IMG/VR virus record: IMGVR_UViG_2657245461_000004
Direction: 5' to 3' (one strand)
Length of the DNA stretch: 4,538 bases
Origin: a virus
Taxonomy: Duplodnaviria; Heunggongvirae; Uroviricota; Caudoviricetes
The notes beneath the pieces were generated by a model. That model worked only from the letters and a program-made list of their open reading frames with translations, made no database searches and was not told the DNA's origin. A program made the translations under genes and the position numbers. Below, one piece after another: positions 1 through 4,538 of the stretch. Positions within the stretch are counted from its first letter, which is position 1, and the number at the start of each line of letters is the position of its first letter.

Positions 1-44
1 TCCTTCTGATGCCATTCTATTTCAGGAAGGAGTGTCCGTTAAAC

Positions 45-239
45 TCAGGCTACCTCACCCGTCCCGGATACCGAGAACGTTTCGTCCAGCAACTGGAGAG
101 AGTTCGACGGTGGCATCATTGCCCATGCCGGAGGCGCTGGAGGTTTCGGCTGAGGATGGCACAGGGCATTTTCCTTTGACGAGCACCCGACCACCATTAT
201 CAAGCTTGCGCCGAAGAGCATCATTTTCAGCTTTCGCAT
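45..239 (-). CDS. Rz1: Rz1-type outer-membrane spanin lipoprotein (o-spanin)
   Basis: 64-aa ORF in an alternate frame inside the Rz gene. N-terminal signal peptide with lipobox IMVVG-C (Cys19) followed by a short proline-rich mature part ([11 protein letters not shown]), as in lambda Rz1. Its stop (47..45) lies 10 nt beyond the Rz stop. Confidence 0.8.
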
Positions 240-459
240 CAGCTAACTCCTTCGTGTATTTAGCATCGAGTGCATCAGCATCACGCTGGCGCTGCTGCAT
301 GTCAGTAATGGTTGCGTTCGCCAGCTTCAGTTCTCCGGCGTTTTTGTCGCGCTGCTCTTTGTAGGTAATGGCGTTATCACGGTAATGATTAACAGCCCAT
401 GACAGGCAGACGATGATGCAGATAACCAGAGCGGAGATAATCGCGGTGACTCTGCTCAT
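55..459 (-). CDS. Rz: Rz-type inner-membrane spanin (i-spanin)
   Basis: ATG at 459..457 overlaps the endolysin TGA (ATGA). N-terminal TMD ([22 protein letters not shown]) followed by a charged, helix-prone periplasmic domain ([46 protein letters not shown]) that closely resembles lambda Rz as recalled. The ORF-track start at 474 is 5 codons upstream in the same frame. About 134 aa, shorter than lambda Rz. Confidence 0.85.
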
Positions 460-989
460 TGATCTATCCCCCAACAGGCTAATGCGCTTTCCTGGTCACG
501 ACGAATAACCTGTCCATAGCAGTTATTTGAACGTATGCGGCAATCGCGCCCAACATCTTTTATCCACCAGCGAATCGCCTCGCATGCGCCCTTACGATCA
601 CCGGCATTCAGCCGCTTATAAAACGTCGACGGGAAACACTTACCGGGGCCAATGTTATAGGGGCAAAATGACGCTATACCCGCTTTCTGGGGTTCGGTCA
701 GAGGTACTTTAATATTGCGCTCCACCCATGCCAGCGCCTTATCACGTTCAATAGCGTTAACCTGGTCACATTTTTCCTTCGACAGCTTCATTCCCGGTAT
801 GACAGGCTTACCATCCACCATTGTGGCACCACGACAGATGGTCCATATGCCAGAACCATCACGGTATGCCGTTGTGTGATTACCCTCTTTTTCGTTCAGA
901 AACTGGTCAAGTATCTGGGGAGCAGACGCGCCTGCGGCAATCAGCGCCAGAACAGCAGCCGACAGGCCGTATTTGATTTTTGCGCTCAT
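456..989 (-). CDS. R: SAR endolysin, T4-lysozyme-like muramidase (GH24)
   Basis: 177 aa. Gly/Ala-rich weakly hydrophobic N-terminal signal-anchor-release segment ([21 protein letters not shown]) with no Cys. Catalytic E-x8-D-x5-T motif ([16 protein letters not shown]). C-terminal region follows the pattern of P21-type lysozymes (YNIGPG...GD.KGAC...RW...CWG). Lies between pinholin and Rz/Rz1. Confidence 0.9.
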
Positions 990-1054
990 GGATATTTATC
1001 AGGATTTATCGGCAACAAATAACGAGCCAACTTATATACGCCTTTTAAGATAAG

Positions 1055-1684
1055 TCAGCCCCGGCTGGATCCAGTCATCAGGCTCTTTCTTAAAGGGGGA
1101 GTATTGAAATCACGAAGAAGAGCCTCCCGCACCGCAGCATCCATGTCTGCACCACTGGCAAGTGCTTCAATCTCTGCCGCCACCTGCAAATACCCCATGC
1201 AACGGCCAATGCGTTTCATAACTCTGGTGTTTTCGTCTTTCAGGCATCTGATAGCGAGATTAATAATTTTCAGGCAGTGATGATGCGATGCCCGGACAGG
1301 TTTTCCGTTCTCATAAACGACGAACTCACCCTCTTCACAGGAAACCCTGAAAGGCCGATGGGGTTCCTGGTCTTTATCCGGTGCAGACGCAATAAAATCA
1401 CTTTTATGCTCTTCCTCTCCGGCACTGTTAACCGTAATGACGTACTCAGGCCGCAGGTAAGCCGCCTCTTTTTCTGACAATGCGGCCGGTAAAAACTTTT
1501 CCTGCAAAAACTTCATAAAAGTCTCGTGAGCGACTTTGTGGCAGTAATCGTAAATCGCCGCATAATGCTCATCGCGGCGTTTGTTTTCATCTTCAGAACT
1601 CACCAACGCCGACAATTTTTTATTAAGCTCAGTGATTTCATTTTCCAGGTGATTGAATCGCTGATTCATTTCTTCATGCTTCAT
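1055..1684 (-). CDS. hypothetical protein, 209 aa, acidic, no TMD; inserted between pinholin and endolysin
   Basis: Long ORF starting ATG 1684..1682, 4 nt after the holin-A stop (TAAATAATG), with an SD-like GGGGAGAG upstream. N-terminal coiled-coil-like segment (EEMNQRFNHLENEITELNKKLSAL), several Cys/His (YCHKVAH, HHHC). I recognise no family from the sequence. Coding status is supported by length, coupling and absence of a competing sense-strand ORF. Confidence 0.6.
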   Translation of the reverse strand: MKHEEMNQRFNHLENEITELNKKLSALVSSEDENKRRDEHYAAIYDYCHKVAHETFMKFLQEKFLPAALSEKEAAYLRPEYVITVNSAGEEEHKSDFIASAPDKDQEPHRPFRVSCEEGEFVVYENGKPVRASHHHCLKIINLAIRCLKDENTRVMKRIGRCMGYLQVAAEIEALASGADMDAAVREALLRDFNTPPLRKSLMTGSSRG

Positions 1685-1687
1685 TAT

Positions 1688-1873
1688 TTACTCTCCCCGT
1701 GCAGCCTTACGCTTGTCTTCTCTTATTTTGAAATACAGATTCGTCAGATAAGTCAGAAGCCCCAGAAGCAGACTTCCCAGCACACCAATCGCAGCCCACT
1801 GTGATGGCCTGACCTGATCCAACCACTGCAAAAACCAGTAGCCGGCACTGCCGGCGGGGGGGCCGTAGGCAAT
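1688..1873 (-). CDS. S: class II pinholin (S21-like), copy A, 5'-truncated by scaffold gap
   Basis: Translation ...[61 protein letters not shown], stop TAA 1690..1688. About 88% nucleotide identity to copy B. The N-terminus is lost in the N-run. The G7 homopolymer at 1856-1862 at the contig end may be a sequencing error (it gives PP where copy B has TS). Confidence 0.7.
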
Positions 1874-1883
1874 NNNNNNNNNN
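1874..1883. other. assembly/scaffold gap (10 N)
   Basis: Run of 10 n. Flanked by a truncated pinholin copy on one side and the first 14 nt of an endolysin-like gene on the other, so this is a contig junction. Confidence 0.95.
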
Positions 1884-1897
1884 AATGATGGCGACAT
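1884..1897 (-). other. 5' fragment of a second SAR-endolysin gene (MSPS-), cut by the gap
   Basis: ATG 1897..1895 overlaps the holin-B stop TAA (TAATG) and reads M-S-P-S-L/F before the N-run. As recalled, phage 21 R begins MPPSLRK immediately after S. SD-like GAGGTGA upstream. Confidence 0.45.
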
Positions 1898-2112
1898 TAT
1901 TCACCTCTCGCAGCCTTACGCTTGTCTTCTCTGATTTTGAAGTACAGATTTGTCAGATAAGTCAGGAAGCCCAGAACCAGACTCCCCAGTACACCAATCG
2001 CAGCCCACTGTGACGGACTGACCTGATCAAGCCACTGTAAAAACCAGTAGCCAGCACTGCCTGCGGAGGTGCCGTAGGCAATGCCCGTTGAAATTTTGTC
2101 CATGGATTTCAT
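1897..2112 (-). CDS. S: class II pinholin / antiholin, S21-type with dual starts (S71/S68), copy B
   Basis: 71 aa [71 protein letters not shown]. Two in-frame Met (M1, M4) separated by a Lys, a Gly/Ala/Ser-rich TMD1, a hydrophobic TMD2 and a basic C-tail. Essentially the phage 21 S21 sequence as I recall it. SD GGAGG 7 nt upstream of ATG 2112. Confidence 0.9.
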
Positions 2113-2243
2113 AGCCTCACCTCCGCAAATAACGGATGGCGTAGTTTTACACTGAGAAATGAAAGGGATTTGAAAAGAAAAAAACGCAAAAGCGGGCGAA
2201 ACGATATATACAGTAAGGAAAGCACTCTATCCAACAAACCACC

Positions 2244-2391
2244 CACAGTTAATCGGAATAAAAGCAGAGTGCTTATGAATGATCGCACGCCCGAAGGTTA
2301 GTATTTCTGCACAGCAATTTTGCAAAAAAAGGCGATCATTCATAACTTAAACGTCTTTCAGTCACTCCGGGATTTCCCATCATCGCAGACT
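2244..2391. repeat. 148-bp repeat, copy X (direct repeat of 2403-2550, 145/148 identical)
   Basis: Direct alignment with copy Y shows 3 mismatches (2287-2288 ac vs ct; 2331 g vs a). Contains a 14-bp inverted repeat (2273-2286 / 2332-2345, 45-bp spacer) and an 11-bp stem arm at 2353-2363. Ends at the N-run. Confidence 0.9.
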
Positions 2392-2401
2392 NNNNNNNNN
2401 N
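2392..2401. other. assembly/scaffold gap (10 N)
   Basis: Run of 10 n between two near-identical 148-bp repeat copies. Confidence 0.95.
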
Positions 2402-2402
2402 T

Positions 2403-2550
2403 CACAGTTAATCGGAATAAAAGCAGAGTGCTTATGAATGATCGCCTGCCCGAAGGTTAGTATTTCTGCACAGCAATTTTGCAAAAAAAAGCGATCATTC
2501 ATAACTTAAACGTCTTTCAGTCACTCCGGGATTTCCCATCATCGCAGACT
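2403..2550. repeat. 148-bp repeat, copy Y, immediately downstream of the tRNA cluster
   Basis: Same unit as copy X. Nested inverted repeats: 14-bp arms 2432-2445 / 2491-2504 (ttatgaatgatcgc) with 45-bp spacer, and 11-bp arms 2512-2522 / 2547-2557 (gtctttcagtc / gactgaaagac) with 24-nt loop. Confidence 0.9.
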
Positions 2551-2563
2551 GAAAGACTCTGAC

Positions 2564-2638
<75 letters not shown>

Positions 2639-2641
2639 ATA

Positions 2642-2717
<76 letters not shown>

Positions 2718-2719
2718 AC

Positions 2720-2796
2720 TGGACCGCCACCGGGGACTCGAACCTCGCACACTCAACTTAAAGGGTTGACGCTCTTTCCTGATGAGCTAGTGGCGG
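2720..2796 (-). tRNA. atypical tRNA-like gene, anticodon UUU (Lys) if functional; possible pseudo-tRNA
   Basis: Reverse complement CCGCCACUAGCUCAUCAGGAAAGAGCGUCAACCCUUUAAGUUGAGUGUGCGAGGUUCGAGUCCCCGGUGGCGGUCCA folds as a cloverleaf with a perfect 7-bp acceptor stem and anticodon stem UCAAC/GUUGA. Non-canonical features: loop CCUUUAA has C at position 33, the 5' end is C1, the discriminator is U73, and the T-stem has an A-C mismatch. Confidence 0.5.
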
Positions 2797-2797
2797 T

Positions 2798-2873
2798 TGG
2801 TGGCCCTTGCTGGATTTGAACCAGCGACCTGGCGATTATGAGTCGCTCGCTCTCACCACTGAGCTAAAGGGCC
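2798..2873 (-). tRNA. tRNA with anticodon CAU, most similar to tRNA-Ile2 (lysidine-modified, AUA decoder); Met not excluded
   Basis: Reverse complement GGCCCUUUAGCUCAGUGGUGAGAGCGAGCGACUCAUAAUCGCCAGGUCGCUGGUUCAAAUCCAGCAAGGGCCACCA. Canonical cloverleaf, anticodon loop CUCAUAA. About 90% like E. coli ileX as I recall it, with C4-G69 and C5-G68 acceptor pairs. Same position as ileZ in Stx-type phages. Confidence 0.8.
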
Positions 2874-2882
2874 GGGCGCAGG

Positions 2883-2911
2883 ATAATAACGTTACGAAAT
2901 CAATGTTGCAA
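2883..2911 (-). promoter_or_regulatory. candidate sigma70 promoter for the tRNA cluster
   Basis: On the minus strand: TTGCAA (2911..2906), 17-nt spacer, TATTAT (2888..2883). The first tRNA 5' end (2873) lies about 10 nt downstream of the -10. Sequence-pattern prediction only. Confidence 0.45.
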
Positions 2912-2975
2912 GCATTCAAAAATCACCCTTATCTCCTCCACCAGCGCATTCACCATGTCTATCCGAGATAAGTGG

Positions 2976-3004
2976 CACAAAAAACCCGCTTGTGGGCGGG
3001 TTTT
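2976..3004 (-). terminator. intrinsic terminator (tR'-like), potentially bidirectional
   Basis: Minus strand AAAA-CCCGC-CCACAA-GCGGG-TTTTTTGTG: 5-bp GC stem, 6-nt loop, U6 tract. The plus strand reads as a hairpin followed by TTTTGTTTG. Lies about 70 nt downstream of the putative late promoter. Confidence 0.65.
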
Positions 3005-3054
3005 GTTTGCTTTTGCCATCACGTACAAAATCGGCAAAGTATCAGATTTGCATG

Positions 3055-3083
3055 AATATATGCCTTTCAATCTACTTTTGCAA
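3055..3083 (-). promoter_or_regulatory. candidate late promoter (pR'-like) overlapping the 3' end of Q
   Basis: Minus strand TTGCAA (3083..3078, within the last Q codons), 17-nt spacer, TATATT (3060..3055) directly after the Q stop. This is the position expected for pR'/qut in lambdoid phages. Sequence-pattern prediction only. Confidence 0.5.
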
Positions 3084-3755
3084 CACTTTGCTTTGAAAAT
3101 GCCGTCTTTTTTTTGAACGTGTTCTCATTACAAACAATAAAGCCTCACTATCCAGTCGGTGAAAAATGTGTTTCATTGCAACCCAGTGACGAGTAAATGT
3201 TTTGGACCAGTTTTTAGTTGTCACTCCCGCCAGTAATGCCAGCTCCTGGTATTCATAACCTTCCCCACCAAAAAGTTCTGCTTTTACTGCCTGCGCCGCC
3301 AGCCAGATTAATTTTTTCAGGCGTTCCTGCGTTTTCCCTGCAATTTTTCTGGTACCGGATTGAGCATTAAATTCATTCCACGCCCACTGTGTTATCGCGA
3401 TCTGATATTCCCAACAAATACTCCCGCTGTAACACCACAACAACCAGGCTTTATAGTGCTCTTCAAGAGACAGAACAGCCCGCCGCCACGATGATGTCGA
3501 AAACTCAACCGGACTGACCAGAGGAATTGACGTCCCCTTCGCCAGCGATTGCTTTCCCGGGATTGGTGGATTATCCCGCGTTATCATTTTTCCAGTCACT
3601 TCATCGCGGTACCGGATTTTTTTACGCCTGTAACGCCCTGTATCGAACATGGCATTCTCTTGCCAGGCTTCAAGCTGACCTTTTGTTGCCCCACTCAAAT
3701 CAGCGGTGGCGATAATGAGCTGCTCACGCACAAACTGTAAATACTGGTTATTCAT
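3072..3755 (-). CDS. Q: putative late-gene antiterminator Q (non-lambda type)
   Basis: About 227-aa ORF whose ATG (3755..3753) overlaps the rusA stop (ATGA). The ORF track starts at GTG 3761. Position between rusA and the pR'/tR'/tRNA/lysis block matches Q of lambdoid phages. Several Cys/Trp-rich segments. The call is mainly by synteny; I cannot verify homology without a search. Confidence 0.6.
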   Translation of the reverse strand: MNNQYLQFVREQLIIATADLSGATKGQLEAWQENAMFDTGRYRRKKIRYRDEVTGKMITRDNPPIPGKQSLAKGTSIPLVSPVEFSTSSWRRAVLSLEEHYKAWLLWCYSGSICWEYQIAITQWAWNEFNAQSGTRKIAGKTQERLKKLIWLAAQAVKAELFGGEGYEYQELALLAGVTTKNWSKTFTRHWVAMKHIFHRLDSEALLFVMRTRSKKRRHFQSKVLQK

Positions 3756-4117
3756 GCGCACCCCAGTTCTGTGATTTTTATCCCCAGCCGCCCACCAGGA
3801 ACGAGCTGACCGCGCACAATATTGATTTCATCAAACTGCTCGTCGTCTATAAGTAGTCCAGCATGCGTCAGCGCATCCAGCGGTGCCTTCAGGATATTGT
3901 CCAGGTCACGACGGCGCTTATCCGGTGGCTCTGCAATAATCTTTATCGCCAGCCTTCCGGACAGGTTTAATTTCAGTCGCTGCTGGCGAACAATTAGCGC
4001 CACATCACGGCGATAACGCTCACCGGCTTTTGATACAAAATATGTGCTGCCACGACGTCGCCAGTAGGTGTTCACCGTTGGCGGGTAAGGCAAAACAAAT
4101 TCTATGCGTTCGGTCAT
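3752..4117 (-). CDS. rusA: crossover junction endodeoxyribonuclease RusA (Holliday junction resolvase)
   Basis: 121 aa with the RusA family pattern LPYPPTVNTYWRRRG ... PDKRRRDLDNILKAPLDALTHAGLLIDDEQ ... GGRLGIKITELG. ATG 4117 directly follows the upstream TAA (TAAATG). Confidence 0.9.
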   Translation of the reverse strand: MTERIEFVLPYPPTVNTYWRRRGSTYFVSKAGERYRRDVALIVRQQRLKLNLSGRLAIKIIAEPPDKRRRDLDNILKAPLDALTHAGLLIDDEQFDEINIVRGQLVPGGRLGIKITELGCA

Positions 4118-4387
4118 TTATGCTTTCCACTTCAGAACACCCGAATTTCTCGCGTGCATTAAAAAACGAATCAGCAACAACAACTGACTACCGTGTTTTT
4201 CTTCAAAATCTTTTACCCCGGCGTGTAGTTCGTTATGGCATTTACGACACAGCGGAATAACAAACAAATCGTCAGCCTTTGTTCCCATCCCTCCCAGTCC
4301 ATGACCAATGATGTGGTGCGGATCATCTGCCTGATTGCCACACGTCATGCATTTCTGCGTTTTTACCCAGCGCGTGTATACAGGCAT
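4118..4387 (-). CDS. ybcO: YbcO/DUF1364-like putative zinc-binding nuclease; true start uncertain
   Basis: The C-terminal 89 aa from ATG 4387 (SD-like GGGAAGAG upstream) carry the pattern C-x2-C ... HHIIGHGLGGMGTKADDLFVIPLCRKCHNELH, matching the E. coli YbcO motif as I recall it (G-L-x-G-x-G-x-K-x-x-D-L ... C-x-x-CH-x-E). The frame is open upstream through GTG 4459 to the window edge, so the gene may be longer or 5'-truncated by the window. Confidence 0.6.
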   Translation of the reverse strand: MPVYTRWVKTQKCMTCGNQADDPHHIIGHGLGGMGTKADDLFVIPLCRKCHNELHAGVKDFEEKHGSQLLLLIRFLMHARNSGVLKWKA

Positions 4388-4538
4388 CTCTTCCCGTTGT
4401 GGTTTCTGGCGCTGGAGATACTGAGCCGGAGATTCCGGATCAACGGCAATGCTGACCACCGTCTCTTCCTGTGGTGGATTCTGTTGCTGGTGGGCGTGAG
4501 GCAGCGGCGCAAGATTTTTTGTGCGCTGCTTCAGTATG

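Follow-up and report, generated by a model that had tools for sequence, protein, structure and literature searches.

What does a small soluble protein contribute when its gene is wedged between the holin and endolysin genes of a lysis cassette? The question is raised by a 209-codon open reading frame, hereafter X, located between a pinholin gene (S) and a SAR-endolysin gene (R) in a viral scaffold of 4,538 nt, hereafter the window. In phage 21, the same type of holin works without an X-like gene. A preliminary description of the window recognised no family for X and proposed lysis timing, defence, anti-defence or superinfection exclusion as candidate roles. For the window itself, the weight of the question is small, as X is a catalogued gene with copies in RefSeq, placed in the standard arrangement of E. 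coli lambdoid prophages and, in this copy, frameshifted. At the family level, the question is of modest interest: the genes lie inside or beside the pinholin/SAR-endolysin cassettes of numerous prophages of Escherichia, Shigella and Salmonella, Stx phages among them, and a role, if worked out, could add a component to phage 21-type lysis or reveal a late-phase modulator of RNA decay. The literature found on ydfR, DUF1327 and genes intervening between S and R consists of one paper on RNase E (PMC13232886) and general surveys of Stx phages that do not discuss X. The sole experimental lead for the X family is therein, namely the binding of RNase E by its partner domain YdfR (PMC13232886).

Composition of the window and contiguity of the X locus

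All genes of the window are encoded on the minus strand and correspond to the late region of lambdoid prophages (Table 1). The window is composed of three contigs joined by two gaps of ten Ns, and the flanks of the second gap (2392-2401) overlap each other (2244-2391 versus 2403-2550; 148 nt, 98% identity). The sequence beyond the first gap (1884-4538) maps with 99.6% identity to positions 650,844-653,339 of FDAARGOS_944, a DLP12-like locus with the order hokD-DUF968-RusA-Q-tRNAs-holin-rrrD-Rz that belongs to a prophage other than the X-bearing one; the holin-X-lysozyme segment of FDAARGOS_944 is found at 5,021,971-5,023,062, approximately 0.7 Mb away. Judged by this context, pinholin B belongs to the DLP12-like prophage rather than to the X locus. 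It is directly followed there by the rrrD lysozyme, to which the MSPS start belongs, so that the TAATG junction with MSPS described previously is indeed present (1884-1899) and represents the rrrD start. As contigs of two prophages meet at the gap at 1874-1883, the pair of pinholin contexts previously assigned to one junction is an artefact of scaffolding and does not represent alternative forms of one locus. An apparent open reading frame of 69 aa (1688..1897, MSPSXXXX...) was rejected as a gene, as the ORF finder had read through the Ns. The practical lesson is that N-gapped scaffolds may juxtapose parts of different prophages and thereby mimic tandem lysis genes.

The X-bearing part of the window is recovered from complete chromosomes. 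Positions 59-1873 are 99.1% identical to the chromosome of E. coli CFSAN029787 (locus L001) and positions 1-1873 are 99.2% identical to that of Shigella flexneri SFBU1023; both contain a complete 71-aa holin gene, X, the lysozyme gene and Rz in contiguous order. The full 71-aa holin directly adjoins X upstream in L001 and in locus L011. Altogether, six complete E. coli chromosomes and one Shigella flexneri chromosome contain the X locus without interruption and, because of this contiguity, the S-X-R setting of X is real and not the chimeric mis-assembly that had been considered.

Table 1. Features of the window and positions of the antisense gene in related loci.
Feature	Position (nt)	Strand	Remarks
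Rz1 o-spanin, 64 aa	45-239	minus	embedded in Rz, +1 frame; lipobox-like LIMVVGC, Pro-rich tail
Rz i-spanin	55-474	minus	PF03245, E 2e-23; phrog_13
SAR-type lysozyme, 177 aa	456-989	minus	downstream of X; PF00959, E 5e-24; phrog_7 endolysin
Ancestral 3' end of X, out of frame	1032-1094	minus	encodes FKKEPDDWIQPGLTYLKRRI and a stop; three-frame translation
X, 209-aa ORF	1055-1684	minus	ATG start; short form of the PHROG 1085/long-YdfR family, frameshifted allele
1-nt deletion site, C5 run	1091-1099	minus	gapped blastn against relatives
Pinholin A, P21 S-type	1688-1873	minus	3' 62 codons only; 5' part lost at contig end
Shine-Dalgarno GGAG for X	1694-1697	minus	within the 3'-terminal part of the holin gene; 9 nt before the X start codon
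N10 gap	1874-1883		joins contigs of two different prophages; mapping onto FDAARGOS_944
rrrD-type lysozyme, first codons (MSPS)	1884-1897	minus	overlaps the pinholin B stop (TAATG)
Pinholin B, 71 aa	1897-2112	minus	MKSM dual start; PF04971, E 1.4e-35
Four-tRNA array between Q and holin	2564-2873	minus	Gly(TCC), Thr(TGT), Lys(TTT), CAT-anticodon tRNA
Antiterminator Q	3072-3761	minus	229 aa; PF06323, E 4e-91
RusA	3752-4117	minus
DUF968/HNH	4118-4459	minus
Antisense gene, copies in relatives	L002 3654-3968; L008 2970-3284; L095 2993-3307; L098 495-812

Within its locus, X is present as described, co-oriented with its neighbours and tightly packed between them. The holin/X junction reads ...GGGGAGAG TAA ATA ATG, i.e. 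the stop codon of the holin gene (1688-1690) is followed by 3 nt and the start codon of X (1682-1684), and the minus strand upstream of X (ACGGGGAGAGTAAATAATG) carries the good Shine-Dalgarno sequence noted earlier (Table 1). Downstream, 65 nt (990-1054) separate the stop of X at 1055 from the ATG of the lysozyme gene at 989. No promoter-like or terminator-like site was found between S, X and R. The GC and GC3 contents of X are similar to those of the neighbouring genes and present no foreign signature. The translation of the lysozyme gene contains a Gly/Ala-rich, SAR-like N-terminal segment and an E-x8-D-x5-T motif, and the probable start of Rz is the ATG at 459. The 3' end of Rz/Rz1 is lost at the edge of the window.

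X as a short form of the YdfR family

The profile of PHROG 1085, a family annotated as of unknown function, aligns to X over residues 1-209 (profile positions 117-288 of 296; E 1.2e-73), and phmmer searches with X returned E-values down to 1e-131. A search of 5.8 billion proteins identified 132 relatives, and all named ones are from E. coli or Shigella. Many relatives comprise 185-217 aa and start as X does. Others comprise 260-333 aa, are termed 'YdfR family' or 'DUF1327 domain-containing' and consist of PF07041 followed by an X-like part; one of them, the 333-aa 'YdfR family protein' P0004, is 82% identical to X over 94% of the length of X. The alignment of X to the long forms begins at the coiled coil, so X is devoid of the DUF1327 domain (PF07041), and Pfam searches found no domain in X at E <= 0.01 or even at E <= 5. 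K-12 YdfR aligns to positions 1-79 of PHROG 1085 and Salmonella proteins align to its C-part. X does have a recognisable family, contrary to the first assessment: it belongs to PHROG 1085 and represents the C-terminal module of the NCBI 'YdfR family protein', an assignment that we hold, together with the gene context, with high confidence. It is a catalogued hypothetical prophage gene, identical copies of which are already in RefSeq. Genes 100% identical to X occur in Shigella flexneri and E. coli chromosomes, and the exact 209-aa sequence is found on at least 1000 public contigs, under the names 'bacteriophage protein [Shigella flexneri]' and 'MULTISPECIES: hypothetical protein [Shigella]', and in 12 IMG/VR contigs.

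The family is narrow. An exhaustive profile search among 1.84 billion cluster representatives returned only 39 clusters, none of which presented a fusion of the X family to a known domain; a 1074-aa HEAT-like repeat protein was rejected as spurious, the match being limited to a short helix. A further search, started from the four members of greatest divergence, returned no others. In a second profile search, the distant members were prophage proteins of Salmonella enterica, with 24-47% identity in the C-domain and tail, and the N-domains of the E. coli DUF1327 proteins and the Salmonella proteins are related in hhalign (probability 87%, E 4e-6). The ancestral architecture would therefore comprise, from the N-terminus, a domain resembling DUF1327, a coiled coil, a middle part that varies and a conserved C-domain of roughly 100 aa that ends in the tail PPFKxxPxxWxxPGxxYLKxR, and X would be the form without the first domain. 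X retains every one of the invariant C-domain columns H136, G160, L166, Q167, A169 and E171 and keeps the core H136 ... G-R-[CSA]-M-G-[YL]-L-Q-x-A-A-E-I-E. Pairwise dN/dS values among E. coli members are mostly 0.25-0.46 and reach 0.73 for pairs with the long form, which marks the X family as a genuine, moderately constrained coding gene.

Searches at the level of sequence, profile and fold gave no match to a family of defined function. Pfam, NCBIfam, PADLOC and PDB sequence searches with X, its relative P0002, P0004 and the family profile returned nothing meaningful, and no solved structure or fold match was found for the X family. Matches to YqeY, EzrA and Relaxase_C were weak, far below the cut-off, and were rejected. 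For X, P0002 and P0004, none of the defence models of PADLOC-DB 2.0 matched at E <= 1, and the Pfam and PHROG searches detected no similarity of X to a known holin or antiholin.

With regard to its physical properties, X was previously called acidic with scattered Cys and His residues; 5 Cys and 10 His are present, but the protein is only mildly acidic (pI 6.08; GRAVY -0.63). The stated lack of a transmembrane domain was borne out, as the maximum 19-residue Kyte-Doolittle mean is 0.76 and no hydrophobic stretch is present. At the N-terminus, for which a coiled-coil-like stretch had been noted, two long helices (residues 3-27 and 33-64) are predicted in the AlphaFold2 (AF2) model of X, which was built with 82 E. 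coli sequences and is of low confidence (pLDDT 47.8). For the long form P0004, modelled with Salmonella sequences added (pLDDT 57.2), only two parts score higher: the DUF1327 domain (~70-90), with three strands and a helix, and the C-domain (pLDDT about 68-79), with three short strands and three helices.

A frameshift removes the conserved tail

Every relative compared encodes the ...NTPPFKK... segment by the codons CCG/CCA/ACG CCC TTT AAG, whereas the window and its identical copies read CC-CCC TTT AAG, with the missing nucleotide placed at 1095-1099. The blastn alignments to L002 and L003-L009 all contain a single-base gap at this site, and L001 shares the deletion with the window. Because of the missing nucleotide, X ends in LRKSLMTGSSRG and the conserved tail is absent in frame. 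The tail is replaced by 12 unrelated residues and the first 197 codons, including the C-domain core, are intact. This tail is the most conserved part of the family, nearly invariant in the alignments A1-A4 and kept down to ~25% identity. The ancestral X had 217 codons, a length equal to that of P0002, and a TAA stop at 1032-1034; roughly 23 nt of the 65-bp downstream spacer given in the preliminary description were hence once coding. The out-of-frame tail presents no further damage, which indicates that the frameshift is recent. It is possible, if not the outcome that we would expect, that the allele is crippled by the loss of its tail, and it may do nothing.

The deletion also created the heptamer CCCUUUA (1091-1097, minus strand), which lies in the X XXY YYZ register of the zero frame. 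A -1 slip at this position would yield ...NTPPLKKEPDDWIQPGLTYLKRRI and restore the tail with an F-to-L change that is also seen in distant homologues; the 217-aa trans-frame product of such slippage would contain ...NTPPLKKEPDDW.... However, the 68 nt downstream of CCCUUUA, searched for a stimulatory structure, fold no better than shuffled sequences (z 0.26), and in each of the other relatives compared the tail is read in a single frame. Based on these two sequence features, programmed -1 recoding at CCCUUUA appears unlikely.

Genomic context of the family

The S-X-R order is not unusual: it is the standard arrangement in K-12 Qin (essQ-ydfR-rrrQ-rzpQ), in Stx phages and in IMG/VR loci, where the order holin, X, lysozyme is kept in 80 of 80 cases and Rz is usually next. 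The DUF1327 domain is present in six of these 80 loci. A family member is also found between S and R in O157:H7 SS17, EC332, Stx2 phage 86 (orf5), the Stx2a phage Stx2_12E129 and PhiR12_2, and about a fifth of the complete E. coli genomes (1066 of 5426) contain DNA similar to X. For Salmonella members and a 28%-identical homologue, the gene is located upstream of a PF04971 holin gene, either directly or one gene away, and one homologue on a truncated contig adjoins a GH108 endolysin gene.

K-12 YdfR (b1555, Qin; PF07041) shares the slot of X, as its gene follows the 71-aa P21-type holin gene essQ and precedes the rrrQ-type lysozyme gene, with a common orientation and a spacing of a few nt. The two proteins differ in content: YdfR (103 aa) consists of DUF1327 only and X is without it. 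The long 'YdfR family' proteins combine both, as DUF1327 followed by an X-like C-part. Further counterparts are PHROG 1085 members such as orf5 of Stx2 phage 86 and the 213-aa protein of Stx2_12E129, which present full-length homology to X (58-63% identity) and the same holin-X-lysozyme order in viable phages. In contrast to X, these members keep the C-terminal tail, and many also keep the DUF1327 N-domain. The Salmonella enterica proteins (e.g. P0194, P0166) have the C-domain, the tail and a DUF1327-like N-domain and are encoded in a late operon, adjoining a PF04971 holin and a PF00959 lysozyme gene as X does. Their genes are nevertheless placed upstream of the holin gene, after toxin-antitoxin cargo (HicAB, ParE), and not between holin and lysozyme genes.

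The S-R interval itself looks like a small cargo hotspot. In many relatives, a gene of 104-105 aa in antisense orientation is found between the X-family gene and the endolysin gene (Table 1). The copy in Stx2 phage 86 (L095) matches PHROG 1853, which is annotated as of unknown function, and several PHROG 1085 loci carry this extra gene, which is absent from the window. PhiR12_2 contains a 'DUF1823' gene at the corresponding position. In the Salmonella loci L003-L007, toxin-antitoxin cargo (HicA/HicB, or ParE and an HTH protein) lies between Q and the lysis genes, and L003-L005 encode an N6/N4 DNA methyltransferase between lysozyme and Rz.

Possible roles of X

Taken together, family and context favour, by a modest degree, a description of X as a late-expressed cytoplasmic accessory protein of the short-form YdfR-slot family. 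The family would be part of a Q-dependent late operon, always adjoining a P21-type pinholin gene where the holin is visible, and the late, Q-dependent transcript would serve for translation of X as well as of S and R, with X staying in the cytoplasm. Synthesis of X is expected to be confined to the late phase of lytic growth, given the lack of a promoter for X alone and the distance of 3 nt from the holin stop to its start codon. Phage 21 and the DLP12-type cassette of the window manage with the same holin/lysozyme pairs and no X, which places X outside the lysis machinery proper; X is thus probably an accessory gene that is dispensable for lysis, and its product would act as a dispensable factor on a cytoplasmic target of the host.

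The nature of such a target might be related to RNA. The catalytic half of RNase E (Rne 1-597/598) is a binding partner of YdfR in bacterial two-hybrid (BACTH) and pull-down assays, RNA co-purifies with YdfR, and overproduction of YdfR has little effect on the transcriptome (PMC13232886; 2026). Given that DUF1327 and the X module occur alone or fused in the same slot, a 'Rosetta stone' pattern, both could speculatively share one RNA-turnover pathway. This link of the X module to RNase E or RNA, drawn by analogy to its partner, is doubtful: the part of YdfR that binds the N-terminal half of RNase E is residues 1-72 (PMC13232886), for which X has no equivalent, and X, judged by its sequence, is without the RNase E-binding DUF1327 domain. 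Slightly less probable still is the broader proposal that the family represents unrecognised cytoplasmic late-phase regulators, which would tune pinholin triggering or redirect RNase E-dependent decay, with -1 slippage restoring the tail in the present allele.

The strict adjacency to pinholin genes in two genera could instead reflect a role related to lysis. X might act as a cytoplasmic timing regulator of the pinholin/SAR-endolysin system that binds the cytoplasmic C-terminal tail of the pinholin or otherwise delays or sharpens its triggering. T4 RIII is a small soluble cytoplasmic modulator of holin triggering, and illustrates that a protein without a transmembrane domain can regulate lysis timing; it is a functional analogy to X only, as the T4 holin system is different and neither a sequence nor a fold relationship between RIII and X was detected. 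Every family member examined adjoins a lysis cassette, with a PF04971 holin gene upstream in all 80 E. coli loci, downstream of the gene in Salmonella and the 28%-identical homologue, and a GH108 endolysin gene beside the homologue on the truncated contig, and the 3-nt distance between holin stop and X start suggests coupled expression. Conservation of gene order in lambdoid phages is nonetheless weak evidence of function, the holin type works in phage 21 and the DLP12-type cassette with no X-like gene, X has neither a transmembrane domain nor similarity to known holins or antiholins, and the wide persistence of the frameshifted allele argues against a strong requirement, all of which makes timing control an unlikely role. 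A different reading of the same slot is that of a variable 'moron' position between S and R in which X would be cargo for anti-defence, defence or superinfection exclusion. Its contents do vary, as DUF1327-only, X-only and fused forms are found, often with the extra antisense PHROG 1853 gene, and modular shuffling, fairly fast evolution (according to the dN/dS values) and the narrow host range are in agreement with cargo. Yet X matches no PADLOC model, resembles its neighbours in GC and GC3, and lies without a promoter of its own on the same strand and in the same operon as S and R. X would accordingly be silent in lysogens, a timing unsuited to prophage-encoded defence and late for anti-defence; the idea of defence or exclusion put forward for this gene is unsupported and the least probable of the roles considered here.

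Some probability, below that of the accessory role and above that of timing control or cargo, has to be given to the possibility that this particular copy has no role and is a non-functional remnant, i.e. a gene hit by a recent frameshift in a Shigella/E. coli prophage under decay and kept only by hitch-hiking. The deletion has removed a 20-residue tail conserved down to ~25% identity, the otherwise undamaged out-of-frame tail dates this event as recent, and many Shigella flexneri assemblies contain the allele in essentially unchanged form, which is consistent with clonal spread. On the other hand, the 197 leading codons with the invariant C-domain core are intact, purifying selection acts on the family as a whole, activity can survive truncation, and low-level -1 slippage on CCCUUUA could, as far as the sequence suggests, bring the tail back. 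A late accessory function of the family, with X as its truncated allele, is preferred here.

Additional features of the DLP12-like part

Several elements of the DLP12-like contigs were noted in passing. The Q open reading frame is intact in the window, while the 99.6%-identical FDAARGOS_944 locus is annotated as a frameshifted pseudogene. In the tRNA array, the tRNA with the CAT anticodon was called Met by ARAGORN and its FDAARGOS_944 counterpart is annotated as tRNA-Ile; it is probably of the lysidine-modified Ile2 type. The X-bearing prophage of CFSAN029787 carries the set Gly-Thr-Arg-Ile instead of that of the window. A GC-rich hairpin with A/T runs on either side (AAAACCCGC...GCGGGTTTT) is located at 2981-3004, ~70 nt downstream of Q, and the minus strand carries a promoter-like TTGCAA-17-TATATT sequence at 3083-3055. 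The arrangement of this putative promoter and hairpin fits pR' and tR' of the DLP12-like prophage.

Follow-up and report, generated by a model that had tools for sequence, protein, structure and literature searches.

A viral record in which two pinholin genes stand one behind the other, separated by a run of Ns, raises the question of whether the source genome carries a genuine tandem holin duplication, or whether two related lysis cassettes were placed next to each other when the draft was assembled. We addressed this question for a stretch of 4538 nt (hereafter the window) from the record IMGVR_UViG_2657245461_000004, in which all genes lie on the minus strand. Our analysis shows that the tandem pinholins are very probably an artefact of assembly and scaffolding that joined two defective lambdoid prophages, designated P1 and P2 below.

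Layout of the window

The window consists of three contigs, at 1–1873, 1884–2391 (508 nt) and 2402–4538, which are separated by two N runs of exactly 10 nt each (1874–1883 and 2392–2401). Fixed runs of 10 N may serve as placeholders for gaps of unknown or negative length. Read from right to left, the gene order is the C-terminal part of a DUF968 protein, RusA, Q, four tRNAs, holin copy B and a 14 nt start of rrrD, followed by the first gap. To the left of this gap lie the last 186 nt of holin copy A, a 209 aa ORF, a lysozyme, Rz with Rz1 and a 58 nt IS end. No uninterrupted sequence therefore joins the two holin copies, as 10 N occupy 1874–1883 and copy A stops at the end of its contig.

The two pinholin copies

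The copies form an ungapped direct repeat of 186 nt, 1688–1873 against 1897–2082, with 88% identity, which bears out the value of about 88% given in the original prediction. Counted from the site lists, 23 mismatches separate copy A from copy B, and two of these (1858 and 1861) are probably errors. A blastn comparison between the end of the left contig and an independent holin gave an E value of 1e-63, far beyond chance.

Copy B (1897–2112, minus strand) is a complete ORF of 71 aa that encodes an S21-type class II holin/antiholin, the body of which carries P2 alleles. It matched the Pfam family PF04971 ('Bacteriophage P21 holin S') over its full length with 121.5 bits, at a cut-off of 26, and was 98.6% identical over 71 aa to the holin of Escherichia phage 21 (OL657228.1). 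The S21 pinholin forms heptameric channels of ~2 nm, which collapse the proton motive force and release the SAR endolysin, and its MKSM dual-start motif gives rise to the antiholin from Met1 and the holin from Met4 (PMC9636201). The N-terminus of copy B, MKSMDK, contains this dual start (Met1 for the antiholin, Met4 for the holin), with Lys2 as the extra positive charge.

Copy A (1688–1873, minus strand) belongs to prophage P1 and comprises codons 11–71 and the stop codon. The first 30 nt (10 codons) are missing because the contig stops at 1873; the original prediction had already recognized that this contig ends inside the holin. The dual start of copy A is thus not found in its own contig, and it is 2083–2112 that supplies those 30 nt. 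When copy A was completed with this segment, three of the 71 residues differed from copy B (S32R, V46L and F49L, with the two suspect bases excluded). Both holins are ordinary S21-type pinholins, and by homology with phage 21 each is predicted to have two transmembrane helices and to form small heptameric channels.

The suspect bases at 1858 and 1861 are G substitutions that create the run GGGGGGG, 13–16 nt from the end of the left contig, and they would change Thr-Ser to Pro-Pro in the first transmembrane segment of the holin. These were the only mismatches between 1–1873 and AE014073.1, and no relative has either of them. Among 5426 complete E. coli genomes, none matched the last 94 nt of copy A above 96.8% identity. 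We consider that both substitutions are probably sequencing errors at a contig end.

The contigs map to two separate prophages

In the E. coli genome NZ_CP065613.1, the left contig aligned at 5.022 Mb with 99.2% identity, within prophage P1, where the annotation reads holin, hypothetical protein, lysozyme and lysis protein. The middle and right contigs aligned at 0.651 Mb (99.0 and 99.7% identity, respectively), within prophage P2, which is annotated with DUF968, RusA, Q, four tRNAs, holin and rrrD. Placed on this genome, the middle and right contigs overlapped by 149 nt, and the separation between P1 and P2 was ~0.70 Mb.

Closer relatives were found by exact-protein look-ups, and it was through these look-ups only that Shigella genomes were sampled. 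The 209 aa protein was found in finished genomes of 4.4–4.7 Mb, including AE014073.1, which we take to be Shigella flexneri 2a 2457T. The left contig aligned to AE014073.1 and its relatives from end to end, across the IS junction as well, and only two mismatches were seen. The right contig was 100.000% identical over 2137 nt to LR213455.1, CP012735.1 and NXMF01000001.1 (loci L016, L017 and L018). P1 and P2 lie at 3.26 and 1.91 Mb in LR213455.1, a separation of 1.35 Mb, and at 0.71 and 1.95 Mb in CP182555.1, a separation of 1.24 Mb. In both of these genomes the order in P1 is holin, 209 aa ORF, lysozyme, Rz and IS, and the order in P2 is DUF968, RusA, Q, four tRNAs, holin and an rrrD gene cut by an IS66-family element.

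The original prediction held that cassettes of two different lambdoid prophages had been joined by scaffolding, and the separate loci in finished genomes uphold this part of it. The contig at 1884–2391, however, is not simply a piece of the other prophage, but a hybrid of the two, as described below. The accompanying warning that gene order should not be trusted across 1874–1883 was justified.

Single holins in finished genomes and phage records

If the tandem were real, recombination or an IS-mediated rearrangement would have put a 5′-truncated holin A beside a complete holin B, and the Ns would stand for a short unsequenced stretch. We searched for such an arrangement in three sets of sequences. 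The first set comprised 5426 complete E. coli genomes. Top hits there reached 94% coverage, but this was rejected as a sign of a real tandem, as one and the same holin had been aligned to each of the two copies; the best E. coli matches to 1500–2112 covered 404 nt of the record, which corresponds to one holin. Tandem holins were found in none of the 438 records (438 places) of the phage collection. Nor were any present at the 16–18 P1- and P2-type loci that we inspected in finished or gap-free sequences, each of which has one holin of 71 aa. The original prediction had argued against a real tandem duplication, and the single holins in finished loci and phage records agree with it.

Substrates for a rearrangement do exist, in that one and the same IS3-family end borders the two loci of finished relatives, and IS elements abound in Shigella-type genomes. 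Against this stand the absence of the arrangement from the E. coli genomes, phage records and Shigella-type loci just described, and the fact that copy A breaks off precisely where its contig ends and bears two private substitutions in a G-run. We therefore regard a real arrangement as highly improbable. Should the fused prophage cassettes nevertheless be real in this strain, for which we see scarcely any chance, a truncated pinholin without the start of its first transmembrane domain might be dominant-negative and antiholin-like.

Genes and elements of the left contig

The left end of the first contig (1–58) is an IS3-family terminus of ~58 nt, which truncates Rz and Rz1. In single E. coli genomes this segment was matched at 100% up to 43 times, on chromosomes as well as plasmids, and in AE014073.1 (L008) the match is contiguous with an HTH_Tnp_1 and rve transposase at 5692–6848 of that locus. 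An IS66-family reading of 1–58, suggested by a match beside ISEc22 in locus L003, was rejected by comparison of L008 with L003; the L003 match is an IS3-family fragment next to ISEc22. The same IS3-family end was also observed in the P2 locus of finished relatives, at a distance of ~2 kb past holin B, where 1–57 of the window matches 8993–9049 of L016.

The i-spanin gene Rz (55–459, minus strand; PF03245, 83 bits) has its 3′ end replaced by the IS, and its homologue is annotated as 'lysis protein' in L001. The o-spanin gene Rz1 (45–239) is embedded in Rz, and PF06085 was called at the homologous place in L004 and L006. The IS insertion alters the C-terminus of Rz1 and truncates Rz, exactly as in AE014073.1. 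The neighbouring lysozyme of 177 aa (456–989, minus strand) matched PF00959 with 85 bits and the endolysin family phrog_7. Its gene lies 700 nt downstream of copy A, past the 209 aa ORF, and its N-terminal segment is rich in Gly, Ala and Ser. From this segment and established knowledge, we read the protein as a putative SAR-type endolysin.

The 209 aa ORF (1055–1684, minus strand) is positioned between holin A and the endolysin. It belongs to phrog_1085, a family of unknown function (E=1e-73), and had no match in Pfam. The exact protein occurs at the same position in at least eight finished genomes, and the ORF may represent a moron or an accessory gene of the lysis cassette.

Genes and elements of the middle and right contigs

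The middle contig begins with 14 nt of an rrrD/R21-type endolysin gene of prophage P2 (1884–1897, minus strand), which reads ATGTCGCCATCATT and whose ATG overlaps the TAA stop codon of the holin. The gene annotated as rrrD in NZ_CP065613.1 (L002) begins with these 14 nt, in keeping with the earlier description of the copies as separated by 10 N and a 14 nt endolysin start, and 1884–2183 was 100% identical to the rrrD locus of that genome. In the relatives AFHD01000002.1 (L012) and LR213455.1 (L016), rrrD runs only to nt 17, beyond which an element of the IS66 family has inserted. The junction reads ATGTCGCCATCATTACG directly followed by GTAAGCGCCCC... in both, and TnpA, TnpB_IS66 and DDE_Tnp_IS66 genes come next. 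It is found at 1912–1935 of L012 and around 7075–7080 of L016, homologous to the position just left of 1884 in the window. The left end of the middle contig is 3 nt from the IS66-family terminus.

The observation that the contig of copy B starts 14 nt into an R-like gene, which formed part of the original prediction, can now be accounted for: only a stub of rrrD is present because the IS66-family element cuts the gene after nt 17 in relatives. In those relatives the insertion leaves a P2 cassette that has a holin without an endolysin. Both lysis cassettes of the source genome appear to be decayed, with rrrD cut beside copy B, and Rz and Rz1 truncated downstream of copy A.

The right contig (2402–4538, minus strand) is the late-regulatory region of prophage P2, made up of intergenic sequence, tRNAs, Q, RusA and DUF968. 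ARAGORN placed a tRNA cluster between Q and the holin, consisting of Gly-TCC (2564–2638), Thr-TGT (2642–2717), Lys-TTT (2720–2796) and Met-CAT (2798–2873). The CAT tRNA is annotated as tRNA-Ile in RefSeq relatives, and a tRNA-Arg in P1 takes the place of the tRNA-Lys of P2. The cluster is followed by the Q antiterminator of 229 aa (3072–3761; PF06323), RusA (3752–4117; PF05866) and the C-terminal part of the DUF968 protein (4118–4538; PF06147). An exact look-up of the 229 aa Q protein returned a single draft contig, and an exact look-up of RusA returned many finished genomes; the single match for Q arose because other genomes call Q from a different start (227 aa), and does not reflect rarity of the locus.

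At 2981–3004 and 3055–3083, we noted a GC-rich hairpin, just downstream of Q and with runs of T on either strand, and a promoter-like site at the Q stop codon. The latter reads TTGCAA-17-TATATT on the minus strand. Judged from a consensus scan, the positions of the hairpin and the promoter-like site would fit a putative pR′/tR′ pair, as found in the late region of lambdoid phages.

The middle contig is a hybrid of P1 and P2

A comparison of P1 with P2 within one genome, LR213455.1 (L005 against L016), yielded 27 differing sites in the part that corresponds to the middle contig. At all 21 sites within 1900–2062, in the body of the holin, the middle contig has the P2 base, and at the other six (2184, 2213, 2243, 2287, 2288 and 2331) it has the P1 base. 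The switch between alleles falls inside a block of 121 nt (2063–2183) that is identical in P1 and P2, the longest identical block between L005 and L016. The same P2-to-P1 pattern was seen against NZ_CP065613.1 and against the gap-free draft contig AFHD01000002.1. The contig at 1884–2391 is a hybrid of a P2 path and a P1 path.

The P1 half of this hybrid provides the true continuation of the locus of copy A. The segment 2083–2391, which comprises the 5′ end of holin A and P1-type upstream intergenic sequence, has no mismatch to the sequence that follows the end of the left contig in AE014073.1 (L008) and LR213455.1 (L005). By this exact match, the window does contain the 5′ end that copy A lacks, along with the sequence upstream of it, shifted by 209 nt. 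The P2 sequence homologous to 2083–2242, on the other hand, is absent from the window.

Because 2083–2391 continues copy A exactly, both gaps are overlaps rather than missing sequence. The first placeholder (1874–1883) is flanked by homologous sequence, 1688–1873 corresponding to 1897–2082, and the link between the left and middle contigs reflects a real adjacency, by way of 2083–2391, that was written as an unmerged overlap. The second placeholder (2392–2401) is flanked by a further overlap, absent from the original prediction, in which 2244–2391 with P1 alleles faces 2403–2550 with P2 alleles over 148 nt at 98% identity. Judged from these flanks, the second gap is an unmerged overlap of P1-type and P2-type intergenic sequence, with no sequence missing. 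Two of these results weigh further against a real tandem arrangement, namely that 2083–2391 contains, base for base, both the missing start of copy A and the sequence upstream of it, and that the second gap has the same overlap signature.

We infer that the hybrid arose in the assembler and not in the cell. The alternative is that the 508 nt contig is faithful and derives from a third prophage-like locus, a natural recombinant in which the rrrD start and holin B are combined with P1-type upstream sequence; the scaffold would then mix three loci, and there would still be no tandem duplication. Such a locus is conceivable given that the late regions of lambdoid phages are mosaic, and that this holin family occurs at up to 6–7 places per E. 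coli genome. Moreover, some E. coli genomes match 1910–2391 at 99.2–99.4%, above the value for P2, which shows that similar mixtures of alleles occur naturally. However, the P2 half and the P1 half of the contig are both 100% identical to the respective prophage of single finished genomes, with the switch located in the 121 nt block, and the exact hybrid is found in no finished E. coli genome. In the 5426 complete E. coli genomes the whole 508 nt reached at most 99.0% identity, with no 100% match, and the 331 nt that span the switch reached at most 99.1%. The left end of the contig also coincides with the rrrD/IS66 junction that is specific to P2. Finally, under a third locus both 2083–2391 of P1 and the P2 homologue of 2083–2242 would be missing from the assembly, whereas a model with two loci requires nothing additional. 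On balance a third locus seems very unlikely, and we favour a hybrid of P1 and P2 that was formed during assembly.

The contig ends were also compared with the positions of the variants. Besides the left end of the middle contig near the IS66-family terminus, the right contig starts exactly on a P1/P2 site (the homologue of 2243), and the right end of the middle contig falls 60 nt beyond the final P1/P2 site; this agreement with features of the repeat speaks for the artefact. The left contig, by contrast, extends just 20 nt beyond its last P1-specific site. We attempted to derive a single de Bruijn k from these contig ends, and rejected the idea as the distances from variant sites (60, 20 and 0 nt) gave no consistent k.

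Proposed origin of the arrangement

We propose that the source genome, most likely of a Shigella-type Escherichia, would contain two remnants of lambdoid prophages riddled with IS elements. P1 would consist of tRNAs, intergenic sequence, holin A, the 209 aa ORF, the SAR-type lysozyme, Rz with a truncated Rz1 and an IS3-family element, and P2 of DUF968, RusA, Q, four tRNAs, intergenic sequence, holin B, 17 nt of rrrD and an IS66-family element. The two loci share a repeat with ~88% identity in the holin body, then 121 identical nt, made up of ~50 nt at the start of the holin gene and ~70 nt upstream, and then 97–100% identity up to the tRNAs.

The assembler would have broken the contigs at the boundaries of this repeat. 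It may have entered the 508 nt contig on the P2 path (the rrrD stub and holin B), passed through the 121 nt block and left on the P1 path. The resulting hybrid would truly adjoin the left contig by its P1 half and the right contig by its P2 half, and these two true adjacencies would explain why the scaffolder chose the order left, middle, right. At each junction 10 N would have been inserted because the imperfect overlaps (88 and 98%) could not be merged. In this model, the true P1 locus would read 1–1873 and then 2083–2391, continuing into a region outside the window, and the true P2 locus would read IS66-family element, 1884–2183, P2 alleles from 2184 onwards and 2402–4538.

Consequences for annotation

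The tandem arrangement is no real feature, and it matters for data quality only. Gene order is unreliable across both N runs, and since the middle contig is a hybrid, removal of the gaps would restore neither true locus. Annotation would turn copy A into a truncated pseudogene with two spurious Pro substitutions, and the 14 nt 'endolysin start' and the duplicated intergenic segment of 148 nt could pass for biology. More generally, the case shows that two prophage paths can be mixed within a short contig that lies between gaps of fixed length. The genes involved are already well known, comprising phage-21-type pinholins, a putative SAR-type lysozyme, Rz/Rz1, Q and RusA.

Comparison with known systems

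The closest counterpart of the left part of the window is the cassette of AE014073.1 at ~0.72 Mb, which contains Q (PF06530), holin, the 209 aa ORF, lysozyme, truncated Rz and an IS3-family element. It matches 1–1873 of the window with two mismatches and then 2083–2391 with none, but it has a single complete holin, and its upstream Q is unlike the Q of the right contig. The P2 gene order is that of the rrrD-type (R21-like) E. coli cassette at 0.65 Mb in NZ_CP065613.1, with Q, tRNAs, holin, rrrD and Rz. A difference is that rrrD is cut after nt 17 by the IS66-family element in the closest Shigella-type relatives and, presumably, in the source genome of the window.

In its structure, the window resembles the repeat-induced chimeric contigs and unmerged-overlap gaps of short-read drafts. 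The likeness extends to contig ends that fall at repeat or variant boundaries, to a haplotype switch within an identical block and to Ns of fixed length between homologous ends. As for the holins, we see no functional difference between those described here and S21 68 and S21 71 of phage 21 (class II, PF04971).

Follow-up and report, generated by a model that had tools for sequence, protein, structure and literature searches.

Does the second gap of this scaffold, located between the tRNA genes and the holin gene, hide a cargo gene, or has one spacer been written down twice? The window (the whole stretch of 4,538 nucleotides analysed here) contains two N-runs, each of exactly 10 N, at 1874-1883 and 2392-2401. 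The second N-run is flanked by a direct repeat of 148 nt (2244-2391 versus 2403-2550), the copies of which, head-to-tail as the scaffold shows them, have a period of 159 nt. They are 98% identical, which is far above chance level, and differ at three sites, 2287/2446 (A/C), 2288/2447 (C/T) and 2331/2490 (G/A). A fourth allelic difference was found one base leftward (C at 2243 versus T at 2402), and the true overlap of the flanks is therefore 149 nt. The flanks thus overlap by 148 to 149 nt with 97 to 98% identity, and the length of the gap is negative. It is highly probable that this N-run is a scaffolding artefact in which one spacer is seen twice, once for each of two prophages, and that it hides no cargo gene; the single-copy state was demonstrated in relatives and siblings of the source strain, not in the source strain itself.

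The best match to both the Q/tRNA side and the lysis side of the window was found in the E. coli FDAARGOS_944 genome (NZ_CP065613.1), at two separate places. Prophage 1, at 651 kb, contains genes for DUF968, RusA, Q and tRNA Ile(CAT)/Lys/Thr/Gly, followed by the spacer, the holin gene and rrrD, and prophage 2, at 5,022 kb, contains tRNA Ile/Arg/Thr/Gly, the spacer, the holin gene, an ORF of 209 aa, a lysozyme gene and a lysis protein (Rz) gene. Repeat copy 1 is identical to prophage 2 at 148/148 positions and to prophage 1 at 145/148, and repeat copy 2 shows the reverse (148/148 to prophage 1, 145/148 to prophage 2). The three mismatches thus represent sites at which the alleles of two co-resident prophages differ. 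The N-runs divide the window into three contigs, to which the same comparison was applied. Contig 1 (1-1873) is 99.2% identical to prophage 2 and contig 3 (2402-4538) is 99.7% identical to prophage 1 (locus L001). The short contig 2 (1884-2391, 508 nt) is a mosaic of both: positions 1884-2062, which include 14 nt from the start of rrrD, match prophage 1 exactly and depart from prophage 2 at 15 sites, the next 121 nt (2063-2183) are the same in both prophages, and from 2184 on the prophage 2 base is present at all five diagnostic sites (2184, 2243, 2287, 2288 and 2331). The whole window is thus a chimeric scaffold of two prophages from one E. coli genome, with the following features.

1-57, minus strand: terminal 57 nt of IS600 (IS3 family), an element that truncates the Rz gene and with which the scaffold ends; in reverse complement, identical to nt 1-57 of the IS600 copy in locus L116
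55-474, minus strand: Rz-type lysis (spanin) gene of prophage 2, its 3' end cut by IS600 (Pfam Phage_lysis, 2.4e-23, profile positions 1-104 of 126; 99.2% identity to L003)
456-989, minus strand: phage lysozyme gene of prophage 2 (Pfam Phage_lysozyme, 5.4e-24; annotated as lysozyme in L003 and L004)
1055-1684, minus strand: hypothetical ORF of 209 aa between holin and lysozyme genes, marker of prophage 2 (no Pfam match)
1688-1873, minus strand: last 186 nt (3') of the prophage 2 holin allele A, with which contig 1 ends (88% identical to 1897-2082; matches L003 and L004)
1874-1883, no strand: first 10-N placeholder, where the scaffold switches from prophage 2 to prophage 1
1884-1897, minus strand: start (14 nt) of rrrD, the lysozyme gene of prophage 1, located at the left end of contig 2 (window position 1884 is position 2800 of L001, in which rrrD is annotated at 2316-2813, minus strand)
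1897-2112, minus strand: holin allele B, 71 aa, class II (P21 S type; Pfam Phage_holin_2_1, 1.4e-35); 1884-2062 is identical to prophage 1
2113-2243, no strand: holin-proximal part of the spacer, single in the window (no difference between the reference prophages in 2063-2183; bases 2184 and 2243 are those of prophage 2)
2244-2391, no strand: repeat copy 1, the prophage 2 spacer allele, right end of contig 2 (148/148 to L003 and L004, 145/148 to L001)
2392-2401, no strand: second 10-N placeholder, between two overlapping alleles
2402-2550, no strand: repeat copy 2, the prophage 1 spacer allele, left end of contig 3 (148/148 to L001; its first base, T at 2402, is the prophage 1 base at the equivalent of 2243)
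2551-2563, no strand: final 13 nt of the spacer before tRNA-Gly (13 nt from marker to tRNA-Gly in 122/125 copies)
2564-2873, minus strand: phage tRNA array, Met/Ile(CAT) 2798-2873, Lys(TTT) 2720-2796, Thr(TGT) 2642-2717, Gly(TCC) 2564-2638 (ARAGORN and Rfam)
2981-3004, no strand: G+C-rich hairpin flanked by T runs, located between Q and the tRNAs (terminator-like site in the promoter/terminator scan)
3072-3761, minus strand: antiterminator Q gene, 229 aa, prophage 1 (Pfam Phage_antiter_Q, 3.7e-91)
3752-4117, minus strand: RusA Holliday-junction resolvase gene (Pfam RusA, 8.7e-16)
4118-4538, minus strand: C-terminal part of a DUF968 (YdfU-like) protein gene running off the window (Pfam DUF968, 3.9e-47; annotated in L001)

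Much of what the initial annotation had read from the window agrees with these data. It had described two 148-bp copies of 98% identity around the second N-run, and these are present with their three mismatches now located; it had placed a tRNA-Gly gene and holin B on either side, and they were found at 2564-2638 and 1897-2112, respectively, both on the minus strand. Its proposal that the mismatches indicate two genomic copies from related prophages is supported by the perfect match of each copy to a different prophage of FDAARGOS_944. It had also seen no CDS between the tRNAs and the holin gene, and indeed there is no supported CDS in this interval, where the ORFs do not exceed 59 aa and none is annotated by RefSeq in the five closed loci. 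An Rfam scan of the window detected the four tRNAs only, with zero matches in the spacer, and a promoter and terminator scan gave zero sites in the spacer.

The chimeric nature of the window is also apparent from its gene order. In all contiguous loci that reach the tRNA side, from IMG/VR and closed genomes (11/11), the 209-aa ORF is linked to tRNA Ile-Arg and not to this Q. The rrrD gene is linked to tRNA Met/Ile(CAT)-Lys in 4/4 contiguous loci and to this Q in three of those. The order seen in the window, in which the 209-aa ORF is joined to the Met-Lys tRNAs and Q, was absent from all contiguous sequences examined.

After removal of the duplication, the region from 2063 to 2697, which extends from the 5' end of the holin gene through the spacer to tRNA-Thr, is approximately 99% identical between the two prophages; the 3' part of the holin gene is 88% identical and the next tRNAs differ. 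It has the appearance of a sharply delimited mosaic module that was exchanged recently.

Read literally, the scaffold contains the repeat twice, head to tail and with a spacing of 159 nt. A real tandem duplication of ~159 bp in one of the prophages, interrupted by a few bases that were left unresolved, would give this picture. Closed genomes were therefore searched with the 816-nt query 2085-2900, which includes the duplication and the Ns. It matched in one place each in 494 complete E. coli genomes, and in all 30 matches listed among these the span was 656 to 657 bp, that is 816 minus the repeat period of 159 nt; two spacer copies were absent among these 30. Since a genome with two copies would outscore the single-copy matches, the fact that none appeared speaks against tandem copies. 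Similarly, the de-duplicated stretch of 379 nt from the holin start to tRNA-Gly gave one unbroken match of 378 to 379 bp in 522 closed E. coli genomes. In the RefSeq annotation of the five closed loci, the holin gene is followed by 292 bp without a gene and then by tRNA-Gly, and both spacer alleles occur in closed genomes within an uninterrupted tRNA-Gly-to-holin spacer of this length. In the 125 contiguous copies of the spacer that were surveyed, the marker occurs once per piece, and two nearby copies were seen only in scaffolds split by N-runs.

Further evidence came from sibling assemblies. IMG/VR was scanned with a 59-nt marker taken from the repeat, which gave 115 loci, stored split at N-runs, and the same construct was found in two sibling scaffolds. 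In IMGVR_UViG_2700989169_000005, the middle piece is identical to contig 2 (508/508). The piece that follows it begins at the equivalent of 2184, 59 nt to the left of the start of contig 3, beyond which it matches window 2402-2857 without a difference. IMGVR_UViG_2667527998_000003 has a first piece of 1,873 nt in which only positions 1858 and 1861 differ from contig 1, and a small middle piece that carries allele 1 with the same end (...GCAGACT); its Q-side piece has allele 2, and the three allele sites are its only differences from window 2403-4538. The alleles are thus swapped between the pieces in one of the two siblings, which is incompatible with a fixed tandem duplication, and a real duplication is barely credible; it was rejected, as no contiguous molecule, whether closed genome or contiguous locus, carries both copies. 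The opposite links between alleles and flanks in near-identical strains indicate, moreover, that the placement of the branches is arbitrary.

These data are best accounted for by an artefact that would have arisen as follows. The source genome would contain at least two lambdoid prophages sharing a near-identical module, composed of the 5' end of the holin gene, the 292-bp spacer, tRNA-Gly and tRNA-Thr, with spacers that would differ at only four to five bases. A short-read de Bruijn graph assembler would have kept both versions as alternative branches of one bubble, and the scaffolder would have set these branches in series with a minimal 10-N buffer, not side by side. The implied length of the gap would be about -148 nt, with no missing sequence. 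The first gap (1874-1883) would have the same origin, at the holin gene, contig 1 thus representing the lysis cassette of prophage 2 and contig 3 the Q and tRNA region of prophage 1, and contig 2 would switch from prophage 1 to prophage 2 inside the 121-nt stretch common to both. The real locus in each prophage would then consist of Q, the late terminator, the tRNA array, the empty 292-bp spacer, and the holin, endolysin and spanin genes, and reads of the source strain at '...CATCGCAGACT' would continue only into 'GAAAGACTCT'.

The positions at which the pieces are cut are consistent with this scheme. Left pieces always end at 2391, that is 2331+60, or 60 nt past the last allelic site. The start of one sibling piece, 2123 (2062+61), is where the first 61-mer without a holin difference has its last base, and the first base of right pieces is itself allelic (equivalent to 2243 or 2184). 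These boundaries would fit de Bruijn nodes at k=61 that were joined in a row after omission of the first k-1 bases of each. The stretches shared exactly by both reference prophages are 121, 58, 43, 42, 70 and 136 nt long, and at this k the four or five differences therefore form one bubble between two collapsed nodes. Both the assembler and its k are inferred, and the ends at 1873 (contig 1) and 1884 (contig 2) lie outside the k=61 arithmetic, as they are not accounted for by visible differences.

The Velvet scaffolder places N buffers between contigs judged to be neighbours by read pairs if no path is found, and the buffer is often very short (PMC2793427). For a minimum gap of 10 N, only this general N-buffer behaviour of the Velvet scaffolder can be cited from the literature searched. 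The window resembles mis-scaffolding of multi-copy prophage modules of the Velvet/Pebble type in its fixed 10-N runs, in flanks that overlap instead of abutting and match different genomic copies, in ends that fall on allele differences or k-1 past them, and in its recurrence in siblings. It departs from that pattern in that two of the four piece ends at the first gap do not follow the same arithmetic.

A variant of this scheme accepts the gap as an artefact but takes the mosaic of contig 2, in which holin B is joined to the prophage 2 spacer allele, as real and as the result of recombination or gene conversion between the co-resident prophages. The identical 508-nt piece in a second assembly is in line with it, as are shuffled combinations of holin and spacer alleles in other closed genomes, one of which (L006) carries the prophage 2 bases at 2184 and 2243 with holin B. 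However, no such mosaic is present in the closest closed genome, and contig 2 had no 100% match in closed genomes (best match 99.0%). Furthermore, the links between the alleles are reversed in the third sibling assembly, and the switch lies inside an exact repeat of 121 nt, which is longer than the inferred k. A real mosaic is thus rather unlikely, and the switch within contig 2 is preferably attributed to the assembly, like the N-run itself.

The first 10-N run is an artefact of the same kind. It is flanked by copies of 186 nt with 88% identity (1688-1873 versus 1897-2082), which are the 3' parts of two holin alleles, and here allele A of prophage 2 has been placed in series with allele B of prophage 1. 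The apparent truncation and duplication of the holin gene are not real. At the end of contig 1, a run of seven G (GGGGGGG, 1855-1861) was observed, in which positions 1858 and 1861 differ from the sibling scaffold and from all 46 other copies of holin A; these 46 copies show A or C, then GG, then T in this region. The two differences are likely to be end-of-contig base errors.

The initial annotation had pointed out that the interval between the tRNAs and the holin gene is the position at which stx-type phages carry their toxin genes, which agrees with the gene order of an annotated Stx2 phage (Q, ileZ, argN, argO, stx2A, stx2B). The context of such a site is present in the window, with Q at 3072-3761, four tRNAs at 2564-2873 and the holin gene at 1897-2112. 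One of the prophages of the source strain might, unlike every closed relative, carry a moron, a toxin gene or an IS element between the two spacer copies, at a site homologous to that of stx.

To examine this, the 125 copies of the spacer were surveyed. The spacer was intact in 112/125, with the holin start 219 to 222 nt from the marker, and tRNA-Gly lay 13 nt from the marker in 122/125 and was not found in the other three. IS elements do land in this spacer: IS600 was found in 5/125 copies, at the equivalent of 2223-2225 with a duplication of 3 bp (CAC), another element of the IS3 family in one copy, at the equivalent of ~2117, and a fragment of the IS66 family in one copy, at the equivalent of ~2174; the remaining copies were cut by piece ends. 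The IS600 copies are at an identical spacer position in five IMG/VR prophage scaffolds, L116 (8527-9789), L020, L057, L124 and L032. These elements were the only inserts, and no stx, toxin gene or other moron was present in the spacer among the 125 copies.

Several features of the window argue against such an insertion. It would require a target duplication of 148 nt at its flanks, and no known insertion mechanism at this site makes one; moreover, the flanks carry the alleles of two different prophages. All three IS sites of the relatives (~2117, ~2174 and 2223-2225) are crossed uninterrupted by contig 2. The piece ends beside the gap (2391 and 2402) consist of spacer sequence only, with no IS sequence, unlike the end of the scaffold, where an IS600 terminus is present at 1-57 and nowhere else in the window. 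In addition, no insert between two copies was found in any closed genome among the 494 to 522 that have the spacer in one place. Hidden cargo is thus very improbable. The initial annotation had concluded from the gap that the real content of the tRNA-to-holin interval is unknown, a view that does not stand, as the overlapping flanks together cover the whole spacer, which is an uninterrupted 292 bp in closed genomes. It had named as evidence against its reading a closed assembly with a single copy and nothing inserted, and this is the state of the 522 closed genomes, which are relatives of the source strain. The N-run at 2392-2401 gives no indication of a toxin or other cargo gene and is an ordinary assembly artefact.

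A search for literature on ileZ/argN/argO found none, and the annotated Stx2 phage record was used for comparison. As in Stx-converting phages (e.g. Stx2a_F349), Q is followed by a tRNA array headed by a tRNA with a CAT anticodon, and this tRNA part is 92% identical. In those phages, the order is Q, ileZ-argN-argO, stx2AB and the downstream late genes, whereas here the tRNAs are Ile(CAT)/Lys/Thr/Gly, and the interval of 292 bp contains no stx-type cargo gene and has no annotated CDS in the five RefSeq loci. The closest resemblance is to the late regions of Qin/DLP12-like lambdoid prophages and phages (FDAARGOS_944, phages vB_EcoS-689R5 and PhiR47_1), which are 99 to 99.7% identical at the nucleotide level and have the gene order and the 292-bp spacer in common with the prophages analysed here. 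The late region of this group comprises Q, the tRNA array, a class II holin gene, the rrrD or rrrQ lysozyme gene and Rz. Each of the two prophages taken alone shows no difference from it, and only their joining in the scaffold differs. The underlying loci are ordinary and already known late regions of Qin/DLP12-like lambdoid prophages.

Short N-runs with near-identical flanking repeats in draft scaffolds, and in the IMG/VR entries derived from them, should thus be viewed with caution, as they can be prophage alleles placed in series, in scaffolds that are chimeras of two prophages. A literal reading of such scaffolds suggests features that are not real, namely duplications in tandem, concealed cargo, holin gene truncations and wrong orders of prophage genes.

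At the left end of the window, the 3' end of the Rz-type lysis gene is disrupted at position 58 by the left end of IS600, which is present in reverse complement (1-57), and the alignment of contig 1 to the reference prophage starts only at position 59. Copies of this element are annotated in RefSeq genomes as 'IS3-like element IS600 family transposase'. The insertion of IS600 in the Rz gene is probably the reason why the scaffold ends there.

On the other side, the tRNA with the CAT anticodon (2798-2873) is called Met by ARAGORN and tRNA-Ile by RefSeq, the latter name would mean that the CAT is lysidine-modified, as it is in ileZ of Stx phages. The Q gene is an intact 229-aa ORF in the window and is annotated as frameshifted in both FDAARGOS closed genomes (L001, 3824-4512; L007, 3525-4213). 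Between Q and the tRNAs, the promoter/terminator scan also detected a promoter-like site at 3083-3055 (minus strand). By their position, this site and the hairpin at 2981-3004 may correspond to the late promoter pR' and the terminator tR', respectively, which are expected there.

What the first reader, a model, noticed from the sequence alone, without database searches (positions are those of the whole stretch)
2403..2563. Highly structured 148-bp element immediately 3' of the tRNA operon
Directly after the tRNA-Gly CCA end the transcript would form an 11-bp stem (2512-2522 / 2547-2557) with a 24-nt loop containing GGGAAATCCC. A 14-bp perfect inverted repeat follows (2432-2445 / 2491-2504) around a 45-nt spacer that includes the palindrome TTTTGCAAAA. 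Neither hairpin is followed by a U-tract, so they are not standard intrinsic terminators. The unit occurs at least twice in the genome. Candidates are an RNA processing or stability element, a small structured RNA, a protein-binding palindrome, or a miniature mobile-element remnant. A 38-codon minus-strand ORF (2343..2227 in copy X) starts at the palindrome's ATG but is weakly supported.
Basis: seen in the sequence. Interest (0 to 1): 0.5.

Follow-up and report, generated by a model that had tools for sequence, protein, structure and literature searches.

The report
Structured RNA trailing a prophage tRNA operon
The hairpins after the prophage tRNA genes are real and belong to a larger, conserved, apparently undescribed folded RNA of about 190 to 230 bases that ends a self-promoted tRNA operon in lambda-like prophages of E. 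coli and its relatives; what it does is unknown.

Summary
Both inverted repeats are at the stated coordinates. The "148-bp unit that occurs twice" is an artefact. It is the overlap of two contig ends joined by a 10-N scaffold gap, and complete genomes carry one copy at this locus.

The real element is larger and lies on the window's minus strand. It has three hairpins followed by an intrinsic terminator just upstream of the holin gene:
- HP1: a 13-bp stem whose invariant internal loop fits the kink-turn consensus.
- HP2: a 14-16 bp stem closing a three-way junction with an invariant 9-nt loop.
- HP3: a hairpin with an invariant G/U-rich 3' strand.

Across 73 distinct homologues from Enterobacteriaceae phages, 97.5% of pair cells are paired. 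32 of 60 pairs show compensatory double changes. On the 30-sequence alignment, G-U cells outnumber A-C cells 244 to 16, which places the structure on the sense RNA.

It matches no Rfam family, Pas sRNA or T4 stable RNA. The 38-codon ORF is not conserved. A conserved promoter sits just before the first tRNA.

Best reading: a stable non-coding RNA released from a prophage tRNA operon transcript. Its partner is unknown, and nothing here shows that it is expressed.

The parts
2883..2911 (-). Sigma-70-type promoter of the tRNA operon: TTGCAA, 17-nt spacer, TATTAT, then the G+C-rich discriminator CCTGCGCCC, about 10 nt before tRNA-Met/Ile2.
   Evidence: Promoter scan. The same hexamers, spacing and G+C-rich discriminator sit directly before the first tRNA in most of the 68 distinct upstream sequences recovered, although the sequence beyond -35 is unrelated between lineages.
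2564..2873 (-). Array of four tRNA genes: Met/Ile2 (CAU), Lys-like (UUU), Thr (UGU) and Gly (UCC).
   Evidence: ARAGORN. Rfam tRNA hits of 44-72 bits. PGAP names the CAU tRNA tRNA-Ile in complete genomes.
2512..2557 (-). HP1. An 11-bp stem, a bulged U and 2 more pairs, then an internal loop GAUGA (2543-2539) opposite GA (2526-2525), a 4-bp stem and a variable apical loop. The internal loop fits the simple kink-turn consensus: a 3-nt bulge GAU, tandem G.A/A.G pairs, and 3b.3n = U.G.
   Evidence: I8. Consensus fold. The loop positions are invariant or nearly invariant in 30 diverse sequences, while the apical loop varies. Helix 1 has 8 pairs with compensatory changes in 73 sequences. Kink-turn rules come from PMC5061560 and PMC4382518.
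2432..2504 (-). HP2. A 14-16 bp stem closes a three-way junction. The inner 8-bp hairpin carries the invariant apical loop AAAUUGCUG (2479-2471). A short second hairpin (CC-UUCG-GG) completes the junction.
   Evidence: I4.. Helices 3-5 are 96-99% paired, with 13 pairs showing compensatory changes. The loop is invariant in the alignment.
2402..2431 (-). The 5' half of HP3 in this copy, cut off by the scaffold gap.
   Evidence: Sequence compared with the clean copy L001.
2392..2401 (.). Run of 10 N: a scaffold gap between two contig ends that overlap by 148 nt.
   Evidence: D2. Complete genomes have a single copy.
2244..2391 (-). Second, allelic copy (3 differences) of the 3' part of HP1, all of HP2 and the 5' half of HP3. 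It is the overlap of the neighbouring contig end, not a tandem repeat.
   Evidence: D2, 98% identity. Both alleles are found separately in other prophages. The covariance model scores both partial copies at 155-158 bits.
2222..2272 (-). Complete HP3. An 8-bp outer stem, a 7-nt internal loop, then 6 + 4 bp inner stems. The 3' strand GGUGGUUUGUUGGAU (2243-2229) is almost invariant, and the 5' strand varies around it through G-U wobble.
   Evidence: Helices 6-7 have 11 pairs with compensatory changes. The motif was not used to retrieve the sequences, yet it is present with at most 3 substitutions in 80 of 86 variants.
2178..2198 (-). Intrinsic-terminator-like hairpin and U-tract (CGC-UUUU-GCG-U7) that ends the unit 66 nt before the holin start codon. 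This allele is degenerate. Other alleles have 4-6 bp stems (GCCCGC-UUUU-GCGGGC).
   Evidence: Sequence. 66 of 77 variants have a terminator-like site within about 115 nt after HP3, built from several unrelated stem sequences. The corresponding site is annotated as a terminator in phage HK639.
1897..2112 (-). Class II holin gene (context): the first gene of the lysis cassette downstream of the element.
   Evidence: ORF list. Annotation of the identical region in complete genomes and phages.

Best explanation
The finding is the 5' two-thirds of a conserved, highly structured non-coding RNA domain of about 190 nt, or about 230 nt with its terminator. This domain is the 3' trailer of an autonomously promoted tRNA operon carried as a 'moron' between the Q antiterminator / pR'-tR' region and the lysis cassette of lambdoid prophages.

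Proposed mechanism:
1. Transcription starts at the conserved promoter just before the first tRNA. In lytic growth it starts at pR' with Q-modified polymerase. It runs through the four tRNAs and the trailer and stops at the intrinsic terminator before the holin gene. The promoter and terminator are shown at sequence level only.
2. The tRNA maturation nucleases (RNase P, and RNase E at the 3' side of tRNA-Gly) cut the trailer free (inferred).
3. The first stable hairpin begins only a few nt after the CCA: 6 nt in the window, and immediately after the CCA where HP1 is absent. The RNA ends in a terminator hairpin. It is therefore expected to be protected at both ends and to accumulate as a discrete stable RNA (inferred).
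4. The invariant, non-structural sequence features point to recognition of a specific RNA or protein partner in trans, not to a role as a mere spacer (inferred; the partner is unknown). These features are the kink-turn-like loop of HP1, the 9-nt apical loop of HP2 and the G/U-rich strand of HP3.

The same HP2-HP3-terminator module is also found as the 3' end of small protein-coding morons. It therefore behaves as a portable 3'-end RNA module.
For: - Structure: the RNAalifold consensus has 60 pairs in 7 helices, and the single-sequence MFE of a clean copy gives the same fold, z = -4.7.
- Covariation, 30 diverse sequences: 96.9% of cells are paired and 13 pairs have compensatory changes, against 39.6-47.6% paired when the partners are slid by 1-3 columns.
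- Covariation, 73 distinct sequences: 97.5% are paired and 32 of 60 pairs have compensatory changes, against 13.8 +/- 1.7 in shuffles (0 of 500 reach it) and 6-15 in slid controls.
- Strand: 244 G-U cells against 16 A-C cells, and pairing drops to 78-90% on the opposite strand. The covariance model's strong matches are all on the tRNA-sense strand; the one antisense match is weak (15 bits, E = 0.014).
- Transcription unit: the -35/-10 hexamers, spacing and G+C-rich discriminator are conserved directly before the first tRNA, in unrelated upstream contexts.
- Terminator: 66 of 77 variants have a terminator-like site after HP3, built from unrelated sequences. It is annotated as a terminator in HK639.
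- Sequence constraint beyond structure: the HP1 internal loop, the HP2 apical loop and the HP3 3' strand are invariant, while neighbouring loops and the opposite strand vary.
- Independence from the tRNA: HP2-HP3 follows a 64-aa ORF in L146 and STM0906.1n in Fels-1.
- Spread: 540 of 5426 complete E. coli genomes. Also Shigella, Enterobacter, Citrobacter, Yokenella, Phytobacter, Salmonella Fels-1 and E. coli phage HK639.
Against: - There is no expression, end-mapping or binding data of any kind. That the RNA accumulates, and how it is cut, is inference.
- The diversity is shallow: the covariance model's effective sequence number is 1.18. Much of the covariation separates two main clades, so independent events are fewer than the cell counts suggest.
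- Alignment A2 was fitted to the model's structure, which biases its pair counts towards that structure.
- No target was found. No complementary site exists in the window.
- The kink-turn is assigned from sequence only.
- In this window's allele the terminator stem is only 3 bp. In 11 of 77 variants my scan found no terminator.
- In HK639 the single-sequence MFE prefers an alternative hairpin to the main HP2 stem.
Confidence: 0.6

Rival explanations
1. A purely cis-acting end-piece of the tRNA operon. The hairpins serve only to help or protect 3' maturation of tRNA-Gly and to block exonucleases. Together with the terminator they insulate the holin gene from the constitutive tRNA promoter. No trans function exists.
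For: The element lies directly after the last tRNA (6 nt after the CCA). The unit has its own promoter and a terminator just before the holin gene. Insulating a lethal lysis gene from a constitutive promoter is an obvious need.
Against: Insulation needs only the terminator, not about 190 nt of covarying structure. Loop and strand sequences are invariant beyond what pairing requires. HP2-HP3 persists where no tRNA is adjacent, behind small ORFs in L146 and Fels-1. HP1 is dispensable in several arrays where HP2 directly follows the CCA.
Confidence: 0.25
2. A non-functional relic. The sequence is left over from tRNA-gene recombination in mosaic phage genomes and is conserved only because the copies are recent. 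HP1 resembles the variable-loop and T-arm segment of tRNA-Gly.
For: Most E. coli copies are 95-99% identical. HP1's CUGCGAUGAUGGG...CCC resembles tRNA-Gly's GCUGAUGAUGCGGG...CCC. Modules are shuffled between phages.
Against: Clades that are only about 77% identical keep 97% of the pairs through compensatory and G-U changes. Homology stops sharply after HP3, while the flanks are unrelated. That is the pattern of a selected module.
Confidence: 0.1
3. A DNA-level element: a palindromic protein-binding or recombination site, or a miniature inverted-repeat mobile element.
For: Perfect 11- and 14-bp inverted repeats and an inner palindrome TTTTGCAAAA. The plus strand also folds well as a single sequence.
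Against: The pairs tolerate G-U but not A-C (244 against 16 cells). This is meaningful only for RNA of one strand. There are 593 places in 540 genomes, a median of one per genome and none on plasmids. Every examined context lies between Q and the lysis genes.
Confidence: 0.03
4. A small protein gene: the 38-codon minus-strand ORF that starts in the 5' arm of HP2.
For: An ATG-initiated 38-40 codon ORF exists in both copies in the window. GenBank annotators called a hypothetical protein on the opposite strand in one phage record.
Against: Only about 24 of 77 unique variants keep a 36-38 codon frame. 29 stop after 10 codons, and length changes in the T-run shift the frame among near-identical copies. 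There is no Shine-Dalgarno sequence, and the start codon lies inside a 14-bp stem.
Confidence: 0.02

Closest known systems
3'ETS-leuZ, the 3' external transcribed spacer of the E. coli glyW-cysT-leuZ tRNA operon (Lalaouna et al. 2015; cited from my own knowledge)
   Same: It is the non-coding RNA that follows the last tRNA of an operon. It includes the operon's intrinsic terminator. It is released by tRNA processing and acts in trans as an sRNA sponge.
   Different: 3'ETS-leuZ is about 50 nt, chromosomal and barely structured apart from the terminator. The present RNA is about 190-230 nt, prophage-borne, has three covarying hairpin domains, and has no known pairing partner. No sequence similarity was seen.
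Phage T4 small stable RNAs rnaC and rnaD (species 1 and 2 RNA)
   Same: These are stable RNAs of 119 and 139 nt encoded directly after the last tRNA of a phage tRNA cluster. To my knowledge their function is still unknown.
   Different: There is no sequence or model similarity: only chance blastn words and no covariance-model hit on the T4 locus. T4 is a virulent myovirus, and rnaC ends in a tRNA-like T-arm.
Prophage sRNAs in the Q-to-holin gap of lambdoid prophages: PasA/PasC/PasD, STnc100, AgvB, AsxR, Esr41 (PMC8550237; bioRxiv 10.64898/2026.05.13.724894; PMC4104026)
   Same: They occupy the same genomic niche: intergenic, between the late antiterminator and the holin-lysozyme operon. They are terminator-ended and vary between strains. 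STnc100 copies flank the element in Fels-1 and HK639-like phages.
   Different: There is no Rfam hit to STnc100, AgvB, AsxR or Esr41 on the element. There is no similarity to the E2348/69 PasA, PasC or PasD loci by blastn or covariance model. PasB was not tested. PasA and PasC are antisense to the late operon, whereas this RNA is sense and fused to tRNAs.
GOLLD and ROOL large ornate RNAs (cited from my own knowledge)
   Same: They are structured non-coding RNAs of unknown function that are typically found in prophages next to tRNA genes.
   Different: They are 500-800 nt and occur in Firmicutes and other non-enteric lineages. They are present in Rfam and are not matched here.
Kink-turn (k-turn) RNA motif
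   Same: The HP1 internal loop has a C-G pair closing the C helix, a 3-nt bulge (GAU), tandem G.A and A.G pairs, and then a U.G at 3b.3n. All these positions are invariant or nearly so. With 3n = G the published rule predicts folding in metal ions alone (PMC4382518).
   Different: This is a motif, not a family. It has not been verified structurally. To my knowledge E. coli has no L7Ae-type k-turn-binding protein, so any partner would be something else.

Membership tests
Intrinsic (Rho-independent) terminator | A G+C-rich hairpin immediately followed by a U-tract | tested here: not met
   HP1 and HP2 have no U-tract after the stem, and the scan calls nothing at 2403-2563. A separate terminator-like hairpin with U7 lies downstream at 2178-2198. 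Equivalent sites exist in 66 of 77 variants.
Rfam families (STnc100, AgvB, AsxR, Esr41, IsrK and all 4227 models) | A covariance-model score at or near the family's gathering threshold | tested here: not met
   No match at E <= 1 on the window. On the clean copy at E <= 10, only far-sub-threshold matches (12.8-14.8 bits against gathering scores of 38-70) touch the element. STnc100 is found by the same search in Fels-1, beside the element and not on it.
Pas sRNAs (PasA, PasC, PasD) | Sequence or structural similarity to the E2348/69 pas genes | tested here: not met
   blastn of 86 variants against the three E2348/69 loci gave only chance-level matches. The covariance model R1 has no hit there. 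PasB was not tested.
tRNA-operon 3' trailer RNA (3'ETS type) | Lies directly 3' of the last tRNA of an operon that has its own promoter | tested here: met
   HP1 starts 6 nt after the CCA of tRNA-Gly. A conserved promoter lies directly before the first tRNA. A tRNA-Gly 3' end lies within 110 nt upstream in 65 of 77 variants.
tRNA-operon 3' trailer RNA (3'ETS type) | Ends at the operon's intrinsic terminator | tested here: met
   A terminator-like site follows HP3 in 66 of 77 variants. It is weak (a 3-bp stem) in this window's allele.
tRNA-operon 3' trailer RNA (3'ETS type) | Released by RNase E/P processing, accumulates, binds Hfq and pairs with other RNAs | not testable with these tools
   This needs Northern blots or RNA-seq, RNase mutants, and CLIP or RIL-seq.
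Kink-turn motif | C helix, 3-nt bulge, tandem sheared G.A/A.G pairs, NC helix | tested here: met
   Met at sequence level only. The arrangement is C26-G46, bulge G27 A28 U29, G30.A45, A31.G44, U32.G43, then three G-C pairs. The core positions are invariant or at least 90% conserved in 30 sequences. The consensus is taken from PMC5061560.
Kink-turn motif | Adopts the kinked three-dimensional conformation | not testable with these tools
   The 3b.3n rule (3n = G) predicts ion-induced folding (PMC4382518). This needs FRET, a crystal structure or chemical probing.
Miniature inverted-repeat element / dispersed intergenic repeat (ERIC-like) | Many dispersed copies in unrelated contexts | tested here: not met
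   593 places in 540 genomes, a median of one per genome and none on plasmids. All examined contexts lie between Q and the lysis genes.
Small protein gene | A reading frame conserved among homologues | tested here: not met
   The frame is kept in about 24 of 77 variants. It is truncated to 10-23 codons or frameshifted elsewhere.
T4 rnaC / rnaD stable RNAs | Sequence or structure homology | tested here: not met
   Only 7-13 nt chance words by blastn. There is no R1 hit on the T4 tRNA region. The position after the last tRNA is the same.

The most novel reading that the evidence does not exclude
The element is a new class of self-folding, kink-turn-bearing phage RNA that works together with the tRNA array it is transcribed with. 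The neighbouring tRNA-like gene has a hypervariable anticodon loop. The RNA could act as a decoy, scaffold or sensor in the conflict between phage tRNAs and host tRNA-targeting defence nucleases. That would make it an enterobacterial counterpart of the unexplained tRNA-linked phage RNAs (T4 rnaC/rnaD, GOLLD, ROOL).
Probability: 0.1. Interest if true: 0.8.

Novelty: new member of a known kind. Interest (0 to 1): 0.5.

Why it matters
E. coli is the best-charted bacterium. Yet about one complete genome in ten carries this covariation-supported structured RNA of about 190 nt, with no annotation under it in any record listed and no Rfam model. If it accumulates as predicted, it adds a tRNA-linked member to the growing set of prophage RNAs lodged between Q and the lysis genes that rewire host regulation. 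It would also be a genetically tractable example of a phage 'stable RNA next to tRNAs', a class whose function has stayed unexplained since the T4 species 1 and 2 RNAs. Practically, the result shows that the apparent duplication is an assembly artefact. It also gives a covariance model and coordinates that could seed an Rfam family.

Tried and rejected
- Rfam cmscan with permissive thresholds on the window, on a clean copy and on Fels-1. Nothing matched the element.
- Comparison with the EPEC PasA, PasC and PasD loci. No similarity.
- Comparison with T4 rnaC and rnaD. Same architecture, no homology.
- Full-text search for the three invariant motifs as DNA or RNA strings. No papers matched.
- Literature search for prophage tRNA-trailer sRNAs. 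Nothing specific came up.
- Search of the window for sites complementary to the invariant HP2 loop or the HP3 strand. Only the element itself appeared.
- The ORF hypothesis was rejected.
- The hammerhead idea for the CUGCGAUGA...GAAA-like string in HP1 was rejected by eye. The core does not match, and Rfam gives no hit.
- The riboswitch or attenuator idea was rejected by inspection. The spacer and terminator after HP3 are unrelated between lineages, I saw no complementarity between HP3 and the terminator, and the downstream genes differ.
- I considered pairing of conserved loops with the anticodon loops of the co-transcribed tRNAs by eye. No consistent complementarity emerged.
- The metagenome scan and the protein and structure tools were not used, because no conserved protein is involved.

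Full report
**What the window is.** The genes run on the minus strand and form the late-control region of a lambdoid (Qin/HK639-like) prophage. In order they are:
- a DUF968/YdfU-like gene, RusA, and antiterminator Q (3761..3072);
- a pR'-type short transcript ending at a strong terminator (2981-3004; weak isrK/isrJ-like hits);
- four tRNA genes (2873..2564: CAU, UUU, UGU, UCC);
- the element;
- a class II holin (2112..1897), lysozyme and Rz.

The window also holds two runs of N, at 1874-1884 and 2392-2401.

**Checking the observation.** The minus-strand RNA of 2403-2566 folds to -51.9 kcal/mol, z = -3.5.

The claim that the unit occurs twice does not hold as stated. The two 148-nt copies (98% identical) sit on either side of the 10-N run (D2). 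In complete E. coli genomes the 801-nt stretch 2100-2900 aligns in two pieces that span only about 642 nt, so there is one copy. The holin gene is doubled in the same way around the other N-run (D1). The two copies differ at three positions, and both versions occur as separate alleles in other prophages. The scaffold therefore joined contig ends from two related prophages, or two alleles, and the tandem arrangement is an artefact.

**The real extent.** A clean copy (L001, NZ_CP065613) shows a 292-nt gap between tRNA-Gly and the holin start. Its minimum-energy fold has three hairpin domains and a small terminator hairpin (-75.1 kcal/mol, z = -4.7, 0 of 200 shuffles as good). In window coordinates:
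- HP1 is 2512-2557.
- HP2 is 2432-2504.
- HP3 is 2222-2272, complete only in the other copy.
- The terminator-like hairpin plus U7 is 2178-2198.

**Relatives.**
- The gap sequence is present in 540 of 5426 complete E. coli genomes. Most copies are 95-99% identical, none are on plasmids, and none of the 60 records listed shows an annotated feature under the match.
- Among deposited phages it occurs in four E. coli temperate phages. It occurs at 78% identity in HK639, beside a tRNA-Gly remnant and before an annotated terminator. It occurs in pieces in Salmonella Fels-1.
- Two exact-motif scans of IMG/VR and one of the species-representative genomes gave 77 distinct true variants. Named hosts include Shigella, Enterobacter, Citrobacter, Yokenella and Phytobacter.

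**Structure and covariation.** On 30 diverse sequences (A1), RNAalifold predicts 60 pairs in 7 helices.
- 96.9% of pair cells are standard pairs, against 39.6-47.6% when the partners are slid by 1-3 columns. 13 pairs show changes on both sides.
- A covariance model (R1) built from A1 recovered 94 matches, and its strong matches are all on the tRNA-sense strand; the one antisense match across both searches is weak (15 bits, E = 0.014).
- On the 73 distinct sequences of that alignment, 97.5% of cells pair and 32 of 60 pairs have compensatory changes. Shuffles give 13.8 +/- 1.7, with 0 of 500 reaching the observed value. Slid controls give 6-15.

Three caveats apply. That alignment is fitted to the model. 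The diversity is shallow (effective sequence number 1.18). Many changes separate two main clades. Still, the outer stem of HP3 alone occurs in at least five versions (CUCU/AGAG, UCUC/GAGG, CUCC/GGAG, CCUU/AAGG, UUUC/GAGA).

**Strand and molecule.** The helices contain 244 G-U cells but only 16 A-C cells. Read on the other strand, pairing falls to 78-90%. This places the selected structure in RNA of the tRNA/late-gene sense strand. It argues against a DNA palindrome or cruciform.

**Sequence constraints beyond pairing**.
1. The HP1 internal loop is invariant: C-G, bulge GAU, G.A, A.G, U.G, then three G-C pairs. The apical loop above it is free to vary. This is the consensus of a simple kink-turn (PMC5061560). 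With 3n = G, the published rule predicts folding in metal ions without a protein (PMC4382518). I could not test the three-dimensional claim.
2. The 9-nt apical loop AAAUUGCUG of the inner HP2 hairpin is invariant.
3. The 3' strand of HP3, GGUGGUUUGUUGGAU, is nearly invariant, while its partner strand drifts and pairing is kept by G-U wobble. This motif was not used for retrieval, yet it is found with at most 3 substitutions in 80 of 86 variants.

**Transcription unit.** A TTGCAA-17-TATTAT promoter with a G+C-rich discriminator ends about 10 nt before the first tRNA. The same hexamers, spacing and discriminator type are kept in most of the 68 different upstream sequences, although the DNA beyond -35 is unrelated. 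After HP3, 66 of 77 variants have a hairpin plus U-tract within about 115 nt, built from several unrelated stem sequences. The unit is therefore promoter, tRNAs, structured trailer, terminator: a classic moron. In lytic growth it is also crossed by Q-modified transcription from pR'. In this window's allele the terminator stem is only 3 bp.

**Modularity.**
- HP1 is absent in several arrays, where HP2 follows the CCA directly.
- HP3 is replaced in a few arrays.
- In Fels-1 an ORF separates HP1 from HP2.
- In L146 and Fels-1, HP2-HP3 forms the 3' end of a small ORF instead of a tRNA.

In every case a stable hairpin starts within a few nucleotides of the upstream gene's end.

**What it is not.**
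- No Rfam family matches.
- It is not PasA, PasC or PasD, the EPEC sRNAs that occupy the same Q-holin gap.
- It is not STnc100, which often sits beside it.
- It is not T4 rnaC or rnaD, which share only the position after the last tRNA.
- The 38-codon ORF is kept in about a third of the variants and is otherwise truncated or frameshifted by T-run length.
- The copy number and constant context exclude a dispersed repeat.
- No paper in the library contains the invariant motifs.

**Mechanism.** I commit to the following reading, with about 0.6 confidence that the RNA-level part is right. The trailer is cut from the tRNA precursor by the tRNA maturation nucleases. It is protected by a 5'-proximal hairpin and a 3' terminator hairpin, and it accumulates as a stable structured RNA. 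Its invariant loops recognise a partner in trans. Shown here: the structure, the strand, the conservation, and the promoter and terminator signals at sequence level. Inferred: processing, accumulation and trans action. Unknown: the partner. The main rival (0.25) is a purely cis role in tRNA 3' maturation and in insulating the holin gene.

**Verdict.** The element is real and larger than described, and it is probably a new family within a known kind (prophage-encoded or tRNA-operon-derived small RNA). The duplication is an artefact. Interest is moderate (0.5).

Noticed in passing
window 1874-1884 and 1688-2112: A second N-run is flanked by two holin copies (1688-1873 and 1897-2082, 88% identical). 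The first copy lacks its 5' end. This is the same contig-end overlap artefact, here joining two clearly different holin alleles. The scaffold is therefore probably a chimera of two related prophages.
   Followed up: partly
window 2720-2796 (second tRNA); L006, L024, L057, L123, L129, L137, L146 and others: The second gene of the tRNA array keeps its acceptor, D and T arms across phages, but its anticodon loop is hypervariable. Versions include CUUUAAG (Lys UUU here), UUCUAAG, CCAGGUG, UAAAUG, UUUAUG, CUUGGUG and CAUAGUG. ARAGORN often cannot name it ('tRNA-???', 2-nt anticodon). It scores only 44 bits against the Rfam tRNA model. It could be a decoy or escape variant for anticodon nucleases, or a pseudo-tRNA.
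   Followed up: partly
window 2883-2911: The promoter (TTGCxx-17-TATxAT) with a G+C-rich, stringent-type discriminator directly before the first tRNA is conserved in most of the 68 distinct upstream sequences recovered. The prophage tRNA array is probably expressed in lysogens, independently of Q.
   Followed up: yes
window 2979-3052 (minus strand): A short pR'-type transcript ends at a strong terminator (2981-3004). It gives weak, sub-threshold Rfam hits to isrK and isrJ (22.5 and 23 bits), the Salmonella prophage sRNAs. It is probably the local equivalent of lambda 6S / StxS.
   Followed up: no
window 2062-2071 and 2118-2127: A perfect 10-nt inverted repeat pairs the holin Shine-Dalgarno region (UGCGGAGGUG) with CACCUCCGCA, 46 nt downstream inside the coding sequence. 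It lies next to a dual-start motif (MKSM...). This resembles the known start-choice control of class II (S21-type) holins.
   Followed up: no
L179 (Fels-1) 1910-2123, 2324-2446, 3447-3665; also downstream of the element in L003 (HK639), L072, L125, L126: Several STnc100 (RF02076) copies, each followed by a terminator, are interleaved with the HP1 and HP2 modules between Q and the holin. The late leader of these phages is a mosaic of non-coding RNA modules.
   Followed up: partly
L003 (HK639) about 2520-2545, minus strand: In the HK639-type clade an alternative hairpin (CUGACC-UUUG-GGUUCAG) competes with the top of the main HP2 stem and wins in the single-sequence MFE. A possible conformational switch.
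   Followed up: no
L176, L177: Exact matches to the element occur in metagenome-assembled genomes labelled Fibrobacter and Defluviitaleaceae. These are most likely mis-binned enterobacterial phage contigs.
   Followed up: no
window 2798-2873: ARAGORN calls the CAU tRNA tRNA-Met. PGAP annotates the identical gene as tRNA-Ile (the lysidine-modified Ile2 type) in complete genomes.
   Followed up: no

Follow-up and report, generated by a model that had tools for sequence, protein, structure and literature searches.

A four-gene tRNA cassette in a prophage-derived sequence contains one member, a gene with the anticodon UUU and a C at position 33, that raises the question of whether it encodes a lysine tRNA at all. 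The gene lies within 4,538 nucleotides of viral DNA (IMGVR_UViG_2657245461_000004; the whole stretch is referred to here as the window). A sequence-only reading had described it as a clean cloverleaf with three unusual features, C33, a C1-G72 first pair, and a U73 discriminator, and had proposed either that the gene is decaying into a pseudo-tRNA or that this phage tRNA has changed its decoding or its identity. Sequence comparisons identify it as an anticodon-shifted allele of an arginine tRNA carried by lambdoid prophages of E. coli and Shigella. Both of the earlier options still stand in sharpened form, although the arginine ancestry, a mismatch in the T stem, and the minus-strand orientation of the gene had been overlooked. 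No paper found in our literature search describes this gene as an arginine tRNA with C33 and a shifted anticodon.

Read on the minus strand, the gene has the sequence CCGCCAC UA GCUC AUCAGGAAA GAGC G UCAAC CCUUUAA GUUGA GUGUG CGAGG UUCGAGU CCCCG GUGGCGG U CCA, with C1 at 2796, G72 at 2724, U73 at 2723, and an encoded CCA at 2722-2720. The anticodon loop (2764-2758) reads C32 C33 U34 U35 U36 A37 A38, with the anticodon UUU at 2762-2760 and C33, at 2763, in place of the U that is near invariant in tRNAs. The CCA of the upstream CAU tRNA occupies 2800-2798, so that only base 2797 separates the two genes. The four features named in the earlier reading, among them the start 1 nt past the upstream CCA, are thus real. 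ARAGORN, whose scoring it had asked for, placed a minus-strand tRNA-Lys(ttt) at 2720-2796, in agreement on the anticodon. The features of the locus are collected in Table 1.

Table 1. Features of the tRNA cassette and its surroundings, in window coordinates
Feature	Position	Strand	Evidence or remark
tRNA gene under study, 77 nt, cassette slot 2	2720-2796	minus	ARAGORN; Rfam tRNA, 44.4 bits; identical copies annotated tRNA-Lys by PGAP
Anticodon loop CCUUUAA of slot 2	2758-2764	minus	Read from the sequence; sister alleles L147, L191, L198, and others
T-arm segment of slot 2, bounded by mismatched A51 (2745) and C63 (2733)	2733-2745	minus	Pair marked nonstandard in the Rfam alignment
Slot 1, CAU (Met/Ile2) tRNA, ileZ-like	2798-2873	minus	ARAGORN; Rfam; PGAP tRNA-Ile
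Slot 3, tRNA-Thr(UGU)	2642-2717	minus	ARAGORN; 75/76 identical to K-12 thrU, difference A9G
Slot 4, tRNA-Gly(UCC)	2564-2638	minus	ARAGORN; 75/75 identical to K-12 glyT
Single-base spacer between the Ile2-type CCA and C1 of slot 2	2797	minus	Polymorphic
Promoter-like TTGCAA-17-TATTAT, 10 nt upstream of the cassette	2883-2911	minus	9 of 12 positions match; putative function
tR'-like intrinsic terminator hairpin, between Q and the cassette	2981-3004	minus (the scan lists the plus strand)	
Late antiterminator Q gene	3072-3761	minus	Pfam PF06323, 305 bits
Holin gene (P21 S type), with which the lysis genes downstream of the cassette begin	1897-2112	minus	Pfam PF04971

C33 is rare in other tRNA genes. 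Among 231 other distinct tRNA sequences predicted by ARAGORN in the loci compared, which include metagenomic phage loci, 224 have U33, and six have C33 (Asn GUU, Tyr GUA, Pro UGG, Glu CUC, Val GAC, and Leu GAG). These C33 calls are raw ARAGORN predictions, and several of the six anticodons belong to reported nuclease targets.

The cloverleaf claimed by the earlier reading was supported by ARAGORN, by Rfam, and by covariation, but "clean" does not describe it, since the mismatch of A51 with C63 in the T stem had been missed. All four tRNAs of the cassette matched the Rfam tRNA model (RF00005), the slot-2 gene with 44.4 bits (E = 2.5e-07; gathering score, 29) and its neighbors with 65 to 72 bits. 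The slot-2 gene retains U8, A14, G18-G19, A21, G53-U54-U55-C56, A58, C61, and the 3' CCA, as judged from the sequence and the Rfam alignment. Its unconstrained minimum free energy (MFE) fold is not the cloverleaf, as is commonly seen with unmodified tRNA sequences; the cloverleaf has an energy close to that minimum, a value that is unreliable because the evaluation counts the nonstandard A51-C63 pair. Across 28 distinct slot-2 alleles, 97.1% of cells are paired, none of 500 shuffles reached the observed covariation score, and both sides have changed at six pairs (3-70, 4-69, 7-66, 27-43, 30-40, and 51-63). Pair 51-63 is AU in six of these alleles, GC in six, GU in six, and something else in the other 10. 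Since this covariation backs all four helices of the cloverleaf, the slot-2 family has evolved as a structured tRNA. A refold giving a canonical loop had been named as a possible refutation. Shifted registers (U33 with a stop-reading UUA anticodon, or an 8- or 9-membered loop) were inspected and rejected because no stem could be drawn for any of them from the sequence.

The window contains two N-runs with near-duplicate blocks on either side, which would be in keeping with an error in sequencing or assembly or with a tRNA-like fold that arose by chance. We consider an artifact of this kind extremely improbable, however, given that 279 complete genomes and two phage genomes contain the identical 77-mer, that two independent tRNA detectors (ARAGORN and Rfam) recognize the gene, and that the N-runs lie at least 300 bases away from it.

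When phage records were searched, the first half of the cassette aligned with ileZ and argN at 91.8% identity. Like the slot-2 gene, argN, the tRNA-Arg(UCG) gene of the ileZ-argN-argO cassette of Stx phages, follows a CAU tRNA in the same slot downstream of Q and has a 77-nt body with C1-G72, U73, A20 in the D loop, UUCGAGU as the T loop, and an encoded CCA. An alignment with argN of an Stx2a phage runs base for base along one common body, and the slot-2 gene differs from 933W-type argN at only about 12 of 77 positions. The anticodon loop of argN is CUUCGAA, with U33 and C35, whereas that of the slot-2 gene is CCUUUAA; two pairs of the anticodon stem differ through compensatory changes; and pair 7-66 is U-A or U.G in argN but C-G in the slot-2 gene. 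When scored with Rfam, argN itself reached only 43.0 bits. Since a bona fide Stx-phage argN shows the same C1-G72, U73, and low Rfam score, these are traits of the family rather than of decay. The first two and the tight abutment to the upstream gene make up three of the four oddities noted earlier, and all three are inherited from the argN/tRNA-Arg family. The gene thus fits the slot-2 tRNA-Arg group both by homology of its body and by its position downstream of Q, where it follows a CAU tRNA and precedes another tRNA, and its only derived oddities are U33C and C35U in the loop and the A51-C63 mismatch. The argN gene of Stx2a phage F349 (L001, 1583-1659) combines the same mismatch with a G3.U70 pair, the classic alanine identity element.

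Closer relatives were recovered by neighbor-anchored scans and by a scan of one genome per species. These rare sister alleles (e.g., E. coli ECMA0423, S. flexneri SFBU1023, and IMG/VR loci L147, L162, and L191) occupy slot 2 of the same cassette and share both body and anticodon stem (UCAAC/GUUGA) with the window allele, but their loop is the canonical CUUCUAA or UUUCUAA of a tRNA-Arg(UCU), pair 51-63 is A-U, position 26 is A, and position 73 is G or U. Relative to them, the slot-2 gene of the window has U33C and C35U in the loop, U63C, which turns the A51-U63 pair into the A51-C63 mismatch, and A26G. Such Arg(UCU) alleles are, by this comparison, most likely the parent of the window allele, and the "altered identity" of the sequence-only reading proved literally correct, in that an Arg(UCU) allele now carries a lysine anticodon. 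Single-step forms on the same body, either U33 with UUU or C33 with UCU, were absent from IMG/VR (2.9 million viral contigs), and U33 with UUU was also absent from a metagenome collection, in which the sole match was an unrelated tRNA-Lys. Alloacceptor shifts, in which an anticodon point mutation moves a tRNA into another codon family (tRNA gene recruitment or remolding), are known, and C33 is tolerated in some functional tRNAs, e.g., eukaryotic initiator tRNAs. Those precedents are cellular or organellar and have demonstrated functions, whereas the gene described here lies in a prophage cassette and any function of it is putative.

The amino acid that this tRNA would accept is harder to assign than its ancestry. 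In E. coli, arginine identity depends on A20, C35, U or G at position 36, and A or G at position 73, with A20 as the main determinant for ArgRS, and lysine identity depends on the UUU anticodon and A73 (PMC9976931). The slot-2 gene has kept A20 and U36 of the arginine set, has exchanged C35 for U, and has U73; of the lysine set it has gained UUU but not A73, given the U at 2723. Its body aligns with argN and the tRNA-Arg alleles and not with tRNA-Lys genes. E. coli tRNA-Lys (lysT family) resembles it in UUU and A37-A38 and has no homology to it in the body; tRNA-Lys of E. coli has G1-C72, A73, U33, and the stem GUUGA/UCAAU, and A73 is also present in 30-odd bacterial tRNA-Lys genes. Judged by these elements, charging with lysine, weak charging with arginine, and no charging are all possible. 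Codon supplementation for lysine is a weak explanation for the gene, even though the AAA/AAG use of the window genes is somewhat above the E. coli level, because the host has ample tRNA-Lys(UUU), encoded by about six gene copies in K-12, so that an extra supply is unlikely to be of benefit.

The locus is the late-operon leader of a lambdoid prophage, the site where Stx phages carry ileZ-argN-argO. From upstream to downstream, the order is Q, terminator, Ile2, slot 2, Thr(UGU), Gly(UCC), and holin, and the flanking open reading frames (ORFs), all on the minus strand, match DUF968/HNH, RusA, Q, P21-type holin, lysozyme, and Rz in Pfam. Since the Q gene lies upstream, the cassette is placed in the Q-dependent late operon. 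We take the hairpin between them to be the minus-strand late terminator because a minus-strand U-run follows it and because weak isrK and isrJ matches (2979-3052, minus strand; 22 to 23 bits, below threshold) end there. In the related locus L042 (7547-7735), a full isrK match (58.9 bits) lies beside a C4 antisense RNA match (80.7 bits). Besides this hairpin, another promoter-like site was found between Q and the tRNAs. Both hexamers of the promoter-like site 10 nt upstream of the cassette can still be recognized in alignments of otherwise very divergent flanks, which suggests that the cassette may be transcribed from a promoter of its own, potentially also in lysogens. The spacer at 2797 is the most variable site of the cassette (28 A and 17 G in a sample chosen by the D arm of the slot-2 gene; 40 A and 24 G among canonical alleles in a neighbor-anchored sample).

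IMG/VR contains two types of this cassette, Ile2-argN(UCG)-argO(UCU) and Ile2-[C33/UUU]-Thr-Gly. The window genes use AGA, AUA, ACA, and GGA at 10.4, 12.3, 12.3, and 15.1 per 1,000 codons, respectively, which fits an original role of the cassette as a set of decoders for rare A-ending codons; through C35U, the cassette has lost its AGA decoder. The Thr and Gly genes (2564-2717; L376) look like a captured host thrU-tyrU-glyT operon from which tyrU has been lost, and Salmonella records still have a Tyr gene between the two. Elsewhere in the window, a 209-amino-acid ORF between the holin and lysozyme genes (1055-1684, minus strand) had no Pfam match; related loci have a shorter "YdfR family" gene in its place. 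The two N-runs (1874-1884 and 2392-2401) each lie between near-duplicate blocks, of which 1688-1873 matches 1897-2082 at 88%, duplicating the holin gene, and 2244-2391 matches 2403-2550 at 98%. The duplicated regions (1688-2082 and 2244-2550) look like two prophage alleles joined in the scaffold rather than true tandem duplications.

The allele is widespread. Of 5,426 complete E. coli genomes, 279 contained the exact 77-mer, and 798 contained related copies at 90% identity or more. By comparison, the L198-type Arg(UCU) allele was found in 16 of the 5,426 genomes; other UCU alleles would fall in the 90 to 95% identity band, which comprises 45 genomes. Among species representatives, the anticodon arm of the slot-2 gene on its own body was found only in E. 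coli and Shigella flexneri, and two induced phages carry the exact allele. PGAP annotated every exact copy listed, as well as one-mismatch copies, as tRNA-Lys; in keeping its fold and its standard annotation, the window allele is unlike a pseudo-tRNA. Diversity was 0.22 to 0.26 per site in the flanks, versus 0.002 to 0.007 within the four tRNAs (0.005 in slot 2), in a sample that had been selected with the D arm of the slot-2 gene itself and was consequently biased and hid damaged copies. Our first conclusion from it, that the gene was as conserved as its neighbors, was dropped for this reason, and the sample was superseded by the neighbor-anchored scans.

Damaged copies are indeed frequent. 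When 60 of the 798 matching E. coli genomes were sampled at even spacing, about 43% of the copies were annotated as tRNA-Lys, and about 57% were unannotated and carried further damage. A U12 deletion with C70U accounted for about 28% of the copies and is widespread in enterohemorrhagic E. coli (EHEC) lineages, in an Ile2-X-argO context; the set C4U, U8C, and C11U accounted for about 20%. Worse derivatives had an added G52A or G18A or had lost 7 nt or the whole anticodon arm. At four loci that we inspected, PGAP left the damaged slot 2 unannotated but still annotated Ile2, Thr, Gly, or argO. Damage extends to phage records, with the U8C allele in Evi and the U12-deleted allele in PPompW prophages. 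The "decaying pseudo-tRNA" proposed earlier thus finds support in a series of further-damaged, uncalled copies, whereas the intact allele, exactly conserved and widely spread, speaks against it.

Measured as load, slot 2 also shows more changes than the other members of the cassette. Per nucleotide and relative to the modal allele, 113 neighbor-anchored cassettes carried a load of 0.0131 in slot 2, 0.0082 in Gly, where a single compensatory pair accounts for most of it, 0.0050 in Thr, and 0.0018 in Ile2. The slot-2 load is 1.6 to 7 times that of its neighbors, a comparison that overstates the contrast because Thr and Gly, as copies of host genes, may be repaired from the host copies by gene conversion and so kept intact. 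Segregating sites per nucleotide in the same cassettes were nevertheless similar, at 0.195 for slot 2, 0.197 for Thr, 0.133 for Gly, and 0.130 for Ile2. Among 89 slot-2 alleles, the acceptor/T half was better kept than the rest (0.92 versus 0.83 to 0.85; P of about 0.02), and the anticodon arm and variable loop were the most variable parts. A similar picture emerged from the Ile2-argN-argO cassettes (L212 to L310), in which about a third of 151 argN copies are degenerate (about 27 are scrambled CCGCCATTAGCTTATCAGGAAGAGCAGACGACACGATAAC... and about 20 have A58G with stem mismatches) and the adjacent argO is well kept.

A UUU anticodon has arisen a second time in the cassette. Exactly seven IMG/VR contigs (L134, L138, L142, L144, L159, L147, and L194) carry a thrU-like slot-3 tRNA with UUU (G35U) and A26G; A26G is among the four derived changes of the window slot-2 gene as well. 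In all seven, slot 2 is either an Arg(UCU) or a heavily damaged C33 allele. A scan for further UUU alleles on the thrU body returned only these seven; the other matches were ordinary tRNA-Lys genes of other bacteria. Sporadic anticodon point changes were observed on every member of the cassette (L031, L042, L003, and one group-B allele): the ileZ body occurs with CGU, the argN body with GCG and UCU, and, in E. coli CE0026a, the C33 body with UGU, which PGAP annotates as a second tRNA-Thr.

Taken together, these data lead us to favor, tentatively, the interpretation that the gene is a decoding-impaired relic of mixed arginine and lysine identity, kept by linkage to its cassette and possibly still useful as a processing module. 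It would be transcribed with its neighbors, from the Q-dependent late transcript, the upstream promoter-like site, or both, and RNase P would cut it out together with them. As a decoder it would be crippled or inert, with C35 lost for ArgRS, A73 missing for LysRS, C33 in the loop, and a mismatched T stem. Lying 1 to 3 nt from useful neighbors, it could persist by coinheritance while decaying slowly in many prophages, and its acceptor/T-arm half, an RNase P substrate, may still help to release the 3' end of the Ile2 tRNA. Several observations fit a relic poorly. The intact allele is dominant in slot 2 of the E. coli cassette (798 genomes with group-A-like copies, 279 of them exact, versus 16 with the L198-type Arg(UCU) allele), and it occurs in many flank backgrounds (0.22 to 0.26 versus 0.005), which would be unexpected for a null allele unless hitchhiking were strong. 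Its density of segregating sites is no higher than that of Thr (0.195 versus 0.197), and the second UUU anticodon, on the thrU-like neighbor and likewise with A26G, is seen only where the cassette has no intact copy of the slot-2 gene.

The main alternative is that the gene is a working lysine decoder on an arginine body, charged by LysRS through UUU and selected because it survives host anticodon nucleases, an explanation that we regard as plausible but rather unlikely. Such a tRNA would sustain AAA/AAG decoding in lytic growth once the host tRNA-Lys had been destroyed. PrrC cuts tRNA-Lys 3' of U33 and, when overexpressed, cuts tRNA-Arg(UCU) even more (PMC2610378), and phage tRNA-Lys genes rescue phages from a PrrC system (PMC11555353); C33 sits at the bond that PrrC cuts, between positions 33 and 34. 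In the case of AriB, the PARIS nuclease, whose required site is missing from the anticodon stem of the slot-2 gene, the U39A change abolishes cleavage, and tRNA-Lys of phage T5 escapes in this way (PMC12409363; PMC11464382). The slot-2 gene reads U36-A-A-G39-U40-U41, with G39-U40-U41 replacing U39-C40-A41 at the AriB site, and changes in the anticodon loop beside cleavage sites have been reported as a recurring feature of phage tRNAs (PMC10264068). At the level of sequence, what is expected of a nuclease-evading tRNA is therefore present, namely, UUU, C33 at the PrrC junction, and an altered AriB site. T5 tRNA-Lys(UUU) is likewise phage encoded and has an anticodon stem that differs from that of the host tRNA-Lys at the AriB site, but its resistance to cleavage and its rescue of infection were shown experimentally, which implies a working tRNA-Lys, whereas the slot-2 gene, with its arginine-type body, C33, and U73, is a candidate. 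Also in favor of a lysine decoder are the far greater frequency of the allele, in many backgrounds, compared with its Arg(UCU) parent; its presence in two induced phages; the anticodon arm, which is the most variable part of slot 2 and has compensatory stem changes; the second origin of UUU in the cassette; and the occurrence of the C33 body with UUU and, in one genome, with UGU, the two prime AriB targets.

Against a lysine decoder, the Arg(UCU) parent already has the non-AriB stem, which was thus not acquired for this role, and the neighboring Thr(UGU) does not differ from host thrU at the AriB site, which means that the cassette as a whole was not built against PARIS. The gene has U73 in place of the A73 of lysine identity, and substitutions of U33 lower ribosome binding. 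More than half of the E. coli copies carry additional structural damage, the record of phage Evi has a damaged allele, and the seven thrU-UUU contigs represent only two haplotypes. In the case of gamma-toxin, another anticodon nuclease, U33C made no difference (PMC2275089), and our literature search found no paper testing U33C against PrrC. The more specific proposition that lambdoid phages turned their own arginine tRNA into a lysine decoder whose C33 and foreign stem make it immune to both PrrC (cutting between 33 and 34) and PARIS AriB (cutting between 40 and 41) strikes us as unlikely; if it held, this would be counterdefense through an alloacceptor shift, and the independent UGU-to-UUU shift with A26G on the thrU neighbor would be another answer to that pressure. 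Less probable still, and in our view doubtful, is a mistranslating tRNA of dual identity that ArgRS charges through A20, inserting arginine at lysine codons, with C33 fixed to damp the harm. A20, the main ArgRS determinant (PMC9976931), is kept, and U33C and C35U always occur together, single-step forms being missing from IMG/VR and U33 with UUU from metagenomes as well. However, C35, also a strong arginine determinant, is lost, and a single historical origin explains the joint U33C/C35U change equally well.

With its damaged derivatives included, the gene occurs in about 15% of complete E. coli genomes, and it is routinely labeled tRNA-Lys despite its arginine-type body, shifted anticodon, and C33. 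If the impaired-relic interpretation that we favor is correct and the tRNA is inert, this label is misleading, and the cassette would be a clear natural example of a tRNA gene killed by an anticodon mutation and carried along by its useful neighbors. If the tRNA works, it would be a rare natural elongator tRNA with C33 and the first candidate for a nuclease-evading tRNA of temperate lambdoid phages, extending the case of the virulent phage T5.

Follow-up and report, generated by a model that had tools for sequence, protein, structure and literature searches.

The window analysed here, a 4,538-nt stretch of DNA from IMG/VR virus record IMGVR_UViG_2657245461_000004, carries, with a probability that we put at about 0.85, the pR', Q-utilisation site and tR' late-gene control module of a lambdoid prophage of the phage 82 type. 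This reading is based on the elements found in the window and their positions, on their conservation beside genes of the Q82 family, and on agreement with the published pause coordinates of phage 82. The module itself is already known, as a well-studied system that is common in E. coli, and the known mechanism of Q antitermination is unchanged by the present findings. What is added is a motif with which such modules can be found, a link between IsrJ and the leaders of Q82-type late promoters, and the unusual changes of the allele in the window.

Gene order and layout of the module

The genes of the window, all on the minus strand, belong to the late-control and lysis region of a lambdoid prophage (Table 1). 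Genes for a P21-type holin, a lysozyme and Rz lie 3' of the tRNA genes, in the same orientation as Q and the leader. DNA resembling the window at 98-99% identity is found both in chromosomes of E. coli and in induced phages of this species, and the 901-nt segment comprising Q and the leader is matched in 1,438 of 5,426 complete E. coli genomes. No RNA is annotated in the interval between Q and the tRNA genes in RefSeq or in the phage records. The -35 hexamer TTGCAA, 17-nt spacer, -10 hexamer TATATT and GC hairpin with U6 tract named in a preliminary description of this DNA are all found on the minus strand where that description placed them.

Table 1. Positions of the genes and predicted regulatory elements in the window, numbered from its first nucleotide.
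Feature	Position	Strand	Remarks
DUF968/HNH protein gene	4459-4118	-	
RusA gene	4117-3752	-	
Q antiterminator gene, Q82 family	3072..3755	-	Pfam PF06323; ATG 3755 in homologues, GTG 3761 in the ORF list
pR' -35 hexamer TTGCAA	3078..3083	-	palindrome; with the next AA forms the conserved block TTGCAAAA
17-nt spacer	3061..3077	-	contains Q stop TAG 3074-3072; expected position of the Q-binding element
pR' -10 hexamer TATATT	3055..3060	-	from sequence scan and family conservation
Predicted transcription start, AAA run	3047..3049	-	+1 = A3049 by homology to phage 82 numbering
Predicted sigma70-dependent pause element TG-A-TACTTT	3036..3044	-	+6 to +14, extended -10-like; TG 3044-3043, hexamer 3041-3036
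GCC, discriminator-like segment	3033..3035	-	+15 to +17; needed for the phage 82 pause (PMC5001585)
Predicted pause positions +25/+26 (T, A)	3024..3025	-	inferred for the window from 82 pR'; T+25 = 3025
Predicted terminated leader RNA, ~71 nt	2979..3049	-	5' end IsrJ-like
Leader hairpin SL1, UUUGCC...GGCAAA	3012..3038	-	+12 to +38; predicted fold
Unpaired A/C-rich linker, part of AAAAGCAAACAAAAC	3005..3011	-	A-R-N repeats inside; predicted fold
tR' intrinsic terminator	2979..3004	-	stem 3004-2996/2989-2981, loop CCACAA, U6 2984-2979
tRNA-cluster promoter TTGCAA-17-TATTAT	2883..2911	-	10 nt upstream of the first tRNA; without a pause element
Four tRNA genes (CAT, TTT, TGT, TCC anticodons)	2564..2873	-	downstream of tR', upstream of the lysis genes

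The Q protein of the window matches Pfam PF06323 with E = 3.7e-91. This is the Q82 family, one of three unrelated families of Q proteins, and the paper in which the Q families are named considers the mechanism of Q82 to be unsettled. The Q of phage 434, which is annotated as 'Q82-like', is 73% identical to the window Q, and AntQ of Gifsy-1, annotated as similar to the Q of phage 82, is 68% identical. No PDB chain was matched by the sequence of the window Q.

Conservation of the module beside Q82-family genes

Scans with consensus sequences alone gave three promoter-like sites against 1.9 expected and one terminator-like site against 1.3 expected, that is, no better than chance, and the case for the module therefore rests on comparative evidence. 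Taken by themselves, these scans would suit an explanation in which the promoter hexamers are fortuitous and the hairpin merely ends the delayed-early transcript of Q. The comparison set consisted of 173 sequences encoding relatives of Q, the window included, drawn from annotated phages, from contigs of IMG/VR and from a single genome for each species, and was searched with the composite pattern TTGNNN, 16-18 nt, NANNNT, 4-9 nt, ANTNTGRTA. The resulting motif (TTGCAA-N17-TATATT-N7-AATCTGATAT) adjoins Q on the Q strand in 153 of the 173 Q82-family loci, a lower bound, as several of the 20 sequences with no match are cut off by the end of a contig or deviate a little from the pattern. A single match was found on the opposite strand, and 28 were found in 20 shuffles of all loci (about 1.4 per set).

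In 112/150 loci, the start of the -35 hexamer lies 16 nt ahead of the last base of the Q stop codon, and the same placement is seen in the window, where the stop codon lies inside the spacer; the promoter had been described as overlapping the Q stop, and this holds across much of the family. In 23 loci the whole promoter lies 4-31 nt past the Q stop. These include Hafnia yong2, Escherichia LLS and Citrobacter phiNP, in which the layout of promoter, pause element and terminator is kept with a Q that is only about 32-35% identical to that of the window. Since the promoter follows the stop in these 23 loci, some of which have a distant Q, its conservation is not just a by-product of the Q coding sequence.

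Positions were counted in 95 unique family sequences. Among those that the search pattern did not fix, CAAAA at -32 to -28 is conserved in 90-95/95, and high counts are also seen upstream of the start for A-23 (94/95), A-19 (95/95), A-18 (87/95) and T-6 (93/95), and downstream of it for T+11 (91/95), T+14 (95/95), C+17 (92/95) and T+25 (83/95). The invariance of T+6, G+7, T+9 and A+10 carries no weight, because these positions are fixed by the pattern. Lambdoid late promoters, 82 pR' among them, are described in the literature as generally having a Q-binding element between the -35 and -10 hexamers. Conserved spacer positions in the present family are A-29, A-28, A-23, A-19 and A-18, and the TTGCAAAA block together with A-23, A-19 and A-18 are candidate positions for Q binding.

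With a strict hairpin-plus-U-tract rule, applied to at most 320 nt from the motif, a terminator was found in 140 of the 153 motif-bearing loci, and the predicted RNA is 50-99 nt long in 132 of these 140. The record of phage 434 has a terminator annotated at the equivalent place. It is by this conservation across loci, rather than by consensus matches, that the feature is shown to be real. A chance origin of the hexamers is already contradicted by the comparative data, in which the layout recurs beside Q in 153/173 loci, distant Qs included, against about 1.4 expected, and by the match of the pause-site positions to the data published for phage 82 (see below); we regard it as highly improbable. 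With this simple DNA motif, Q82-type late promoters can be located across Enterobacteriaceae.

Transcription start and pause element

In the pR' promoter of phage 82, the pause element is nearer to TATAAT than that of lambda and has an extended -10, a GCC at +15 to +17 is required, the stretch ahead of the pause is AT-rich, and pausing occurs at +25/+26, with U at +25 (PMC5001585). When the first A of AAATCTG is taken as +1, the common E. coli allele of the module reads A1-A-A-T-C-T6-G7-A-T9-A-T-T-T-T14-G15-C-C17-G-A-T-T-T-T-G-T25-A, and under this numbering it agrees with all of the published 82 pR' coordinates. A sigma70-dependent pause signal downstream of +1, for which the preliminary description had suggested a search, was located in the window: TG-A-TACTTT, GCC and T+25 all fall at the expected positions. 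From the match to the published coordinates, the module of the window is probably of the phage 82 pR' type.

The pause element of the common allele is TG-A-TATTTT, and the C at +11 in the window is rare. The window hexamer TACTTT has 3/6 matches to TATAAT, compared with 4/6 in the common allele, with the TG, A+10 and T+14 kept. The pause element of the window is predicted to be weaker because C replaces T+11. The window also has 5 nt between the -10 hexamer and the first A of the AAA run, compared with 6 in the common allele. A leader RNA of about 70 nt, running from 3048 to 2979, had been proposed previously; the end at 2979 and the approximate size are retained (71 nt), and the start is moved to A3049 by homology to phage 82.

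Comparison with other late promoters and proposed mechanism

The module resembles that of phage 82 in the family of its Q (PF06323), in a promoter that overlaps the 3' end of Q, in the extended -10-like element at +6 to +14, GCC at +15 to +17 and T+25 with a predicted pause at +25/+26, and in an intrinsic terminator that gives a short RNA and is followed by lysis genes. It differs from phage 82 in having C+11, one base fewer between the -10 hexamer and the start, and a frameshifted tail of Q.

The preliminary description had compared the layout with lambda, where the short RNA is 6S, and with Stx phages, where it is a regulatory sRNA; StxS is the pR'/tR' leader RNA of the Stx phages. The logic is the same: in these systems too a constitutive late promoter is combined with a sigma70-dependent promoter-proximal pause and Q-dependent readthrough, and early termination gives an abundant short RNA in lysogens. 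The specific relative is however 82 pR', since the Q proteins of lambda and of the Stx phages belong to other families; that of lambda is in the unrelated family PF03589. The lambda pause is at +16/+17 (PMC5001585), in contrast to the +25/+26 predicted in the window. The primary transcript of StxS ends 258 nt from pR', and so its leader is longer than that of the window. Stx phages have a comparable tRNA promoter between tR' and stx2AB, where tRNA genes with this promoter of their own come after the leader. The more general part of the earlier proposal, a lambdoid pR'/tR' module with a short terminated leader, is supported by the Q82 family membership, the conservation of the motif and the pause-site match.

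From the elements present, we infer that the promoter fires, that polymerase pauses and terminates downstream of it, and that Q acts on the promoter. Host sigma70 RNA polymerase would initiate constitutively at about 3049. After about 21 nt, sigma70 would re-bind the -10-like element, and the polymerase would scrunch and pause at about +25. Without Q, the polymerase would leave the pause and terminate at the hairpin and U6 tract at about 2979, giving a two-hairpin RNA of about 71 nt. With a Q82-type Q on the DNA site in the spacer, and with NusA, the paused polymerase would become terminator-resistant and would pass tR', so that the tRNAs and the genes for lysis (holin, lysozyme and Rz) are transcribed. 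A module of this kind is the switch that decides expression of the lysis genes of a lambdoid prophage, together with the tRNA or toxin genes that have been inserted after it. Where it is recognised, the real start of the late operon can be marked, along with an expected abundant RNA of lysogens that is missed by current pipelines.

Structure and variation of the predicted leader RNA

The stem of tR' has a GC core, CCCGC/GCGGG, at 3000-2996 and 2989-2985, with A-U pairs that extend it to 3004-2981. The 71-nt RNA is predicted to fold into two hairpins, SL1 and the terminator (-20.2 kcal/mol, z = -2.9). A hairpin at the position of SL1 is predicted in most of 43 diverse leaders; the stem sequences differ, and the mean z-score is only -1.5. 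Past about +26 the leaders split into classes, a short one of about 54 nt (434, yong2, LLS and phiNP among its members), from which SL1 is absent, and several longer ones with the hairpin in the same place. In the MAFFT alignment of the leaders, the stems of different classes fall out of register. SL1 is treated here as frequent yet non-essential.

An additional role of the RNA, compatible with the pR' module, would be that of a trans-acting, Hfq-dependent small RNA that resembles IsrJ or StxS and acts through its A/C-rich linker on host or phage mRNAs, this being its main role. The layout is typical of such RNAs, in that a hairpin at the 5' end is followed by an A-rich linker without base pairs and by a terminator that ends in a U tail. 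The A-R-N repeats of the linker would, by the published description, correspond to the motif bound by the Hfq distal face, and StxS provides a precedent for a pR' leader that has gained a function in trans. A review of pR' leaders holds that such RNAs can evolve regulatory functions, with StxS and IsrJ as examples. However, the sequence past +26 varies strongly among relatives, and this variation, together with the missing SL1 of the short class, fits weak constraint on the body of the RNA. The only target tried, GcvB, also speaks against this role: as an AgvB-like sponge the linker pairs with K-12 GcvB (RNAduplex) no better than shuffled sequences do, the pairing energy being reached by 53% of the shuffles for the linker and by 65% for the whole RNA.

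Two further ideas were dropped. ORF 3070-2900, which runs across the leader and for which phage 606R7 has a hypothetical annotation, was rejected as the gene of a small protein, because related leaders differ in that stretch by indels of 1-2 nt. The Qin prophage of E. coli K-12 is unsuitable as a proxy for the transcript, as its Q protein, YdfT, has none of the conserved residues of the Q82 family and its locus lacks the motif.

Relationship to IsrJ, IsrK and other named small RNAs

The Rfam isrJ model (RF01393) aligns to the window over its full length (2980-3052) with 23.0 bits, below the threshold of 37, and the isrK model (RF01394) gives 22.5 bits (E = 0.005 in a local search), below the threshold of 50. 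Both matches fall on the predicted leader RNA. The isrJ model exceeds its threshold, with 38-94 bits, immediately 3' of a Q82-type Q in seven other species or phages, and in Gifsy-1 it scores 100 bits. Gifsy-1 isrJ has the promoter TTGCAA-N17-TATATT upstream, and its RNA starts with UGUAAAUCUGAUAUC. This promoter and the position after a Q82-type Q indicate that IsrJ is the leader RNA of a Q82-type late promoter, and the Rfam IsrJ family appears to be one branch of such leader RNAs.

The consensus of the isrJ model, uguAaauCUGAUAuC, is aligned to UGCAAAUCUGAUACU in the window. The first 13 nt correspond in the two RNAs, with 11 identical (UGCAAAUCUGAUA vs UGUAAAUCUGAUA), and the two-hairpin layout and length are also similar, at 74 nt in IsrJ and 71 nt in the window. 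The sequences of SL1, linker and terminator are unlike those of IsrJ, however, and it is due to these differences that the window, at 23 bits, falls short of the threshold of 37. Judged by sequence, then, the RNA of the window is a diverged relative of IsrJ: the promoter is shared, as are 11 of the first 13 nt, and the body is not. A further difference is the distance from Q, which in Gifsy-1 is 837 nt because of the intervening isrK-orf45-anrP module.

IsrJ (74 nt) has been verified by experiment, and its transcription in Salmonella lysogens is high, which supports the expectation that the promoter of the window is active in lysogens. In Salmonella it affects invasion and effector translocation; Hfq binding and an effect in trans are established for Salmonella IsrJ only. 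As the Gifsy-1 RNA occupies the same position, its effects favour a main role in trans for the RNA of the window as well. Against this stands the sub-threshold isrJ score of the window and, with the variation described above, we consider such a role possible, though somewhat unlikely. A broader proposal is that the leaders of Q82-type promoters, from the 71-nt RNA of E. coli and Shigella to IsrJ, constitute one widespread family of trans-acting small RNAs in lysogens. If this were so, the first 26 nt or so would be fixed by pause and Q-loading signals at the DNA level, and the hairpin, A/C-rich linker and terminator would evolve freely as Hfq-binding and seed regions, yielding prophage-specific regulators directed at the host. 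This proposal is doubtful at present.

IsrK of Gifsy-1, a short terminated RNA (77 nt), likewise lies immediately 3' of a Q gene from the Q82 family. If the RNA of the window were like IsrK, it would act both in cis and in trans, switching on translation of a downstream ORF and an antirepressor. The isrK match extends over the full length of the model, but its 22.5 bits are far below the threshold of 50, and the match is mostly to a generic terminator. The isrK promoter differs in having a -35 of TTGACA without the TTGCAAAA block, and its start region is without a -10-like pause element. It overlaps Rfam c4-a1b1, and next to it, on the downstream side, come a C4 antisense RNA and a gene for an antirepressor, whereas the window has no Rfam match to C4 or c4-a1b1 and no antirepressor gene, and tRNAs follow its leader in place of orf45-anrP. 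In addition, the ORF that spans the terminator is broken in relatives by indels that are not multiples of three. Membership of isrK is ruled out by score and context, and an IsrK-like action of the RNA is hardly credible.

The small RNAs AgvB, AsxR and those of the Pas group were also rejected as the same RNA, as they are reported at other positions of lambdoid prophages. AgvB and AsxR lie between a moron gene and a conserved phage ORF downstream, PasA and PasC are beside holin genes, and PasD is near a lambda-type Q.

Changes specific to the allele in the window

The window differs from the common version of the module in C+11, in having 1 nt fewer between the -10 hexamer and the AAA run, and in a 1-nt deletion in Q. 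This deletion, seen by comparison with the intact allele (L002), frameshifts the last 13 codons of Q, so that the ending KQKAAFSKQSVAKVD becomes KKRRHFQSKVLQK, and RefSeq labels as a pseudogene an allele whose C-terminus is frameshifted in the same way. None of the 5,426 RefSeq E. coli genomes contains the exact 75-nt sequence of promoter and leader start found in the window. A version that is 95-99% identical, with one or two differences from the window, is present in 878 of them, and among the matches listed it is the common allele in all but one. Beyond the apparent source contig in IMG/VR, the variant of the window is found only in E. coli ECMA0423 and Shigella flexneri SFBU1023, both of which also have a G-to-T change in the terminator stem.

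In view of the three changes, the switch may be weakened with the short RNA still made, and loss of function in this allele is possible. A stronger form of this would be a decaying remnant in a cryptic prophage, in which the short RNA is still made and Q-dependent antitermination has been lost. The changes in pause element, start region and Q, the pseudogene label, the altered terminator stem of both genomes with the same variant, and the contrast between the canonical version in 878 genomes and the window variant in 0 RefSeq E. coli genomes all point in this direction. However, the frameshift is limited to the last 13 residues, and this tail shows little conservation in the family; the pause element keeps its TG motif as well as A+10 and T+14, which correspond to the key -10 positions; and distant members of the family, phage LLS for example, naturally have C at +11. 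A remnant is therefore unlikely, and a phage-82-type control module in an unusual allele is the preferred reading.

The tRNA cluster behind the module has a promoter of its own, TTGCAA-17-TATTAT (2911-2883), in which the -35 hexamer and the spacer length of pR' recur, as the preliminary description pointed out.

Position of the late promoter in Gifsy-1

In the Salmonella prophage Gifsy-1 (L003), the region of interest spans 2690-3625 of the locus, and the canonical Q82-type promoter-plus-pause motif is located at isrJ, 837 nt past Q, not at isrK. Beyond anrP, the sequence of the Q 3'-end and promoter is repeated (TTGCAAAACTGGATTAAAA), and the isrK region carries Rfam matches to c4-a1b1 and C4 antisense RNA. 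Together, the position of the motif, the repeated sequence and the Rfam matches suggest that the insertion of a P1-immunity-like module (isrK, orf45 and anrP) separated Gifsy-1 Q from its late promoter. IsrK is given in one paper as the antitermination-regulated leader; this role is a better fit for IsrJ than for IsrK.

The Q allele and the sequences around its 3' end

The window's Q has a 1-nt deletion, with a C absent from TCAAAACAAAAG and a run of eight A remaining, through which its last 13 codons are out of frame. An identical frameshift is carried by the Q allele of E. coli FDAARGOS_944, whose annotation marks it as a frameshifted pseudogene. Two complete genomes, those of E. coli ECMA0423 and Shigella flexneri SFBU1023 (L093 and L094), share the Q allele of the window; their tR' stem reads CCCTCC at leader positions +52 to +54, versus CCCGCC in the window, and makes a weaker terminator than the window's.

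On the plus strand, the palindromic -35 hexamer and the upstream GCAA read TTGCAACACTTTGC, which fits the CII-box consensus TTGY-N6-TTGY. A CII box at the equivalent place in the phage 434 record is annotated as an antisense paQ promoter. No convincing -10 was seen at the usual distance from the window's match.

tRNA genes and the holin region

ARAGORN assigns the CAT-anticodon tRNA to Met, but the RefSeq annotation of L001, a near-identical locus, has it as Ile. The tRNA-Lys(TTT) may be degenerate, because it scores just 44 bits, compared with 65-73 bits for the neighbouring tRNAs, and is without a call in phage 606R7.

Two runs of about 10 N each lie between near-duplicate flanks, which are 88% identical at the holin segment and 98% identical at the other run. 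The intact relatives L001 and L002 each have one holin gene. The near-duplicates look more like a scaffolding artefact, in which two prophage alleles were merged, than like a true tandem duplication.

The stretch that separates the tRNAs from the holin gene holds a 13-bp inverted repeat (TATGAATGATCGC...GCGATCATTCATA), which is also present in the duplicate copy, with no Rfam match at either. The 209-aa ORF between the holin and lysozyme genes has no Pfam match; at its position, relatives have a YdfR-like gene or no gene.

Coordinates of features in the window
Feature	Position	Strand
209-aa ORF	1055-1684	-
Holin segment, near-duplicates	1688-1873 and 1897-2082	
N run	1874-1884	
Second near-duplicates	2244-2391 and 2403-2550	
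Inverted repeat	2274-2344	
Inverted repeat, duplicate copy	about 2433-2504	
N run	2392-2401	
Part of four-tRNA cluster (CAT and TTT anticodons)	2720-2873	-
Q, frameshifted end	3072-3125	-
CII-box match	3078-3091	+
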